From the IMG/VR virus record IMGVR_UViG_3300001242_000018, positions 62,001 through 126,000 of that record: a stretch of 64,000 nucleotides of DNA; one strand, written 5' to 3'. A program made the translations under genes and the position numbers. How positions within the stretch are numbered: the stretch's first letter is position 1; every line of letters starts with the position of its first letter. This document shows, piece by piece, positions 1-64,000 of the stretch. The notes beneath the pieces are model-generated. The model made no database searches. It worked only from the letters and a program-made list of their open reading frames with translations, and was not told where the DNA came from. This DNA comes from an uncultured virus (IMG/VR IMGVR_UViG_3300001242_000018) (Duplodnaviria > Heunggongvirae > Uroviricota > Caudoviricetes).

Positions 1-20
1 ATTACGGGGGTGAATAATAA

Positions 21-3000
21 GTGAACTACTTCGTAGCTCATATATATGCCGAAATTACACCCGGGAGTATTTACATTACCGTAGAGCTACCTGCGCAGGT
101 AGATAATACGGTAACAGAATTATCTAAGATTAAGCTTAGTAATTTAACCGTAGGTGAACTTTTAAAACCGGCTATAGATGAATTTGCCACTAAGCATAAA
201 CTAAATGCTGAAAACATTAATGTTAATCAATATTACATCCATTTGACCGATAGTATGGTACCTGTCGCGGTCTGTTTTTCTGATGGACAAATAGCAACAG
301 CTAAAAGTAACGAGTATATTTATGGATACTACACTCCTATTGTCGCACCGCCTCTCGCGCCGGCAAACTTTACCGGAGTGCTGCTACCGGATTATAGCGG
401 TGTTAGGTGGACATGGTCTGATATATTAAACGAGCAAAAGTATTGTATCCTAGATGAGAATAATACGATATTAAAGGAACTTCCCAAGAATAGTAGCGAG
501 TGGATAGAACCGGTGACTTGTAATGGACGGACGATTAAAAGAAAAGTTGCCGGGTATAATTCTGCCGGTATGGGAATTGCCAGTACTTTTGCTGATATAA
601 CATTACCTTCTATATCAGATAGCTCTCCTTACGGTTTAAAGGGACGTTGTCTTAGTTTATCGGGTATTCTGTGGAGTTGGAATTACACGGGCCCTAAAGG
701 TCACTACAACTTATATGATGGTATAACCGACGAATTGTTAAAATCATTTGATAGCGATAATTGTAGTTGTACAGAGATAGAACTCGTGCCAGGTATTTAT
801 AGCAGAAGGTTAAGAGTGGTTACGGATGAGCAGACAAGTGAATTTACTAATGAGGCAGTCGTAGTTATTCCTGATACTGTACATGAATTAAAGCCAAGTA
901 AGCCAAGTCTTAACGGGTCTGCATCCGGGCCTAACTCCATTGTTTATCAATGGATTGATAATGGTAATGTAGATGAATTTTATATTTGTGATGAAGATGG
1001 CACAATACTTCATAATATACCTGGCGGCGTTGGGTATTTCAGCGAAGAGAATCTTGATACCGATATTACTTATAGAAGACGTCTCCAGGCTTATAACGAG
1101 TTCGGAGTAAGTGAACTATCGGATATCGTATTTATCCAATTAGTATCTATGACATTTAAACCAATTGTTGAGTGTCCAATTGAACATAATGCTCACTATA
1201 TACCACAAGGACGTATTAAAGCTTTCAAAAGTGGTGTAGGTGATGGTCTTGATCTATTTGTAAAGGGAATTCTTACAAAGGCTAATAGTGCCCCTATTAT
1301 TGATACGATGGAGCAATATCTCTCTGACGAAGCTCAGTTACCTGTATCCGCTATGGCAAGTAGTACTGATTGGTATGTAACAGATTCGTGGGTTAAGCAA
1401 TATGTTGATAATCTTGGTCACAACTGTATCTCTAGTTATACAGCATTTGAAATTGTATTAGATGTAGAAAGAAAAGTATTAAAAGGGTTTAATTATTACC
1501 CTGTTAAAATACTACCTTATCAGTTTTACACACAAGGTAATTATTATAATTACGACCCCGGTCAGCTCAAACTAATACTAAAGGCAATACCGGAAGCACG
1601 AGCTGTCATAGATGTTTGTGGTCAAGTTACTGATAAAATATCTGCTAATATTAAAGTAACTTCCGACGTTTTCTATCAGAGTTGTGATTCAAGTGATATT
1701 GATTATACTGTCAATATTAACTTTGATAGTATAGGTGTCCAAAGAATTGTCGATGATGTATTAGCAAGTGGGATAAATTGGGAAATGATAGTAGATGATT
1801 TCGCTCTTGTCTCATATACCTTAAAGGTAGATACGGGTAATAAAAGTTACGAGATTACCGACAGAGAAGGGATTATGTATTTATGGCTGCCTACTATTAC
1901 AGGTACGCCACAAATAGCTCATGTTCAAATTGGTAATGACTTATATATTAATTTAACACTTGGTGAAATTCTGTCGCGTTATATCGATCATGGCGGTACC
2001 ATAGTACCAAGTAATATCTTGTCTATATTAAATAGCGCCAAGATTACTATTTATGATGATAACTTTACCGTTACCTGGACGGGACTAACCGATATCACAA
2101 CAGATATTAGCTCCCGGCTTGAAACTCTATTTGATACTACACCTATAGCTACACAACTCGGCTCCTATATATTTGATAACCCTGTACGTCTTAGTATATC
2201 TAACGATCAGGATAATAAGTTACTTGTTTACTCATTATCTAAGCTGCTAAAGAATATTAATACTGGACAGCGACTTGAAATAATAGAAGAGTATAGCGAC
2301 GGTAGTTCTCGTAATATAAACCATCTTGTCGAGTTTACCAGTAGTCATCCTAACATAGCTATCGTCACTAGTGATGGTGTTGTATACGGTATGAGTCCGG
2401 GAGAGACTAATATAGCAGTTGGCAAGCCGGGCCAGGGTACGCTTTTATGGGTTCATGTAACTATTAATGAATATGGTACTGTAACGATTTCTACAGCTGC
2501 AGAATCTATAATAGAACCGGTATCTATAGATATAATAAAAGAACCCATATTCAGTAGCAAAGCTAATGAAATCTTACCATTAAGTGAACTAGAAGAAGGG
2601 GATCAATTCATATTCTCAGGTAGAGTATGGATACTTCTCGAAGAGGTTACTACATATGATAGGGTTATATTAAAAACTCCATTAGCCCCTATGGCATTTG
2701 ATAATGATGTAAATGACAAATATTATAATCCAGATGATTCTGATAATATAGCTTACTATCTTAACCATACTTTCTATAATACGTTTACAGTAGAGGAAAA
2801 AGGTTTACTTATTAATCCTACATTTTGTTCTAAAGTAGAACTACCTAGTGCTGCTAGTTATAAAGAACTTTTTGATAATGTTTATAAGAACATACCTTCA
2901 CTTTGGAGTTGGAGTTACGGTATAGGTGGAAGATATGCTTATTATCCAGGTAGTCCAGGCGAGAATATATATACTAATGTTACTTCACCGTGTCATGTTG

Positions 3001-6000
3001 TTCCGCAAATTTACTTGAACAAGACTATGCTTGTAGAGAAAGTAGATACCAGTATCGTTTTGGTAGATAGTATAACTCTTAATATAAGTAGTTTATATTT
3101 AGAAATAGGTAGATACTCTAGTCCTGGATATGAAATGTTACCTACTAATCCTACAGATAGGAGTGTTACATGGAGTAGTTCTAATACTAGTATAGCTACT
3201 GTAGATAGTATTACCGGAAGAATAAAAGCTGTAGGTGTAGGTACTTGTAATATTACTATTACGGCCAATGATGCCTCACATGCAAGTGATAGCATGAGTG
3301 TTACTGTAATACAAGGGCCGCCCGGATACGTACGTATAACCGATTTTAGAGCAGGAGATGAATTTATATTCTCTGGTAGATCATGGATATTCGTTAATCA
3401 TCCCGATTCTACTAGTTGTGAGGCTATGTTAAAAACTCCGTTACCTCCTATGGCATTTGATAAAAGTCCAGGTGACGAGGTGGAGTATATTCCAACCGAT
3501 CCTGACAATGTAGCTTACTATCTCAATAATAATTTCTATAATACATTTACTACTGATGAACAAAATCTAATCTTAATTGCTGATGATTACGATGCTGATT
3601 ATAAGATAACAATTCCAGACGACGGTAGCGATTTAATGAATCTTGTTTTTAAAGACATACCTTCGTTATGGATAATGAGCGGTAGAACTACAACACAGGG
3701 TATTTTCTGTCCTAGCACTTCTTATGGTGAGGAGTATTATGTCAATGTTGATGAACTACATCATGTAGTTCCAGTTATAAAACTACCAAATACCTTATTT
3801 GTTGAACCAGTAATTGTTCCACCGGTTCTTCCAAGAAATATAGTTTTAAACGTTTATGAACTTTCTTTAAGAATTAACGAGGTATTTACATTAGAATACG
3901 ATGTATATCCAATTTATACTACGGATAAAAGCATTACTTGGTATAATGCAAATCCCGATATCGTTAATATTGATCAAAATAGAGTAATAACAGCTATACA
4001 TGCTGGGAGTGGTTATATTAGTCTTACATGTAATGCTGATACGAACGTAAACACCGGTATTTACGTTACGGTATTACCACCCGATCCGGTTGCGATTCCT
4101 ATAACCAACATGTATTTAAATCAAGAGATGCAATCTTTAAGAATTGATCAGACACATACGTTAATGCATACTATATTACCCGTTGACGCTACTAACAAGA
4201 TTCTCGCATGGAGTAGTGATAATACAAATGTCGCTACTGTAGATAGTAACGGAGTAGTACGAGGTGTAAGTATAGGTACCTGTATCATTACGGCAAGAAC
4301 TAGTGACGGATCTTATTTAAATGATACTTGTATTATTACCGTAACGACAGCAGTTATAAGTTTTAGTCTTAATTTATCTTCATATACATTCGGTGTTTAC
4401 CCTGCCAACTTGGGTATTGATACGATGAATGTATATTATTCCATAACTCCGAGTGATGCTACAAATAAGAATATTATATGGAGTTCTAGTGACGAATCGA
4501 TAGCTACGGTAGCTCCTTGTGAAACGAATTATAGTCGTGTTACGGCAAGGAATTATGGTCAATGTATTATTACAGGTACAACAGAAGATGGAGGACTTAC
4601 TGATTCAATAGTTGTAACAATTGTAGACCCTACAATACATGTTACAAATGTATGGATTAATCCGGAATACGTAGATACGGTATCGAATCAATCCTATATT
4701 ACGTTAAGCTTAGGAATACTTCCTTTTAATGCTGCTGATAGAAGTGTTACATGGTCGACTAGTAACTCTAATGTAGCAGTTCCGGATCCTAACGTATCAG
4801 GACGAATTAATATTATAGGCCCTGGTGAATGTACTATTACTGTAAGAACTAATGATGGTGGACTTACTGATTCGTCAATCATAACGGTTACTCCTGCTAT
4901 TTATGTAACCGGTATAACTCTTACACCAGATCGTATCGATACCAATATTGGTCAATCATCTGTTATGTTAACGGCGACCGTATCGCCCTCTAATGCTACA
5001 AACAAAAGCATTACATGGTCGACTAGTAATTCTAACGTAGTAGTTCCGGATTCTGCCGTTTCGGGAAAAGTTAATATTACGGGCCCAGGTGAATGCCTGG
5101 TTACTGTAAGAACCGATGATGGAGGATTTACTGATAGCTCTCTTATTAATGTTGATAGTAGGATTCCTGTCACCTGGATTAGTGTAGCACCGGGTATTGC
5201 TACCTTATCTAGATTTGAAACACAAGCATTAACTGCAACAATATATCCTACTAATGCTACAAATAAGAATGTCAGATGGTCTAGTGATAATCCAATCGTA
5301 GCCACTGTTGATGATAATGGAATAGTAACTGGAGCTTGGTATGGTTATTGTACTATAATAGCGACAACCGAAGATGGTGAATATACTGATACTTGCGTTG
5401 TTAGTATACCGTATATTGGTATAACGAATATCGAAACTGAATACGAAGCTATATATTGTAACATAACAGAATCTGTTAATTTATTCAACTATGTCAATAT
5501 TTATCCTGCAAACGCTACAGAACAAATAGTTTGGCATTGTGATATACCTGGTATTATCTCTATTGACGAATACGGTAATATTACTTGTATTAGCGGAGGT
5601 AGCGTTAGAATTACCGGAACTTGTACAAATGGTACTCAAGTATCATTCGAGTTTACAGTAGATACTACTCTTGTGCCGACACTTGTTAGAGTTATTGCTG
5701 TACCAGCAAGCATTACTTTACCAGCCGGCGTCGGAGTAACGATACCATCGTATATGAAGCTCAATGTCAAAGGCGTTACCTTAAATTGGACTCGGAAAGA
5801 CGTACTAAGTTTCGGTCTCTTCGGTGATAATGTCCTTGGTTGGTGGTCTGGAGATATAATCGAGGTACCAGAGCATCATGTTAAAACTTATGTATCTACT
5901 ATTTCAGATGTGTATGATTGGCGAGGGCCTGCTGTGGGCCCGTTATTCGGAAGTGAAATTAATGGGCCACTTAATGTATTTGGCATTACTGTTAAAGAGA

Positions 6001-9000
6001 TCATTGCAAATGAATTTCCAGATATCGATCAAAACACTGTTACTAATATCAAGGTAGATGGTCATGGTATAAATAACGATATGGTAGTTGTTTTTATGGA
6101 TGAAGATTACGTATGGGCTTATACCACAGGACAAAAAGATAGTTGTCACGTACCATATAGATTTGCATGGAGCGTTGATATGATCGGTAGTGATGGTATT
6201 ACTACGTATAACGTAAACGTAGGCCCATTCTATTCCGAGATTACGAAGTGTAATCAGCTGCACAAGATTACAGGACATTCATTACGTAGACATATAAATG
6301 AAAAGGCTCTTGCGGCATTAAAGGCAAGTTACCCTAATTTTAATATCTCACCATTAGAGTTAGTAGATGTTACCCTTACACCAAGAATGCCGGTTGACGT
6401 ATTCTGGAAATTAGATGAAACTGAACGGGTTACTGTATGGACAACTCACGAAACGTTTGTCAGTAATTATCAACATACTTACCCAGTAATCCTGGATAAG
6501 GATATTATTATTACACCGGATAGTACAAGTGACAATCCATTGAATGTAAGTATTAATACCTTAACTGAATTGTTTATAGACTGGTATAATAATTCTCCTA
6601 TATATTATCCCTTTGCGAAACCGCTCAGCTACACTATCGCAATAGGAAGTACAGAGTGGGGAAGAAGGAAATTAAAGTTCGATACTATTCAGCCAGTTCC
6701 AGATCCTGAAGGTATCTGGGATCCTAATAATTCTAGTCCACTTGAGATATGGTACGATGGTATCGGCACATATACCGGACAAGCTACCGGTGTAGAATGT
6801 AAAGCTAAACGAGATGAAGACGGTATTGTGCATGTCTTTACCAGTAATGGTATAAGTCTTGTGAATAGTACAGGAGAGGTATATAGCGGAGAAGAGGTAG
6901 TTAAATGGAGTGCTCATATACAAGATAGTAATGGATTAGGTTTATTATCCTGGGCGGCCGATAATCAGGTTGACTTAAGTACATTATTTACCGGTGTTAT
7001 AGCATCTATATGGTTTAGAAACTTACCAGGTGCCGTTACTAATGAGATTAATTTAGCTTCTAGTGAACCTATAGAAGTAGAGTACGTAGTTAAAGACCAG
7101 GTTACTATACCATGGAGTTTAGATGTAAATGTTGAGTATAGCGTCGCGGTTGCGTCTTCTTATGGGGGGATCGCGTTTACTAGTATAAGTAACCCGAATG
7201 TACCGTTAAGCAGTGCTTACCGACGGGTACTACCTACTGAAAGTATAATCGCCCATGTAGAGGAAGTCTCAAGAATTGAAACAGGAATATTGAAATCAGA
7301 TGTTAAAGTTGCAAGGATAAATGGATTAGAACCATTTAATCAAAACGGAAGTGGTTGGGTACCATTTGAAGGTGTATGTAATGCACCAGAACCATTGAAT
7401 AATTGGTTTAATGTAAAATACGGTGTTATGTTTCCTGACATCGTATTACCAGATATCAATCTTGAATTCTTCTGGAATAATTATAATAACTACAACACGG
7501 TACCTGTAAATGGAGAATCTTTTACTATTAAATATTACCATATCGAGTTAAAACCAGATGGCTATGAAAAATCATGGGTAGAACAAATCTTAAAGAGAAC
7601 TAAAGAGAATATGTATTGTTGCGGTTGTGCGGCCGGTTTTGACAGTTATGGAATTGGCGGAGGTAGTATAGGCGGTTCTATTGGGGGTAGTTATCCAGGA
7701 GGTGCTATAGGCGGCGGTACCGGTAGCTATCCAGGAGGGATAGGTTATCCAGGAGGTTACCCTGGTAATTATCCCGGGGCTTATCCTGGAGGTTACCCTG
7801 GCGGCGGAAGTTATTCTGGCGGTTACTATACGACACCGGTAGCGCCCGGTTCTATATACGCACCCGTTAAACCATGGATATCGCCGGGCGGACAGAACCT
7901 ACCAGGAGGTACCGATATATCGTGGGAAAACGGATTGATTAGAATTCGTATTCCCAGTTACCCTGGCGAAGACTTTGATATTAATTTAAATACGGACGAC
8001 CCGAATATCGAATTCGAGATAGATCATATTGATGAATCAGAACCCGGCTGGCGTACTTACTACCTTAACTTGAAAACAATAATACCTGAATTAGGTAGAT
8101 GGAATCCGTTAATTAAGTCGGGTTACTATTATCTTGGTAGTGATGAATATTATCTATTTGTAGATACAAGACCCGAGGCTAAACCTATTGTTATTAAAGA
8201 GTTTGATACTGAGAGTATCAAACTGGAAATTATATTTGAAACAGATGCAGAGCAAAATGCTGACAGTCAAGTTATAGGACACGTAGTAGAGAACTTTGCT
8301 GCAGGAGTTACGACTGGCGGAGTTATTATAAATAACGAGAATAAATCCCTAACCTTGAATCAATCTAATACCGGGTGGCAAGCAGGTATCTTCACGTCCG
8401 ATTGGATATCGGTAAGTAGTGGTATTCAAGAATGGAAATACTTCGAAGCTAAAGGTTATATTCCACAAGGTAGCCTTAACACAGAAGTTAGGTTTAAGGT
8501 TAATGGTGAAATTAGTAATTGGTATTTAATCGCTAATGGTACAAAACCATTGGTACCAATGGGTACAGAAATTCAATATAGGCTCATTATGCAGCAAGGT
8601 ACTATCCAGGTACCAAACAATACAGAGTTTGCCTGGGACGGAAATATGCTTTCAGATATAGAGTGCCATAATGTTGTAATTAACGATGAGGGTTATATCA
8701 CTGCACAAGATTTACTATCAGATATGGTACTAATATCTAACCCAATATCGTCTGAGAGCTTATCAAAGTTTATTCATAAGTGGGATATACTATGGATCGA
8801 TGGATGGGTGCCCGAAGGCTCTATACTCGAATTAAATACCTCAACAAGTTCGAGTATTATGGGCCCATGGAATGAATGGGTACTGGTAGACGATGTAACA
8901 GGGTTTATCAAATCCACTCAAGAACCATATATTAAGTGGAAGGTTGTAGCCAGGAAAGGAGATGGAAGACAAGCTCCTGTTATTGAACGGATAGTACTAG

Positions 9001-10469
9001 GTGCTGTAGCTACTATGGAAGATATCTTCCCACCCTATATCGGTAGTGTACGGATCGAGTTATCCAGACCTCAAGGTATTTATCCGACAGATGTTAAGAT
9101 TAATAAATCAGCTGCTTTAAAAACAGATGGTTTGTTCTATGATATAACAGAGGGTAAAACCTTAAAGCAAATGGTGGATGAGTATATCTATCTAAATGAA
9201 GCTGAGTACGAAAATGTCCGTAGATACAGAGTCTTTGGCCCAGTCGGAGTCGAATTTAGATATGATAGCAATGGTACAACATCTGTACACGCTGCTATCA
9301 AAGAAGTTAGGAAGATTGATGTAACGATAACTGATAACTTTGTTTTAGATACGGCTAACGAAATCGAGGTATATCCTGTACCTAGACAAGGGGCTCCTAT
9401 TGTAGTCTACGATAATAGAGAAGAACCGTTACGCCAAGTGTTCTTTACCGATAGTGACGGTAAGCCTACCCTTATAAATACTGAAATTATAATCGGTGAT
9501 GGTACTAATAGGGTCGATCTAGCTCACATGGGTATAGATCCTAATAGTCTAGATATTGCCATAGATTGGACTGGCTTTGATAAGTGGGAGTCGGTCGATA
9601 TCGAAGATGTAATATTATACGACAGTATAATATGGCTGGCGTACAAGGTAAGTGAAAATACAAAAATCCGGGTTCGGTATTGTTTAACGGGTAGTTTCTA
9701 TGTCGATTATAACTACAAACCCGAAAACGACCTGATTAAGATAAAAGTTTACGATCCCGTGTTAGGTCTAGACCGTAAAATCAAGGTATATTACGAGACT
9801 AATAACTGGTCATCGTACTATAAGGCCGAAGAAGTAAACTTAAATCCTATTATGAGCATAGAAGAAGGTAGATTCTTATTTATCAGCGATAGGATACCGG
9901 TACCTACTACGATAGATATACATGTTTCGCCAGATACTCTCCTGGGTAATGGTATAGACCAGGCAAGTATATTTGCCATAGTTCGTGACGAGTTTGGAAA
10001 TCCAATACCTCACGAACCCGTATCATTTACAAGTACCGATGGTGTTGTTACACCGGCTAATACAGAAACAAACTTTAACGGAGTAGCAATTGCTAAGTAC
10101 ATCGTACCATCAAAGGTTATAACCCAAGCTAAGCAAATAGTAATAAAGGCTCATGCTACAGGAGTAGAAACTTCTAAAGTCGTAAAGCTTTCTCCGGAAG
10201 CTATCACTGGTAAGTTGATAATTACTGGGCCATCTATTTTAAGTAGTGGAGTTGCTACACTAACCATTACAGGAACTGATGGTAATTATCAACCGTTAAA
10301 TGGCGATATTAAAGTTGTCATAGGTAATAAGATACACATATATCAGTTAGTTAGTGGTAAGGTAGGTGTAGAGATACCTTACGAAACTATACCGAATAAG
10401 AATAAGAAGTTACTAATAAAAGCAATTAAAGATAATCTTATTACATCCTTTGTGATGTACGTAGTTTAA
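21..10469 (+). CDS. Giant 3482-aa virion/tail protein: N-terminal FN3-like repeats, many Big_2 Ig-like domains, two DUF6273-like domains, a Gly-Tyr-Pro repeat and a C-terminal Big_1-like domain
   Basis: Repeated Big_2 motifs 'P.NAT.K.V.WSS.N..VATVD..G.V.....G.C.IT..T.DG'; FN3-like 'Y.RRLQAYNEFGVS'; invasin-like 'A.I.A.V.D..GNP....V.F' near the C-terminus; SD GGGGGTG before the GTG start. Confidence 0.75.
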   Translation: MNYFVAHIYAEITPGSIYITVELPAQVDNTVTELSKIKLSNLTVGELLKPAIDEFATKHKLNAENINVNQYYIHLTDSMVPVAVCFSDGQIATAKSNEYIYGYYTPIVAPPLAPANFTGVLLPDYSGVRWTWSDILNEQKYCILDENNTILKELPKNSSEWIEPVTCNGRTIKRKVAGYNSAGMGIASTFADITLPSISDSSPYGLKGRCLSLSGILWSWNYTGPKGHYNLYDGITDELLKSFDSDNCSCTEIELVPGIYSRRLRVVTDEQTSEFTNEAVVVIPDTVHELKPSKPSLNGSASGPNSIVYQWIDNGNVDEFYICDEDGTILHNIPGGVGYFSEENLDTDITYRRRLQAYNEFGVSELSDIVFIQLVSMTFKPIVECPIEHNAHYIPQGRIKAFKSGVGDGLDLFVKGILTKANSAPIIDTMEQYLSDEAQLPVSAMASSTDWYVTDSWVKQYVDNLGHNCISSYTAFEIVLDVERKVLKGFNYYPVKILPYQFYTQGNYYNYDPGQLKLILKAIPEARAVIDVCGQVTDKISANIKVTSDVFYQSCDSSDIDYTVNINFDSIGVQRIVDDVLASGINWEMIVDDFALVSYTLKVDTGNKSYEITDREGIMYLWLPTITGTPQIAHVQIGNDLYINLTLGEILSRYIDHGGTIVPSNILSILNSAKITIYDDNFTVTWTGLTDITTDISSRLETLFDTTPIATQLGSYIFDNPVRLSISNDQDNKLLVYSLSKLLKNINTGQRLEIIEEYSDGSSRNINHLVEFTSSHPNIAIVTSDGVVYGMSPGETNIAVGKPGQGTLLWVHVTINEYGTVTISTAAESIIEPVSIDIIKEPIFSSKANEILPLSELEEGDQFIFSGRVWILLEEVTTYDRVILKTPLAPMAFDNDVNDKYYNPDDSDNIAYYLNHTFYNTFTVEEKGLLINPTFCSKVELPSAASYKELFDNVYKNIPSLWSWSYGIGGRYAYYPGSPGENIYTNVTSPCHVVPQIYLNKTMLVEKVDTSIVLVDSITLNISSLYLEIGRYSSPGYEMLPTNPTDRSVTWSSSNTSIATVDSITGRIKAVGVGTCNITITANDASHASDSMSVTVIQGPPGYVRITDFRAGDEFIFSGRSWIFVNHPDSTSCEAMLKTPLPPMAFDKSPGDEVEYIPTDPDNVAYYLNNNFYNTFTTDEQNLILIADDYDADYKITIPDDGSDLMNLVFKDIPSLWIMSGRTTTQGIFCPSTSYGEEYYVNVDELHHVVPVIKLPNTLFVEPVIVPPVLPRNIVLNVYELSLRINEVFTLEYDVYPIYTTDKSITWYNANPDIVNIDQNRVITAIHAGSGYISLTCNADTNVNTGIYVTVLPPDPVAIPITNMYLNQEMQSLRIDQTHTLMHTILPVDATNKILAWSSDNTNVATVDSNGVVRGVSIGTCIITARTSDGSYLNDTCIITVTTAVISFSLNLSSYTFGVYPANLGIDTMNVYYSITPSDATNKNIIWSSSDESIATVAPCETNYSRVTARNYGQCIITGTTEDGGLTDSIVVTIVDPTIHVTNVWINPEYVDTVSNQSYITLSLGILPFNAADRSVTWSTSNSNVAVPDPNVSGRINIIGPGECTITVRTNDGGLTDSSIITVTPAIYVTGITLTPDRIDTNIGQSSVMLTATVSPSNATNKSITWSTSNSNVVVPDSAVSGKVNITGPGECLVTVRTDDGGFTDSSLINVDSRIPVTWISVAPGIATLSRFETQALTATIYPTNATNKNVRWSSDNPIVATVDDNGIVTGAWYGYCTIIATTEDGEYTDTCVVSIPYIGITNIETEYEAIYCNITESVNLFNYVNIYPANATEQIVWHCDIPGIISIDEYGNITCISGGSVRITGTCTNGTQVSFEFTVDTTLVPTLVRVIAVPASITLPAGVGVTIPSYMKLNVKGVTLNWTRKDVLSFGLFGDNVLGWWSGDIIEVPEHHVKTYVSTISDVYDWRGPAVGPLFGSEINGPLNVFGITVKEIIANEFPDIDQNTVTNIKVDGHGINNDMVVVFMDEDYVWAYTTGQKDSCHVPYRFAWSVDMIGSDGITTYNVNVGPFYSEITKCNQLHKITGHSLRRHINEKALAALKASYPNFNISPLELVDVTLTPRMPVDVFWKLDETERVTVWTTHETFVSNYQHTYPVILDKDIIITPDSTSDNPLNVSINTLTELFIDWYNNSPIYYPFAKPLSYTIAIGSTEWGRRKLKFDTIQPVPDPEGIWDPNNSSPLEIWYDGIGTYTGQATGVECKAKRDEDGIVHVFTSNGISLVNSTGEVYSGEEVVKWSAHIQDSNGLGLLSWAADNQVDLSTLFTGVIASIWFRNLPGAVTNEINLASSEPIEVEYVVKDQVTIPWSLDVNVEYSVAVASSYGGIAFTSISNPNVPLSSAYRRVLPTESIIAHVEEVSRIETGILKSDVKVARINGLEPFNQNGSGWVPFEGVCNAPEPLNNWFNVKYGVMFPDIVLPDINLEFFWNNYNNYNTVPVNGESFTIKYYHIELKPDGYEKSWVEQILKRTKENMYCCGCAAGFDSYGIGGGSIGGSIGGSYPGGAIGGGTGSYPGGIGYPGGYPGNYPGAYPGGYPGGGSYSGGYYTTPVAPGSIYAPVKPWISPGGQNLPGGTDISWENGLIRIRIPSYPGEDFDINLNTDDPNIEFEIDHIDESEPGWRTYYLNLKTIIPELGRWNPLIKSGYYYLGSDEYYLFVDTRPEAKPIVIKEFDTESIKLEIIFETDAEQNADSQVIGHVVENFAAGVTTGGVIINNENKSLTLNQSNTGWQAGIFTSDWISVSSGIQEWKYFEAKGYIPQGSLNTEVRFKVNGEISNWYLIANGTKPLVPMGTEIQYRLIMQQGTIQVPNNTEFAWDGNMLSDIECHNVVINDEGYITAQDLLSDMVLISNPISSESLSKFIHKWDILWIDGWVPEGSILELNTSTSSSIMGPWNEWVLVDDVTGFIKSTQEPYIKWKVVARKGDGRQAPVIERIVLGAVATMEDIFPPYIGSVRIELSRPQGIYPTDVKINKSAALKTDGLFYDITEGKTLKQMVDEYIYLNEAEYENVRRYRVFGPVGVEFRYDSNGTTSVHAAIKEVRKIDVTITDNFVLDTANEIEVYPVPRQGAPIVVYDNREEPLRQVFFTDSDGKPTLINTEIIIGDGTNRVDLAHMGIDPNSLDIAIDWTGFDKWESVDIEDVILYDSIIWLAYKVSENTKIRVRYCLTGSFYVDYNYKPENDLIKIKVYDPVLGLDRKIKVYYETNNWSSYYKAEEVNLNPIMSIEEGRFLFISDRIPVPTTIDIHVSPDTLLGNGIDQASIFAIVRDEFGNPIPHEPVSFTSTDGVVTPANTETNFNGVAIAKYIVPSKVITQAKQIVIKAHATGVETSKVVKLSPEAITGKLIITGPSILSSGVATLTITGTDGNYQPLNGDIKVVIGNKIHIYQLVSGKVGVEIPYETIPNKNKKLLIKAIKDNLITSFVMYVV

Positions 10470-10480
10470 GGAGGTATATA

Positions 10481-13156
10481 ATGTACTGGCAGACTAAGGA
10501 ACATGAGAAATACGTCGAAGGTACTAAAATACCACGCATTCGAGCCGGTACTTCGGTACCGGCCGGCGCGGTTAACCTCGCTTATGCTTATGCGCCACTC
10601 CCTTCTGTAAGTAAGAATATTAAGATAGTTGATATAGACGAACCTGGCACCGGGAATATTGACAATCTAAATCCTATAATCATGTGGCCAGACAAAACAA
10701 GTACGTTGTGCAATCTTGCAGGAAAGAATATTATTCCCGGGCAGGATATTCTAATCACTGATATATTTAAAGATGGGATACCTTTATTTTATAAGCATAG
10801 GCTCAAGTATTATATATACAGTCAAAAGCCACCTGATAATGCAGGATTCTACACGGGTAGTTCTATTCAGTTAATTAATAAATACGATTTTCCACTTAGT
10901 ACTAAGTGGCTTGTAAAGATTCTACCGGTATCTAATAAACGTAACCTTTACTATGCAGATGTATATCTTGAGACAGAAGAAAAGGTATATGTTAGGTACG
11001 ATGCTATTGATCTTCGAATTGATAATACCAAAGCAACTTATACCGGGTATAAAGAATTATGTAAGCAAACTCGTATATTCGAGCAAATGAGTATTGACGA
11101 AGTTATGAGCGCATCTCCCTGGGATAGAGTTTATTGCAGGACAAATGGCGACGAGTTTAATACCAGTAGAGTATATGTACCAAACGAAATAATCAAAGAA
11201 GTACGAAAACCTCAACAGTTTCATTATAGTATCCGTCTTGAGGTTCAGGTAAACGCAGAGACAAAGGTGTTCTTTACACCTTCTTATTACGCAGAAGTGT
11301 TAAATAAGAAGTCGTTATTACCCGGAGAACTGACTGAATATAATCGCAACGATAAGATAATTACCAGTAGAGCTGCAAAAGATTTGATAAATCCGTACGT
11401 ACCGAGCGCGTATAGAGATCTTGAAAGTGCTATTTATACTTATACTGCTATATGTGATAATCCAGAAGTAAGGGTTAAGACAAGACCGGATGGATTAGGG
11501 CCCTTATACGCAACTACTACTCAGGATACCGGTAAGGTAAATATAACTGGTGAATACAATACTTTCGTAGAAGATAAGGAGCAGGAATGTTCTTTCATTG
11601 TCGAACTTGTTTATAACGATCTGGTGTACCGACAAAGGTCATTTACTATAAATATTAAAAAGTCTCTCGGTCAAATAGAGGTGACCAATTTTAAGAATAT
11701 CTTTGGTTTCTTAAATCTTACCGAAACAGAACTAAACACATGCTCTGTAAACGTTAAATACCTGGCTAACCCGGATAAGACAATACCTATGGTAGATATG
11801 TTTGTAGCAGACTCGGGTGGTAGATTGATATTTGGAGACAATGGTAATATTCATTTCTCGTATCAAACTATCAATAACAATATCATTCTATACGCAGTAT
11901 CGAGAGCTAATTATCATTATTACGCATCCACATATGCTGTTAAGTCTATTGATTGTCAGCGTATTAAACTATTACCACCGCTAGAAGAAGGGCCTTTTGA
12001 GAGTTGGTACGTTCGTATCCAACGAGGTATGTTTAAAAGGACTATCTTTGATATAGATGAGAACCGGAATACTTACGTTTACTTCTTGCCGGAATATGAG
12101 CGACAACCTTATTCAGGGTTTGGTAAACCTTACGCCAAAGTAGACCATGAAAGACCCATCATAGAAAATAAGTACACTATCAAAGTAAAAAAGATTCCAA
12201 TACTTATTAATGAGCTCGCTCCTGTAGTGATAAAGATTAATGATAAGTCTGTTGGTATTATCGATATAGACCCGGAACGTGGTATTATCGAATTAGAGAG
12301 TATTATTATGGAGACAGATCAGGTTGAAGCCTTCTATTACTATAAGGAAACTTGTCTTACTTATAAGGGTTTTACCGATGAACACAATAATTATTGGTTC
12401 CTGGATTTGAATCCGGGTGTTGGTCATACCTGTAGTATTGTAGGGGTTGATAATAAATACAAAACCATAGAAACTTTCAAATTACTTAACAAGACTATAT
12501 ATATTTATCTTAATCCGGCCGGCCGGCTCGATGAAAATGATCAGTTAATTCCGGGAAGCTACAATCCAAATAGTTTGTTGCATAGTTTCGAACCACTTAA
12601 TGTACCTACAGCGACTCTTATAGGCATGATTAGTATAAGACCTCACCTTACTAGTAAAGGATTATCTATCGTAGATACTAGAACAAGAGGAGGCGGTATC
12701 AAACCTGAACTTATAGATAAGGCTCTTGAGATAGAACCTGCGTCTGAGTATTACTGGGATATTGGTCGACTAGATGGACAACCTTATATGGAATCAGGTA
12801 TAGGGGTAATTAGAGTGCCCAAACAGGTACTTAAGAAATATGGTGGAAAGTTATCAGAAGAGAATGTTGAAACCGTTGTTCATAAGTATATAGCCTGGGG
12901 AACATTACCGATTATCGAATATGTCGATCGTCAAGAGATCATTTTAGAGAAACCCACACATCCGAATATTATATTAAGTGATGAGTTAACCGGAGTCGTT
13001 AAACCATTACATGTTACGGTTAATGATAACGAAAGAATAATTATATCTTCAATAGTAATAGAGAAACCCAGTCACTTAAATATAGACAATATTAACGTTA
13101 GTAAAACGGTAACGCTACCCGGACACCCGAATATAGAAATCGTAAACAACTTCTAA
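10481..13156 (+). CDS. Putative virion structural (baseplate/tail) protein, 891 aa
   Basis: Long ORF with AGGAGG SD, co-oriented within the structural operon; no enzyme motif recognised. Confidence 0.5.
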   Translation: MYWQTKEHEKYVEGTKIPRIRAGTSVPAGAVNLAYAYAPLPSVSKNIKIVDIDEPGTGNIDNLNPIIMWPDKTSTLCNLAGKNIIPGQDILITDIFKDGIPLFYKHRLKYYIYSQKPPDNAGFYTGSSIQLINKYDFPLSTKWLVKILPVSNKRNLYYADVYLETEEKVYVRYDAIDLRIDNTKATYTGYKELCKQTRIFEQMSIDEVMSASPWDRVYCRTNGDEFNTSRVYVPNEIIKEVRKPQQFHYSIRLEVQVNAETKVFFTPSYYAEVLNKKSLLPGELTEYNRNDKIITSRAAKDLINPYVPSAYRDLESAIYTYTAICDNPEVRVKTRPDGLGPLYATTTQDTGKVNITGEYNTFVEDKEQECSFIVELVYNDLVYRQRSFTINIKKSLGQIEVTNFKNIFGFLNLTETELNTCSVNVKYLANPDKTIPMVDMFVADSGGRLIFGDNGNIHFSYQTINNNIILYAVSRANYHYYASTYAVKSIDCQRIKLLPPLEEGPFESWYVRIQRGMFKRTIFDIDENRNTYVYFLPEYERQPYSGFGKPYAKVDHERPIIENKYTIKVKKIPILINELAPVVIKINDKSVGIIDIDPERGIIELESIIMETDQVEAFYYYKETCLTYKGFTDEHNNYWFLDLNPGVGHTCSIVGVDNKYKTIETFKLLNKTIYIYLNPAGRLDENDQLIPGSYNPNSLLHSFEPLNVPTATLIGMISIRPHLTSKGLSIVDTRTRGGGIKPELIDKALEIEPASEYYWDIGRLDGQPYMESGIGVIRVPKQVLKKYGGKLSEENVETVVHKYIAWGTLPIIEYVDRQEIILEKPTHPNIILSDELTGVVKPLHVTVNDNERIIISSIVIEKPSHLNIDNINVSKTVTLPGHPNIEIVNNF

Positions 13157-13168
13157 GGAGGTAAAGCT

Positions 13169-15646
13169 GTGTCTGATGAATTTAAAATAGCAATCGCACC
13201 CGGTAATATTCTAGTCGAACCTGTAGGTATCAGTGTACCTGCGGGTAAGACCGAGCAGATATCTGTAATGTTAGAAATGGATGATGGTACATTAAGTGAA
13301 GCTACAGAGACTTCTGTATATAGTAGTTCAAATATTGCTATAGCGATCGTGTCCGTTACGGGCTTAGTACAGGGTCTTTCTGTTGGTTCGACCTTCATTA
13401 CAGTATCTAATAGCGGACTTACTAGGGAGGTTCCTGTAGAGGTAACCGAGGCTATCATGGATTCTATTAGCACCTCGGTACAAGAAATAGAATTACCAAA
13501 AGGACGTACCGAACTCGTTACGGTTACTGCCAATATGTCTGATGGTACGGTTGTTGATATAACCACCCTGGCTACACTTAGTATTAACGATCCTGAAATA
13601 GCTACTATATCCGGGAATAGAATTACCCTTGCAAAGGTAGGTAGCGCGACCGTAACAGTATCTTACAATTCTTTAACGGCGGTTATTACCGTAATAGTTC
13701 TCGATCCTGTAATCGACTCCATTGCAAGTGATGCTGGAGCGACTACCTTGCCTATCGGTCATCAACGACAATTAATAATAACAGCTACCAAATCAGATGG
13801 TAGTACAGAGAATCTTACTAACTTCGTTACTTATAATTCTACAGACTATGCTGTATTAAATGTATCTAACATAGGTTTGATATCTGCTGTAGGAGAAGGT
13901 ACCGCAGCTATTATCGTCAATTACGAGGATAAACAAATTACAATACCTATGGCAGTAACGCCAGCCATAATAGATGAAGTTACAGTTACAATCGACAAAT
14001 CCACTATCGTAGCTGGTACATTTGCTCAACTAGTCGTAAGATGTAAGTATTCAGATGGACGTATCTCTGATATTACACGAGAGGCTTTATATAATTCAAG
14101 TAGCGTTTCTATTACTACTATATCTAATACAGGAGTTGTAAAAGGTGTAGCAACCGGTAACGCTACGATAACTGCTACTTACAATAACGTTTCCGGAACT
14201 ATACCTATTGTAGTTACCCCTGCCATACCCGTAGAGCTTATCATTGCGCCCGATGTATCTATAATATATATTAATAAATCTGTACAATATAAAGCCTCTG
14301 TTATCTACTCCGACCAAAGTATTGTAGAGGTAACTAATACCGCTACTTGGGTCTCTTCTGTAGAAGGTATTGTTACTATCGAGGGTGGACAAATTATAGG
14401 ATTAGTTGTTGGTGCTACTAATATTACAGTTGTTTACAATGGATTATCCAAGGTAATTCATATTAACGTGGTAAAGGCCGGCTCCTTTAAATTAACAATC
14501 GATAGATGTACCGATGTCGATGTTAAAGGGTATCGAATAATGCGCCGCAGTAAGTTTAATGCATTTCCTATCAAGGTAATGGAAGTTTTGCAACCAGAGA
14601 ATATAAACCCCATTACTATCACAAATGAAAAACTTATCTATAGAGATAACAAATGGTATTCACTGCATGGTAATATTTTAAGTGATAGAGCTATTGCTGT
14701 TAAGGTAAATGACGTGGACGTAACCGATTTTGAAATAGATTTAAAGAATGGAATATTTACTATTACAGCCGGAGAAAGAGATATTGTCAAAGCTAGTTAT
14801 ACTTTCGACGGAGTGAATGCTTTAGATTGCTCCGTTTTACAACCCGGAGTTATTTATTATGGCCCGGAACCTATAGATGATTCACAACTATTACCACCTA
14901 TTAATACTACCATCGAATCTAATGGAATAACCGGTCAATTGATTGTGAAGTTTGACGAGCCACCGGACATGGGTACTGATTACTATTTCTCCTGGATAGC
15001 CTTTGATAAGAGTGGTAATGAATCAGTTCCTTCCGATGAGGTAGCTGGACGGATTATGCAACTACATCCCGAAACTCCGTATAAACTTGAGAAACTGGAT
15101 GATAATGGAGACTGGGGACTTGTAAAATACAATAACCAACGAGTCTTTACTGACGAGCCTGGTAATTTAAATCCAGAACCTGTTAGCAATCTTGATGTTG
15201 ATGTAACATCTTTAGACGGTCAAGGTCTCATTAATGTACAGCTTCGTTGGAATGCTGTCACGTTAGATAGACTTGCTCAATCTTCACAATATAGAGTAAA
15301 ACTCGTTAACTCTGCTGGGCAAGAATCTCTACCAGGCGCAGCTGTAGGCCCGGTAACCGTTCACTGCGGAGTTAGTAAAATCGTAATACGACGTAAGGTA
15401 TACGAAAATGATAATGTATTTCCATCCTTCGATAATCCTGATGCAATTACAGCAGCTGAGATTATCGAAGATAGTATCGTTTATAACGATATGGGACTCG
15501 AAGACTTAACAATATACGCCTATAGTATCTTTACAGTAGATACCTCTGGTAAGCATTCTATGCCAACGACTATCATTGCGGAAGTTGGAGATATTACACC
15601 TCCAGAGCAGGTTGTTATTGAAAACGTCAAGAGCTTACCTCTATAA
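13169..15646 (+). CDS. Ig-like (Big_2) and FN3 domain virion protein
   Basis: About five 'ATxSDG..ED.T....Y.SS...V..VS..G.V.....G.A.IT..Y' repeats; FN3-like 'AFDKSGNES' and 'TVDTSGKHS'. Confidence 0.75.
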   Translation: MSDEFKIAIAPGNILVEPVGISVPAGKTEQISVMLEMDDGTLSEATETSVYSSSNIAIAIVSVTGLVQGLSVGSTFITVSNSGLTREVPVEVTEAIMDSISTSVQEIELPKGRTELVTVTANMSDGTVVDITTLATLSINDPEIATISGNRITLAKVGSATVTVSYNSLTAVITVIVLDPVIDSIASDAGATTLPIGHQRQLIITATKSDGSTENLTNFVTYNSTDYAVLNVSNIGLISAVGEGTAAIIVNYEDKQITIPMAVTPAIIDEVTVTIDKSTIVAGTFAQLVVRCKYSDGRISDITREALYNSSSVSITTISNTGVVKGVATGNATITATYNNVSGTIPIVVTPAIPVELIIAPDVSIIYINKSVQYKASVIYSDQSIVEVTNTATWVSSVEGIVTIEGGQIIGLVVGATNITVVYNGLSKVIHINVVKAGSFKLTIDRCTDVDVKGYRIMRRSKFNAFPIKVMEVLQPENINPITITNEKLIYRDNKWYSLHGNILSDRAIAVKVNDVDVTDFEIDLKNGIFTITAGERDIVKASYTFDGVNALDCSVLQPGVIYYGPEPIDDSQLLPPINTTIESNGITGQLIVKFDEPPDMGTDYYFSWIAFDKSGNESVPSDEVAGRIMQLHPETPYKLEKLDDNGDWGLVKYNNQRVFTDEPGNLNPEPVSNLDVDVTSLDGQGLINVQLRWNAVTLDRLAQSSQYRVKLVNSAGQESLPGAAVGPVTVHCGVSKIVIRRKVYENDNVFPSFDNPDAITAAEIIEDSIVYNDMGLEDLTIYAYSIFTVDTSGKHSMPTTIIAEVGDITPPEQVVIENVKSLPL

Positions 15647-15659
15647 GGAGTGTAAAATA

Positions 15660-17981
15660 ATGACATTAGATCCTAATCGTTTTATAAAGTTACCACCTAA
15701 GGCTGATAATATACAACAAAATATATCTGCTACCGATATCAATATCATTCAAGATATACAAGAGCAAAGTCAACGGATCTTATTTCAGATTCGTGACGAT
15801 AACTTTAAACAAGACTGCCAGATGGTTTTAGAGCACCATCCGGCAGTTAATATCTTATGGATTGACTTATTTAAAAATGATGACCGGATAGATTTATACA
15901 GTAGTTACGAAGTTATCTTTGACGAAAATGAGCGAGCTGTAATATTAAACCCGGACAGTTCAGTACTTACTGGATTTGTATATTCAAAGCCCTATATCAA
16001 TCCCTCAAAGTTACCTGTAAACGATATCATTTTACTGACTAAATATTATACGCCACAAGGAACGTTGGTTAAATTTCAAATAAGTAATAACGGTATAGAT
16101 TACTTTGATATAGATCCTTCCAGTAATCCATTAAAGCATATCTCTACCGATGGTAATACTCTGATTATAAGAGCAGAATTATCTAGATCCGCTCTTACAA
16201 ATAGTCCTCGCATAGAAAGCTGGGCTCTTCTATGGTGGGATCCTACCATAGGTATTATTGCACTACCTGATGGGAGTGTGATCGGAATGCCATTGGGTGA
16301 AGGAACTATTGAAATCGATCCAGAACAGCCGCCGGATGATAGTGATGATGGACAAGTTATAACTGTGAAAGAAACCGCCGATGCGATTAAATTAGGTCGT
16401 CCTCAAGACGGTAGTTGGTCTGACGGTGTAGCTACCTGGACGCCGGATACATTCGTAGCCAATGCTTTAGATGACCTTAATGAAGTTGTTTTATCACTTG
16501 CGCCCGAAAATGCAGAACCCATGACTAAATCTTTATTTGGTGGGCCAACAAAGTATACTGGCAAATTGCCAAAGGATTTAACCAGTGACAAATGGTATAA
16601 AGACGGGAGAGTACCTGGCCAAATAGTAAACGATGTAGTGCTTACATCTAAAGGAATTTGGACAATACCTACATTTAACTTTGCAGATACAGGGCTTATA
16701 TGTCTTTATCTCGATGATACTAAGGTTGCTGCAATAGACCTTGGAGCAAACTTTAATGAAGATAATCGAAACGGAGAGCAGGATTTAACTACGTACAATC
16801 TCACCGGTGACGGATCTCCGTTATTTGAAGGTGCTGCTACATTTACCGGTGGTGTCTTTAAAATACTATGGGTTAAGAAATATAACTTTAAGAAATGGCA
16901 AATAGCATCGGCACAAATAGAACTCGATACTAATATTGGAGATGGTATACACACAATCCAGGTTAAAAGAGAACTTGTTGTACAACAAGAAGGTGATATC
17001 TATCAGATGAGAATAGATACTGATAATACACCGATAGTAGTATCAACATTGCCGACTATTGTAGAGCATAGTATCTTGGGTAGATACCTAAGTGGTGTTA
17101 AATATTATACTATAGGTGATAAGTTTAATATCTCTTATAAAGCTGATAATGTATTTAAGAGTATTTATCATTCAAGTCAAGTAGGAACAATAGAGATGCC
17201 TGGTCTAAATACTAGGATTCAAAATCCACAAAGTATACCAGGAATTGCAGATGTATTTGAAGTTAGCGAGATTGTAGAGTTAGATAAGATAAATGTTGTT
17301 TCAGAAGACGCTTTAGTAACGGTAACTGTTCAAGATCCGTATGGTAATAAAGATATAAAGAAAACGTCATCTAACGGTATTCTGGTTACAACTTATGGAA
17401 ATAGAAGTAATGATACGCAAGAGTATTTCTGTGACGAGATTTATCGACTTCCTCTCAACTTTAACTTCGAGGTTACCAATAATGCAATTAAGAATCAATG
17501 GGATAGCACGCTTGCTTTAATAAATAGTAATGCTCAATGCTATCTAACTGGTTTGATATACCCGGTTAAGGACTTTGTTTCTAACCTACCAGAAAACGTA
17601 GTAAACTACAGTAGTTTTACAGGTAATCAACAGTATTGTCGGGCCTTTGCGGCAGCAAGTGGTAAATCTAGTGTAGTCATGACTTTGGAAGGTATAACTA
17701 ATGGACTCGGTCAGATTGGCCAAGGTGATATTAATATTGAAATCAAGTTACCGAACTTATCCGGTTGGGGAGATGCTCTCAAACCATATGATTCCTCAGC
17801 AGGTAAGAGCCAGGATGGCTGGGGTATGTTGAGCGGAAGTGTTAGCTATTCTGGCGGCAAAGCTACCTTAACAGCTACATTCGGAGGACTCTCGACTGTA
17901 GACTGTGGTGGTAGAATTTACGTTAGAGTTACCCTTAGAAATAATAGTAGGATTATCACAGCACTAAAGGCAGGGTGGTAA
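15660..17981 (+). CDS. Putative virion structural protein
   Basis: Start moved to ATG 15660 after AAGGAG; beta-rich; contains the 'IRAELSR...SPRIESW' motif also seen in neighbouring genes. Confidence 0.5.
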   Translation: MTLDPNRFIKLPPKADNIQQNISATDINIIQDIQEQSQRILFQIRDDNFKQDCQMVLEHHPAVNILWIDLFKNDDRIDLYSSYEVIFDENERAVILNPDSSVLTGFVYSKPYINPSKLPVNDIILLTKYYTPQGTLVKFQISNNGIDYFDIDPSSNPLKHISTDGNTLIIRAELSRSALTNSPRIESWALLWWDPTIGIIALPDGSVIGMPLGEGTIEIDPEQPPDDSDDGQVITVKETADAIKLGRPQDGSWSDGVATWTPDTFVANALDDLNEVVLSLAPENAEPMTKSLFGGPTKYTGKLPKDLTSDKWYKDGRVPGQIVNDVVLTSKGIWTIPTFNFADTGLICLYLDDTKVAAIDLGANFNEDNRNGEQDLTTYNLTGDGSPLFEGAATFTGGVFKILWVKKYNFKKWQIASAQIELDTNIGDGIHTIQVKRELVVQQEGDIYQMRIDTDNTPIVVSTLPTIVEHSILGRYLSGVKYYTIGDKFNISYKADNVFKSIYHSSQVGTIEMPGLNTRIQNPQSIPGIADVFEVSEIVELDKINVVSEDALVTVTVQDPYGNKDIKKTSSNGILVTTYGNRSNDTQEYFCDEIYRLPLNFNFEVTNNAIKNQWDSTLALINSNAQCYLTGLIYPVKDFVSNLPENVVNYSSFTGNQQYCRAFAAASGKSSVVMTLEGITNGLGQIGQGDINIEIKLPNLSGWGDALKPYDSSAGKSQDGWGMLSGSVSYSGGKATLTATFGGLSTVDCGGRIYVRVTLRNNSRIITALKAGW

Positions 17982-17982
17982 G

Positions 17983-18825
17983 ATGGCTAATTGGTTAGAT
18001 AGTTCTAAAACAGATAGACTATGGAAAGCTATATTCAGCCGGGCTCGTACGAGCCCGGATAAACAATTCTTTGAAGAGAATATACCTACCGCTTTCGACC
18101 TACATGCTGACGAAGTGTATGCTGAATCGATCCCCCGAGACGTGCCGATTGCTGATACGGATATTATTAAGAAGATGAATCTCACTCTTACCAGAGATAA
18201 AACAGTTTCGGGGAATAAAGCATGGGTAGCATTACCGGTATGGCAATCTAACTGGTCTTCAGGTACCGGAGATGTTACTGAGATAGCTGGTAACTTTATA
18301 AGTCCCAAATATGGCCCAGGTTATGTAGCGAAGATATTCAAGGGTGATGAAACAAGAATACCTGAGTTATCAGATCTATCCTGGGTATTTGATTATAAAG
18401 CCGGAGTTTTGATGTTTGAAAGCGACCCAGGTCAAAACGGTGTTACGGAAAGTACCTCTATTAAGATAGAAGTCTATCAATATACGGGCCGGATGGTTAG
18501 CGAAAGCTGGGGCCGACCGGGGCGGGTAACAGGAGATTCATACATTGTTAAAGAGAATGAGAAAGTTGTTAGATACGATTCTCCAGGAGGAACAGTTCAT
18601 TTGATTTATTTCGAGTCAAGTCCACCCGGCGCTGTAGAGGATTTAACCGGAAGGGTAAAAGCTGTGGTAATGATAGATGGAGATAAGGCCAAGGTTACTG
18701 GAATTAATTATAAGAATGTGGACACTAAGACTGAATTCTTAGGCGTCCACGAGGAAATTCTAGCCAATACCGATACTGTATTAGATGAGGTTAAAGCTAG
18801 ATTTGGAGGTGTAATAGATGCCTAG
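17983..18825 (+). CDS. Hypothetical virion-associated protein
   Basis: 280-aa ORF tightly coupled to its neighbours. Confidence 0.45.
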   Translation: MANWLDSSKTDRLWKAIFSRARTSPDKQFFEENIPTAFDLHADEVYAESIPRDVPIADTDIIKKMNLTLTRDKTVSGNKAWVALPVWQSNWSSGTGDVTEIAGNFISPKYGPGYVAKIFKGDETRIPELSDLSWVFDYKAGVLMFESDPGQNGVTESTSIKIEVYQYTGRMVSESWGRPGRVTGDSYIVKENEKVVRYDSPGGTVHLIYFESSPPGAVEDLTGRVKAVVMIDGDKAKVTGINYKNVDTKTEFLGVHEEILANTDTVLDEVKARFGGVIDA

Positions 18826-20017
18826 AATTGAACAACGTCCAGATGGTACCTTTATTAAGATAATGACGCCCGTAGAGGCTGACTTATATAATAAAGTATC
18901 TAAGGAGGGTACCGATCGTATTAATGCAGATCTAGAGTTGACTGAACAACTCGGTGTACTCGGAAATGCTCACACGGGACTTGTAAGTAAGGTAAATAGT
19001 TTAGAGACAGGGTTAACTGGAGAGACGGATGCAAGACAAGTTGCCGACCAAACTCTCCATGATTTAATTAGTAGCCTAAGTGGTGTTGACGGTACGAGTA
19101 TATATAATAAAGAAGATATACGATTACTTCTTTCTCCATGGAAAGTGGAAGAGATAGATTTTCCATACACAACTCCTTCTGACGAACTGTTTGATAAAGC
19201 GGATAGTTTTGCTATCAGAGAAGGGTATTACTTTGGAGAGAATGCAGAAATTCATGTCGACAGGGGTATCGAATTTAAAGACAATGTGGTTAGGCGTTAT
19301 ACAATACTCGTCCTAATGGAACAGGCCGATATCGTTAAATTAAAGTTTAAATACGATGGAAATCTTAGTACAAGCATCAATGGAGACATGGATGAAATCG
19401 GTGAAAGTTCTTATGATGTTACTATAGAAAGGTCTTATGATTTAAGAGAAGGCTGGAATATCATTCAGATATTAATAGCTCATAAAATAGGTATAGCCGG
19501 CCTTTCTGTTGAACACGATCTGGTAGCCAAATCTAAGGAATTAGATTGTCTTGTTCGTAAAAGCGGTATTATCTCAGAAGATATGATCGGGCCTGGTGTT
19601 ATTCAACCTGGACATTTAAATCAGTCTGGGAATTATAAGGTGCGGCAATTGACGGTAACTGAAAACTTGATAGTAGGTAACGAATCAACAGGTTCTATCA
19701 AGATCGGTAATGGCATCATGATGAAGACAGAAGATGGGTTCGAGTTAGACTCCCCATTGATAGTAAAGTCTATACAAACACAATCAGGTTTAATCGGAAT
19801 TACAGATATAATGGAAGTTACCATATCTACAAACGGTCAGACAAATCTCGGTTCTCCTCTTGGTTTAATTAAACTATTAGGAGTATCAGTAGGTGATACC
19901 ACCTACTGGGGTTCTAAAAACGCTTCTGTAAATGAAGATGGAGATGTTATATGGACAGGTGTTACCATCCTGAGCCCCTTAATGGATGTCGTTATTATAT
20001 ATAATAAATTAATATAG
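18818..20017 (+). CDS. Putative tail fibre/appendage protein
   Basis: N-terminal coiled coil ('ETDARQVADQTL'), beta-rich C-terminus, GGAGGTG SD. Confidence 0.4.
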   Translation: MPRIEQRPDGTFIKIMTPVEADLYNKVSKEGTDRINADLELTEQLGVLGNAHTGLVSKVNSLETGLTGETDARQVADQTLHDLISSLSGVDGTSIYNKEDIRLLLSPWKVEEIDFPYTTPSDELFDKADSFAIREGYYFGENAEIHVDRGIEFKDNVVRRYTILVLMEQADIVKLKFKYDGNLSTSINGDMDEIGESSYDVTIERSYDLREGWNIIQILIAHKIGIAGLSVEHDLVAKSKELDCLVRKSGIISEDMIGPGVIQPGHLNQSGNYKVRQLTVTENLIVGNESTGSIKIGNGIMMKTEDGFELDSPLIVKSIQTQSGLIGITDIMEVTISTNGQTNLGSPLGLIKLLGVSVGDTTYWGSKNASVNEDGDVIWTGVTILSPLMDVVIIYNKLI

Positions 20018-20083
20018 AGGAACTAATAAATATATGGCTTATTCTATATTGTGAATAGATAATTTGCTATAGGAGGTGAGATA

Positions 20084-22285
20084 ATGAACTTACAGCTTAC
20101 AGATATTGATTTAAAGAATATCAAGAAACAATACCTCTTGGAGCGATTAGATAACCTATACAAAACCGGTGTTATAAAGTCTGAAACAGAGTACTCTTAT
20201 CTTGTAAAGAATATTGAATCTATATCTCTTGATACACCCTCCATGATATTAAGAAAGCAAATTGATTTAACGGATGCTGAGAATATTAACCAGTCGTTCC
20301 AAGAGTTAAATATAGATCTAAATGTACTATTCAAACAGGTCGATTTATTAGACCAATCTATTAATAGACAACAAAGACTTAATCAATCGTCTGTAGAAAA
20401 CTCTATTATCGAACTGAAAATCCTAGATGAAGAACTCGATAACTCTGCTAATTTAATTAATAATAGTGGACAGACTTTCTATAAGGAATCTTTCATAGAC
20501 GGTTTTAATGTAGATCTCGATCCGGCATTAAGATTAGATAGAGATGGCTCATTATTGCCATTTGCGTACATGGACATGGAGCATGAATGCGTTAAGTTGC
20601 CTCTTATAAATGAGGTTAATTGTCTGGTAAATGTACTGGGACAATCGATCGCTTCTATTAACGTGATACGTCAGGTAGCTGCCTCGTTTAGGGAAATAGA
20701 AAACCCTAAATCTTCTCTCGATAAGGCTATTGATACAAGTCCTGATACTTATTGGTACTGTAGTATTTTAACCGACGAACCTGTTAAGGTAAATTTTGGG
20801 CCAGAGGCTTACGGTATAAAAGAAGGCGTACCGTTTATCCTAGACATTACATTAAATGCGGCTCAAAGCGTCAACCAGTTGAGTTTTAAACCATTTACAA
20901 GATTTCCAATTGATATAATTAGTGTCATGGCGTTTAGTTCTGATAATCCTAACGAGCAACCGATTAGTCTTGTTTCGCCATTTCAGGCTATTGAAGATCT
21001 GCGTAATGTATCTACCAAGGATTTACATGTATATACATTCCCGGATATCGTTGTTAAGAAATTCTGGATTATATTAAATCAAAGACACTATATAGAACGA
21101 GACATTATATTATCGAGCAGGGATAAGATTAAGGAAAGAAACTTATTAACTCCTGTTAGCATCATACCTAGTCCCGCTACGTTAAACTTTGCAAATTATG
21201 AAACTATCTGTGAAGAGATGCCGGGTATAATGGCATTCTTAAAAGCTACAAGTGAGATACAAAATGATATAGATAAGATTCTTAAAGCCGATACAGAAGA
21301 TACCAGAGTTCCTGTAGTTAAATATCAGTACGAATTCGGTATGTTTGATATCGGCGTAAAGTACAATCAGTTTGCAATGAGTGCTGTATATGTATCAAGT
21401 CCCATATCCCTGGGTGGGGTAATAAGGGAAGTAAGTATCGCTGTAAGTGAGAAAATACCTATTTATCTAAACGATCAACTTAAAAGATTTAAACTTGCTA
21501 ATATAGAGTATTACATTGGAGACCCGGATAATGAGTTCTACCCTATTGTGCCACTCAATATTGATACCATTTACAACGAACTCCTTATCATGAAGACTTA
21601 TTTAATAAGAGGACAGCAAGTGTTTGGAGCTAAGACAGTAGCAAAGTACGACCGTATTATTACCGTTAAGGGTAATGGTCTACCTCTTGGACAGAATGAG
21701 TATATGATTAACAATGATATTATCATCATCAATGATTGGAAATTTGGAACTATTTACACAGTGGATTATGTTCCTACCGAAGAGGCGAAGATAGTTAAGT
21801 TTGATTTAAATAATGAAACCATTACCCAGGTGTTTAACGGTACCGATAATGCAGGTAAGATTCATTTATCAAAGTATCATTTTATCGATAAAGAGATCCT
21901 ATATAAATTGCCAGAGGATTGGAATCCTAGCATTCTATCCGGCGAACTAATACCGGTTGTAGTTACTATTAAATTAGCAACGGGCGAGACGATTACACAA
22001 CCTCTTAATAGCGAAACCGCCGTGCGGTTAGAAAATAAGACAGATTATTTCACAGGCAATATAGAACTTGAGCAATTCGCGGGGCAGAATTATCAGTACT
22101 GTATCTATGGTAACGAAATGCAATTTAATACCGTATTAGCTAAGGACATTACCGTTACGGTCAACTATTCATATCTGATAGATACACTGCGAGTTAAGGC
22201 TATACTAAGACGGATTGTGCCTGATCAGTTTGGTGTTACACCTATTATGCAAGATTACATGTTACTTACCAAGATTATAAAATAG
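20084..22285 (+). CDS. Putative baseplate/structural protein (paralog 1)
   Basis: N-terminal coiled coil, discoidin-like 'KAIDTSPDTYW', C-terminal 'LRVKAILRR...TPIMQDYML'. Confidence 0.5.
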   Translation: MNLQLTDIDLKNIKKQYLLERLDNLYKTGVIKSETEYSYLVKNIESISLDTPSMILRKQIDLTDAENINQSFQELNIDLNVLFKQVDLLDQSINRQQRLNQSSVENSIIELKILDEELDNSANLINNSGQTFYKESFIDGFNVDLDPALRLDRDGSLLPFAYMDMEHECVKLPLINEVNCLVNVLGQSIASINVIRQVAASFREIENPKSSLDKAIDTSPDTYWYCSILTDEPVKVNFGPEAYGIKEGVPFILDITLNAAQSVNQLSFKPFTRFPIDIISVMAFSSDNPNEQPISLVSPFQAIEDLRNVSTKDLHVYTFPDIVVKKFWIILNQRHYIERDIILSSRDKIKERNLLTPVSIIPSPATLNFANYETICEEMPGIMAFLKATSEIQNDIDKILKADTEDTRVPVVKYQYEFGMFDIGVKYNQFAMSAVYVSSPISLGGVIREVSIAVSEKIPIYLNDQLKRFKLANIEYYIGDPDNEFYPIVPLNIDTIYNELLIMKTYLIRGQQVFGAKTVAKYDRIITVKGNGLPLGQNEYMINNDIIIINDWKFGTIYTVDYVPTEEAKIVKFDLNNETITQVFNGTDNAGKIHLSKYHFIDKEILYKLPEDWNPSILSGELIPVVVTIKLATGETITQPLNSETAVRLENKTDYFTGNIELEQFAGQNYQYCIYGNEMQFNTVLAKDITVTVNYSYLIDTLRVKAILRRIVPDQFGVTPIMQDYMLLTKIIK

Positions 22286-22296
22286 GAGGAGTTTTA

Positions 22297-24036
22297 ATGT
22301 CTATACTATTGTCTACTAAGACTAAGATACTAGAAGAACGCATGAAACTTCACCTAATACCTCTCCAGCAAGAGGTTCGTAATGGAAGTATTCAAAGTCC
22401 TATAGAATTATATTACAAGTTACACGAAGCGTTGCAGAATATCTATCTAACTATGGATAAACCCTCTTTTACAATAAGAGAAGCTAAGGGCGCTCCTATC
22501 TCTTCCGATTACAATATGATGATAGAAGAGGCAATTGAAGACCTTAGTTCACTGTATAGCGAGTTAGGTAATCTTGCAAAAGCTATCATTGTAGAGTTCA
22601 AGAATATAGAGATACAACGGAGTAATATCCAAGGAAAGATTAAGACTCTCAATAATAGGGTAGCTACCCTATCCACAAGGGCTAAAGAGTATTCCAACAT
22701 GGTCGAAATATTCAAAGAAACGTTTGCTAGTACTGATAACTACGATATCTCAATAGTTAAAGATACGCCGGCAGAAATTAATATACGGGCTGGCGTTTTA
22801 ACATTAGCTACCGAAGACAGTTCTATATTAGAGGATCTCGATATTAGTGTCGTGGATTGTAATGGTTTGCCTGGTAATACACATCAAGTACGAGCCATTG
22901 ATAATAAGTACAAGTTCTATGGTGAAGACGGTCTTCATATTAATTTAGCTGATGCAATGGATGGTAACACGGATACATGGTTTGAGATTGAAAAGTTTAA
23001 TATCAGTGATAGTGTACGCCAAGATATACTTGGTCTTGGGCTTGATTATATAGAAGGAATATCATGGGTCGATAGCGGAGATCTAATTATAGAAATAATA
23101 TTAGAGCCTCGCATAGCACAACTAGTTAACTGGGTAAGTATCGTACCGTTTATTCCGGCAGATAAGGGAGCTATAGCTCCTGTTGTAGAGTACTTAATAC
23201 TAGACGATGGTAAGGGGCTTAAGTCTGTAATTACCAAAGATGAGATGCTAAATAACGATACAGTTTTTCTAATACCTCGGCAAAAGGTTAAAAGAGTACT
23301 CTTAAGATTAAGACAATCTCATGGATATTCTATATTGGCCGGTCATTGGGCTTTTATAGAGCCAGGTGAAAGAAAGGGTAATCAATTCGGTAGTGTAGAA
23401 GAATCGAGATTAAGGGTTCTAGGGCCAATGCCTAGTGTAGGAAATCTTGGTGTTAAATATAATCCGCGAACTAGGGGTGTTGACTGGCTCGTATATACAA
23501 AGGAGACCATCTTCGAAGAACAAGAGATTAAGAACAATCTATTTAGTGTATCGTCGGACGGTCTTGAGATATACCTCGAAGCTATTAAAGCTACCAGGTA
23601 TCAATTAGGTTTAAGGGAAATACTCCTAGCTAACTATAGGTTCAAGTCTACTTCAACATTTATTAGCGATATATGGCCAGCTAAGAATCCTATTAATGAA
23701 ATAGCTATCGAGGCTAATATACAAATACCACCACAGTTTGGTACCAGTGACTGGGTTAGGTTTTATATCTCTATTGACGATGCTGCTAATTGGCACCGAA
23801 TATATCCTACTAGTACTATTGGTACGAACTTAAAAAAACTCTACTTAATCAACACAAATACCCCACTTGAAGCAAGACTTGATAACGTAGGTTATATAGA
23901 TAGTTCCGAACCTATCTATAAAGTAAGGGTAAAGGTAGAACTACAAAGACCAGAAGTTGCAGAACTAGATGATGCAGACTTCTATACACCACTAGTAACT
24001 GAGTATAACTTAAAAGTTACCTCAAGGAGCGTATAA
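22297..24036 (+). CDS. Putative baseplate/structural protein (paralog 2)
   Basis: Coiled coil, 'AMDGNTDTWFE', C-terminal 'VRVKVELQR...TPLVTEYNL'. Confidence 0.5.
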   Translation: MSILLSTKTKILEERMKLHLIPLQQEVRNGSIQSPIELYYKLHEALQNIYLTMDKPSFTIREAKGAPISSDYNMMIEEAIEDLSSLYSELGNLAKAIIVEFKNIEIQRSNIQGKIKTLNNRVATLSTRAKEYSNMVEIFKETFASTDNYDISIVKDTPAEINIRAGVLTLATEDSSILEDLDISVVDCNGLPGNTHQVRAIDNKYKFYGEDGLHINLADAMDGNTDTWFEIEKFNISDSVRQDILGLGLDYIEGISWVDSGDLIIEIILEPRIAQLVNWVSIVPFIPADKGAIAPVVEYLILDDGKGLKSVITKDEMLNNDTVFLIPRQKVKRVLLRLRQSHGYSILAGHWAFIEPGERKGNQFGSVEESRLRVLGPMPSVGNLGVKYNPRTRGVDWLVYTKETIFEEQEIKNNLFSVSSDGLEIYLEAIKATRYQLGLREILLANYRFKSTSTFISDIWPAKNPINEIAIEANIQIPPQFGTSDWVRFYISIDDAANWHRIYPTSTIGTNLKKLYLINTNTPLEARLDNVGYIDSSEPIYKVRVKVELQRPEVAELDDADFYTPLVTEYNLKVTSRSV

Positions 24037-24038
24037 CC

Positions 24039-25982
24039 ATGAGCGTGTATAATCAGCAACAGCAAATGATCACTAAGGAAGCTTACATGACCATTTTAAA
24101 GAATGGTATTCAGCCTCTTACAACCAGAGTTCAAACTCTGGCTACTAGGATTAAAGGAAAGAAAGTATTAGGTCTACCATTCTTCGATCCTATTAAGTTA
24201 ATTCCGGATGAAGTATCTGACGCCACACAGTGGAATAAACAACTTCGGGAAATTCTATGGGATTTATCAACTCTTTTTAATGAAACAAAAGCTCAGGGCC
24301 AACAGTTAATGGCCCTTTCAATATATTATAGCCATGAAAGAGACAGACTTAATCAATTGATTAAAGAGCTAAATCTTAAGTGCGCTATATTAGAAGAGCA
24401 ATTAGACAATCCAAATATCAGAGGGTTTACAGATAGCTTCATAAGCTTTGACAATGTTGAAACCATTGGTAATGATGCTCAAGGATTACCTTCGACTAAT
24501 GCCATGGTCGATTTAAAACGTAGTAGCATTCGTTTACCGCGATTAGCAGGATTGCCTGCTAAGTTCGATATGATAGATGCTTATATCAGAGTAAGTGGGA
24601 ATGGAGTGCTTGAACAATACGGAGACATAAAGAACATTCTTTCCGATAGTATTAACGATACATGGCAGTGTGTTTTAAATATAGATGGTGAGGAAAATGC
24701 CGTACTTACCATTAATGTAGAACTTAAAGAGCCGGTCATGACTAATTGTATAGAACTAGAATACGAGAATATTGGCAACGTTAAGGTGGAAATTAATACT
24801 GTAGATCAGAGTACAAATACAATCTCCTTCGGTGATTTTCTAGCTTGGGAAATGAACTCCAAAAGTATAGACAAACTAACGATTATCCTAACTAAAGATA
24901 CGCCCGATATAGAAAAGGGATACACTTTTGCTATCAAACATTTATGTATCAAGGCTGTACAATTTCAGGACAAGGCTTATATGGTAACCAAGAAATTTCC
25001 ACTTGATAGAATAAATGAAATTCTACTTAAAGTTGATGAAATTGTACCACCTCAAACCAATATCCGGTATTATTTATCATTAGAGTATAAAAACGCTCCG
25101 TTTGACTGGTTTGAAATAAAGAAAGATACCTCTTACGTATTTGATAACGTAGATGAAGATTTTGGCCTGTTTGCCCCCGGAGATGATTATTACGGCATAA
25201 GCATCTTAGAGAACTTTGGTATTAAATATTATACCATTGGTATTATCAACCATATACCATTTGCAAATATTATAGATGTGCGAGCTGGAGAACGTATGTG
25301 GTCGGTGGAAAGTATACCATTACCTAATAATATAAACGCAGATTATATTCCAACTGTTGCGGATTGGAAATACGCTATCAAGGTAGATAAACGTGTAATA
25401 GATACCGACAGAGTTGCTCTTGCATTATCCGCAGGCAATCTATATCGTTTAACTACCTATATCTACTGTACCTCTGACTTGACACCAACTAGTGTAATGC
25501 CTAATATGACCGGTGGTAAATTCTCACTATATGTTAACTCTACCAGAATTCAACCTGTATCCGGAAAATATCCGTTAAAGTTCAACAAAGAATGGAATAA
25601 AATAGAATTCTTTATAACCGCTTATGAGACAGGAAATGAATTCAGACATAAACTAGGTCTTGAAGTTCTTTCCGATACTATCTTTGCTAACTATTGGCCC
25701 ATGCAGATGATATCCGTTCACGATTTAACCTGTAATACAAACCTTGACGATAATAATAAGTTCGCCCTTCTAAAAAAGGATGATAAATACTTCGTCTTGG
25801 TTAACTTTAACCCAATAGATAGGGACTTATATAAGCAGGGGTGTAGATTCTCCTACAGTTATAAGTACCTGGATACAGATGATGAACTACTTGGGTTTAG
25901 AATGATGTCGATACTGGAACGTACCCATTTAGCCGAAGAGGTAACGTGTCATCTGTTAGGGTATAAGCTCTTAACGAAGTAG
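24039..25982 (+). CDS. Putative baseplate/structural protein (paralog 3)
   Basis: Coiled coil, 'ILSDSINDTWQ', C-terminal 'FRMMSILER...TCHLLGYKL'. Confidence 0.5.
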   Translation: MSVYNQQQQMITKEAYMTILKNGIQPLTTRVQTLATRIKGKKVLGLPFFDPIKLIPDEVSDATQWNKQLREILWDLSTLFNETKAQGQQLMALSIYYSHERDRLNQLIKELNLKCAILEEQLDNPNIRGFTDSFISFDNVETIGNDAQGLPSTNAMVDLKRSSIRLPRLAGLPAKFDMIDAYIRVSGNGVLEQYGDIKNILSDSINDTWQCVLNIDGEENAVLTINVELKEPVMTNCIELEYENIGNVKVEINTVDQSTNTISFGDFLAWEMNSKSIDKLTIILTKDTPDIEKGYTFAIKHLCIKAVQFQDKAYMVTKKFPLDRINEILLKVDEIVPPQTNIRYYLSLEYKNAPFDWFEIKKDTSYVFDNVDEDFGLFAPGDDYYGISILENFGIKYYTIGIINHIPFANIIDVRAGERMWSVESIPLPNNINADYIPTVADWKYAIKVDKRVIDTDRVALALSAGNLYRLTTYIYCTSDLTPTSVMPNMTGGKFSLYVNSTRIQPVSGKYPLKFNKEWNKIEFFITAYETGNEFRHKLGLEVLSDTIFANYWPMQMISVHDLTCNTNLDDNNKFALLKKDDKYFVLVNFNPIDRDLYKQGCRFSYSYKYLDTDDELLGFRMMSILERTHLAEEVTCHLLGYKLLTK

Positions 25983-25990
25983 GTGAAGAA

Positions 25991-26209
25991 ATGAACTATC
26001 CAAGTATGGTACGAACCAGTATGCGTAAGGCCGGGCCAATAGAAAGTAAGAAGTTTAATAGCGATATTACAAGTGTCGCTATTAGTATCGACTTATTGAA
26101 AAAGAGGTTTGACTCTTTTAGTGATGAGATAAAGAAACTCTTATTACCGGTGCAGGAAGTTATGAATGAAATTGATGAAGATTCTAAAAGATGTAATATA
26201 CTGAGGTGA
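25991..26209 (+). CDS. Small hypothetical protein resembling the N-terminus of neighbouring structural paralogs
   Basis: 'GPIESKKFN' resembles 'GAPISSDYN' and 'GEAKSEDYN'; SD AGGTG. Confidence 0.5.
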   Translation: MNYPSMVRTSMRKAGPIESKKFNSDITSVAISIDLLKKRFDSFSDEIKKLLLPVQEVMNEIDEDSKRCNILR

Positions 26210-27405
26210 ATGATATGAATTCTGGAGTACCCGCTACACCAAGAGAAGAGAAGCCTTTTAGAGGCGAGGCTAAAAGCGAGGATTATAACAAATTCACAAG
26301 ACGTACTTTCTTTGATATTTCAAACTTGTATAATATAGCAAATAAGTTAGAAGAAGATCTTAACTTTGCTATTGAAACAAACAGAGTTACTGACGTGTTT
26401 ATTCAGATGAAACTGGCTGAACAAGACCGTCTAATTAGGGAAATGGAGATAGAGAAAGCGAGTCTTAATAATGCTATAAAACAGTTCGTCATGGCAAAGG
26501 ATATGTTACCGGACGAAACTTCTAAAACACCAGCTTCGACAGATAGACATCACAACTTGGTGACAATCTCTTCAACCGGATCACCCGTATCTAAATTATA
26601 CCTAACCGATACTTTTACCGGAGAGATTATACTACCAAATGTTTTAAATGCTGTAGTAGATCCACCGGCAGACAATGCGATAATCAAAGACACAAATATA
26701 TTCGATTCTATAAAAGGTGGTTTCGCATTTTGGAGACGCAAGGTTACTAAAAGAGCTAGTGAATATATTCCTTCCGTATCTGCTCAGGTTATTATAGATT
26801 TACCTGAAGAGATAATTACAAATAGGAATGTTAATATGATAAATATAGCTCCGTACCCATGCGGCATGGTAGATATCGCAAACATAGAATATAACGTTGA
26901 TGGCAGCTGGAATGTTATACCCGGATTTGTGCCTATGAGTAATGCTAAGGATATGGTTTTATACTTTGCATCGATAGCTATCAAACAACTTCGTATTACT
27001 TTCAAGCAGCGTAACTTCATTATCGAAGGTGAGAACAAACAGTTTTACTTAGGCGCCAAGCGTATTGGAGTATATAGCGCGAATTACAAAACTGAAAATG
27101 GTGATCTTTTAATCCCCATAGAGCTTAAAGGAAGTGGCCGTAGGGCGATTAATACCATCACACCGCTATTTGCCAACGCCGGAGCCTTAACAGATACTAC
27201 GACTGAGAAACGTAGTGTATTTAATTATGCTATATACGAGGTTGATGATCAGGGTAATCTGATCTTTACACGTAATACACTACCTATCTACGTTAATAGT
27301 AACAATATAATCATTAAGGCTAGTCTTAATGCAGATCCGAATAATAAAGCAATCCCTGCATTAGAAGCGGTGGAGCTTGACTATAGTATTACTGGAGTGC
27401 CTTAA
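26206..27405 (+). CDS. Putative baseplate/structural protein (paralog 4)
   Basis: Same architecture; C-terminal 'IIIKASLN...IPALEAVEL'. Confidence 0.5.
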   Translation: MNDMNSGVPATPREEKPFRGEAKSEDYNKFTRRTFFDISNLYNIANKLEEDLNFAIETNRVTDVFIQMKLAEQDRLIREMEIEKASLNNAIKQFVMAKDMLPDETSKTPASTDRHHNLVTISSTGSPVSKLYLTDTFTGEIILPNVLNAVVDPPADNAIIKDTNIFDSIKGGFAFWRRKVTKRASEYIPSVSAQVIIDLPEEIITNRNVNMINIAPYPCGMVDIANIEYNVDGSWNVIPGFVPMSNAKDMVLYFASIAIKQLRITFKQRNFIIEGENKQFYLGAKRIGVYSANYKTENGDLLIPIELKGSGRRAINTITPLFANAGALTDTTTEKRSVFNYAIYEVDDQGNLIFTRNTLPIYVNSNNIIIKASLNADPNNKAIPALEAVELDYSITGVP

Positions 27406-27425
27406 GACGTTAGGGAGGGTTTTTA

Positions 27426-27986
27426 ATGAACCCAGGCACAATCGTTAATTTTTGTATTGGCCCTATCGATGTTACTATGTTGTCTTTTGCCGGTATAATA
27501 ATTATTAACACAATATCTAAAATTATCGATACGAAAACTGTAAAACCTATATTAGAAGAATCACTCAAAGCTGCATTTGCTTACCTAGTTTTTATTATGA
27601 TAGCAAATCGTATGGATGCTGCAGGTATTACCGCAGCTATGGGGTGGAAAAGTACACAATATCTTGTAGTAATAGGTTTGGCAGCAAGAGAGGCTATCGA
27701 TCTTCTTAAGAGAATAAGTACAAAATGGGGCATAGCTATACCAGGAATCTTGGATAATAGACTTTCCAAGATTGAATCAGGAGAAGTTGAACAATCTCCT
27801 GACTATATAGATCCTGTGGTATTAGATCAACGTATACAAAATCTAAAAAACAATATGGATAAAATCAAAGAACTTAGACGGTTGGAAAGGGAGCTGAATG
27901 ATCTTGGTGGCCCTATTGTACAAGATCGTAATTACAATTCACCTTCTGGCGATACGCAATACGGTTCTAACGAACCAACAATTTAG
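27426..27986 (+). CDS. Phage holin (Phage_holin_4_1/TcdE-like)
   Basis: Three hydrophobic segments followed by 'REAIDLLKRI...GIAIPGILDNRLSKI', matching the family pattern E..SI.EN...G..IP..L...L. Confidence 0.6.
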   Translation: MNPGTIVNFCIGPIDVTMLSFAGIIIINTISKIIDTKTVKPILEESLKAAFAYLVFIMIANRMDAAGITAAMGWKSTQYLVVIGLAAREAIDLLKRISTKWGIAIPGILDNRLSKIESGEVEQSPDYIDPVVLDQRIQNLKNNMDKIKELRRLERELNDLGGPIVQDRNYNSPSGDTQYGSNEPTI

Positions 27987-27997
27987 GAGGCGTTACG

Positions 27998-28690
27998 ATG
28001 TTTACACCAATTCTAATGGTAGTACCGGTGCAGTTTGTAATGGGGCTTTTAATTGGTCTATTTATGGACGATAATGATAATACGATTACCAATGAATTCT
28101 GGGTATCTACTCTTGTTTTTATCTTAATTAATCTATCAACTATAATTGCCGGTAAATCAGATGCCGTATCGATATCGACACTTATCGCTCTAGGAATCGG
28201 ATGGATAGTAATGTGGTGTGGACTCGGTGTAGGTAACATATTACGCCAGGAACTTATTAAACGCATTACTAGAACTCGTACTAATAATGAAATAAAGTTA
28301 AGTCTTACATCTTTCTTAAGAGCAGCACAGAGTTATGGATATATGGGTGGTACGGAAAGAACCGATATTATGAATCATCATTTAGCCGAATTACAAGAGG
28401 CTATCGCAGAAGTAATCATGATTTGTAAAAAAATAAATCCTAACAGTACTATCGATATGGAAAAGACGCTTTCAACATTGTCAGAATTAGCCTTTGATTA
28501 TGCTGAAGTATCAGAGCACATAGCTAATGTTAAAACAAACTCTGACAAAAGAAACGAACTCATTAATGAATGGATACAGTTTGGTGATAAACTTATTGAT
28601 TATTTATGGGATACGTTACGTACTACGGAATTTGTCATGCACAACAATCTACGGAAATTATCCACATTTTCTATCATAAGGATTATGTAA
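27998..28690 (+). CDS. Membrane protein with three N-terminal TM segments and a helical soluble domain
   Basis: Hydrophobic N-terminus; AGGAGG SD. Confidence 0.5.
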   Translation: MFTPILMVVPVQFVMGLLIGLFMDDNDNTITNEFWVSTLVFILINLSTIIAGKSDAVSISTLIALGIGWIVMWCGLGVGNILRQELIKRITRTRTNNEIKLSLTSFLRAAQSYGYMGGTERTDIMNHHLAELQEAIAEVIMICKKINPNSTIDMEKTLSTLSELAFDYAEVSEHIANVKTNSDKRNELINEWIQFGDKLIDYLWDTLRTTEFVMHNNLRKLSTFSIIRIM

Positions 28691-28717
28691 TATGTAATCC
28701 CTTTTGGCAAATACGTG

Positions 28718-28746
28718 TTGCAAAATGAAATTCAAGGTGGTATAAT
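28718..28746 (+). promoter_or_regulatory. Sigma-A-type promoter of the replication block
   Basis: TTGCAA-17 nt-TATAAT with an extended -10 TG, just upstream of AAGGAG and ATG 28776. Confidence 0.7.
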
Positions 28747-28775
28747 TGCATTAAAGAGCGCAAAGGAGTGTAATT

Positions 28776-29090
28776 ATGGAAAGTACAATTGCAACAGGAT
28801 TAAGTCTTATGAGAGATGGACAAATCCGTGAAAGTATCAAAAAGACACTATTATCTAACGTTCCTGAAGTGGACGAGCTAAACTCTTTGTTCAATCATAA
28901 ATGGTGTCTTTCCATTATCGATACTGGGACAACCTTAGATGAACGGGAATACGTACTACAAGTAAGGTTATTCATTGATGGTATGGGCTTTAGGGATGGT
29001 ATTGGTACCGGAGCGAATGTATATCAAGCTAAGCTATCTGCTCTTAAAGACGCTATGTTGTTATTCGGTATTGTAGATGAAGATAATTAG
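28776..29090 (+). CDS. Rad52/Rad22 (Sak/DdrA)-like small protein
   Basis: 'ELNSLFNHKW.LSI...VLQVRLFIDG...RDGIG.......A..SALK.A..LFGI' follows the Rad52 core pattern. Confidence 0.45.
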   Translation: MESTIATGLSLMRDGQIRESIKKTLLSNVPEVDELNSLFNHKWCLSIIDTGTTLDEREYVLQVRLFIDGMGFRDGIGTGANVYQAKLSALKDAMLLFGIVDEDN

Positions 29091-29816
29091 ATGAAACTTT
29101 CAATATACGACCTTGTGTATAAATACTTTACAGATCTTTATCCCTTAAATAAGCCTATAACGGATAAAGATAAAGTCAATATATACAATATATTCTGGAG
29201 CTTATTGAAAGATGGATGGACTGCTGATGAAATGATATCTCATATATCACAAGCGGCCGCCAAAACGCCAGGAGTTGAACCCGAGCAGGGAAACCTCCTG
29301 GCCTTCTTTTATAAACTTAAACGCAACAAACAAAACATACTCTATCCTGGTACGGTTTATACTCACTCTCAGCTTCGCGTATTTGCGGCAGCTCCCGTAA
29401 TCGATGTAGATATTAACACTGGTGAGATTAAGTACGAACAACAGGATTATTACATGGAACCAAGAGCTAGTTATACTATAGAAGAGCTTATTTCTTACTA
29501 CAATTGGGTTGTAAAGCCGATACGGAATAATCAAATATCAAGATATATGTCTGTATTTAATATACTTGTTAAAGGTTATGGTATAGATCATGTATTATAT
29601 ATGATCGACACTATAGTTAACAAGATGATAGCTGGTGAAATTCTAGAGCCCAATACTCCATTGGTTATTCAGGACTATTCCAGAGAAGCCATGGAATTAA
29701 TGCAGACAAGACTTACTGAATTGACAGAGAATGGAGGCCTTAGTGTTGTCTATAAGCCAAGAATTCCTCTGGATAGAAGGGGGAGTAGCACTACCACGAA
29801 ACCGGTTTCATCGTAA
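29091..29816 (+). CDS. Hypothetical protein
   Basis: 241-aa ORF abutting the upstream gene. Confidence 0.55.
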   Translation: MKLSIYDLVYKYFTDLYPLNKPITDKDKVNIYNIFWSLLKDGWTADEMISHISQAAAKTPGVEPEQGNLLAFFYKLKRNKQNILYPGTVYTHSQLRVFAAAPVIDVDINTGEIKYEQQDYYMEPRASYTIEELISYYNWVVKPIRNNQISRYMSVFNILVKGYGIDHVLYMIDTIVNKMIAGEILEPNTPLVIQDYSREAMELMQTRLTELTENGGLSVVYKPRIPLDRRGSSTTTKPVSS

Positions 29817-30801
29817 TATAATACTCACGATAGACAAGATTGAAGAATTTAGGCAAATGCACGGAAATGTCGGAATCTATACCACCGCCTATAGGTATAA
29901 GCAAGGAGACCAGAAAGGTGAGTTATGGGCAGACTTCTTCTACAACGATTTTGACAATAAAGATCTTATCAATCCCGATCCATACATAGCTGAAGCAGGT
30001 TGGAGAAAAGTAGTAGAGGATGTACGGCATGCCGTATCCGTTTATGATGTATTCTATGGAATCATGACGGAACAGATACGCTTTTATTTCTCCGGTAAGA
30101 AGGGTATAAGTTTATTAATTCATGCCGAATGTATAGGGTATAAGCCTCATGAGTATCTAAATGAAATCTTTAAACAGATGGTCATGGAAGTTAAGACATA
30201 TTGTCCTAACGATACGCTTGATACTAGAATATACGATAGGGTGAGATTATGGCGATTAATAAACAGCAGACACGAGGACAGCGGGTTTTACAAAGTACCA
30301 TTAACTTACCAAGAAGTCGTATCAAAAAGTCTTATAGAGGTAAAAGAATTAGCCAGTACGATGAGAAAGATAGAAATAAAGAATCCAGCTCCGGTAGCTA
30401 AAGCTATCAAGAAGGTTAGTCAGTTGATTAAGGATTTTAAACCTAACCGAATAGATGACGCACCGGGCCGTCGACTGAAATTCGTTCCTCCTTGTGTAGA
30501 TAATATACTAAACTTCCAGATAGCAGAAGGTCGGCGGAATAATAGCGCTGCTGCCCTGGCTAACTTCTTTAAACAGTTTGGTAAACCTTATGACGAGACT
30601 TGTGATTTAATGAACGATTGGAATAACAAATGCTGTGTGCCAAGTCTACCAGCCTCTGAGCTTCTAAGCACGGTTCGGTCGGCGTATACGACAAATAAAA
30701 CTTGGGGTTGTGGGTCTATGATCGCTCTATCAGAATGCGAACCTACAAAATGTAAGTTTGCATCACGTCGAAAGAAAGGACAGGTAAATAAGCATGGATA
30801 G
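29731..30801 (+). CDS. Archaeo-eukaryotic primase (AEP/PrimPol)-like protein with C-terminal PriCT-1 domain
   Basis: 'YNDFD' motif I, 'YFSGKKG' motif II, 'DTRIYD..RLWRL.NS.H..SG.YKVP', PriCT-like 'EGRRNN.....A......G' and 'L...EL..TVRSA'. Confidence 0.75.
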   Translation: MEALVLSISQEFLWIEGGVALPRNRFHRNIILTIDKIEEFRQMHGNVGIYTTAYRYKQGDQKGELWADFFYNDFDNKDLINPDPYIAEAGWRKVVEDVRHAVSVYDVFYGIMTEQIRFYFSGKKGISLLIHAECIGYKPHEYLNEIFKQMVMEVKTYCPNDTLDTRIYDRVRLWRLINSRHEDSGFYKVPLTYQEVVSKSLIEVKELASTMRKIEIKNPAPVAKAIKKVSQLIKDFKPNRIDDAPGRRLKFVPPCVDNILNFQIAEGRRNNSAAALANFFKQFGKPYDETCDLMNDWNNKCCVPSLPASELLSTVRSAYTTNKTWGCGSMIALSECEPTKCKFASRRKKGQVNKHG

Positions 30802-31906
30802 GGAACCGGAATACTGTTATCAGGAAGAGATATGTAACATCCCTGATGAAATACCAGATATAATAGAGGAAAACTCAACATGTGCAGCAGATTATAGAGA
30901 GAGACCTATATTAGGCGAATCTAATCAGACCGTTAATATGCCCGATTATGTAGCAGAACAGTTGAATTCCATAGATCAGTTTACCAAAGAGATACAATCA
31001 GATAATCACGGGTTTGATACCGGATGGAGTGGACTAAATAAAGCACTAAATAAACTACAAGCGGGCTTTCATGTAGTCGCAGGTGATAGTAATATCGGGA
31101 AGTCGTCCTGGCTATCTATGTTAGAATGGAACATATACAATAACAACCCTGACGCATATGTTCTTTCTTTTTCACTAGACGATCCTCTAAAGGACAAGCT
31201 TGCCAGAATACTGGCGGCGGCTAATAAAGTACTGATTAATGCTGTAAGTAATCCTAACGCCTATAAAGACTCTCATCCTATTTTATATACCAGAGTATTT
31301 CATGGTATTGAAATGTTGAAACAAGCCGCTTGGAGATATAGAGCCGTTGATTCTACTGCTTTTGGTACAGATATAGAAGATATTACTGACGAAATTAAGA
31401 GGATGTGTATCAAATTAAAGAGCCAGAGCACTCCTCTTAAGTTAGTAGTTATTATAGATAACTTTCATGATTTAACAACTGCCAATACTATGGTCGTAGG
31501 CAATGATAAAAACAAATATGATTACATTGCTCAAACGGTATCGGATTTGGCAAACACTCTTGGCATTCCTATAATATGTACAGCGGAGCTTCGTAAACTA
31601 AATAACTATAAGAGACCTACCAAAGAGGATATTCGGGAGACTGTTAAGATTAAGTATGAAGCTAAAAGTATCCTTGTTTGTTACAACGAAGTAGGTCTTA
31701 AGGGAGAAGCCGCAGCTTGTTATTGGGAGAGAAAGGGTGTAGTAGAGAAACAACCTGTATACGAAGTTAAGGTCGATAAGAACAAGTATAATAGTTATAA
31801 GGGCAGATTGTTCTTTGAGATGTATCCAGAGATGGCTTACTTCGAAGAAGCTAATGCAGCTAGAACGGCTATTTATACTCAGGCGGTTTATAACACAGAT
31901 CATTAG
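30794..31906 (+). CDS. DnaB-like SF4 helicase (C-terminal RecA-type domain)
   Basis: 'GFDTGW..LN', Walker A 'AGDSNIGKS', 'FSLD', Walker B 'VVIIDNFH', 'TAELRK', 'RPT.EDIRE', 'KNK'. Confidence 0.8.
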   Translation: MDREPEYCYQEEICNIPDEIPDIIEENSTCAADYRERPILGESNQTVNMPDYVAEQLNSIDQFTKEIQSDNHGFDTGWSGLNKALNKLQAGFHVVAGDSNIGKSSWLSMLEWNIYNNNPDAYVLSFSLDDPLKDKLARILAAANKVLINAVSNPNAYKDSHPILYTRVFHGIEMLKQAAWRYRAVDSTAFGTDIEDITDEIKRMCIKLKSQSTPLKLVVIIDNFHDLTTANTMVVGNDKNKYDYIAQTVSDLANTLGIPIICTAELRKLNNYKRPTKEDIRETVKIKYEAKSILVCYNEVGLKGEAAACYWERKGVVEKQPVYEVKVDKNKYNSYKGRLFFEMYPEMAYFEEANAARTAIYTQAVYNTDH

Positions 31907-31916
31907 GAGGTTTACA

Positions 31917-32195
31917 ATGGAGGGGTTGGAAAAGAGAAAAGCCGATCTACCAATACCGGAATCCGTTAATGAGCTTGGTCTTACCGAGCTGGAACAGAAC
32001 TGTATGGATGGTCTTAATCAATGTATGGCAGCTTTCTGGGAGATGGATCGTCAACATCCTGATGAAGCTAGAGATTTTGTAAATGCCGTCCATGTAATTC
32101 AACGATTACTTGGTCAACGAATTGTTAGACGGTGTTATCCGAAAGGATGGCCTACTTACAGGTATAGAAAGGATGTCAAAGTATGTCCCAATTAA
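31917..32195 (+). CDS. Hypothetical phage protein
   Basis: Start moved to ATG 31917 after AGGAGG. Confidence 0.55.
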   Translation: MEGLEKRKADLPIPESVNELGLTELEQNCMDGLNQCMAAFWEMDRQHPDEARDFVNAVHVIQRLLGQRIVRRCYPKGWPTYRYRKDVKVCPN

Positions 32196-32479
32196 ACGAA
32201 TGGAGTAGTAGAAAGGATTACTACAGACAAAAGGTTGAAGAAGCGGGTTGTACTCGCTACCAACCGTGTGAAATCTGTTATAAATGTAAAGTTAAGGCCA
32301 GTCATCTGTTCATCAAGTGTGGAAATTGCCAGGTTCCTATATGTGGACATGATGAGCGAGCTCGCAACTTTATGATTAGACGAGAGAATCAACGGCACAG
32401 ATTAATGCATTTCTTACCCAGTATTAACGAGGGTAAGAAGAAAGGAGATGAACAAAATGAGAGCCAGGGAAGAATTTAA
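32183..32479 (+). CDS. Cys-rich putative zinc-binding protein
   Basis: Several CxxC motifs. Confidence 0.5.
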   Translation: MSQLNEWSSRKDYYRQKVEEAGCTRYQPCEICYKCKVKASHLFIKCGNCQVPICGHDERARNFMIRRENQRHRLMHFLPSINEGKKKGDEQNESQGRI

Positions 32480-32834
32480 GGGAAAGGTAAATATCCCTAA
32501 GATTAATGCTGGTGTAAATGAAGTGCCTGGTATAGACTATTCTCAAACTATAGATTTTGTACCACCTAAAAAGGTTCCTTCTAAGCCAGGTGAGCTTATA
32601 TGTCAAGCTTGCGGTAAGCCAATTCGAACTAACGATTTTAGTAAAGATCCTAAACGGAGAGCTTACCAGTATAAAAACTTATTACATGATGCATGTGACG
32701 AAGCGATTGGAGCTACCCTCGACCTCTCAACCGGAATGGATCCCGATCGGCACAGAAAAGCTGCACAAGAAGAGATAAAACGACGGGAAGCTAAGAGATT
32801 ACCAGACTCTAATACCTTCGGTTTATCATTCTGA
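32448..32834 (+). CDS. Hypothetical protein with CxxC...HxxC zinc site
   Basis: 'CQACGKP' and 'HDAC'; SD AAGGAG. Confidence 0.5.
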   Translation: MNKMRAREEFKGKVNIPKINAGVNEVPGIDYSQTIDFVPPKKVPSKPGELICQACGKPIRTNDFSKDPKRRAYQYKNLLHDACDEAIGATLDLSTGMDPDRHRKAAQEEIKRREAKRLPDSNTFGLSF

Positions 32835-32845
32835 TAGCGATTACC

Positions 32846-33019
32846 ATGATAATGGGTAACTGGAAAGAAAGACCCGCTACGCCGGTTCAAATGGCATTTG
32901 TTAAAGCACTATCCGGGAGAGATTGTGACGAATTAACAAAGGGTAAAGCTACATCAATCGTACGTAATAAGGTAAATAAGATCCGAAAGAAGGTAAGAAA
33001 GATTGAACAGTCTAAATAA
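32846..33019 (+). CDS. Small 57-aa protein missing from the ORF track
   Basis: Translated by hand: MIMGNWKERPATPVQMAFVKALSGRDCDELTKGKATSIVRNKVNKIRKKVRKIEQSK; has the common 'W...PAT..Q...LTKG.AS..I' helical pattern and fills the gap exactly. Confidence 0.55.
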   Translation: MIMGNWKERPATPVQMAFVKALSGRDCDELTKGKATSIVRNKVNKIRKKVRKIEQSK

Positions 33020-33290
33020 TATTCATGCGTTTCATTTAACGATGGCTAATAAGAATGCATTTATCTTTGTAAATAAAGCTGCCAACATAACCTCTATAAC
33101 CGTAACACAAATAATTGAAACATTGATACAAAAGTATAATGTTTCAGAGGTATTATATACTGTTAAGGAAATGCCAGTACGGAGTAAAAATCCCGAACAA
33201 CTTTCCTACGAGTTAAATACCAAGAATACGGTAGAAGAGGTTAGAGAGCAGATAGAAGAAATCTTTATGCGCTGCGTAACTTGTCAGTAA
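33003..33290 (+). CDS. Hypothetical protein
   Basis: 95-aa ORF in the operon. Confidence 0.45.
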   Translation: MNSLNNIHAFHLTMANKNAFIFVNKAANITSITVTQIIETLIQKYNVSEVLYTVKEMPVRSKNPEQLSYELNTKNTVEEVREQIEEIFMRCVTCQ

Positions 33291-33305
33291 AGTAGGTAGT
33301 CACAA

Positions 33306-34070
33306 TTGGTTGTAGATATTAAAGAGCTTAATACTTATATGCAATGTCCTCTAATGTGGAAGCTCAAATACAAAGACAATCTAATACCCCAAAAGAGATT
33401 CATGGTACATGAGGTATTTAATCAGGCTATACATCAGTTATTCTACTACTTATTTAATCAGGTACAGAATAACTATTACCCATCTGGCTATCATGTAAAG
33501 CAAGCTTGGGGTAGAATATGGTGTCCCGGCAGAAGTATGCAACAGATCCTTTCACACTTATACTCGAATGGTAATAAGATAACATATAATCCTCGTTTTA
33601 AGGAACGGCAAGGGCTGGATATAGGCCTTAGATTAAGGGAGCAATATAAAGAGAAGCCAGGTGTTCCCATACTGGTAGGACAAACCTACACCGTTCCATT
33701 GGGTCGCCACACCGTATCAGGATTGATAGAACTGGTTAGAATTGTCGATGAAGAAGTCGAACTTATTGATGTCAGAATGTCTAAGCGTAGAGCCGAACAA
33801 ACGCAATTAAAGCACGATGTAGAATTGACAGCGGCTTCCTTTGCCTTAAGGTACCTTCTTAAGACAAAGGAGAGCTATGTCCAATACCTGTATTTAGATA
33901 CTGGTGCTATATATAAAAGTACCAGAGGTACAGAAGATTACAAACGACTGGTTAAGATACTGGATAACTTCGAAAAAGCTATCAAACATGAATTAATTGT
34001 ACCTAACCTGGGTGGTCAGTGTCATACCTGCTCGTACCGATTACACTGTCTAAGAAAACAGTGGTTTTAG
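33306..34070 (+). CDS. RecB/Cas4-like PD-(D/E)XK family protein with a four-Cys (Fe-S) staple
   Basis: 'YMQCP' at the N-terminus, 'CHTCSYRLHC' at the C-terminus, 'SGLIELV' and 'LIDVR' core. Confidence 0.7.
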   Translation: MVVDIKELNTYMQCPLMWKLKYKDNLIPQKRFMVHEVFNQAIHQLFYYLFNQVQNNYYPSGYHVKQAWGRIWCPGRSMQQILSHLYSNGNKITYNPRFKERQGLDIGLRLREQYKEKPGVPILVGQTYTVPLGRHTVSGLIELVRIVDEEVELIDVRMSKRRAEQTQLKHDVELTAASFALRYLLKTKESYVQYLYLDTGAIYKSTRGTEDYKRLVKILDNFEKAIKHELIVPNLGGQCHTCSYRLHCLRKQWF

Positions 34071-34079
34071 GAGGACTAC

Positions 34080-34667
34080 ATGATTACATTTAGAAACGCC
34101 CGTACGGGCCAACCTGTATTTAAAGAATCAGATGATGGTAAACTTGAAATTCTCGATCCTGACTTAAAAGAACAATGGGATGCTCAGGAACGTATTGAAG
34201 ATTCCGTTCGAGAGTCGTCCACCGTTACTGAATCGACTAATAATATACTTAAAGTACCTGCTGGAAATATGATAGAGGCTTTAGCGAGCCATGAGAAACT
34301 TCATAAATGGCACAAAGAGGGAGCTCCTGAAGGATGGACTCAGGAGAGTATCGAACAAGAACATAGCCGGTTAACACGTACTGTATTAGCCCGAGGTTGG
34401 AAACATTATTCAAGAGAAGGAAATACATTAGATACTACACTAGCCGGCGATCTAGCTAAACGTACTTCTAAAGTAATAGAAGCTGAAGTAGTAACATTAA
34501 CCAACTCTCATGGAAAACTTCATGCTGCATATAGTAATACCAAGGCAGAAAAGTTAGAATCATTGCATACTCAAATAGTAACTAAGATGCTGGAAATGAG
34601 TATTGGTCACAATGTATCCGATGCGCTTGACGAGACACTGCCTACCAATCTTAAAGAATGGGGGTAG
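34080..34667 (+). CDS. Hypothetical protein with a duplicated His-rich helical repeat
   Basis: Two 'H.KLH...E..H.......H...LD.TL' units. Confidence 0.5.
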   Translation: MITFRNARTGQPVFKESDDGKLEILDPDLKEQWDAQERIEDSVRESSTVTESTNNILKVPAGNMIEALASHEKLHKWHKEGAPEGWTQESIEQEHSRLTRTVLARGWKHYSREGNTLDTTLAGDLAKRTSKVIEAEVVTLTNSHGKLHAAYSNTKAEKLESLHTQIVTKMLEMSIGHNVSDALDETLPTNLKEWG

Positions 34668-34671
34668 ATCG

Positions 34672-35217
34672 ATGTCTATAGTTATGTTTGTAGACGGTAG
34701 TTTGACCTCTAGCGGAATCGCTATTGGCCAGTGCGAGTTCAATACACATCTTCCAAATATCATGTATATCGAAAGAGTGACAACTAATAGTAAACATCCT
34801 CTAGAAAAGAGATTAAGTCATATCTTTAACCGTGTTGACACTTTAATCAAGGAGTTCCAGGTAGAGTATATGATAATGGAAGAGAAATTTCTCGGCAAGA
34901 GTACTAGTGTAAAGAACGCACTCTCTATGGGTAAGGCTGACGGAGTTATACAGCTCGCAGCCGGACTTAATAACATCAGGGTCGGTACATTTGAAAACGG
35001 ACAAATCAAATTTACAATTACAGGATTTAAACATGCGGAGAAAGAAGAAGTAATGTTGAAGGTCGTTGATATATTTAAGAACCAACCAGTTGTATTAAAA
35101 CATATTATACCGGAGTATATCGGAAAGAAACGGGCTCCTAAGCAAGATGATATGGCAGATGCAGTGGCGGGTTTATATACCTACAATATAATACCTACAT
35201 CAATCAAAGAGGCCTAA
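34672..35217 (+). CDS. ruvC: RuvC Holliday junction resolvase
   Basis: 'FVDGSLTSSGIA', 'IMEE.F', 'KFTITG.KHAEKEEV', 'DDMADAVA'. Confidence 0.85.
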   Translation: MSIVMFVDGSLTSSGIAIGQCEFNTHLPNIMYIERVTTNSKHPLEKRLSHIFNRVDTLIKEFQVEYMIMEEKFLGKSTSVKNALSMGKADGVIQLAAGLNNIRVGTFENGQIKFTITGFKHAEKEEVMLKVVDIFKNQPVVLKHIIPEYIGKKRAPKQDDMADAVAGLYTYNIIPTSIKEA

Positions 35218-35222
35218 TCTAA

Positions 35223-35999
35223 TTGCTTGAATACAAAGAGTTAGATGATCTGGTCAGGCGATATCGAGACGGAGATAATGATGCGGCTAATGAAATCGTT
35301 AGACATTTTGAAGGTTTTATCATGAAGTTTATAAACCTCATCAAATATGGCCGGCTCGATATATCTGACACATCTCTTCGTTCATATGTAGGTTTATATA
35401 TCAAAAAACCTTACGTACTGAAACGATTACACGGCTATTACAAGTACAAGGATGTTGTTGAAGAGATCCTTAAACGTGCATCCTGGATACAAAACATATT
35501 CAAGAATAATGAAAAAGAAGAAGTGTACAATGAACTTGTTTGTATCTTACTCGAAATGGCCAATAGGTATAAGTTACGGGACGATGGGGTTTACTGCTTT
35601 CATACCTATGTGCAGAAATCATTTCACTATTACGTACATAGGCACCTGCAAAAGTTAATTACAGATCCTTCAGCTTTCGCTAACGAACTAACGAACTTTA
35701 ATTATACAGATGAAGAACTTGATAACCAGGACTTCATCGATAACTTAATATACAAGCAGGGTCGATGTAAACAAACTGAACTCACAAGTGAAATAGATGA
35801 AAACTGGATTTGCGGATTTACATGTGAAGAAGCTTATTTAAAGTTTAATCCCCTGGATAGACGAATCTTGCAGTTATACTACATCTACGAGATGTCAGAT
35901 CAGAAGATAGCAAATACACTGGGCCTGTGTAGAGCTACTATAAATCGGAAACGTTTAGCTGCCAAAACATATATTAAAGGACACTCCGACCATGAATAA
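35223..35999 (+). CDS. Sigma-70 family phage sigma factor
   Basis: 'LVRRYRDGDNDAANEIVRHF', region 2 'EEVYNE...LLEMANRY...FHTYV', region 4 HTH 'SDQKIANTLGLCRATINRK'. Confidence 0.75.
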   Translation: MLEYKELDDLVRRYRDGDNDAANEIVRHFEGFIMKFINLIKYGRLDISDTSLRSYVGLYIKKPYVLKRLHGYYKYKDVVEEILKRASWIQNIFKNNEKEEVYNELVCILLEMANRYKLRDDGVYCFHTYVQKSFHYYVHRHLQKLITDPSAFANELTNFNYTDEELDNQDFIDNLIYKQGRCKQTELTSEIDENWICGFTCEEAYLKFNPLDRRILQLYYIYEMSDQKIANTLGLCRATINRKRLAAKTYIKGHSDHE

Positions 36000-36420
36000 A
36001 GGTAAACCGAAAGTAAAACCCAGAAACAGCAAGGGCCCTTACAACTCTAAACGCGAGTGGAAAGTAATGATGCTGTTTAATAAGATATTGCCAAATTTAA
36101 TAGCCATAGATAACGGGTTTTATTCATGGCTTAAAAGCCCCCATGGTAGTCCTATGCAATTAGATAGGTACTATCCTGAGTTAAAGTTGGCTATCGAAGT
36201 TGATGGTCGGCAACATGTTCAATATTCAACGTACTTTCATTCTTCAATCGACGCATTTGAACATCAGAAACGATGTGACAAGATCAAGAATAAAGTTTGT
36301 AATGAACGTGGTATTAAGCTAATCAGAATACGTTACGATATGCCCCTTAACTTAGAGTCCTTATTAAGGAGACTAAGGAGAGTGGGTATTACTGTACCGT
36401 CGCCGTTGAAAGGGGAATAG
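35992..36420 (+). CDS. DUF559/Vsr-like endonuclease
   Basis: 'LDRYYPELKLAIEVDGRQH...D..K...C...GI.LIRI.Y'. Confidence 0.8.
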   Translation: MNKGKPKVKPRNSKGPYNSKREWKVMMLFNKILPNLIAIDNGFYSWLKSPHGSPMQLDRYYPELKLAIEVDGRQHVQYSTYFHSSIDAFEHQKRCDKIKNKVCNERGIKLIRIRYDMPLNLESLLRRLRRVGITVPSPLKGE

Positions 36421-36422
36421 TC

Positions 36423-36779
36423 ATGCTTGCCAGAAATAATAAAGGTACAATTGTTCAACCAGAACAAGAAACCATTATTAGCAAATGGATAGCTGACGGC
36501 GTACGTTACCTAATAGGCTTTAATGCGACAGGTAGCTGGTCTGCTGAATTTAGAATGTATGTTAGAAACCTAACACCTCAATGGTGGGATGCTAACTTTC
36601 CAAATCAAACATTCGATGATAGCAATCCATGGTACGCTCAGCAAGTTCATCCTAATATGAGAAATGCTTATATTGCAGACAGGGGTATACTATTACCTGC
36701 AAATGCGGAGGTAACCCTTTGCGTATTTCATGAAGCGCCAGGAGAACAAATATATAAAGGTACAATTCTTGGTGGTTAA
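36423..36779 (+). CDS. Hypothetical protein
   Basis: 118-aa ORF with SD AAGGGG. Confidence 0.5.
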   Translation: MLARNNKGTIVQPEQETIISKWIADGVRYLIGFNATGSWSAEFRMYVRNLTPQWWDANFPNQTFDDSNPWYAQQVHPNMRNAYIADRGILLPANAEVTLCVFHEAPGEQIYKGTILGG

Positions 36780-36785
36780 ATTATA

Positions 36786-38288
36786 ATGCCTAATATATCA
36801 TATGTCTCTCCACAAACATTAACCAGTGGTGATATAGCTACGATTACCGGTACGGGTTTTGGCGCATCCGGAATGGTATACATCAATGGCTATGAGACTT
36901 CTTACGATTCATGGGCAGATAATAAGATAATACTTACTATACCTTCACGGTTTATAGACCAATCGATGTCCTTTATAGTTAAGACAGAAGTTGGCTACAG
37001 TAACTCGGTCGTTGTTAATATAGCGGCAGTCGGTAATAATCCAATTATAAACAGGATCGATCCAATTGAACCGGACGAAGATAGCTATATAGCTATCTAT
37101 GGGCAAGGTTTTGGTAACGATACTGGAGCCGTTTACATCGGAGGTAGACCAGCTCAATTAGTTACTTGGATGGATACTCGTATAGAGTGTCTATTACCTA
37201 ACAGTATCTCAGAATATGCCGAAGTTATTGTTCAACAATTTACATTAAAGAGTTCTGCCTATCTACTCTGGATTAAGATGTATCCTGTGATTAACGGAAT
37301 TCTAAATCCAGTTGCGGGACAGGAAATGACTATTAACGGTGTAAACTTTAGAGCACAGATGGGTAAGATTTATGTAAACGATATAGAACTTACACCTACT
37401 TATTGGTCAGACAGTAGTATAAGAATAAATCTACCATCGGTAGCAAGAGGACAAGCTACTGTTAAAGTTACTACACTGAGCGGAGTAACTTCTGAGTACT
37501 ATAATTTCCAGATTCATTCTAGTCCTGAGATTATAAGTCACGAGCCGGTCAAGGTTTTACAAGGTAGAGAGTTTACTCTCATTGGAAATGGCTTCTTAGA
37601 CCATGGTAATGTCACCATCAATGGAGTACCATTGATGGTCTTGGAATGGATACCTCCAGACAGGGTTAGAGTAGTTCCGCCAGCCAACTTTACCGGTACT
37701 CAACAGGTTATTGTCGAATGTGATGGATTAGTAAGTCTTCCACACAGCTTAGTAATATCCCCGAACCCTGAAATAAGATCTACCAGTCCGATAAAACCTA
37801 TTCAAAGACAGGTAACGACTGTCTTTGGTGTTAACTTTGGCGAATCTGGGACAATCTTTATTAATAATACTCCTGTAGCTACAGAGTACTGGTCTGATAC
37901 GGAGATATCATTATTCATTCCCTCGACGGTAATTGGTACTATTAAATTCAAGGTACTTACTAGTGGAGAGTTTAGTAATGAATTTATAGCAGATGTAATA
38001 ACCGTAGAAGAAGAAGCGCCTACCTATCATATCTGGAACGAGCCATTAGGAATTATCACGTACCATATGATGATAGAAGAGGATGAGCAATTTCAGGTTA
38101 CTATAGGCGTTCCGTATAAGGTAGGTACAAATGAACTCGCGGTCTATGTAAACGGCAGCCGGCAAAGCCCAATAACCGAGGCAACACCCTGGGGAGCTTA
38201 CGCTGAGACCAATCCTACTACAATCGAATTTGACGAACCACTTATCAAAGGCGATATATTAATACTGGAGATAAGGAGATTTAGCTAA
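36786..38288 (+). CDS. IPT/TIG repeat protein
   Basis: Five 'P.I....P....G....I.G.GFG..G.V.I.G......W.D..I...P' units. Confidence 0.8.
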   Translation: MPNISYVSPQTLTSGDIATITGTGFGASGMVYINGYETSYDSWADNKIILTIPSRFIDQSMSFIVKTEVGYSNSVVVNIAAVGNNPIINRIDPIEPDEDSYIAIYGQGFGNDTGAVYIGGRPAQLVTWMDTRIECLLPNSISEYAEVIVQQFTLKSSAYLLWIKMYPVINGILNPVAGQEMTINGVNFRAQMGKIYVNDIELTPTYWSDSSIRINLPSVARGQATVKVTTLSGVTSEYYNFQIHSSPEIISHEPVKVLQGREFTLIGNGFLDHGNVTINGVPLMVLEWIPPDRVRVVPPANFTGTQQVIVECDGLVSLPHSLVISPNPEIRSTSPIKPIQRQVTTVFGVNFGESGTIFINNTPVATEYWSDTEISLFIPSTVIGTIKFKVLTSGEFSNEFIADVITVEEEAPTYHIWNEPLGIITYHMMIEEDEQFQVTIGVPYKVGTNELAVYVNGSRQSPITEATPWGAYAETNPTTIEFDEPLIKGDILILEIRRFS

Positions 38289-38563
38289 TGTATACGGCTG
38301 CATCTTCTTATGTAGCCTTGAATAGCCAGGGTGCTGAAATAACATGGAAGCCTAGTAGAGCAACTGACTTAGCCGGATATAACATACTGGTATCTAATCG
38401 GCAGGAAGGCCCGTACACAAACTTAAATAAGAATCTTATTACAAGTACTAAGTTTACAACTCCAGAGCTACGCTATGGCTGTTATTACTTTATTGTTACA
38501 GCAGTCGATAAGAGAGGCAATACCAGTATTACATCAGAACCTACAAAGCTTGACATTAAATAA
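38288..38563 (+). CDS. Single FN3-domain protein
   Basis: 'ITWKP....DLAGYNI...YYFIVTAVDKRGN.S..S'. Confidence 0.75.
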   Translation: MYTAASSYVALNSQGAEITWKPSRATDLAGYNILVSNRQEGPYTNLNKNLITSTKFTTPELRYGCYYFIVTAVDKRGNTSITSEPTKLDIK

Positions 38564-38582
38564 GCGGGCAATCCGCTTATTT
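38558..38582 (+). terminator. Intrinsic terminator
   Basis: AAATAAGCGG-GCAAT-CCGCTTATTT hairpin at the FN3 stop codon. Confidence 0.65.
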
Positions 38583-38655
38583 AATGTCATATATTACATA
38601 TTATTAAACCTACACAAAATGTCGTATAATGTCGTATAATATTTATAGAAAATAG

Positions 38656-38684
38656 GTATAAACCATGTCACATAGTACATACTA
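38656..38684 (+). promoter_or_regulatory. Candidate sporulation sigma (SigG/SigE-type) promoter
   Basis: GTATA-17 nt-CATACTA directly upstream of the SD. Confidence 0.5.
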
Positions 38685-38712
38685 TTAGACAAGGGGGGAG
38701 AGGTGATGCTAG

Positions 38713-39021
38713 ACGAGTGGAATAACGCATTTAATTGCTGGAGTCGTGCTTGGTAAATTATCGGGATTAGATACTGTCCTAGTTGCAATCGGTAGCCTTC
38801 TCCCGGATGCTGATTGTCGTAATAGTTATGTTGGACGGTTTCTACCAATGTGGTTATTTACCAAACATCGTGGATTCCTTCATACGATTGATGTAGCTTT
38901 AATTCTAATGGTTATTTCGTTTCCACTGGGTTTAGGGTACCTATCTCACCTGGCTCTGGATAGGCATCTTAAATTCAGTAAGTTTACTCATAGGTTCATG
39001 GAATATATAAAACCCTCTTAA
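38713..39021 (+). CDS. YdjM-like membrane metal-dependent hydrolase (probable ACG start)
   Basis: '(M)SGITHLIAG', 'GSLLPDAD', 'HRGFLH', 'GYLSHLALD'; GGAGGTG + 7 nt + ACG, in frame with ORF 38746. Confidence 0.75.
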   Translation, partial: TSGITHLIAGVVLGKLSGLDTVLVAIGSLLPDADCRNSYVGRFLPMWLFTKHRGFLHTIDVALILMVISFPLGLGYLSHLALDRHLKFSKFTHRFMEYIKPS

Positions 39022-39044
39022 CTTAAGAGGGTTTTCTTTTCTTT
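39009..39044 (+). terminator. Intrinsic terminator
   Basis: AAAACCCTCTTAA-C-TTAAGAGGGTTTT followed by CTTTTCTTT. Confidence 0.75.
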
Positions 39045-39233
39045 ATAGGCACTATTTACTTGGTATATAAAATAAACTAGATAAATAAACCTATGTTAGC
39101 ATATATATTAACAAACCGGTATCGGTAGTCTAGATCTTATTATGAATAGATGTAGTGTATCTTTGTGACGCCAGTTAATCCGGTGTTGTTGTCTTATATG
39201 TGTTAACGAATACCTTATAGGAGGTTTAACTAA

Positions 39234-39452
39234 ATGGATTATATTCAATGCTTTGAAAAGAACTTAGACATGGCTATGAAGACTATGCGAAAGTTTCGTG
39301 AAGAGTGTAGCAAACCTACCAAGATAAATGCTACTAGCGGCAATAGGTTAATCATATACTTAGATGCACTACAGGCTGAGGTTGAAGAGATTAAAGAAGG
39401 TATCAAGGAGGTAAATAGAGGTGAACAAAAGGGGAGTGAAATCGTTAATTAA
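39234..39452 (+). CDS. Small helical hypothetical protein
   Basis: AGGAGG SD, 72 aa. Confidence 0.55.
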   Translation: MDYIQCFEKNLDMAMKTMRKFREECSKPTKINATSGNRLIIYLDALQAEVEEIKEGIKEVNRGEQKGSEIVN

Positions 39453-39555
39453 AGGTATCATCGTTATCGTTTTGACAATCATCGTTATTACTAATCTTGT
39501 AGCCTCTGTTCCTCATACTACGCAAGAACAGCGGTATCCTATAGTATATTTATAG
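39421..39555 (+). CDS. Small single-TM peptide missing from the ORF track
   Basis: Translated by hand: MNKRGVKSLIKGIIVIVLTIIVITNLVASVPHTTQEQRYPIVYL; AAGGAGG upstream. Confidence 0.5.
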   Translation: MNKRGVKSLIKGIIVIVLTIIVITNLVASVPHTTQEQRYPIVYL

Positions 39556-39568
39556 GAGGTGTTGATTT

Positions 39569-39883
39569 ATCATTCCGCTATGGCTTATCAAGGGTGTTGT
39601 AATCTTAGGGGTCGGAGCTTTTCTTGGCTCTCACTGCTCTAGTAGTGGTCAGATTCCCGCAAGTAGCCAGGGAAATGGAGATTTACTAAAGAGAGTGCAG
39701 GTTATGCAAGAAGATTACCGTGGGAAAATTGTAAGAGGTGGTATAGGAAAAGAGATTTTCTGGGCTATCGTTAAAGATGGGAAGGTTAAAGAAGTAGAGC
39801 TGCATAATGAATGGGGCCAGATGATTAAAAACAGTGAGGAAGAAGAGTATGTAAAACAGAGTTTAAATGAAAGGAGACTGTAA
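39569..39883 (+). CDS. Membrane-anchored small protein (probable ATC start; extends ORF 39695)
   Basis: AGGAGGTG + 7 nt + ATC opens 'IPLWLIKGVVILGVGAFLGSHC...' in frame with ORF 39695-39883. Confidence 0.5.
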   Translation: MIPLWLIKGVVILGVGAFLGSHCSSSGQIPASSQGNGDLLKRVQVMQEDYRGKIVRGGIGKEIFWAIVKDGKVKEVELHNEWGQMIKNSEEEEYVKQSLNERRL

Positions 39884-39884
39884 T

Positions 39885-40280
39885 ATGAGAATGATAGTAT
39901 GTAATGTGAGAAAGCCTAAACCCAACGTGAAGAAAGTTGAAGAGCTTAAATCTCTCCGTAGATTCTGTGCAATGGCTTTTGTAGCTGTAGAGGCTGTAAA
40001 GTTAACAACACCGGCACCTGTCATGGCAGCGATAAGCGGTAGTACTAAAGCTGCTGCGGCGGCCGCTACCTTCGGAATTGGAGGCCCTGGATTTATCATT
40101 ATAGAGGTTCTTTTGATAGCTATTGTAGGCGGAATTACTGCTACCATAGCCTCTACCATCGGTTATGGCAACGTAGCTAGGCTTCTAGTCTTTATTGGTA
40201 CTATGGTATGCGTAGGACTTATCTGTGACTTAGCTGGAGGTGTTGTTAATAAAGTAATGGACTTTGCGGGGATGTACTAA
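39885..40280 (+). CDS. Membrane protein with SpoIIIAC/AD-like or pilin-like C-terminal TM hairpin
   Basis: 'LIAIVGGITATIASTIGYGNVARLLVFIGTMVCVGLICDL...VNKV'; start after AAGGAG. Confidence 0.45.
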   Translation: MRMIVCNVRKPKPNVKKVEELKSLRRFCAMAFVAVEAVKLTTPAPVMAAISGSTKAAAAAATFGIGGPGFIIIEVLLIAIVGGITATIASTIGYGNVARLLVFIGTMVCVGLICDLAGGVVNKVMDFAGMY

Positions 40281-42892
40281 TGGGAGTAAGTTTAATCATA
40301 GGAGGAGTATTAGGAGCAACTATTACTACCAGTGCCGGCATTAAAGCTATCAGAGATTATATGGTTGGAAAACAAATGGACGACGTATTAACCACCGGAG
40401 TTACAAGGCAGGTATTGGTCGAAAGGAATTCAGAGTTAGGGGCGCAAGCCTTAAAGAATTACTGGGATTCTTTAGGCGTACTTGGTAGATGCGAGGTGCC
40501 AATGCATTTCTCTACTGAATTCCATTTCTCAGAGCATAAAGCTAAGATGATTCAATGGTACCCTCGTAGACTGGATAATACTATGCAGCGAACCTTAAAT
40601 GCCGTGCATAAAGCTGCTGAGTTAAAACCTATTAAAGATCCGTTAACTCTGGATAGATTCAAAGGGCGGTCGGTTAAAGCAATCGAACTTGAATTAGCAA
40701 AGAACTATATCTTCAATATAGAGATGATTCGTGGAGAGAAGATGCCTGGAGACCCTGTAACTAATATAATATCCGCAGGTACAAATTTAGCATCAGGTTG
40801 CGAGGTGATAGTACAGATTTTAACAAGACCGGTATCCGGTAGATATATTGAGAAAGGTAAATTCTATCTCAATAACTATGCAAAAACCCATAGCGAACCT
40901 CTTAAATTAAACAGTAACCTTAAGATGATTACAGAGGTATTCGGGCCTATACTAACACTAGGAAATGCAATTTACATACTAGGTACTAAGAATATACCAG
41001 CACCCAAGTACAGTAACATAGATATTAAAAAGATGAAAGATAAGATTAACAGCGGGATACTATTTGATACCCATATTCGCATTATAGCCATAGCTAGTAA
41101 CGATGCTGTAGCTATGAGTAACTTATCTACTATGGCCAGCGCTTTTGCCACAATAAGTGATGGTAATAGCTTTATAGTAAATAAGGTAAAACCTACGAAT
41201 AAATGGATTGATAACTTCTGTAAAAGAAAGATACCTCCTTATGTAACAGAGAACCTTTTATCAAGTAATGAACTTGCTTATTTTGTACACTTCCCGGATA
41301 AAAGAGTACCCTATGTGGAAAGACTCAAGAGTAAGAAACTACCCGTTCCAGAAGAAGTCCTGACATACAAAACATTCTGGGATGCCATTAACGATAATGC
41401 AATACCATTTGGATACTCTACATTTAGGGGTAGAACTAAATGGCTTGCCTTTAGAGATGTAAAGATGCTAAGACAACATGCTTATATTATAGGAGGTACC
41501 GGTGCTGGTAAGAGTACTATGTTAATATCCATGGCTCTTGCTGTTATTAAAAAAGCCGGACTTACATTCTTTGATGTTAAGGGTACCACTTTGGATAGAT
41601 TTATAGGGTATCTAAATAAGAGTGAAAGAGAGCGTGTCGTATACGTAGACCTCTCTAGTGATGATTTCTTTATACCAATGAATATCATGGCTGTAAGTAT
41701 GCCACCATATGATTTAGCAAACCTAATTGTGGATATATTCATTAGTGCCTTTGGAGAGAAATCCATTCAAGCTCGAAGTCAGAAGGTACTGCGACAGGCT
41801 GTGTTAGCCGTTTCCGTCAATGATAAGAATGGTACCATAATGGAAGTATACCGAATGTTTACTGATAGTAATTATCGTAGAAGAAGATTAGAAGATCTAG
41901 AGAGGTTATACCAACAGGGGAAGTACACAGAAGTTTATGAGTACTGGAAGAAGTTCGTAGGGAAGAAAAATGCTTATGATGACCCGGATGCTCAGCCGAT
42001 TATTAATAAGTTAGAGAAGATTATGCAAAGTACTAGACCTCGTATGATGCTCTCTCAAAGAAGTAACGTTTTAAATTGGGAGAGATTTATGAATGAGAAG
42101 AAGATTGTATTAATCAATCTCAATATAGGGACTAATACTCCTGAAATTCAAAGGCTCTTTGCCACTATGTTAATGACTATGATACGGCAAGATACCTTTA
42201 AAAGGTTAAAAGATGGTCGGCACGAGAATGACAGAGAGACTCATGTTACTATCCTAGACGAATTCGAGGAATTTGCTAAAGATCCTGTTGAGTTTGAAAG
42301 ACTCCTAGCTATGGCTCGTGAATGTGGTAATGGTCTTATCTTAACTCACCAGGCTAAAAGCCAGTTGCCGGATAGGATATTTGATATTATTGCTGATAAT
42401 ACATTTACACAGGTCGCTATGAATATTGGAGACGCTTCGGCCCCGGTTATCTCCAAGATGTTTCCGGGCTTTGAATCTCAGGATATGACGAGCTTTACTT
42501 GTGATATAAACGAAGGACTTGAAGGAGTTTGTAGGATGAAGAAATTATCACCCGAACCCTTCACCTTCTATACTCCTTTATATTGGAAACTGTTTAAGGA
42601 TTACGGAAAGGTTACTGAAACTATTAATAAACTCCATACAAGAGATCATGTGTCAATTATGCAGTGCTTTAGAGATATAGAAGCAAGATACAAGACTACC
42701 AAGGAGGATACGGTAACAGATGCTACCATTCAAAAGCAACCGCAAAATATCAAAGTACGAAAGGATAAACCTAGAGGATCCCTTAAGGCTATACCAGGAG
42801 CTATTAAAAAGTCGAGTACTTCAACCCCGGGATTTGAAGGTTCTGGAGGCGGTATATTACCGCAAATGTGTGATACCAAGACACCTGGGTAG
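40280..42892 (+). CDS. VirD4/TraG/TrwB-like (HerA-FtsK superfamily) coupling ATPase
   Basis: N-terminal TM; Walker A 'HAYIIGGTGAGKST', 'FFDVKG', Walker B 'ILDEFEEF', 'ARECGNGLILTHQ..SQL'. Confidence 0.8.
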   Translation: MGVSLIIGGVLGATITTSAGIKAIRDYMVGKQMDDVLTTGVTRQVLVERNSELGAQALKNYWDSLGVLGRCEVPMHFSTEFHFSEHKAKMIQWYPRRLDNTMQRTLNAVHKAAELKPIKDPLTLDRFKGRSVKAIELELAKNYIFNIEMIRGEKMPGDPVTNIISAGTNLASGCEVIVQILTRPVSGRYIEKGKFYLNNYAKTHSEPLKLNSNLKMITEVFGPILTLGNAIYILGTKNIPAPKYSNIDIKKMKDKINSGILFDTHIRIIAIASNDAVAMSNLSTMASAFATISDGNSFIVNKVKPTNKWIDNFCKRKIPPYVTENLLSSNELAYFVHFPDKRVPYVERLKSKKLPVPEEVLTYKTFWDAINDNAIPFGYSTFRGRTKWLAFRDVKMLRQHAYIIGGTGAGKSTMLISMALAVIKKAGLTFFDVKGTTLDRFIGYLNKSERERVVYVDLSSDDFFIPMNIMAVSMPPYDLANLIVDIFISAFGEKSIQARSQKVLRQAVLAVSVNDKNGTIMEVYRMFTDSNYRRRRLEDLERLYQQGKYTEVYEYWKKFVGKKNAYDDPDAQPIINKLEKIMQSTRPRMMLSQRSNVLNWERFMNEKKIVLINLNIGTNTPEIQRLFATMLMTMIRQDTFKRLKDGRHENDRETHVTILDEFEEFAKDPVEFERLLAMARECGNGLILTHQAKSQLPDRIFDIIADNTFTQVAMNIGDASAPVISKMFPGFESQDMTSFTCDINEGLEGVCRMKKLSPEPFTFYTPLYWKLFKDYGKVTETINKLHTRDHVSIMQCFRDIEARYKTTKEDTVTDATIQKQPQNIKVRKDKPRGSLKAIPGAIKKSSTSTPGFEGSGGGILPQMCDTKTPG

Positions 42893-43631
42893 TGAATTCT
42901 TTGGTATAGACTCTAATGGTAACCCGAATAAGATCGCAGACATCATAGCTAGGCGGAGGCTTAAACAATATTACCGGTGGCATATAATTGACCGATTCTT
43001 TGTAGACCCTGGGTTAAATAAGGGGAGTTCTCCACAGTATGTAACACTTGATGTTATAGGGGCTATGATACTAGCAGGATGGTGGGGATGTACTATGAAA
43101 GAATTAAAGTGGAAGAAAGAAAGGAATGATGTACAAATACCTTACTTAGCCCATATTATAGAGATTAATAGCTTCAGAGAATGGCTGGTCAATAACGCTA
43201 AGGTAGCGGGCCATCTCCCTGGAGTGTGGAAGGTAGAGCATCATAATTATGTATCGTTTGAAATGGATGAACTTAATTATAGGTTAGAGCCGGATGGGTA
43301 TTGTCAGTACTGGTTTAATAAAGAAGATGGGTTCCATTTCTTTTACGAGCACGATAGAGGAACGATGTCTTTAAAGCAGTGGAAGGAGAAAATAGCCAGG
43401 TATCAATTGTATTTTGATAGCCGGCATTGGCAGAAAGACAGTGAGTTACAATTCCCGATCGTATTATGTACTACAACAACATGGAAACGTACTGAAGAGC
43501 TTTCTGCGTTATGTGCGGAAACAAATGTAGTCTGGTTCTTTACCTCTTACGAGAATGGATTTACAGACGAATGGATCGAGAGTAGTACCGAAGGAAAAAT
43601 ACAGTTATTCAATACGAAAGACGGGGCTTAA
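42720..43631 (+). CDS. Replication-relaxation (Replic_Relax) family protein
   Basis: wHTH 'RDLKVL...ARRRLKQ', 'YLAHIIEIN', 'LEPDG', 'FFYEHDRGTM...EKI.RY..Y', 'FPIVL..TTT..R'. Confidence 0.8.
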   Translation: MLPFKSNRKISKYERINLEDPLRLYQELLKSRVLQPRDLKVLEAVYYRKCVIPRHLGSEFFGIDSNGNPNKIADIIARRRLKQYYRWHIIDRFFVDPGLNKGSSPQYVTLDVIGAMILAGWWGCTMKELKWKKERNDVQIPYLAHIIEINSFREWLVNNAKVAGHLPGVWKVEHHNYVSFEMDELNYRLEPDGYCQYWFNKEDGFHFFYEHDRGTMSLKQWKEKIARYQLYFDSRHWQKDSELQFPIVLCTTTTWKRTEELSALCAETNVVWFFTSYENGFTDEWIESSTEGKIQLFNTKDGA

Positions 43632-43645
43632 TTGCTCCCGTCTTT
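43617..43645. terminator. Bidirectional terminator at the strand convergence
   Basis: AAAGACGGGGC-TTAATT-GCTCCCGTCTTT. Confidence 0.65.
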
Positions 43646-43934
43646 ACTCATTAACTTTAATATTGTCCCAAAAATCATCGAACATATAGTAACCGGTTAT
43701 TAATCCAGTTACAATTGCTATTACAGTTAGTATAATCCATGTCTTAGTATTCATAAGTGCTACTCATGTGTTAGTATCACCGTTTCCTTTCGCTTTTTAT
43801 TCTCTGCTTAAATAGTCTTTCCCTAACGTGAGCAGCAGCTCTATCGTAATACCATTTAGGTGCTTTACGTAGTCTACCACTCTTGAAAAGAATGTAATAT
43901 CCTTCATGATTTCTAAACACATCGACTACATTAT

Positions 43935-44267
43935 TCATAAATCACTATTACTATTGAAGTTATTCTTAGGATCATTCTTAAATGTATAAATCTTATACGA
44001 GAATACCTTACGCAGTATAGGAAAGAATAACCCTATAATTGCCGGTGGTATATCAAATACGATTCTAAAAATATGATATACCCTGAAGTATTTATCACAT
44101 CCAAACATCACATGCCTGTATCCCTTTATTAAGCCTCCTTCTCTTGTCTCTATCCAGAAATCGCGAGCCCTTACCCCAAAGTAAAACAGATAACATATCC
44201 ATAGAATCATTTGCCACCAGGTAAGATCGATAAATCTTGTCCATATAAATATAGCGTACTCGATCAT
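43935..44267 (-). CDS. Hypothetical membrane protein
   Basis: Aromatic/hydrophobic segments; GAGGTG SD. Confidence 0.5.
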   Translation of the reverse strand: MIEYAIFIWTRFIDLTWWQMILWICYLFYFGVRARDFWIETREGGLIKGYRHVMFGCDKYFRVYHIFRIVFDIPPAIIGLFFPILRKVFSYKIYTFKNDPKNNFNSNSDL

Positions 44268-44281
44268 AGTATCACCTCTTT

Positions 44282-45142
44282 TTAATAATTCATGATTATA
44301 TATTCAGGAACTTCAGATCGGCCGGTACCTTTAGAGTTAACATTCCTTCGTACGTGTACTGTATCGATCTTATATCCTTGAAACAATGTTTTTATATCCG
44401 TATGTGCAGAGTTACTGCACATACAAAAGACATCCTTTGCAGTCAGTCTATCGATTAGATTCTTAAGTCTGATATGCTCTGTATCAGGAAAGCCCTTGTC
44501 TGTGTACTCTGTGAATTTTGCCGTATCAGAGATAGGCTTATATGGAGGATCGAAATATATAAAGTCTCCTGCTGATATATACGGCTCTACCAATTCGAAG
44601 TCTCCATGGATAATGACTTGTCCTTTAAGAGTAGATGCTACAGACGTAATGAGTAATGAGTCGTAGATGATTGGATTCTTATAGTTACCTATAGGAGCGT
44701 TAAATTGCCCCTTTTTATTATAGCGGCTCAACCCATTAAAGCAAGTCTTATTTAAGTATATGTACCGAGCGGCCCGTTCCTCTGGCGAGGGATTCCATCC
44801 AGAGTCTCTATCGAATTCTCTTACCTTGTAATAGTTACCTTCGGTAATATGGTCGCCTGGATGCTTGTTAAATGGATATCTGGCAAGTAGGTTCCTTATC
44901 TCTTGCAATACACCACCAGGATTCGTTTTAATAGCCATGTAGCAAATAGCGGTGTCTTTATTACCATCTATCAAGATAGCATGTTTGCCATTCATAAGAC
45001 CAAGCGAATGGAGTTTAAAGTATAATGCGCCGCCACCTACAAAAGGTTCAGCGTATCTATTATACGCTGCAGGCATTCTCTGCATTAACTCATCTGTTAT
45101 ACTACCCTTTCCTCCTAAGCATTTGATAAACGGTTTACACAT
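44282..45142 (-). CDS. dam: DNA adenine methyltransferase (Dam/D12 class)
   Basis: 'KPFIK..GGK', 'EPFVGGGA', 'YLNKTCFNGL.R.N..G.FNAP.G', 'YFDPPY'. Confidence 0.92.
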   Translation of the reverse strand: MCKPFIKCLGGKGSITDELMQRMPAAYNRYAEPFVGGGALYFKLHSLGLMNGKHAILIDGNKDTAICYMAIKTNPGGVLQEIRNLLARYPFNKHPGDHITEGNYYKVREFDRDSGWNPSPEERAARYIYLNKTCFNGLSRYNKKGQFNAPIGNYKNPIIYDSLLITSVASTLKGQVIIHGDFELVEPYISAGDFIYFDPPYKPISDTAKFTEYTDKGFPDTEHIRLKNLIDRLTAKDVFCMCSNSAHTDIKTLFQGYKIDTVHVRRNVNSKGTGRSEVPEYIIMNY

Positions 45143-45436
45143 CTACTCTCGTCCTTTCTTTTCTATCAAGATTACATTCGGAGGTAGATACTCGACAGAT
45201 TTATAAAGGGTTCCGTCCTTTTTAAATCTCCTCCAATACCAAGAAGAAGGAGTGTAACCTTCGCAATGACAAAGAGCGCCACGACGTCCTTCGCGATCTT
45301 CTACTATATCATCAGGTTTAAAACCTGTCTTAGTCTCAAGAAGTTCTCTTTGAAATACGATGATTTCTTTATTTAATTTATTAATACATTGTTGCCTACT
45401 TCTTATGTCCTCTTCTATTTCCTTTATATCTCTCAT
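45143..45436 (-). CDS. Hypothetical protein
   Basis: Coiled coil plus SH3-like beta region; ATG after GAGGTG. Confidence 0.5.
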   Translation of the reverse strand: MRDIKEIEEDIRSRQQCINKLNKEIIVFQRELLETKTGFKPDDIVEDREGRRGALCHCEGYTPSSWYWRRFKKDGTLYKSVEYLPPNVILIEKKGRE

Positions 45437-45440
45437 GTTA

Positions 45441-45863
45441 TTACACCTCGTCACTTAGTCTAGCGGACATCTCTACTTCGGTTTCCGGATTAACATGCAT
45501 GTACTCGCAAAGATCTAAATATGCTTGTAATGCCTTTGCCCGGACGACGGTATCCGGGTGCTTGTACCCTATTATTTCAAATGCATGCATCAGATGACCG
45601 AATACGTGTACAGATAACATATCAAATGCAGGAGGATTAGCCTCTGCCATATCTATTATCCTACCAAAATAAGTACGTTTCATGAATGTCTTATCCGGTG
45701 CCGCATTTCTTAAAACGATAGAACGTATCCACCTGGTTAATGATTTAACCTCTACTGTAGCTCCTATATCCGACCCCCTTAGACTTAGTAAAAGAACTGT
45801 CTGCTCTTTTAATGTTAGAGCAAATAGCCAGTCTTGCATAACAGGGCCTGGTACCCATTTCAT
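45441..45863 (-). CDS. Hypothetical phage protein
   Basis: AAAGGAGGTG SD; His-rich 'HLMHAFEIIGYKHP...HVNPE'. Confidence 0.6.
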   Translation of the reverse strand: MKWVPGPVMQDWLFALTLKEQTVLLLSLRGSDIGATVEVKSLTRWIRSIVLRNAAPDKTFMKRTYFGRIIDMAEANPPAFDMLSVHVFGHLMHAFEIIGYKHPDTVVRAKALQAYLDLCEYMHVNPETEVEMSARLSDEV

Positions 45864-45929
45864 AGTATCACCTCCTTTATAAAATAAAGACTATAGTAAA
45901 ATACTACAGTCTTGGATAAAAGATTATTA

Positions 45930-46006
45930 TGGTCGGGATGGAGGGATTTGAACCCCCGATTTCCTGTTCCCAAAACAGGCGCCTTACCAAGCTAGGCCAC
46001 ATCCCG
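45930..46006 (-). tRNA. tRNA-Pro(TGG)
   Basis: Full cloverleaf CGGGATG...CATCCCG-A-CCA; anticodon arm CCTGT-TTTGGGA-ACAGG. Confidence 0.92.
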
Positions 46007-46010
46007 ACAA

Positions 46011-46147
46011 TGACCGGGGAGATAGGAAGACCCGGTCAAAGTGTCGAAGCACTAAGTTAGTACTGTTTTGACATACTTATCGATGCCGGGTACAGCCCGA
46101 AACCCAACTACTTCAAGGTGTAGTCAATCCTGCCTTATTAATAAGGC
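46011..46147 (-). ncRNA. Candidate structured RNA 'D' between tRNA-Ile2 and tRNA-Pro
   Basis: Run of hairpins: GCCTTA/TAAGGC, GACTAC/GTAGTT, CGGG/CCCG, TGACCGGG/CCCGGTCA. Confidence 0.35.
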
Positions 46148-46149
46148 TC

Positions 46150-46224
46150 TGGTGGGCCCTAAGAGATTCGAACTCCCAACCAACCGGTTATGAGCCGGAT
46201 GCTCTACCATTGAGCTAAAGGCCC
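46150..46224 (-). tRNA. tRNA-Ile2(CAT), possibly elongator Met
   Basis: GGGCCTT...AGGGCCC-A-CCA with CAT anticodon; the GGGCC acceptor is typical of lysidine-modified Ile2. Confidence 0.85.
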
Positions 46225-46598
46225 TTAAATAAGTTTCATATCAAATTCCATTGTTATAACAAATACTAATTTTCTTTTAATTGTCATCTTTAATTCCTTC
46301 CAACTGTAATAATAATTGTAAAAGTGCTTTCGTATATGAAATATTACATTCTATCGGGTTATTGATTCTTCTAAATGCTTTACCGATAGATTTTAAATTA
46401 CAAATCCTATCTAAACATCTTTAGGAACGAAATTTACATTTCCTATAGCCTCTTCGAGCATATCTTTTTCAATGCCAGACATAACAAATACATATACACC
46501 ATCTAATTCACTACTATTATTAGAACAATTATAATGACTTTTTGCGAATATATTATTCACTCCTTAAAGTTCATTAAATCATCACCTAAATTAATTTT

Positions 46599-46679
46599 TG
46601 GTCGGGATGGAGAGATTCGAACCCTAAATCACTGGTACGGGCTTAAACCGTATGTCTCTACCAATTGGGCTACACCCGG
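46599..46679 (-). pseudogene. Degenerate/chimeric tRNA-Leu(TAA) with a Pro-like 3' end
   Basis: D and anticodon arms nearly identical to tRNA-Leu 48676-48753, but the 3' end TCCATCCCGACCA equals tRNA-Pro; mismatches in acceptor and T stems. Confidence 0.6.
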
Positions 46680-46710
46680 AAGATGATCGGTTACAACCTA
46701 TTACTCATCT

Positions 46711-47004
46711 TTAGATCTCCATCCAGTTACTAAACTCAGAATCTTGCTCTAAACCTTTAGAAATAAGTAATTTTACAAGAGTGGGTATGTCTCTATCAAT
46801 CATAGATTCAAAAGAAGAATCCGCTAAACTTACTAAAGAAAGTTCATCTAATATGGGATTAAGTATATCCCACTCTTCTTTGGTATAACTATCAGTAAGA
46901 TAATGATAATTATTCCAACATTCTTTAGTATTGATCGTAACTACAATTAAATCTGGTTCATCTGGAAACGTACATACATGAAATATAAATTTATTTGTAT
47001 CTAT
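46711..47004 (-). CDS. Hypothetical acidic protein inside the tRNA array (probable ATA start)
   Basis: AAGGAGTG + 6 nt + ATA GAT ACA AAT; the ORF-track start lies inside a tRNA. Confidence 0.55.
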   Translation of the reverse strand: MDTNKFIFHVCTFPDEPDLIVVTINTKECWNNYHYLTDSYTKEEWDILNPILDELSLVSLADSSFESMIDRDIPTLVKLLISKGLEQDSEFSNWMEI

Positions 47005-47025
47005 AAATATCACTCCTTTAATGTT

Positions 47026-47101
47026 TGGTTGCGAGTGCCGGACTCGAACCGGCAACCTCCAGTTTATGAAACTGACGAGCTTCCAATTGCTCCAACCTGC
47101 G
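47026..47101 (-). tRNA. Initiator-like tRNA-Met(CAT), atypical
   Basis: CGCAGG...GCA-A-CCA with C1:A72 mismatch; anticodon arm TCAGT-TTCATAA-ACTGG. Confidence 0.75.
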
Positions 47102-47105
47102 ATAA

Positions 47106-47231
47106 TGCTGCAATTTAGTGGACTACGTGTACCTTAATCCGTGATAGATCCTTTACCCATATTAGCAGATATATTACATCAGCTTATGGAGTTATATCAC
47201 TGGTTAAAGTCGCGCCGTTTGCAGCTGCCAC
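47106..47231 (-). ncRNA. Structured RNA motif A, copy 1
   Basis: GTGGCAGCTGCAAACGGCGC-[long irregular hairpin]-GTACACGTAGTCCACTAAATTGCAGCA; ends shared with 48757-48870. Confidence 0.7.
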
Positions 47232-47250
47232 TACAGGGCGTGAAGCCCTC

Positions 47251-47327
47251 TGGTCTGGGTGGAGAGATTTGAACTCCCAGTTACCTGCTCCTAAAGTAGG
47301 CGCCTTACCAAACTAAGCTACATCCCG
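47251..47327 (-). tRNA. Pro-scaffold tRNA with TAG (Leu) anticodon, possibly a pseudogene
   Basis: 5' CGGGATGTAGCTTAGTTTGGTAAGGCGCC resembles tRNA-Pro; loop TTTAGGA; two acceptor mismatches and one anticodon-stem mismatch. Confidence 0.55.
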
Positions 47328-47391
47328 AGGAGGCCCAAGGGTCGCAACTCCTTGAGCACATGATAAAGTGGTTGGGATCAGCAGTTATCCC

Positions 47392-47476
47392 TGGCGGAGG
47401 GTACAGGAGTCGAACCCGCTAGGCTTTTACACCTCGACTGTTTTCAAGACAGCTTACCACCGTTGGCCTACCCTCC
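47392..47476 (-). tRNA. tRNA-Ser(TGA)
   Basis: GGAGGGT...ACCCTCC-G-CCA, long variable arm, TGA anticodon, short D arm. Confidence 0.85.
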
Positions 47477-47559
47477 GTAATGCAATGGCTTTTATTCGCT
47501 TAGTTAATTGTTCCGGTATGCTAAAGCCATTAAAATATCAACCGTCTACAATTTAATAC

Positions 47560-47603
47560 TGGCGGAGACAGAGGGAGAATCGACTTATAAATTGCGACTC
47601 TCC
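47560..47603 (-). pseudogene. Internally deleted tRNA-Ser-like remnant
   Basis: GGAGAG...TCTGTCTCC-G-CCA ends retained; D and anticodon arms absent. Confidence 0.4.
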
Positions 47604-47618
47604 ATGATTCCATAAATG

Positions 47619-47632
47619 GCGGAAGGTATAGG
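47619..47632. repeat. 14-bp direct repeat of the tRNA-Ser(GCT) 3' end (other copy 48081-48094)
   Basis: GCGGAAGGTATAGG on both sides of the HNH gene. Confidence 0.85.
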
Positions 47633-47635
47633 CCC

Positions 47636-48055
47636 TTATAATACATGTTTCCATATTAAACGATTCTTTATATCAGATATTACACTGTGATGTATTTCAA
47701 ATAATCTTCCTAATTCTCTAATACCATAGCCATTACTAAGTAAACATCTAATATATACAACCTGTTTTTCATTAAGTTTTGCATTAACATGATTAGAACC
47801 CTTTATACTAGGTCTATTTCTCATCTTTTCTCTAGTTGATTCGGGTAATTTCTTACCAAGCATATGTAATCTACTATGTTCTTTTCTTGTGGTCAATTCT
47901 AAATTACTAGGTTCATTATTTCCTTTACATTCATCTTTGTGATGAACAATTTCAGAACTAAGTAACTCTCTACCAAGTTTTGCTTCCATAACTAATCTAT
48001 GTTCGTTATTGGTGGTATTTTTGTTTATTCTAATCTTTTTATATTTATTAGAAAT
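47636..48055 (-). CDS. HNH homing endonuclease (HNH_3) with NUMOD3-like motif and C-terminal HTH
   Basis: 'EHRLVME..LGR.L.S.EIVHHKD....NN...NLEL.....H...H', 'GKKLPESTREKM', 'G..H.NAKL....V..IR.....G.....L...F.I....I..I.....WKH'; more AT-rich than its flanks. Confidence 0.85.
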   Translation of the reverse strand: MSNKYKKIRINKNTTNNEHRLVMEAKLGRELLSSEIVHHKDECKGNNEPSNLELTTRKEHSRLHMLGKKLPESTREKMRNRPSIKGSNHVNAKLNEKQVVYIRCLLSNGYGIRELGRLFEIHHSVISDIKNRLIWKHVL

Positions 48056-48080
48056 AATAATCACCACCAATTAGTTTAGA

Positions 48081-48166
48081 GCGGAAGGTATAGGATTTGA
48101 ACCTATGCAGGTGTTACCCTGGCCTTTGATTAGCAATCAAGCACATTACCGCTCTGTCAACCTTCC
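48081..48166 (-). tRNA. tRNA-Ser(GCT), CCA not fully encoded
   Basis: GGAAGGT...ACCTTCC-G-C, GCT anticodon, long variable arm. Confidence 0.85.
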
Positions 48167-48167
48167 A

Positions 48168-48249
48168 GTCATTCAGTGTGCCAGTCTTAAGTGGGTTCCA
48201 TTGGGCACACTGAATATTGTATGTGAGCTCTAGAGATATGCCAACTCTA
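48168..48249 (-). ncRNA. Structured RNA motif B, copy 1
   Basis: TAGAG-TTGGCATAT-CTCTA GAGCTCACATACAAT ATTCAGTGTGCC-loop-AAGACT-GGCACACTGAAT GAC; homologous to 48950-49031. Confidence 0.7.
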
Positions 48250-48256
48250 ATACTTA

Positions 48257-48342
48257 TGGTGGAAGAGGTAGGATTTGAACCTACGAAGTTGTTACACGGC
48301 AGATTTACAGTCTGCTCCCATTAACCACTCGGGCACTCTTCC
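48257..48342 (-). tRNA. tRNA-Tyr(GTA)
   Basis: GGAAGAG...CTCTTCC-A-CCA; GCAGA-CTGTAAA-TCTGC. Confidence 0.92.
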
Positions 48343-48349
48343 ATGATAA

Positions 48350-48422
48350 CGGTTTCAGGGGAGGGATTCGAACCCACGACCTTCAGGGTATGAACCTGAC
48401 AAGCTACCTCTACTCAGCGTCG
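48350..48422 (-). pseudogene. Degenerate tRNA-Met(CAT)
   Basis: Anticodon arm TCAGG-TTCATAC-CCTGA and a TTCGAAT T loop remain; 5' acceptor strand does not pair; ends in ACCG. Confidence 0.6.
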
Positions 48423-48425
48423 TTA

Positions 48426-48503
48426 TGGAAGGGGAAGTAGGATTCGAACCTACGAATGTACGGATCAAAACCGTATGCCTTAGACCAACTTAGCTACACC
48501 CCT
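48426..48503 (-). tRNA. tRNA-Gln(TTG)
   Basis: AGGGG...CCCCT-T-CCA; TACGG-TTTTGAT-CCGTA. Confidence 0.88.
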
Positions 48504-48654
48504 ACATATTTATAAAGTGTATTACAATATCTAAGAAACTTAAGTCTTTAAATTCCCAAAATAATAATTCATTACATTCTATGCATGGAATTAATTCATA
48601 AAATTCTATATCGCAATTTCCATACAAACAAGTTGAACATGATTTCTTAGACAT
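48502..48654 (-). CDS. Small Cys-rich peptide (about 50 aa)
   Basis: AAGGTG SD, then MSKKSCSTCLYGNCDIEFYELIPCIECNELLFWEFK... Confidence 0.35.
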   Translation of the reverse strand: MSKKSCSTCLYGNCDIEFYELIPCIECNELLFWEFKDLSFLDIVIHFINM

Positions 48655-48675
48655 TATATCATCACCTTATATTAT

Positions 48676-48753
48676 TGGTATCGGTGGAGGGACTTGAACC
48701 CATCACTGGTACGGGCTTAAACCGTATGTCTCTGCCAATTGGACTACACCGAC
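48676..48753 (-). tRNA. tRNA-Leu(TAA) with a short variable arm
   Basis: GTCGGTG...CACCGAT-A-CCA; TACGG-TTTAAGC-CCGTA; variable region only about 5 nt. Confidence 0.8.
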
Positions 48754-48756
48754 ATG

Positions 48757-48870
48757 TGCTGCAATTTAGTGGACTACGTGTACTTCTTGAGGATAGATTC
48801 TCTAGTCCACTTTAATAAATAAACTAGAGAATCTATCCGAACAAGAAGCAGCGCCGCTTGCAGCTGCCAC
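48757..48870 (-). ncRNA. Structured RNA motif A, copy 2
   Basis: GTGGCAGCTGCAAGCGGCGC-[near-perfect long hairpin]-GTACACGTAGTCCACTAAATTGCAGCA. Confidence 0.7.
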
Positions 48871-48872
48871 AT

Positions 48873-48947
48873 TGGCAGGGAAAGCTGGATTCGAACCAGC
48901 AACATACGGATTAACAGTCCGCCGTTCTACCATTGAACTATATCCCT
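48873..48947 (-). tRNA. tRNA-Asn(GTT)
   Basis: AGGGA...TCCCT-G-CCA; GCGGA-CTGTTAA-TCCGT. Confidence 0.9.
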
Positions 48948-48949
48948 GT

Positions 48950-49031
48950 GTCATCCAGTGTGCCAGTCTTGGATTGCACCCTCCGGCACACTGGACATTG
49001 TTTGTGAGCACTGGACATCTGCCAACATCCA
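48950..49031 (-). ncRNA. Structured RNA motif B, copy 2
   Basis: TGGATGT-TGGCAG-ATGTCCA GTGCTCACAAACAAT GTCCAGTGTGCC-loop-AAGACT-GGCACACTGGAT GAC. Confidence 0.7.
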
Positions 49032-49042
49032 TTATTAAAAGC

Positions 49043-49204
49043 TAATAGGTAGATGAGAGATTGCAGTCTCTCATGATTTAGTAATCCCCTGCAGTAGAAT
49101 TACACAGTGTTGACTTCTGGAATTGAGATATACCACACCTTATACGCCATGTATAATATATCCCAGTGTATACCTTAGCCTTCGGTATAGCCCACTACCT
49201 ATTA
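49043..49204 (-). ncRNA. Candidate multibranch structured RNA 'C' (162 nt) at the head of the tRNA array
   Basis: Perfect 10-bp closing stem TAATAGGTAG/CTACCTATTA enclosing four arms. Confidence 0.6.
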
Positions 49205-49220
49205 ACATCTTCGACATTCC

Positions 49221-49466
49221 TTAACTATAACGAGCTATTGAAGCATTGGCCCAGAATACAGCCTCTTCAATCTTCTTTATAGCTTCGCGTTTATCCATGC
49301 TGTCAGGACATAATTCATTGATAAGTTCTGCGAAAGCCTTACCCATACCGCGAATCTCCTCATACTTCTGAGGCTGCTCTTCCGTAGGAGGATGATAGCT
49401 AAATCTTTTCTCGATTTCAACGTCAGGGATGCTCTTTAAGTCCTGAACTTTATTTGTATCATTCAT
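49221..49466 (-). CDS. Acb2/Tad1-like helical-hairpin protein (candidate anti-defence nucleotide sponge)
   Basis: 'FSYHPP...Q..KYE.IR......A..I.ELCPDS..K..A..K.EEAVFWANASIAR'. Confidence 0.55.
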   Translation of the reverse strand: MNDTNKVQDLKSIPDVEIEKRFSYHPPTEEQPQKYEEIRGMGKAFAELINELCPDSMDKREAIKKIEEAVFWANASIARYS

Positions 49467-49471
49467 ACTAA

Positions 49472-49777
49472 TCACTTCCTGCGTCGTTTATTATACCATT
49501 TTACAGGATTGTTAGATGTAAACTTTTCATAGCTAGGTTTCTCAAGAGGCATAGGTGCGAGTCTAGCATGCATCATAAGACCGATAGGATTGATATGCTC
49601 TTTTACTGTTAAAATACCGCCATCTATAATGTAATCTACGCTATTTTTAAGCTCTTTACCGTTTTCATCTACTATGCACAACCCGCTATAACCTGAGCAT
49701 TGGTTATTGCTAAAAGAATTCCTTACTCGGGTCTTAAATTCGATTATATCTTCTTTAAGAAGATTGGCAAAACTCAT
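49472..49777 (-). CDS. Hypothetical protein
   Basis: Likely start MSFANL after GGTG. Confidence 0.4.
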   Translation of the reverse strand: MSFANLLKEDIIEFKTRVRNSFSNNQCSGYSGLCIVDENGKELKNSVDYIIDGGILTVKEHINPIGLMMHARLAPMPLEKPSYEKFTSNNPVKWYNKRRRK

Positions 49778-49790
49778 CGTATCACCAACT

Positions 49791-50132
49791 TTACTCTGGC
49801 GGCGGAGGATCTTCTGGAGGTTCAAGGTCTGACTCTATCGGTTGAGGTAAGTCACGACATTCTTCCAATAGGTGAGAGTATATACCTTTGAGTCCCTTAC
49901 TAACAGTTCTTAGTTCCTCGCCAGCAGCCTGAAGTTTCTTTAATGCTTTATTGTGTAATAACATTGCTTGATGATCAAGTACATATATGTGGAATGTATT
50001 AATCTCTCGATAACCCCTACCTTCAGGGTCTAACATTCCGGGATACTTTACTAACGATTCGTACATTCCGAACTTGAGAATTTCAATCTCAACCATCATG
50101 TCTGTACGATTATGACGTGTCATAGCTTTCAT
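49791..50132 (-). CDS. Hypothetical protein
   Basis: GAGGTGG SD; Pro-rich tail. Confidence 0.5.
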   Translation of the reverse strand: MKAMTRHNRTDMMVEIEILKFGMYESLVKYPGMLDPEGRGYREINTFHIYVLDHQAMLLHNKALKKLQAAGEELRTVSKGLKGIYSHLLEECRDLPQPIESDLEPPEDPPPPE

Positions 50133-50169
50133 GGTACCACCTCATGAAGAGATGATACCATGTTACATG

Positions 50170-50427
50170 CTACATGTCAATACCCATTTCACTTATATAC
50201 TTCAAGTTCATCACGGTAGTAAGGATAGGGTAATAAAGACAAGTACCGCAATTTGCTATTATAGCATTAGTATATTGAGGTACTATTCTACCTTTACTAT
50301 CTTTTAATATCTTCTTGGGATTTAACTTCCAACTCTTACAACACCTATCCAAACCCATTACACGTACTTCATACTCGTTCGAGTCTAGCACGGTGTCCTG
50401 ATTAGAGCATGTATTATTTTCACACAT
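50170..50427 (-). CDS. Cys-rich hypothetical protein
   Basis: Overlaps the nrdD stop codon. Confidence 0.35.
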   Translation of the reverse strand: MCENNTCSNQDTVLDSNEYEVRVMGLDRCCKSWKLNPKKILKDSKGRIVPQYTNAIIANCGTCLYYPILTTVMNLKYISEMGIDM

Positions 50428-53400
50428 GAGGTATGCGATCTGTCTCTTCCGCTACTTTTGCGTCATTGAAGCGCTCAAGTGTTGAAATGTACCCTGTTAT
50501 TCTGCGAATCCTATCTATCTTATCTCTTTCTCCACATACAGGACAGGGTTCTCCATGTGGTATTATATTATTATGAGTACCACAGGACTTGCACAAATCT
50601 ACTGGATAATTAACAGCAGCGTAACCCATATCGCAAGCGGCCATGTGTAATACTATATTCTCAATAGCATCGATATTGTGTTGCGGCATACTTTCGAATT
50701 CAATGTAACTCATGTGGCCACCATTGCAATATTTATGGAATGGCCCCTCTATTGCTATTTTATCATAATAGCTAATAGGATAATCAACCGGTACATGATA
50801 ACTGTTTGTATAGTATTTCTTATCAGTCGCTCCGGGAATTGTCCCAAACTCTTCACGGTCAAGTTTGGTAAACCTACCCGATAAACCTTCTGCCGGAGTA
50901 GCAATAACAGAGAAGTTAAGGTCGTATTTCTCGCATGCTTCATCGGCTATCTTGCGAATATAAGATATAATTTTATGACCCAGGGCCAGTGCATTTGTAC
51001 TTTCAGCATGATACTTACCTACAAGTACTTTCAAACATTCAGCTAAACCAATAAAGCCTAGTGTAAGTGTACCATGCCTAGCAGCTAGATAGATACTATC
51101 TTCTGGATTTAATTTGTCAGCATCCCTGTATAAGTCTTGACCAATTAGGAAAGGAAAGTCTTTAGCCTTTAATGTACATATATATTCAAAACGATGCATG
51201 AGCTGCCGTACTATAAGGTTTAATACTTCATTATGCAATTCAAAGAAGTAACTTAACCTGGCATCTGTATCATCAGGATGCTTTAACATAGCCTTTATAG
51301 CTAGTCTGGGTAAATTCTCTGTGGTAAACCCTACGTTTCCTCTCTCAATTGTAGTAGATTCTCCATGACGGTCGGCTACTACACGGGTACGACAACCCAT
51401 ATAAGAGATATCTCCGTCTTTATTAAAACTACTGTCGCAGAATACCCAACTAGGATTGAGCCGTTTAGCTGAAACTTCCTGTGCCAAACGAAATAGGTGA
51501 TAGTACGGATCCGACTTATGCATATTAACGCCGCTCTTAATCTTAAAGCAAACGTTAGGAAATATCGGTTGCTCGCCATTCCCTAAACCGGCTTTAAAAG
51601 CTCTTAAGAACCATTCACAGATCTTAGCAGCATCGGGACTTTGCACATTACCTATGTTGATAGAAGAGAAAGGGATCTGCCCCCCTCCCCTGCTGTTATG
51701 AACGAAGATACACTCGGCTGTCAAGAATGTTTCATTATCTTCTACAGATAAATCGTAGACGTATTCATCACCACTGTTAGACTCAAGACATTGATTAATA
51801 GAAACGGGGAATACGTTAGTAGCGGCCCCGAGTCGTTTGTCTGTCATAGCATATATATCTATTTCATGGGGCTTAATCTTCTTATACTGGATTAGCTTAT
51901 TGTTTTCTTTGATTAGAGATTTCAGAAATTCGTAGTCGTAATGCTTTTGTTCATACATAACCTTACAACCAAACTCTAATCCTAATCTATTCTCCGCAAT
52001 TCCACTAATAGATATCTCATAATTGAGTGATGTACCGTAATTCGAACTGGTAGTTCTCTCGGCTATATGAGGAAGCTCACGCAACCTTAAAAGCATGAGA
52101 TTTAACTCATTGCGTAATCTCTTACTTACAGTGGTAGCTATAATATAGTTCTCTTTAATACTACCGTCACATTTGAAGTACCCATTAAGGAATGATATAA
52201 GTACTTCATCTTCTGCAAACAAGATCTCTACAGGAATATGTTTAGTATAAGCGTCATAGCCGAACTTGTCTTTAAACATATCGGCCCATACCTTACCTAC
52301 ATTAAACCGTATATCCTTCGGTTTACCGATAGGTGTAGGATAACGATTATAAGTAATATTCTCTCCATAACATTGCTGCATAAGAGAGATTAACTCATCT
52401 TCTTTATTAGTAGAACATACTGTAAAGCAGAGTTGAGATCCTCCTACTACACTACCTTCAGCCACATAATAACCAGCTATCTTGGCAAACTCCATAGTTA
52501 CTACAATATGATCATCTAAGTAGTTTTGAACTTTTCGTGAATGATAATGATCTAAACCGATATCGCCTCTAACCGGTGGGAGATCGATACCTCTTGGAGA
52601 TAAAACATGATTCAATGTTTCTGGGAACCTGCCAGTTACATTACCGTAGTCATCCATACACATAGTAACATGATTATCGGTAGTAGTATTTTTCCTACCT
52701 TCATTGTCAATAAGAGTAATAAGTCTACGGTTATTATCTTTCTTACTGACACTTGTAATATACTTCATCTCTGCCTTACCAGTCACATGGTTAAGACTGA
52801 TAGTTTGATACCGATTGGGTTCAAAGATTTCAGCCAATTTGCCAATAGCTATCTGTAAGAGTTCTTCTTCGACAGTATCGTATATCCAAATCTCCTGACT
52901 ATACGGCAAGCAATGCATCGTGTTAAGGTTATAGATTAAAGCCTCCATAGCTTGGAATCCTTTATGATCGAGTATTCTTTCTACCTGAGTATCAATGGCT
53001 TCCGGATCTAATTCGTTAAAGTTCTTACCTGTAAGTTCTACGCCATACCGTAAATCACGACGTATCTTCTCCCGTTGTTGCTCCATTATTCCGGTCGCGA
53101 CGAACTGATTATCGAAATCCGGATAACTTTGACCGCCGTACATCTCATTCTGATTTGCCTGGATAATTATGCTCGCATGCATAGCAGCGGTCTTTAAGCT
53201 ACGGGCTGGACGGATAAAGCCATGGCCGGTATTAAATCCATGAGCAGCTAGTTTCTCATAAGGTATTTGACAGCAATTGAGTCCTTTGCCATACCAAGCT
53301 TTATCATGGATATGGATGTCTCCATTATCATGTGCCTCACTAAACTCTCGAGGTATTACTCTCTTACCGTAAAAATACCCAGATGCGGCTTCGGATATCT

Positions 53401-53785
53401 GAAGTACCTTACCAGCCATAGTGGGCCCTACATTAGCATTATCCTTTGTAGCTTCTCGGTCGATATCCCGGATTACATCCATTAGATCATCCTTACCTTC
53501 GCGTAGGGCAGCTCGTCGTTCTCTATATACGGCATATCTTCTAGATACTTTCCAGTATCCTGCGACGCAAAGAGTCTGCTCAACAACGTCCTGGATGGTT
53601 TCTATATCAATGATCTTTTCATCCGGCAATTGTTCAATTACCTTACTTATTAATAACGTAAGACATTGATCTTCATAAGGTATCTCACTGGCAATAAAAG
53701 CTTTCTGTATTGCCATACGAATTTTCTCAGGATACCATTCTGCTAGTGTTTCACCATCACGTTTACGTACATAAGGTGTTGACAC
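50420..53785 (-). CDS. nrdD: Anaerobic (class III) ribonucleotide reductase with ATP cone and intein
   Basis: ATP cone 'VRKRDG....W...KI..AI.KAF', 'AHDNGDIHIHD', 'NCCQI', 'SYMGCRT', 'ATPAEGLSGRF', 'YYTNS', CxxC..CxxC, 'RRITGY'. Confidence 0.95.
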   Translation of the reverse strand: MSTPYVRKRDGETLAEWYPEKIRMAIQKAFIASEIPYEDQCLTLLISKVIEQLPDEKIIDIETIQDVVEQTLCVAGYWKVSRRYAVYRERRAALREGKDDLMDVIRDIDREATKDNANVGPTMAGKVLQISEAASGYFYGKRVIPREFSEAHDNGDIHIHDKAWYGKGLNCCQIPYEKLAAHGFNTGHGFIRPARSLKTAAMHASIIIQANQNEMYGGQSYPDFDNQFVATGIMEQQREKIRRDLRYGVELTGKNFNELDPEAIDTQVERILDHKGFQAMEALIYNLNTMHCLPYSQEIWIYDTVEEELLQIAIGKLAEIFEPNRYQTISLNHVTGKAEMKYITSVSKKDNNRRLITLIDNEGRKNTTTDNHVTMCMDDYGNVTGRFPETLNHVLSPRGIDLPPVRGDIGLDHYHSRKVQNYLDDHIVVTMEFAKIAGYYVAEGSVVGGSQLCFTVCSTNKEDELISLMQQCYGENITYNRYPTPIGKPKDIRFNVGKVWADMFKDKFGYDAYTKHIPVEILFAEDEVLISFLNGYFKCDGSIKENYIIATTVSKRLRNELNLMLLRLRELPHIAERTTSSNYGTSLNYEISISGIAENRLGLEFGCKVMYEQKHYDYEFLKSLIKENNKLIQYKKIKPHEIDIYAMTDKRLGAATNVFPVSINQCLESNSGDEYVYDLSVEDNETFLTAECIFVHNSRGGGQIPFSSINIGNVQSPDAAKICEWFLRAFKAGLGNGEQPIFPNVCFKIKSGVNMHKSDPYYHLFRLAQEVSAKRLNPSWVFCDSSFNKDGDISYMGCRTRVVADRHGESTTIERGNVGFTTENLPRLAIKAMLKHPDDTDARLSYFFELHNEVLNLIVRQLMHRFEYICTLKAKDFPFLIGQDLYRDADKLNPEDSIYLAARHGTLTLGFIGLAECLKVLVGKYHAESTNALALGHKIISYIRKIADEACEKYDLNFSVIATPAEGLSGRFTKLDREEFGTIPGATDKKYYTNSYHVPVDYPISYYDKIAIEGPFHKYCNGGHMSYIEFESMPQHNIDAIENIVLHMAACDMGYAAVNYPVDLCKSCGTHNNIIPHGEPCPVCGERDKIDRIRRITGYISTLERFNDAKVAEETDRIPHV
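51695..52912 (-). mobile_element. Intein (406 aa) with LAGLIDADG homing endonuclease in NrdD
   Basis: LNTMH|CLPYSQ...TTTDNH...IAGYYVAEGS...FLNGYFKCDGS...YVYDLSV...IFVHN|SRGGGQ. Confidence 0.93.
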
Positions 53786-53786
53786 A

Positions 53787-54404
53787 TTAATCGCTCTCCT
53801 TCTCATGTTGCATACTGACAGTATCGCGAAGGATTTGCAGTTCTCGCATTGTTATCTTTAACTGCTCCCTGGAGTTAAACAGTTCATTCTTTAGATACTT
53901 AATCATCTGAACCATCTCTGCAATGGTATCGAATTTAGAGAATGAGTACAAATCATCTGTATCTTTAAGTTTGAAGTTAACTACCGGGAACTTGCCCCTA
54001 CCCTTACACTCTGCAATAGCCTTATCAAGCCATCCTTTTTCTATTGTTATAGATAACTTTCCTCCACCTGTAATTATAGGTTTTCTTTCTTTAGTCTCAT
54101 TAAATATCACATCATCCAGAAAATCTCCTGGACGATGTGTTTGATTTCCGGAACCGGGGTTAATCTTAGCCTCCATCTCTACGGCGCTAGGCATAGCATT
54201 TACAGTTAATGTACCTTGAGTTTCGGCATTACGCCAGGATGGATTATTCCTGGCGATTTGTGAGTTATTAAAGTGTCCGGCTTTCTTACGACGTTGGTTA
54301 CGTACCTTATCTTCAGGTAATCTTAAAAGATCTTTATTCATGCACCTGTAGCACGAATTCTTAGCCCCGCTTAAACAACGTCCATAGAATTCGCATTCAG
54401 ACAT
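53787..54404 (-). CDS. PD-(D/E)XK nuclease, Hjc-type Holliday junction resolvase-like
   Basis: 'NPGSGN....PGD......ETK......SITI.K.WLDK...E'. Confidence 0.6.
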   Translation of the reverse strand: MSECEFYGRCLSGAKNSCYRCMNKDLLRLPEDKVRNQRRKKAGHFNNSQIARNNPSWRNAETQGTLTVNAMPSAVEMEAKINPGSGNQTHRPGDFLDDVIFNETKERKPIITGGGKLSITIEKGWLDKAIAECKGRGKFPVVNFKLKDTDDLYSFSKFDTIAEMVQMIKYLKNELFNSREQLKITMRELQILRDTVSMQHEKESD

Positions 54405-54405
54405 A

Positions 54406-54996
54406 TTAATACGGTTGCCTAGGTTCCGGCAAAACTATATTAGGAATTTCAATACGATCAAGAGGAGGTTGTGGATAGTTATTGTTATCTATTATATTAG
54501 CAGCACCACGACCAGGTCTATTCATTAATAACTCTGCATCCATCTTTAAACATGCGACGTCTGTAATGAGTCTGTCAGCTTTCTCTTTTAAGATATCGAC
54601 TACGGCCTCGATAAATACATGTCGCTCTTCTGCTATATTCATGGCAATATAAATATCGATATTATAACCCGGCAAATGAGTCCTCTTGATATAGTCGATA
54701 CACCAGGCGTCTCTTTCCTTTTCATTAGATGGTTTTAACTCTTTCGGAATAGCAGGATCGGACACCATTTGTTTGAGGTTAAGACCTACCATTTTCTCAT
54801 AGTTCTTAATATCGCGTTTAACCCTATCGTAGGTGCGCTTGGTCTTAGCTAAATCGATTCTAGCCTCTGCATATAAGGGATCGATTTCTGCCTGGATGGC
54901 TATAATCTGCTGCGGTGTCACGTCAGGCGGAATAACAATTGCGGTAACCCTCGCTTGATACGATTTTTCTTTAGCTTTCCATTCATCTTGCGTCAT
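54406..54996 (-). CDS. Coiled-coil protein (possibly UvsY-like)
   Basis: Long helical segments and 'SNEKERDA'; AAGGAGG SD. Confidence 0.4.
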   Translation of the reverse strand: MTQDEWKAKEKSYQARVTAIVIPPDVTPQQIIAIQAEIDPLYAEARIDLAKTKRTYDRVKRDIKNYEKMVGLNLKQMVSDPAIPKELKPSNEKERDAWCIDYIKRTHLPGYNIDIYIAMNIAEERHVFIEAVVDILKEKADRLITDVACLKMDAELLMNRPGRGAANIIDNNNYPQPPLDRIEIPNIVLPEPRQPY

Positions 54997-55076
54997 TCAC
55001 TTGACCTCCTTAATTCATAATACCCTTTTATATATCCCCGTTGCTCATTGTAACATAACACTGTCACATGGGTACA

Positions 55077-55304
55077 TTATTTCAATACCTCTTTAATTCG
55101 CTGCATACCCTCTGCCATTTGGGGATTTGTTTCCTTTACAATGGCTAATTCTTTATCTATGAGTGCATGAATCTTAGTAATACTCAGGCCAATGGGGTGC
55201 TGTGCTATACAGACGCTACAAGAGCATCCCAAGCAATCTTTACTTTCGCCACGAATATCCATCTCTTCACAAAGTGCAGCATCCTTCTCTTGTTCTGGGG
55301 TCAT
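55077..55304 (-). CDS. Small Cys-containing hypothetical protein
   Basis: 'CLGCSCSVC'; AAGGA SD. Confidence 0.5.
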   Translation of the reverse strand: MTPEQEKDAALCEEMDIRGESKDCLGCSCSVCIAQHPIGLSITKIHALIDKELAIVKETNPQMAEGMQRIKEVLK

Positions 55305-55430
55305 TTAGATTCCTTCTTTCGTTATAAGTTGTAGTATGTCTCACCGAGACATGTTTTATACTCGTGTATAAATTAAATTATAGACTCAATTAGATAGTCC
55401 GTCATATCGATATAGATTTCCTTTATATAA

Positions 55431-55459
55431 AAGCAAAAGCAACCAGTTTTGGTTGCTTT
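55431..55459 (-). terminator. Intrinsic terminator
   Basis: AAAGCAACCA-AAAC-TGGTTGCTTT followed by T-rich sequence on the minus strand. Confidence 0.65.
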
Positions 55460-55952
55460 AAAGTATAGTTCTATAATCTTTATGAGGTCTGCTAAGTATT
55501 ATACTCTCTAGAGTATCGCTAACAGGAGTTACGCTCATAACCCTACTACGTAACTCGTTGTATCGATCAAGCTCTAACTTTAAACGTTTAATTGTATTAT
55601 GACAGTTATTTATATGATCGACGAGTCCCTGGGTTAATTCGTTGTTATCTTTTACATCATTACATAATCGACTACCTTTGGTTAGTAATGATGTATCTAT
55701 AAGCTCTCCGTTGTAGATAATTGTACTTGGTTCTGCAGCTTTACTACTTTTTTGTATCTCAATAACTCCGTCAGCTTGGAGTTTCTTGAGAGCTCTATGT
55801 AGAGTAGTGGCGGAATACTTGAGACGTTCTGCAATATCTTGTAAGCTCATTGTACACTTACGATTCCATGTATTGAGCTGTAGAAAGGTTATTATATCAT
55901 CAAGCGCTCTTTGGCTTACATAATGTGTTGGTGGTGTCGACATACGTTTCAC
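55458..55952 (-). CDS. Winged-HTH regulator with C-terminal coiled coil
   Basis: 'SLQDIAERLKYSATTLHRALKKLQADGVI'. Confidence 0.7.
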   Translation of the reverse strand: MKRMSTPPTHYVSQRALDDIITFLQLNTWNRKCTMSLQDIAERLKYSATTLHRALKKLQADGVIEIQKSSKAAEPSTIIYNGELIDTSLLTKGSRLCNDVKDNNELTQGLVDHINNCHNTIKRLKLELDRYNELRSRVMSVTPVSDTLESIILSRPHKDYRTIL

Positions 55953-55970
55953 CTCTATTCCATATCATAT

Positions 55971-55999
55971 ATTATAACTATTGTATTCCACATTGTCAA
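55971..55999 (-). promoter_or_regulatory. Consensus sigma-A promoter
   Basis: TTGACA-17 nt-TATAAT on the minus strand, upstream of the wHTH gene. Confidence 0.85.
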
Positions 56000-56054
56000 T
56001 CAATATGAATATATAGTAGTTCATAATGTAATATAGAATAGAAATATTAGCTAA

Positions 56055-56849
56055 TTATACACGAGGTTCTGTACCGACTCCCCAACTCCATATTCTTTCC
56101 GACTTCGATTCTAATATATTACCTTGCTGTATTAATGGAGATCTCTCTACGTAAATTTCATCGTTAATATCATTACTAATATCTGTAGATATGTACTTAG
56201 CTATATCAACAGCTAGTTTCTTATCACGACACGTCCAAGTTCTTACTAGTGTAGTACCGGATAAGTGAATAACAACATACGATTTATTAATATCAAGAAT
56301 ATGATCGATAACCTTAATCATATCGTTATAGTAATTTAATAAAACTTCGTACAACTCGGACGGATTACGGGCTATAGTTTGCCAAGCTTTCCGGATATCT
56401 TTAAGAGCTACAATACTACAAGGTAAACCATCGTAACTCGTGTCGTTACTAACGATTATTGTTATTGTACTCGCATCTTCATACGAAGGTTCGATTACTG
56501 TATGCATCCTTATACCAATATAATTCTTTATAACACACTGAGTTAATGGATAAAAGAAGTTCCAAAGTTTTGATTGGATACCTAGGAGTCCCTCTTCGTC
56601 GTTATCGAATGGGCCACCGCTATAAACATCGCTATCAAGAAAAGGGTCTAAGAAGTCTTTATAATAGGCATAAAAAGCTTCTATAAGTTCGTCTGGAACA
56701 TTGCAATTTTTAGCTGTATCTTTGACCTTTTGTGAATGCTGGTCATCTTCAAGTTCGATTATTTTCCCATCACTTTTAAAGTGTTCTAATTGAGCTAATA
56801 ATAGCTCTTTACCTGTCAATTCTATTACCTCCCTTGGTAAGTATTCCAT
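56055..56849 (-). CDS. Hypothetical protein
   Basis: 264-aa ORF. Confidence 0.5.
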   Translation of the reverse strand: MEYLPREVIELTGKELLLAQLEHFKSDGKIIELEDDQHSQKVKDTAKNCNVPDELIEAFYAYYKDFLDPFLDSDVYSGGPFDNDEEGLLGIQSKLWNFFYPLTQCVIKNYIGIRMHTVIEPSYEDASTITIIVSNDTSYDGLPCSIVALKDIRKAWQTIARNPSELYEVLLNYYNDMIKVIDHILDINKSYVVIHLSGTTLVRTWTCRDKKLAVDIAKYISTDISNDINDEIYVERSPLIQQGNILESKSERIWSWGVGTEPRV

Positions 56850-56895
56850 AAAGGTATTAATATGAAATTGTAGAATTACAAAATGGGGTGATATT

Positions 56896-57414
56896 ATGTC
56901 AAAAGTTCATGACTTTCAGAACTGGAAAGTCTCTAAAGAAATATACGCAAGACTTGATATAATGAAAAATATAGACATGATTATGTTTAGAATGTCATAT
57001 AATCTTTCGCAAGCAAAAGCAGCTCGAATGGCTAATATACATCACATTGTCTGGATGAATATAGAGAATAAGAAAGTTATTCCAACTATAAACGAAGCTG
57101 GTAAGATTGCCTTCCTCCTTGGCAAACCTGTATTTAAGTTATTTCCCCAGACAAGACATGATACTATTCGATCGTTACCGTTACGTAGCTTTTCTAAACT
57201 TGCATTAATACGTTGTATATATGGAATCTCTCAGATTAAACTAGCTAAAAGAGCTGAAGTTCCCTTTGAGATTATTCAGAGATTAGAGCGCGAATGGAAA
57301 GTCTTTTCCGACATTCCAGAAGAAAAACGTATATTAGTACAAAAGGTTGCAGATTATTTAAACGAAGATATTATTAATATTATTGGTGAAGGTATTATAA
57401 AGGAGGGCAATTAA
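56896..57414 (+). CDS. Tandem XRE-HTH regulator
   Basis: 'LSQAKAARMANI...IENKK..PT...A.KIA..LG.PV..LF' and 'GISQIKLAKRAEV...IQRLER'. Confidence 0.7.
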   Translation: MSKVHDFQNWKVSKEIYARLDIMKNIDMIMFRMSYNLSQAKAARMANIHHIVWMNIENKKVIPTINEAGKIAFLLGKPVFKLFPQTRHDTIRSLPLRSFSKLALIRCIYGISQIKLAKRAEVPFEIIQRLEREWKVFSDIPEEKRILVQKVADYLNEDIINIIGEGIIKEGN

Positions 57415-57423
57415 TTACCCTCC
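57401..57423. terminator. Hairpin between convergent genes
   Basis: GGAGGG-CAATTAATTA-CCCTCC. Confidence 0.4.
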
Positions 57424-57430
57424 AAGTACA

Positions 57431-57718
57431 TTAATTAAGGACTTCCAAACGTTCCTTTATTGGCGCTGTCATGTAAGCTCTAGTCCTCATACAATCAAGT
57501 ATCTTTAAAGAAGTGTACTCAGGTTTACCAGCACAGAAACCGTCGAGCTTTACTTTACACATATCACACTTTAAATCAATAGACCTTGGCTTAGCGGAGC
57601 CGAAGTTCTCCAGTAACATATCACCTAATGATCGTCTCGGTTGTTCTACCTGGGTAACTTGCTCCTTGGATTGTTCTTTACTCTTCTTTCGTTTCTTTCG
57701 AGTTTTTGATACCGGCAT
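57431..57718 (-). CDS. Hypothetical basic Cys-containing protein
   Basis: GGAGG SD. Confidence 0.5.
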   Translation of the reverse strand: MPVSKTRKKRKKSKEQSKEQVTQVEQPRRSLGDMLLENFGSAKPRSIDLKCDMCKVKLDGFCAGKPEYTSLKILDCMRTRAYMTAPIKERLEVLN

Positions 57719-58130
57719 TGTGTACCTCCCGTAAACGTAGTTTGTTCTTGTAATCCTCTATCGGTACAATGATATCTATATCAAAGTCCTTACTGTTAGA
57801 GTCGGATGCGGATGAAATTATTGGTGTAGCTACAGCGGTATTACCAAATATCTTAGACACAATCTGCATAGCGTTTATAAACCACTCATCTAAATGACAT
57901 AGTGGTTTATCTTTGCCACAAATATCGTCCGGATCCCAATCATAAATCTCGTCACCATTGATATATACCATAAGGTTTATAACCTCTGAATCATAGTCTA
58001 CTATAAGATCTACATCTATTCCAGTTTGCTCTTTAATGTAGCTCTCAAGTAAACTTTTAAGTTCCGCATCAGTAAAGGTATATATAACTCCGGCAGGCGC
58101 CGGAAGAGGTAACTTGGTTGATTCATTCAT
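57678..58130 (-). CDS. Hypothetical acidic protein
   Basis: Coupled to the primase stop codon. Confidence 0.5.
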   Translation of the reverse strand: MNESTKLPLPAPAGVIYTFTDAELKSLLESYIKEQTGIDVDLIVDYDSEVINLMVYINGDEIYDWDPDDICGKDKPLCHLDEWFINAMQIVSKIFGNTAVATPIISSASDSNSKDFDIDIIVPIEDYKNKLRLREVHNAGIKNSKETKEE

Positions 58131-59428
58131 TTTATCATCTCCTTATGTGTATCTAAGCTGTTCAATAACCCTAATAGATTATTAGACGCTACACCAAATA
58201 TACTAGCTACCTTCTCCATATAGAGTACTAATTCTCCAGACCGTCTGATAGCCTTTAGGAGTAGTATTAGCTTATCAAGACATTCTGTACGCATCATATC
58301 AAGCATGTCGGGATTAGTCCATCCTGCAGCTAAATCTATATCTTGTTTGTATTTCTGAATAATACCCAACAGAGCTGGTATAGACTGGTTTTGTATTATA
58401 TATCTTACCTCGTCCGGTGTCTTACCGAACATAATCTCGTCTGGATCTTTTCCTGGCGTTTGAACCCAGATAACCTTAAAGCCCTTTTCCAATAGCTTCG
58501 GTAAGGACTTCTCTACTATAGCCGTACCTGCAATATCACCGTCTGGCCAGAGGTAAAGTGTATCAGTTTCTTTTCTTAAGATATTCATCTGCTCGTCTGT
58601 AAATTGACTACCCATTATACCTACGGTATTCGTTAAGGTATGGTAATGGGCTGACAATACATCCATATATCCTTCCATTACTATAGCACTTCTACATTTT
58701 CTTATGTGCTTATAAGCGTATGGGAAGTAGTATAACGTATTGCTTTTACTAAACGCTGTCGAACCACTATCGTTAATCCATTTAGGAGAGCGACCGTCTG
58801 GATGTCTATAAGCCATCCCAATTGTGCGCGGATTCTTTACCTTACTCATCTCTGGTATACCGATACAAAACCGGCCCCGGGCCACCTCCCAATAATAATT
58901 CTCTGGGACTAGACCTAATCTTGCATTTGTCTGTAGCCAATTAGCATCGATCCCTCTTTCCCTGGCTATCTGCTGAGCAAGTTCGTAGTTATTACTCCAG
59001 AGGTTTATATAGAATTCCCGGTTAGTATTGGTTACCTGATTTATCTTACCGGATAAATTCCCGTCTTCGTTTCTGGCTAAACTAAACGGAATTCCAGCCC
59101 GCTCTGCCAAGTGACGGCAAGCGTCGATATAACCTAACCCTTCCATCTCCATGATAAATGCTATCACATCAGAACCAGCATTACCATCTTCTTTATTTCC
59201 TTTACAACAGGAGTAGCAATAAAAACTCTGATTCTCATAGATAGTAAAACTAGGGTCAGATTCAAAGTGTGGCTCGTTATCGGTACCGCCATGGGGGAAT
59301 GGACAAAGACCAACCCATAAATTACCCTGTCTGATAAGCTGCATATATTCGCTGATTACGTCGACAATATCATTCTTAGCTTTGATCTCTTTCTTTAACG
59401 CTTCCGGTACTATAGCGATTCTTACCAC
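58127..59428 (-). CDS. dnaG: DnaG-type DNA primase
   Basis: CHC2 zinc finger 'GLCPF.H...PSF.....FYCYSC', 'PKWIN', Toprim 'MEGYMDV', 'PDGDIAG', 'GKDPDE'. Confidence 0.92.
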   Translation of the reverse strand: MVRIAIVPEALKKEIKAKNDIVDVISEYMQLIRQGNLWVGLCPFPHGGTDNEPHFESDPSFTIYENQSFYCYSCCKGNKEDGNAGSDVIAFIMEMEGLGYIDACRHLAERAGIPFSLARNEDGNLSGKINQVTNTNREFYINLWSNNYELAQQIARERGIDANWLQTNARLGLVPENYYWEVARGRFCIGIPEMSKVKNPRTIGMAYRHPDGRSPKWINDSGSTAFSKSNTLYYFPYAYKHIRKCRSAIVMEGYMDVLSAHYHTLTNTVGIMGSQFTDEQMNILRKETDTLYLWPDGDIAGTAIVEKSLPKLLEKGFKVIWVQTPGKDPDEIMFGKTPDEVRYIIQNQSIPALLGIIQKYKQDIDLAAGWTNPDMLDMMRTECLDKLILLLKAIRRSGELVLYMEKVASIFGVASNNLLGLLNSLDTHKEMIK

Positions 59429-59738
59429 CTCCCAAGGGGATCCTATCTATCTCTATCGAACCACATGCTAAGCACCTAGTAATTACTTCGTCAGATATAG
59501 TACTATCATAAGAGTATTCAATCGGTTCATATTTACCGGTAATCTTATGACCACCATTATCTTTCATATTACAAATTTTAAGTCTTAGTTTTACTACAAC
59601 CTCGCCTTCGAATGGGCCTTTCTCCCCGGTATTACCACACCTTTTGCAACACAGAATCTCGTAACGTTTGTCTATTGGGCCTGACAAAGGCTCAGGAATT
59701 CCTGAGCCTTTAATTAATCGTAAGTTTAGTTTACTCAT
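59376..59738 (-). CDS. Zinc-ribbon hypothetical protein
   Basis: 'CKRCGN' and 'CLACGS'. Confidence 0.5.
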   Translation of the reverse strand: MSKLNLRLIKGSGIPEPLSGPIDKRYEILCCKRCGNTGEKGPFEGEVVVKLRLKICNMKDNGGHKITGKYEPIEYSYDSTISDEVITRCLACGSIEIDRIPLGGGKNRYSTGSVKERDQS

Positions 59739-59741
59739 TTG

Positions 59742-60146
59742 TTATAAATTCCGGTATTTTTTGATAGCCTCGATTGAAGGTACATTCTCGGGTGAGAATA
59801 CCTTACCGGCCGGAGCACCGCAATCCTCACAAACTAAGGGTGGTTTAGCATCTTGTATCAAGCCTTTAGTATTAGACATCTTTAAGGCTGTGTGCATGTT
59901 TACATTCTGAATAATCTCTCCACCACACATACATAATCCTTCTCTTTCTAAGAAGGTAAAGGGCAATGGATCTTTGAAGCACTTCTCCCAGTTATCAGCG
60001 GTATCTTTATTATCACAGACAGGACACTCAATTTCTTCATGTCCTTTCATGGGAGGGTAGACATTCATAGGTTCTATTGTAAAGGTATCAGAACCTATCT
60101 TGATGTATAAGCCTTGCCTACAATCTTCATTTGTACATCTATACAT
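59742..60146 (-). CDS. Multi-zinc-ribbon hypothetical protein
   Basis: Start MYRCTNEDC after AAGGAGG; four Cys pairs. Confidence 0.55.
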   Translation of the reverse strand: MYRCTNEDCRQGLYIKIGSDTFTIEPMNVYPPMKGHEEIECPVCDNKDTADNWEKCFKDPLPFTFLEREGLCMCGGEIIQNVNMHTALKMSNTKGLIQDAKPPLVCEDCGAPAGKVFSPENVPSIEAIKKYRNL

Positions 60147-60423
60147 CTTTAATCCCTCCTTCGATAATGAATTTGGTAGTAACCGGAGGCAAATAGTAAT
60201 AAGCAGTTTTACCACTAGGAGACTGTACTTTAATTAAGTACCTATCGGATACTTGGTTAACGTTTTGAGCTTTAGTCCTAAAAGTATCCAGTTTATTGTC
60301 GGCTATAACCTTTTCGACAGATACTCTTTTAGGTACTATTACAAGTACAATACCCGTCTTTTTAGTAGTACTACCACCTGTCTGACTTGTCCAACTTACT
60401 ACCTTACCAATAAGATCGCTCAT
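60139..60423 (-). CDS. Hypothetical phage protein
   Basis: 'GKVVSWTSQTGG..K.G.V..IVP' SH3-like pattern. Confidence 0.5.
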   Translation of the reverse strand: MSDLIGKVVSWTSQTGGSTTKKTGIVLVIVPKRVSVEKVIADNKLDTFRTKAQNVNQVSDRYLIKVQSPSGKTAYYYLPPVTTKFIIEGGIKDV

Positions 60424-60427
60424 ATTC

Positions 60428-61162
60428 TCACCTGCCTAGTTTGTATGTTATAACCTTACCCGGATAGATCTTGCTCGGGTCTGGTATTGGAAATGGTGTA
60501 TTAACACACTGTGTAGAGTATACAATACCTTTTGGTAACTCTATAAGTGATAACCATCCGCCAATGTCAGCCCCTGTATTGATACACATCTTACCTTTAA
60601 ACATCCAAGGTCGGTGTTGTTTATCCCCTCTTAAATGTATAGCTTCGTTATGACCGAATATTACAAGTTTAGGGATACCTGTCTCCTTATATAAGAAGTT
60701 GTTCGTACCCCAAACAAATTCCTCTGTTTGTTCGTTTAATGGCTTACTTACATCAAAGCCGGCATGACAGAAGAAATAATGTTCTAGCTCGAAAGTTAAT
60801 GGCATATTAAGTAACCAATCACAATCTTCGGCAAGTTTATTAAGAGCATCTATTCCAAACTGATCAACATATGAACGTACTGTGGAACTTCCACCGTAGT
60901 TCTTAAAGTAGATGGTTTCCTCAAGAGTCCCTGTTGAATATGCATGTGCAGCTACTTCATGATTTCCTATCAGAATCTTAGCTCCCTCTTTTTCTAATTC
61001 ACGGGCAAACTGTACCGTTTTATACGAATCCGGCCCTCTGTCGATAAGATCTCCAAGAACAATTAGAAGATCGTTTCTTGGGTTGTATCCTGCCTTTTCT
61101 AATAGTAGCTTCCAAGCGTACCAATGACCATGTATATCTGCACAAGCAAATACTCTCTTCAT
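60428..61162 (-). CDS. PPP-family Ser/Thr phosphatase (metallophosphoesterase)
   Basis: 'ADIHG', 'LGDLIDRGPDS', 'GNHE', 'CHAG', 'IFGH'. Confidence 0.9.
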   Translation of the reverse strand: MKRVFACADIHGHWYAWKLLLEKAGYNPRNDLLIVLGDLIDRGPDSYKTVQFARELEKEGAKILIGNHEVAAHAYSTGTLEETIYFKNYGGSSTVRSYVDQFGIDALNKLAEDCDWLLNMPLTFELEHYFFCHAGFDVSKPLNEQTEEFVWGTNNFLYKETGIPKLVIFGHNEAIHLRGDKQHRPWMFKGKMCINTGADIGGWLSLIELPKGIVYSTQCVNTPFPIPDPSKIYPGKVITYKLGR

Positions 61163-61731
61163 TAAACCACCTCGTAGTACCATCGTTTCATTTTGTGCTT
61201 TATTCTCTGCATAGTATTGTCTACAGAACGATAAGATCTACACAACTTCTCACCTATATCATTTATACCCATGCCCTGAATCATACATAGAGCTACCTGA
61301 TACTCTAGGTCTGATAGTAAAACCTTGAGTCGTCTATTGAATATCTTATCTTCTTCAGCTGTCAATACGACCTGTTCCGGTTCTACGCTACCTTCGTAGG
61401 TGTCTATACCTTCTACATCATACATACTAATCGCATCATTTAAGGGTTTATATTTATTGCGATTAGAATGTCTGATAGTTTCATAGATCTGTCTACGCAT
61501 AACCATTTTGCTAAACATGACGAAGTTATAGCCAGGTCGGTAATTCTCTATTGCTTTTACGAAACCGACTCTGGCTTCTTGAACTATATCTTCATTGGTG
61601 CCACCTGCTATGAAATAGGATTTTGCCACGGAACATATTAAATTGTTGTATTTAGTAAGAAGCCATTCCTGTGCATAAAGATCCTCTTTAGCAAGCACGG
61701 CTACAGATTCGATAGGAACCTGTGAATACAC
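61162..61731 (-). CDS. sigH: SigH (Spo0H)-like sigma factor
   Basis: 'AKSYFIAGG..EDIVQEA..G..KAI..Y...F..F......RQI...I...NRNK..PLN..IS' and 'LS.LE..V....QG....I...L.R...SVDN..QR.K.K'. Confidence 0.8.
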   Translation of the reverse strand: MYSQVPIESVAVLAKEDLYAQEWLLTKYNNLICSVAKSYFIAGGTNEDIVQEARVGFVKAIENYRPGYNFVMFSKMVMRRQIYETIRHSNRNKYKPLNDAISMYDVEGIDTYEGSVEPEQVVLTAEEDKIFNRRLKVLLSDLEYQVALCMIQGMGINDIGEKLCRSYRSVDNTMQRIKHKMKRWYYEVV

Positions 61732-61884
61732 TGATTAAATAACAGTATCCTCTGTACTAATTTGTAACAATTAACTCCACTCCTTTAACAGTAACTTAAC
61801 AGTAAGTTTACGATATCGGTATGTAAAACGTACATTTAGCTAAGACGAATCATTGATAGGTTTCACTTACATACCACCTCCTCG

Positions 61885-62118
61885 TCACAGTATTTTCTCA
61901 CATCTATCCTCTGTTATGCATAATAGAGGCCCCTCTGAATCGTTACACAAATATAAAGAACGGGATAAACTACGTGTATTCTCCCATTTTCCACCAAGAT
62001 AACGGGCCGCACTCAACTCTTCCCCGACGCGAAAGCGAACAACTACTCTACCATTAGGAGGTGTCTTGAATTTACGTTGCCATGTACAATTGTTAAATAC
62101 CATTGCTAAGTTTATCAC
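61885..62118 (-). CDS. Hypothetical protein
   Basis: 77-aa ORF. Confidence 0.35.
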   Translation of the reverse strand: MINLAMVFNNCTWQRKFKTPPNGRVVVRFRVGEELSAARYLGGKWENTRSLSRSLYLCNDSEGPLLCITEDRCEKIL

Positions 62119-62245
62119 AATAACTACTTTCCTTTCCTATGTAATAAATTATAGAATGAAACTATTGATACACCTTTCATTAAACCAAAGACGTAAGTAA
62201 TTATGATAATCCATACATGAAAGGCATTGTTTTCCATAACTATCC

Positions 62246-62530
62246 CTACCTCCTAAATATCATAGTAGTCTCATCATACAAAGGATGACCGTTATCATCA
62301 TATACTTTGTTAGTATTGGCCAATTTTCCTAAGAGAAGTTCATCTCTGATGTATTCCTTTACAGCCCAATCTCCATTCGAATGGCGTACATGAAATTGTC
62401 GGCCGTCGACCTCGATAAGTTTAAATGGAAACCATGCGTCACCCACATCGTGAACCCGACCTTTCTTACCATTGTTGAAGATTACATTAAGAGTTCCACG
62501 AATTGTCTTACCCTCTATAATAACAGCCAT
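62246..62530 (-). CDS. Hypothetical protein
   Basis: AAGGAGGA SD. Confidence 0.55.
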   Translation of the reverse strand: MAVIIEGKTIRGTLNVIFNNGKKGRVHDVGDAWFPFKLIEVDGRQFHVRHSNGDWAVKEYIRDELLLGKLANTNKVYDDNGHPLYDETTMIFRR

Positions 62531-62541
62531 GTAATTCCTCC

Positions 62542-63267
62542 TTACAACTTGGAGTACGCCAACAGTAGATCGTTATAAACATCTATATTGACTGTGGTAA
62601 AATCAGCACCGGTCTTACGGAGTACATACGCCGGATGATATATTGGCATAACATTGTACTCTATATTATTCTGCCAATAAGAGCATAAAAGGCCGCGAAT
62701 TTGTGTAATCTTAAGGTTCTTGCCAGGAAGGAGCGCATTTAAAGCTACACCACCTACAGCTACAATAATCTTAGGATTAACCATTCTGATTTCTTCTTCC
62801 AGATACCTTTTTATACATGTAGTACACTCGTCTGTAGAGGGTGTTCGGTTATTAAGTGGACGACACTTTAATACATTTGTAATATAGACCTGCTCTCGTC
62901 TTAATGGCATTTTTTCAAGCCACATGGTTAAGGCAGCTCCAGCAATACCTGTAAATGGTAAGTTAAACATATCTTCATGCTCTCCCGGGCCCTCTCCGAT
63001 AAACATGATAGGCGAACTAGGATTGCCGTATCCGTATACCATACCAGTACCATATTCTTTAGAGATGTGACAATAATCGCATCTTTGTTTAAGAGCAGCG
63101 TGTCCACTTATTAAAGAGTGTTTCATTAAGGCTCCTACCTTATGGACACCTATAGATACCGAAGCCTGACTGTAACCATTCTTAAGTAGTCTTTGACTAA
63201 AGTTATCTGTAAGATTCTTTATCAAGTCGATATTCACTACTGATTGGTCGCTTGCTGTATTGACCAT
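62542..63267 (-). CDS. Uracil-DNA glycosylase family 4 (SPO1 DNA polymerase-related)
   Basis: 'C..C......V.G.G.....IMFIGEGPG..ED....PF.G.AG', 'YITNVLKCRP.NNRTP..E...C', 'YHPAYVLR'. Confidence 0.92.
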   Translation of the reverse strand: MVNTASDQSVVNIDLIKNLTDNFSQRLLKNGYSQASVSIGVHKVGALMKHSLISGHAALKQRCDYCHISKEYGTGMVYGYGNPSSPIMFIGEGPGEHEDMFNLPFTGIAGAALTMWLEKMPLRREQVYITNVLKCRPLNNRTPSTDECTTCIKRYLEEEIRMVNPKIIVAVGGVALNALLPGKNLKITQIRGLLCSYWQNNIEYNVMPIYHPAYVLRKTGADFTTVNIDVYNDLLLAYSKL

Positions 63268-64000
63268 TCTTTTAGTCCTCCTCTTAAGTTAATGTTTCTA
63301 CACTGCTTACAGTCACTCCAGGTAGCTCGATTACCGATCTTCTTTTCAAATACTTCCGCAAATCTCTTATATCTTTCTAAATAATCTGCAAAATCACGTA
63401 CCTCATTTATATTTGCGACAACCCCGCCACCGCCATAACAACAGGGGCCAATATCGCCATTCCAATGAACTGTGAAAATTAGTTCATTTTGTTCAATATC
63501 TTGGACACCTCGTGATATAGAGCAAGTAGCATTTTCACTAAAATCGCTATTAAATACTCCGGTTTTTGCCGCACGTCCAATAGGTAAAGCGACATTATGT
63601 GGCTTAAGTAATCGATTTAGATGGCTAATACCCTCACCATGTAATTCTGAATCTATAAAAATACCGTAAGGATTATCTTCAAACCAGTATAGTACCTCTT
63701 CAAATCCGAATTTCTCAACCAGTTTCTCGTCTTCATATGGGTAATTTAAGAGTTCAGCAAGGTTTCGTAACAGAGTTTCCATATGTTTTGACCTGTACTT
63801 TTGATGCCAGATTGTATTACTAATTCGCATACTAAATAGTTCCTGATAAGTTTCCATGAGTTTAACAACAAGTTCGAGTCTATCTTTCTTTAATACAAAA
63901 GAACCATTTGTACTAATAAAGATCATGGTATTATAATCTTTTACCCTTCTACAGAGAATCTCGATTGCACGGTCTAGTACTTTGGGTACTAAGAAAGGTT
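63237..64000 (-). CDS. Radical SAM/SPASM protein, 5' end outside the window
   Basis: Frame is open to the edge: '..PFLVPKVL...IFISTNGS', 'IGRA', 'C...V.WNG.I.PCC', 'CKQC'. Confidence 0.75.
   Translation of the reverse strand, partial: PFLVPKVLDRAIEILCRRVKDYNTMIFISTNGSFVLKKDRLELVVKLMETYQELFSMRISNTIWHQKYRSKHMETLLRNLAELLNYPYEDEKLVEKFGFEEVLYWFEDNPYGIFIDSELHGEGISHLNRLLKPHNVALPIGRAAKTGVFNSDFSENATCSISRGVQDIEQNELIFTVHWNGDIGPCCYGGGGVVANINEVRDFADYLERYKRFAEVFEKKIGNRATWSDCKQCRNINLRGGLKEWSIQQATNQ

Follow-up and report, generated by a model that had tools for sequence, protein, structure and literature searches.

The tRNA array of an uncultured phage carries, in two copies, a structured RNA element (motif A) which, judged from its sequence, appears to be a real, selected and uncatalogued RNA module, so far private to this one phage. 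The element has been duplicated, it lies on the strand of the tRNA genes, it folds into nested helices and the pairing within these helices has been under selection. As to its role, the reading that we favor, tentatively and with less than even confidence, is that motif A is a candidate stable small RNA freed by tRNA processing, whose core would present a sequence-specific, protein-binding surface.

The window, i.e. the whole stretch of 64,000 nucleotides that was analysed, comes from a linear virus record of 137,036 bases, about 61% complete. The same stretch was found, letter for letter, in a 220-kb metagenome contig. Public runs containing it are groundwater and sediment metagenomes, with no RNA run among those listed. 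The nearest cultured relative of the primase belongs to Bacillus phage 0305phi8-36 (31% identity), which points to a Bacillota host. The array that houses both copies (45930..48947, minus strand) comprises 11 tRNA genes, 10 of them with an encoded CCA, and ends with a terminator-like hairpin (45887-45913). An Acb2/Tad1 gene is located directly upstream of the array. Promoter-like sites are present in both copies of a neighbouring motif (motif B); over the region, 14 such sites were counted as compared to 11.7 expected by chance. Since none of the 14 is inside motif A, a promoter within the element was dropped.

Copy 1 of motif A (126 nt, 47106..47231, minus strand) begins 19 nt past the CCA of a degenerate tRNA-Pro paralogue and stops 4 nt ahead of tRNA-Met. 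Copy 2 (114 nt, 48757..48870, minus strand) begins 2 nt past the CCA of tRNA-Asn and stops 3 nt ahead of tRNA-Leu. Both are on the tRNA strand, between tRNA genes and 1651 nt apart; the spacing to the next tRNA on the 3′ side is nearly constant while that on the 5′ side varies. A previous reading of the DNA, made from the sequence only, had described two copies with shared ends at these positions, and its letters are correct: read on the minus strand, the copies are identical at 19/20 nt in the 5′ block and at 27/27 nt in the 3′ block. Between-copy identity begins exactly at G1, the first G of GUGG, and the sequence upstream is free. Contigs from public runs cross each copy without other letters, four of the five runs concerned being possibly the source sample. 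Since the flanking tRNAs differ from copy to copy, the module has moved as a unit, on its own. No target-site duplication was found at either copy. In the 137,036-base record, no third copy could be detected with up to 6 mismatches allowed for the 20-nt and 27-nt blocks. The covariance-model search of this record, which the previous reading had proposed, retrieved the two known copies and no further match.

Both copies fold better on the minus than on the plus strand, in agreement with the RNA strand originally assigned, and the minus-strand fold z-scores are -2.6 for copy 1 and -8.5 for copy 2. Together with the 46 of 47 core nucleotides that are identical between copies, these values bear out the initial idea of a structured RNA with a compact conserved core. 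The RNA is closed by a 7-bp stem (S2/P2), followed by a helix made of R-U, C-G, G.A, G.U, C-G and G-C pairs (P3) and then by a long variable hairpin. In copy 1 (minus strand), the 5′ strand of S2 is at 47219..47225 (partner 47107-47113), that of P3 at 47213..47218 (partner 47122-47127), and the hairpin, which is irregular, spans 47131..47210. In copy 2 (minus strand), the corresponding positions are 48858..48864 (partner 48758-48764), 48852..48857 (partner 48773-48778) and 48781..48850. The copy 2 hairpin indeed contains the perfect 16-bp stem noticed at the outset (arms 48823-48838 and 48791-48806), extended to 22 pairs in all with U-G pairs. It also contains 9 nt (48803..48811, minus strand) exactly complementary to core positions 48768-48776. 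A switch using this anti-core was dropped, the alternative fold being 26 kcal/mol worse (-28.2 vs -54.5). At position 14, an A-U to G-U change had been read within an [A/G]CG/CGT pairing. The change is confirmed, but position 14 pairs preferentially with the U of AGU (pair probabilities of 0.87 and 0.42 in the two copies) and not with that of CGU (0.01 and 0.08).

On the 3′ side, the closing stem and P3 are separated by an 8-nt bulge, CCACUAAA (47114..47121 in copy 1, minus strand), composed of the 3′ strand of a further candidate helix, S1, and of an A-rich loop. The 5′ strand of S1/P1 would be the GUGG that opens the RNA (47228..47231 with partner CCAC 47118-47121 in copy 1; 48867..48870 with partner 48769-48772 in copy 2; minus strand). 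Such a pairing would plausibly create a pseudoknot of the H type, in which 2 nt form the first loop, the hairpin the middle one and the A-rich stretch the last. The GUGG/CCAC pseudoknot put forward earlier is possible as a 4-bp pairing, and comparable matches occur by chance in 1-6% of shuffles; being invariant between the copies, it receives no support from covariation.

In order to compare the copies pair by pair, 23 end-anchored pairs were considered. Between copies 1 and 2, 17 are unchanged, three have changed on one side, three on both sides, and none is broken. The chance that all six changed pairs remain paired is 0.0008-0.02, depending on the transition bias. Changes are unevenly distributed, affecting 1/16 pairs of the core as compared to 5/7 at the base of the hairpin (Fisher p 0.003). 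The core shows one difference in 47 nt, whereas identity between paralogues of the same array is 81% for tRNA-Leu, 82% for tRNA-Pro and 74% for motif B (binomial p <=0.001). Taken as wholes, the interiors are not significantly alike, their alignment score being reached in 415 and 683 of 5000 shuffles. However, seven basal hairpin pairs are in register between the copies and carry compensatory changes. The interior is thus not the exchangeable cassette that had been imagined, since the base of the hairpin is homologous and covarying. Between the two copies, the hairpin behaves as a structural arm in which pairing matters and letters do not. With n = 2 sequences, the pattern is suggestive of an interior that drifts as a helix under structural selection and of a core held letter by letter. 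The S1 and S2 stems, too, have kept their letters, an indication that recognition depends on sequence.

Template switching at inverted repeats could yield part of the hairpin covariation without selection, which weakens the case for a stable RNA. Motif A could also be a feature of the DNA without RNA function, either a miniature inverted-repeat element or a recent duplication whose copies have been kept similar through gene conversion. The long inverted repeats, as well as the perfect 16-bp stem and the 9-nt inverted core copy of copy 2, suggest such switching. We nevertheless regard a DNA-level origin as very improbable. There are two copies only, both between tRNAs and devoid of target-site duplication, at variance with a MITE-like repeat scattered outside tRNA arrays, an outcome that the previous reading had named as fatal to its own proposal. 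In addition, one strand is singled out as RNA by changes that preserve G-U pairing, and gene conversion would require two tracts ending exactly at structural borders.

The core was compared with theta ribozymes, described in PMC10879173 as minimal HDV-like ribozymes located beside phage tRNAs. In three distinct theta sequences from that source, the parts are P1 (6-7 bp), J1/2 (2-3 nt), P2 (7 bp), RCC, U, CC, ACGY, GGY, P1′, GG, L4, CUAA and P2′. Motif A shares with them the helix order P1-J1/2-P2-P3-L3-P3′-P1′-J-P2′, a P1 initiated by G and the phage tRNA context; its 2-nt J1/2 and 7-bp P2 match those of the examples cited. The helix order had at first been thought to differ from that of HDV-like ribozymes. 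It agrees with that of the theta examples, the differences lying in the length of P1, in the missing P1.1/L4 and in the hairpin at L3. Three theta words are in register as well: RC after P2, ACGU (theta ACGY) before the 3′ strand of P3, and CUAA, carried by the 8-nt bulge, before P2′. All three were found together in 167 of 2,000,000 structure-preserving shuffles, a frequency which overstates the case because the words were chosen after inspection and the true odds are less extreme.

These likenesses make it possible, if somewhat doubtful, that motif A is a rewired HDV/theta-like ribozyme with a predicted cut at or near G1. Such a self-cleaving RNA of new architecture, to which we likewise give clearly less than an even chance, would have its P4-like hairpin moved into L3, where it would replace the P1.1-P4 stack, a P1 of 3-4 bp, CUAA placed directly after P1, and the same active-site C and G, the C of CUAA being the putative general acid. 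The cut would part tRNAs of the precursor from one another and produce a 5′-OH end. A cyclic-phosphate end alone would be no obstacle to trimming: for RNase II and RNase R, the 3′ terminus is listed as making no difference. Because identity starts sharply at the very G that opens P1, and because of the theta words, self-cleavage is ranked close behind the stable RNA; both observations fit self-cleavage at least equally. For theta ribozymes there is also the rule that the distance between their 5′ end and the 3′ end of a tRNA does not exceed ±5 nt (PMC10879173). Copy 2, starting at 2 nt, obeys it, and copy 1, which begins 19 nt from the CCA, does not (1/2 copies within 5 nt).

Other features are at odds with a ribozyme. 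P1 has 4 bp in common between the copies (6 possible in copy 1 only) against 6-7 bp in theta, and the third P3 pair is G.A in place of C-G. The L3 position is occupied by GCGC and a 70-85-nt hairpin without the U-CC start, and neither GG (P1.1) nor L4 is present, P1′ running directly into UAAA. As regards P1.1, cellular HDV ribozymes are described as tolerating a non-Watson-Crick pair there, which speaks for the ribozyme. HDV-like ribozymes are generally described as a double pseudoknot with a catalytic cytosine, and a U/G pair in L3 is given as their signature; motif A has no U for this pair. Moreover, its putative catalytic C, that of CUAAA, is at the same time predicted to pair with G1, and the predicted fold has the CGU of ACGU paired with GCG. 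A relaxed HDV descriptor, run without a positive control, gave 0 matches on both strands of both copies. Because the parts that make up the HDV active site are absent or modified, with a 4-bp P1, no U-CC, P1.1, closed L3 loop or L4, and a C shared with G1, motif A does not qualify as an HDV-like member; it may still derive from, or work like, the HDV/theta fold. The setting differs too, with a groundwater phage instead of gut phages and array tRNAs that already have CCA (10/11), as compared to 4.5% of theta-linked tRNAs in PMC10879173. Finally, neither a CCA-adding enzyme nor an AAA_33 kinase, RtcB or an RNA ligase was found in the partial record, the T4-type ligase search having been performed without a control that gave a signal.

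The stable small RNA is ranked first because the stem letters are fixed, the 3′ spacing is constant, the tRNAs already have their CCA and a precedent exists in T4. The absence of P1.1 and L4, the lack of any broken pair among the 23, and a core conserved beyond the tRNA and motif B pairs also argue for it. On this account, motif A would be a gene for a small non-coding RNA within the tRNA operon of the phage, co-transcribed with the tRNAs. Its release would result from the maturation of the neighbouring tRNAs by the host, with RNase P cutting at the tRNA that follows and 3′ processing acting on the one that precedes. The knot would make the RNA persist by burying both of its ends in helices, and the invariant core would offer a sequence-specific surface, most likely to a host or phage protein. 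Motif A RNA would then act in trans, as a decoy or a mimic, during infection. Against the stable RNA stand the number of sequences, two from one phage and hence no family alignment, and the absence of a TROVE/Ro60 gene from the 137-kb record (~61% complete).

Phages reportedly carry RNA mimics of type III antitoxins (pseudo-ToxI decoys). As documented in PMC5086642, the type III antitoxin RNAs ToxI and CptI are, like the predicted motif A core, compact H-type pseudoknots, and there they are recognised by a protein; in contrast with the two separate copies of motif A and their long hairpin inside the knot, they are short tandem repeats cut to monomers. The T4 precedent is that of rnaC and rnaD (species 1 and 2 RNAs; NC_000866, PMC3014915), reported as small stable RNAs of the tRNA cluster, separated from their neighbours by 1 and 6 nt. 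Motif A is likewise a small structured RNA (119-139 nt for those of T4 in these sources), tightly packed in a phage tRNA cluster. The folds differ, as rnaC is an acceptor/T-arm mimic with long hairpins and rnaD a hairpin with a long irregular stem, and the motif A covariance model finds nothing in T4.

Motif A might instead act in cis on the tRNA precursor, its knot blocking 5′-to-3′ decay by RNase J and/or its long hairpin being an RNase III site that divides the polycistron. Both copies are 3-4 nt ahead of a tRNA, the 5′ end would be base-paired and copy 2 has a 22-pair helix; viral xrRNAs are, moreover, described as blocking bacterial RNase J1. Flaviviral and plant-virus xrRNAs, according to PMC8374639 and PMC5760640, have a 15-16 nt ring around the 5′ end, closed by a pseudoknot, and share with motif A a 5′ end paired into the junction strand of a three-way junction. 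However, no second pseudoknot able to close such a ring is present in the predicted secondary structure. To shield the 5′ end, a plain hairpin would do and 46 fixed letters would not be required; the hairpin of copy 1 is irregular, and most tRNAs of the array do without such a leader. A cis-acting processing element thus seems unlikely to us.

Less likely still is a mimic of the tRNA acceptor arm, of the pseudoknotted TYMV type, in which S2 would be a 7-bp acceptor stem followed by a discriminator A, with CCA added after trimming; RNase P, synthetases or tRNA-targeting defence nucleases would then act on the RNA. As in the TYMV-type tRNA-like structures and H-type RNase P substrates considered in PMC12710915, the topology is H-type and the 3′ stem is terminal and followed by a purine, here one conserved A after 7 bp. 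Yet motif A has no T-arm or T-loop word, and the only CCA of its core is in the 3′ strand of S1. Neither copy encodes a terminal CCA (A-CAU and A-UUAU follow S2) though 10/11 tRNAs do, and an H-type pseudoknot without 3′ RCCA was, according to the same source, not cut by RNase P.

Relatives of motif A were sought in viral, metagenome and genome contigs, in cultured phages and, with the covariance model, in 341 further genomes or records. No true homologue was found there outside this phage, though the model rests on two sequences and distant relatives may have been missed. Exact or gapped patterns run on viral contigs gave 0 loci in one search and, in another, 6 loci that were all one unrelated hairpin before an ORF. 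Of the further pattern searches in viral contigs, one gave 5 loci, all lacking the 3′ half, and another gave 20, in which neither a fitting closing stem nor a tRNA is present; a third gave at least 118 loci, where none of the 120 matches listed adjoins a tRNA. Metagenome contigs gave 23 loci and genome contigs at least 100; among the 124 matches listed, three have an S1 partner. Two of these are the phage's own copies (220-kb assembly, identical to the window) and the third is otherwise unlike motif A. The covariance model scored at most 21 bits on 100 of the 123 metagenome and genome loci listed.

Using tRNA-Leu as a bait, 41 viral loci were collected, which contained three weak model matches, the best one within an ORF and with a fold z-score of 0.9. 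A structure-only descriptor applied to 101,517 bases around tRNAs in 40/41 of these loci revealed no comparable spacer element, and the model run on 32/41 whole bait records gave one weak match, to the interior only. No match was obtained with the two-sequence model, used without a positive control, on sets of 5, 151 and 151 prokaryote genomes and on phages T4 and 0305phi8-36. BLAST against cultured phages returned only tRNAs or short chance matches. Baits made of neighbour proteins led to no related loci, one of these proteins being without any relative. At the gathering threshold of Rfam 15, only tRNAs were found in the window; below it, hairpin (miRNA-type) models match the interior of motif A only, and no Rfam antitoxin model scores on motif A with E up to 10. 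Several known classes were tried and rejected. The core words of hammerhead and glmS, as we know them, are absent from motif A. To our knowledge, the order of parts in pistol, twister, hatchet and group I/II intron pieces, as in Y RNA and retron ncRNA, does not fit motif A; none of them has an Rfam score, and no TROVE gene accompanies the element in the record. A description of motif A was not found in the literature consulted, and it may be among the 10,006 candidates of the viral RNA catalogue presented in PMC10690425.

Overall, going by its letters, motif A appears related to a known self-cutting RNA (HDV/theta), in a rebuilt form. Its reach is limited for now to the one phage from which it is known. 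The extra small RNAs of phage tRNA clusters have been unexplained since rnaC and rnaD of T4, and motif A, which is short, provides a natural pair of sequences that separates fixed from free positions. If motif A is self-cleaving, the HDV fold can be rewired, which would supply a new descriptor to search for ribozymes that escape the current ones. If it is not, a ribozyme-type fold has likely found a second use, next to an anti-defence gene, as a stable RNA for binding.

Within the long hairpin of motif A copy 2, one of the two minus-strand copies of a predicted knotted RNA element found between tRNA genes, nine nucleotides at positions 48803-48811 (minus strand) are exactly complementary to the near-invariant core of the same copy. 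A match of this kind was reached in 0.3% of shuffles, a value that applies to a feature chosen post hoc. The partner arm of this segment looks like the copy 2 core segment bearing three C-to-U changes. The six related viral contigs matched in the motif A pattern search (L001-L006) all keep, near position 600, a covarying 12-bp hairpin located about 14 nt ahead of a start codon; this hairpin is unrelated to motif A and is possibly a cis-regulatory element.

A second duplicated element, motif B, has two minus-strand copies at 48170-48245 and 48950-49026 sharing 74% identity. Its layout comprises promoter-like hexamers with a 17-nt spacer, then a strong hairpin, and a tRNA immediately after. At the head of the tRNA array, a multi-hairpin non-coding stretch (49038-49210, minus strand) has a closing stem of 12 bp and a fold z of -3.95. 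A several-hairpin spacer at 46007-46149, with one tRNA on either side, gave fold z values of -2.6 on the minus strand and -3.2 on the plus strand. Neither stretch had an Rfam match.

Immediately upstream of the array lies an Acb2/Tad1 hairpin-domain gene (49221-49475, minus strand); this is a family of anti-defence nucleotide sponges. Other genes in the window encode a HerA/coupling-protein-like ATPase, adjoining a replication-relaxation gene (40280-43631, plus strand), and an anaerobic ribonucleotide reductase (50420-53806, minus strand) in which an intein and a LAGLIDADG domain are present.

The called tRNA-Leu(UAG) (47251-47327, minus strand) is an 82% paralogue of tRNA-Pro(UGG); it carries a single change in the anticodon, its acceptor pairs are broken, and it is probably a decaying copy. 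Two tRNA-Leu(UAA) genes (46599-46679 and 48676-48753, minus strand; 81% identity) both have a short variable arm. A degenerate tRNA-like sequence (48343-48425, minus strand) showed a partial Rfam tRNA match and was not called by ARAGORN. Finally, 14 nt of the tRNA-Ser(GCU) 3′ end are duplicated on both sides of an HNH gene (47636-48070), at 47617-47632 and 48081-48094, with CCA present in the downstream copy only. The pattern looks as if the HNH gene had inserted into the tRNA-Ser(GCU) end.

Follow-up and report, generated by a model that had tools for sequence, protein, structure and literature searches.

A duplicated two-hairpin element with an embedded promoter match, placed before two tRNA genes of a large Bacillus phage 0305phi8-36 relative

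Introduction

Small structured elements have been described in several phage settings that bear on the present locus. In the PeSL cassettes of the T4-type phages RB49 and phi1, the cited part of PMC2839356 describes promoters whose stem-loops overlap the -35 or the -10 box. The T4 tRNA region yields two small RNAs of unknown role, RNAC and RNAD (PMC3014915, cited portion). Theta ribozymes, which are minimal HDV-like ribozymes lying beside phage tRNAs, come after a tRNA 3' end and depend on a nested double pseudoknot, as the portion of PMC10879173 cited here has it, and the hatchet ribozyme is built of four stems (P1-P4), P2 and P3 being separated by conserved bulges (PMC6154101, cited section).

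In the present study, we analysed a window of 64,000 nucleotides of an uncultured virus (IMG/VR record IMGVR_UViG_3300001242_000018, positions 62,001 to 126,000), in which an element that we call motif B occurs twice within a tRNA gene cluster. Like a PeSL cassette, motif B is a repeated intergenic element in which a predicted sigma-70-type promoter is joined to an overlapping stem-loop, and, again as in the cited part of PMC2839356, it lies in a genome region that bears marks of duplication. Unlike PeSL, for which that part counts about 50 copies, motif B has 2; a tRNA lies downstream of it, with neither Shine-Dalgarno sequence nor start codon; no T tract follows either hairpin and no terminator was called at either copy; and a second, longer hairpin with a 20-21-nt loop is added, while the promoter of copy 2 is off consensus. 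A stem-loop is found at the predicted promoter boxes (-35/-10 matches of 10/12 and 9/12). By this comparison motif B would work most like a PeSL cassette, yet it fails two of the defining features and we do not file it as PeSL.

The other likenesses are more partial. As with RNAC and RNAD, we are dealing with a non-tRNA segment inside a phage tRNA cluster, but transcription was shown for the T4 RNAs (PMC3014915, cited portion) whereas motif B is predicted from sequence, and the likeness is one of position. Motif B shares with theta ribozymes the character of a small structured RNA at most 5 nt from the end of a phage tRNA; unlike those in the cited portion, however, it adjoins tRNA 5' ends and consists of two plain hairpins. 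With the twister-sister and TS-like (lantern) ribozymes, as far as the cited parts of PMC6154101 and PMC11620745 describe them, it shares a GCUCA in the linker and a constant AAG followed by a possible short helix; unlike them, it has no two-stem internal loop in both copies, lacks the key G and carries an inactivating sixth letter.

Results

The window comes from a virus record of 137 kb; a second record of this phage runs to 220 kb. Its capsid protein shares 47% identity with the one from Bacillus phage 0305phi8-36 and 45% with the one from Moorella phage MTATph1, and the closest capsid relatives found reach at most 52%; the phage is a large myophage related to 0305phi8-36. Its host is probably an anaerobic member of Bacillota, in view of this capsid kinship and of the NrdD that the phage carries. 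DNA carrying the phage came from groundwater and sediment sequencing runs of two studies; no RNA run was among those listed, which says nothing for or against expression. The minus strand carries eleven tRNA genes between 45930 and 48947, and the cluster is laid out around motif B as follows.

48168-48249, minus strand: motif B copy 1, 82 bases, between tRNA-Tyr and tRNA-Ser(GCT)
48081-48166, minus strand: tRNA-Ser(GCT), downstream of copy 1; no encoded CCA
48257-48342, minus strand: tRNA-Tyr(GTA); its CCA end and hairpin 1 of copy 1 are 7 nt apart
48950-49031, minus strand: motif B copy 2, 82 bases, before tRNA-Asn
48873-48947, minus strand: tRNA-Asn(GTT), downstream of copy 2; GCCA end
45887-45913, minus strand: terminator-like site at the end of the tRNA cluster, the sole minus-strand one within 45500-50500

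Both copies reported in an earlier note on this DNA were recovered at these positions, on the minus strand, and each ends in GAC as had been claimed, 1 nt before tRNA-Ser(GCT) and 2 nt before tRNA-Asn. The 137-kb record holds these 2 copies and no more, none was found in an overlapping 57-kb record, and the count stands at 2 in 190 kb of phage DNA. The letters of motif B are identical in the 220-kb record, and contigs of two sequencing runs, possibly the source of the record, carry both copies with zero differences. A contig from the second study spans 48923-49319 with copy 2 unchanged; no piece of copy 1 appears among the matches listed for it.

Folded on the minus strand, the two copies take the same form.

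48231-48249, minus strand: copy 1 hairpin 1, a bulged stem of 4 outer and 2 inner pairs
48170-48216, minus strand: copy 1 hairpin 2, 13 bp with a 21-nt loop (variable segment 48189-48203, constant AAGACT 48183-48188)
49012-49031, minus strand: copy 2 hairpin 1, 7-8 bp
48952-48997, minus strand: copy 2 hairpin 2, 13 bp with a 20-nt loop (variable segment 48971-48984, constant AAGACT 48965-48970)

The 12-bp stem that had been proposed for hairpin 2 is present, lengthened to 13 bp by one U.G pair, as is its compensatory U-A to C-G change, which is accompanied by an A-U to G.U change. The stems of hairpin 1 differ between the copies, as the note had it, but they do correspond: aligned with a single indel, they have 4 outer pairs in common, one of which is altered on both sides (A-U to G-C). 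An alternative pairing of the TGGCA loop with TGCC does exist in both copies; it amounts, however, to only 4 bp in competition with the 13-bp stem. Besides the two hairpins, the helices common to both copies reach 4-5 bp.

On the minus strand both copies fold better than their shuffled versions (z -2.5 and -2.95; hairpin 2 alone, -5.6 and -5.5), and on the plus strand they do not (z -1.2 and -0.8). In a structure of 20 pairs, 39 of 39 aligned cells hold standard pairs, with two pairs doubly changed and one turned into G.U, and all 5 substitutions at paired positions retain pairing. When 5 substitutions were scattered at random over the 38 paired positions, all pairs were kept in 2% of simulations and two double changes arose in about 0.15%, a naive null (about 0.0015) that flatters the fold, the structure having been picked after both copies were viewed. 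The shuffle test of a covariation tool (130/500) is uninformative with two sequences. G.U pairs number 2 in copy 1 and 4 in copy 2 and favour a minus-strand RNA; together with stem substitutions that are all compatible with pairing, they support a constrained RNA fold.

Divergence between the copies is unevenly spread. The variable loop has changed at 10 of 15 columns, as against 11 of 69 elsewhere and 3 of 30 among the remaining unpaired ones (Fisher p 0.0002). AAGACT, the inner 9 bp of both arms of hairpin 2, which show no covariation, and most of the linker are invariant. The hypervariability of the loop rests on one sequence pair, since no homolog was found. The reverse complement of loop 1 agrees with loop 2 at 8 of 14 aligned positions (p 0.04, post hoc); an inversion of the loop was set aside for want of fitting flanking repeats. 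We also noted an 11-nt stretch, including the constant AAGACT, that is shared by the loop of copy 2 (48964-48974) and the 5' arm of the cluster terminator hairpin (45907-45917), possibly by chance.

The invariant unpaired letters also read as sigma-A-type promoter boxes, and further matches lie upstream.

48216-48244, minus strand: copy 1 promoter match, TTGGCA-17-TACAAT, 10/12
48997-49025, minus strand: copy 2 promoter match, TTGGCA-17-AACAAT, 9/12, the first base (T) of the -10 box being altered
50152-50180, minus strand: upstream sigma-A-type match, 11/12, TG before the -10 box; candidate source of read-through
49743-49770, minus strand: second upstream match, 11/12; candidate source of read-through

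In both copies the loop of hairpin 1 forms the -35 box, the linker ends in the -10 box, and hairpin 2 begins where the -10 box ends. Shuffled sequences reach the score of copy 1 in 1.0% of cases and that of copy 2 in 4.2%. Elsewhere in the phage, clear sigma-A-type matches of 12/12 and 11/12 occur, and intergenic matches of 10/12 are not enriched genome-wide (9 against 8.3 expected). Within 95 nt of a tRNA, matches of at least 10/12 precede 7 of 110 tRNAs, with 2.0 expected, when the phage and its capsid relatives are taken together; among these, two relatives carry a perfect -35 box in or at the hairpin loop before tRNA-Tyr. Sigma-54 and sporulation-sigma promoters were considered by eye against consensus sequences, and neither fits both copies. 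Bacillus phage 0305phi8-36 has 21-bp promoter candidates of its own (PMC2147016, in the part cited).

The predicted +1 falls downstream of hairpin 1 and of those outer pairs of hairpin 2 that covary, so a transcript from the embedded promoter cannot account for the covariation. The covarying segments would be present in a read-through transcript starting from the 11/12 matches at 50180 or 49770, and on the minus strand no terminator-like site was called from these upstream promoters to 45913.

Motif B belongs to no family that we could find. At the gathering score Rfam reported only tRNAs, and the copies themselves gave only weak microRNA- and snoRNA-type hairpin matches. Four exact-pattern scans of a viral collection returned 20 stretches (none with a tRNA), 7, 0 and 3, with no true match among them. 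A metagenome pattern returned 7 stretches, of which 2 are the same phage and 5 have no linker or tRNA; a pattern run on species genomes returned 24, none with hairpin 2, and the best non-self model score there was 15.6 bits, whereas the copies score 103-105. Diverged relatives escape exact patterns, very close genomes may be missing from the sets searched, and a lack of matches does not make motif B unique. A covariance model built from the two sequences gave one match in 4 virus records (E 0.38), one in 50 records made up of 49 of the 80 capsid loci retained from 584 matches plus the Moorella phage (E 0.18), a best E of 0.34 in 19 tRNA-cluster loci with filters off, and 0 of 3 and 0 of 151 in bacterial genomes. 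By blastn, 3 and 0 phage records and 1 plasmid record were hit, all at E of at least 2. Neighbouring genes were used as queries as well: none of 58 Acb2/Tad1-like loci has a tRNA cluster, and the resolvase gene gave no close relative.

We found no description of motif B in the literature searched, a body of text outside most subscription papers. The element is real, undescribed as far as we searched, and confined to one phage among the sequences in which homologs were sought; one phage and two copies are too few to define a family yet. A side product of the scans is an inverted repeat at thirteen viral loci that has the 9-bp arms of hairpin 2, a fixed 12-nt spacer and a position upstream of a -10-like box, with no tRNA nearby; the identity of the arms follows from the design of the search.

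Leader hairpins as such are common in this group of phages, which makes motif B one among many structured spacers and no lone oddity. Among 110 tRNAs, taken from this phage together with 15 cluster loci from its capsid relatives, 14 are preceded by a hairpin that has 8 bp or more and stops no further than 6 nt from the tRNA, with 4.1 expected; once leaders that overlap another tRNA are set aside, the count is 10 of 98, with 3.7 expected. In this phage 5 of 11 tRNAs have such a hairpin. Two hairpins with a 9-18-nt linker precede 7 of the 110 (0.5 expected), a pattern that was defined from motif B, such that 4 remain once its 2 copies and 1 tRNA-arm case are taken away. The clusters of relatives hold ROOL RNAs, in 3 of 15 cluster loci, as well as a tmRNA-like match.

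Several individual structured spacers were noted as well. The leader of tRNA-Leu(TAG) (47328-47391, minus strand) has the two-hairpin layout of motif B in different letters, and a multibranch spacer precedes tRNA-Pro (46007-46149, minus strand). Two tRNA-like pieces on the minus strand, 49036-49205 and 47555-47615, have a short motif and a T-arm-like hairpin in common and received no call from ARAGORN or Rfam; the first is a multibranch RNA with a long closing stem just before copy 2, and the second ends in CCA. In related large phages, tRNA clusters at five loci from four records contain the ROOL RNAs (3 loci) and several unannotated spacer RNAs common to three of those records (G010, G011 and G012), which are candidates for a covariation screen. 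One of the five loci (L215) has a look-alike two-hairpin leader that does not score on the covariance model and has no relative in 32 other records except for one 17-nt match.

Discussion

The reading that we prefer, held with a confidence evenly poised between acceptance and doubt, is that of a structured tRNA-leader cassette that has been duplicated, carries a promoter within it and is private to this phage; its role is probably regulatory or processing-related. The cluster would be transcribed as one long precursor from the upstream promoters, in which both hairpins would fold locally, keep the spacer from pairing with the tRNAs and leave 3-5 nt of leader single-stranded where RNase P acts. 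Hairpin 1 of copy 1, 7 nt past the CCA of tRNA-Tyr and behind an AU-rich stretch, may resemble a site for a host endonuclease; RNase Y cleaves AU-rich single strands near structure (PMC3997798, cited part). The same DNA would serve as an internal promoter that would boost the downstream tRNAs and give them a shorter 5' hairpin; this promoter is probably active in copy 1 and weakened in copy 2. The variable loop would then be the unconstrained part of the hairpin and not a guide, and the cassette would have been copied once inside a cluster in which other duplications are found. Insulation alone does not account for the invariance of AAGACT, of the inner 9 bp and of most of the linker beside a saturated loop. 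The minimum-energy fold of copy 2 joined to tRNA-Asn, in which the hairpin-1 region pairs into the acceptor stem and with the tRNA 3' end, also goes against simple insulation.

The main rival, unlikely as we judge it, is a small stable RNA of the RNAC/RNAD kind cut from the tRNA precursor, with RNase P making its 3' end, hairpin 2 protecting that end and the invariant unpaired letters binding a protein or an RNA. It ranks first among the rivals because it best explains the invariant unpaired letters outside the promoter boxes, which stand as whole blocks beside the saturated loop. The covariation, moreover, extends over the whole 82 nt, including the parts upstream of the predicted +1; the clusters of relatives hold other structured RNAs (ROOL); and the two T4 RNAs are a precedent, as the cited portion of PMC3014915 has it. 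Against these points, no search gave a homolog and Rfam no match, and the promoter match would have to be a coincidence at about the 1% level.

Rather improbable, in our estimate, is a nearly neutral duplication in which the arms of an inverted repeat were evened out by template switching on DNA, mimicking compensatory change. Template switching can correct palindromes. The four arms of copy 2 all carry one 4-nt core, with a 10-nt stretch repeated in arms 2 and 3, and the cluster has other duplications (an element that we call motif A, tRNA-Leu(TAA) and the 3' end of tRNA-Ser). A DNA palindrome, however, would not favour the G.U pairs that have been kept or gained, 2 in copy 1 and 4 in copy 2, and the strong contrast in divergence between loop and scaffold also counts against this reading.

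The fold of copy 2 with tRNA-Asn, which places the hairpin-1 region on the 3' end, prompted a further idea, namely a new kind of tRNA-leader RNA with an activity of its own, whose invariant hairpin-1 UGGC(A) loop would dock the GCCA 3' end of the following tRNA and so gate or chaperone its maturation. The T-box bulge and RNase P both dock the tRNA 3' end. A GCCA end is one that both downstream tRNAs have or had, and it occurs in 3 of the 11 tRNAs of the cluster, the duplicated Ser end counted; copy 2 is predicted to form a duplex of -10.1 kcal/mol with tRNA-Asn, and copy 1 one of -5.9 with the duplicated tRNA-Ser end, while with tRNA-Tyr the two reach -2.3 and -4.6. The idea is post hoc, draws on two sequences and uses letters that are also read as the -35 box, and we regard it as quite unlikely.

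Self-cleavage by a ribozyme of new or permuted type, which would excise tRNAs from the precursor, is very unlikely, although tRNA-adjacent theta ribozymes are known in phages (PMC10879173, cited portion) and the linker GCUCA matches 5 of 6 letters of the cleaved loop strand as numbered in the cited part of PMC11620745. In motif B a possible 4-bp helix would place this run opposite the constant AAG. The sixth letter is a C, which according to the cited part of PMC11620745 nearly abolishes TS-like activity; the opposite strand has no matching G, and the second flanking stem is absent. Forcing a twister-sister-like helix makes the fold 17-18 kcal/mol worse, no pseudoknot helix above 5 bp is common to both copies, and no ribozyme family in Rfam matched at E<=10, including the hatchet and twister-sister models that had been put forward. 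Taken by family, a twister-sister or TS-like fold fails for want of a 5 + 6 nt internal loop between two stems, the second stem being missing and the loop letters different; the hatchet, for having two stems where P1-P4 are required. A theta or HDV-like fold finds no nested double pseudoknot in the common helices, and its cleavage site should lie at most 5 nt from a tRNA 3' end, while copy 1 begins 7 nt after tRNA-Tyr; no tRNA was called upstream of copy 2. T-box-like specifier codons and the hammerhead and pistol cores, compared by eye with consensus sequences, do not fit both copies.

Equally slight is the chance that we are looking at a DNA site, an inverted repeat over the predicted start that a phage regulator of the internal promoter would bind. 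The invariant inner 9 bp of both arms, which do not covary, do flank the predicted +1, and the phage encodes HTH proteins and two sigma-like factors; the half-sites, however, stand 20-21 bp apart with a 1-bp difference in length, no other copy exists in 190 kb of phage DNA, and the G.U pairs point to RNA. The earlier suggestion of a scaffold with a programmable guide or antisense loop, prompted by a constant scaffold around a variable 14-15-nt segment, is the most remote of all and found no support: in 190 kb of DNA from this phage, which is all of it but about 30 kb, the best complementary matches of both loops lay at or below the shuffled range (longest Watson-Crick runs 11 and 10 nt, shuffled means 10.9 and 10.1), the linker matched no better than its shuffled copies, and none of 36 window proteins scanned had a Pfam match to a guided nuclease or recombinase.

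If the cassette reading is true, motif B offers a modest example of a large phage building its tRNA cluster from duplicated promoter-plus-hairpin modules. More broadly, hairpins and unannotated structured spacers are over-represented in the tRNA leaders of 0305phi8-36-like phages and would repay a systematic screen. Should motif B instead be a released small RNA or a binder of tRNA 3' ends, it would bear on the role of non-tRNA RNAs in phage tRNA clusters.

Motif A deserves a separate remark. It is a second duplicated element, at 47106-47231 and 48757-48870 on the minus strand, before tRNA-Met and tRNA-Leu(TAA). Its ends are conserved, with 27 nt identical at the 3' end, and its long middle hairpins are unrelated; it likely contains a pseudoknot. 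It has no Rfam match and no homolog in 19 loci, 34 records or phages, and it is a better ribozyme candidate than motif B.

Several neighbouring features were also noted. An HNH endonuclease ORF (47636-48070, within 47620-48094, minus strand) is flanked by two copies of the last 13 nt of tRNA-Ser(GCT), of which the downstream duplicate, past the HNH gene, ends in CCA, an arrangement as after insertion at the 3' end of this tRNA. Between tRNA-Gln and tRNA-Tyr lies a partial tRNA with a CAT anticodon and without a proper acceptor stem (48347-48420, minus strand; Rfam 36 bits, model positions 10-63). Directly upstream of the cluster, 49221-49475 on the minus strand encodes an Acb2/Tad1-type hairpin-domain protein (Pfam PF24729), likely an anti-defence signal sponge. 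Farther off, a conjugation-type ATPase and a Replic_Relax gene occur in this tailed-phage genome (40280-43631, plus strand), and the NrdD gene (50420-53806, minus strand) contains an intein that bears a LAGLIDADG domain.
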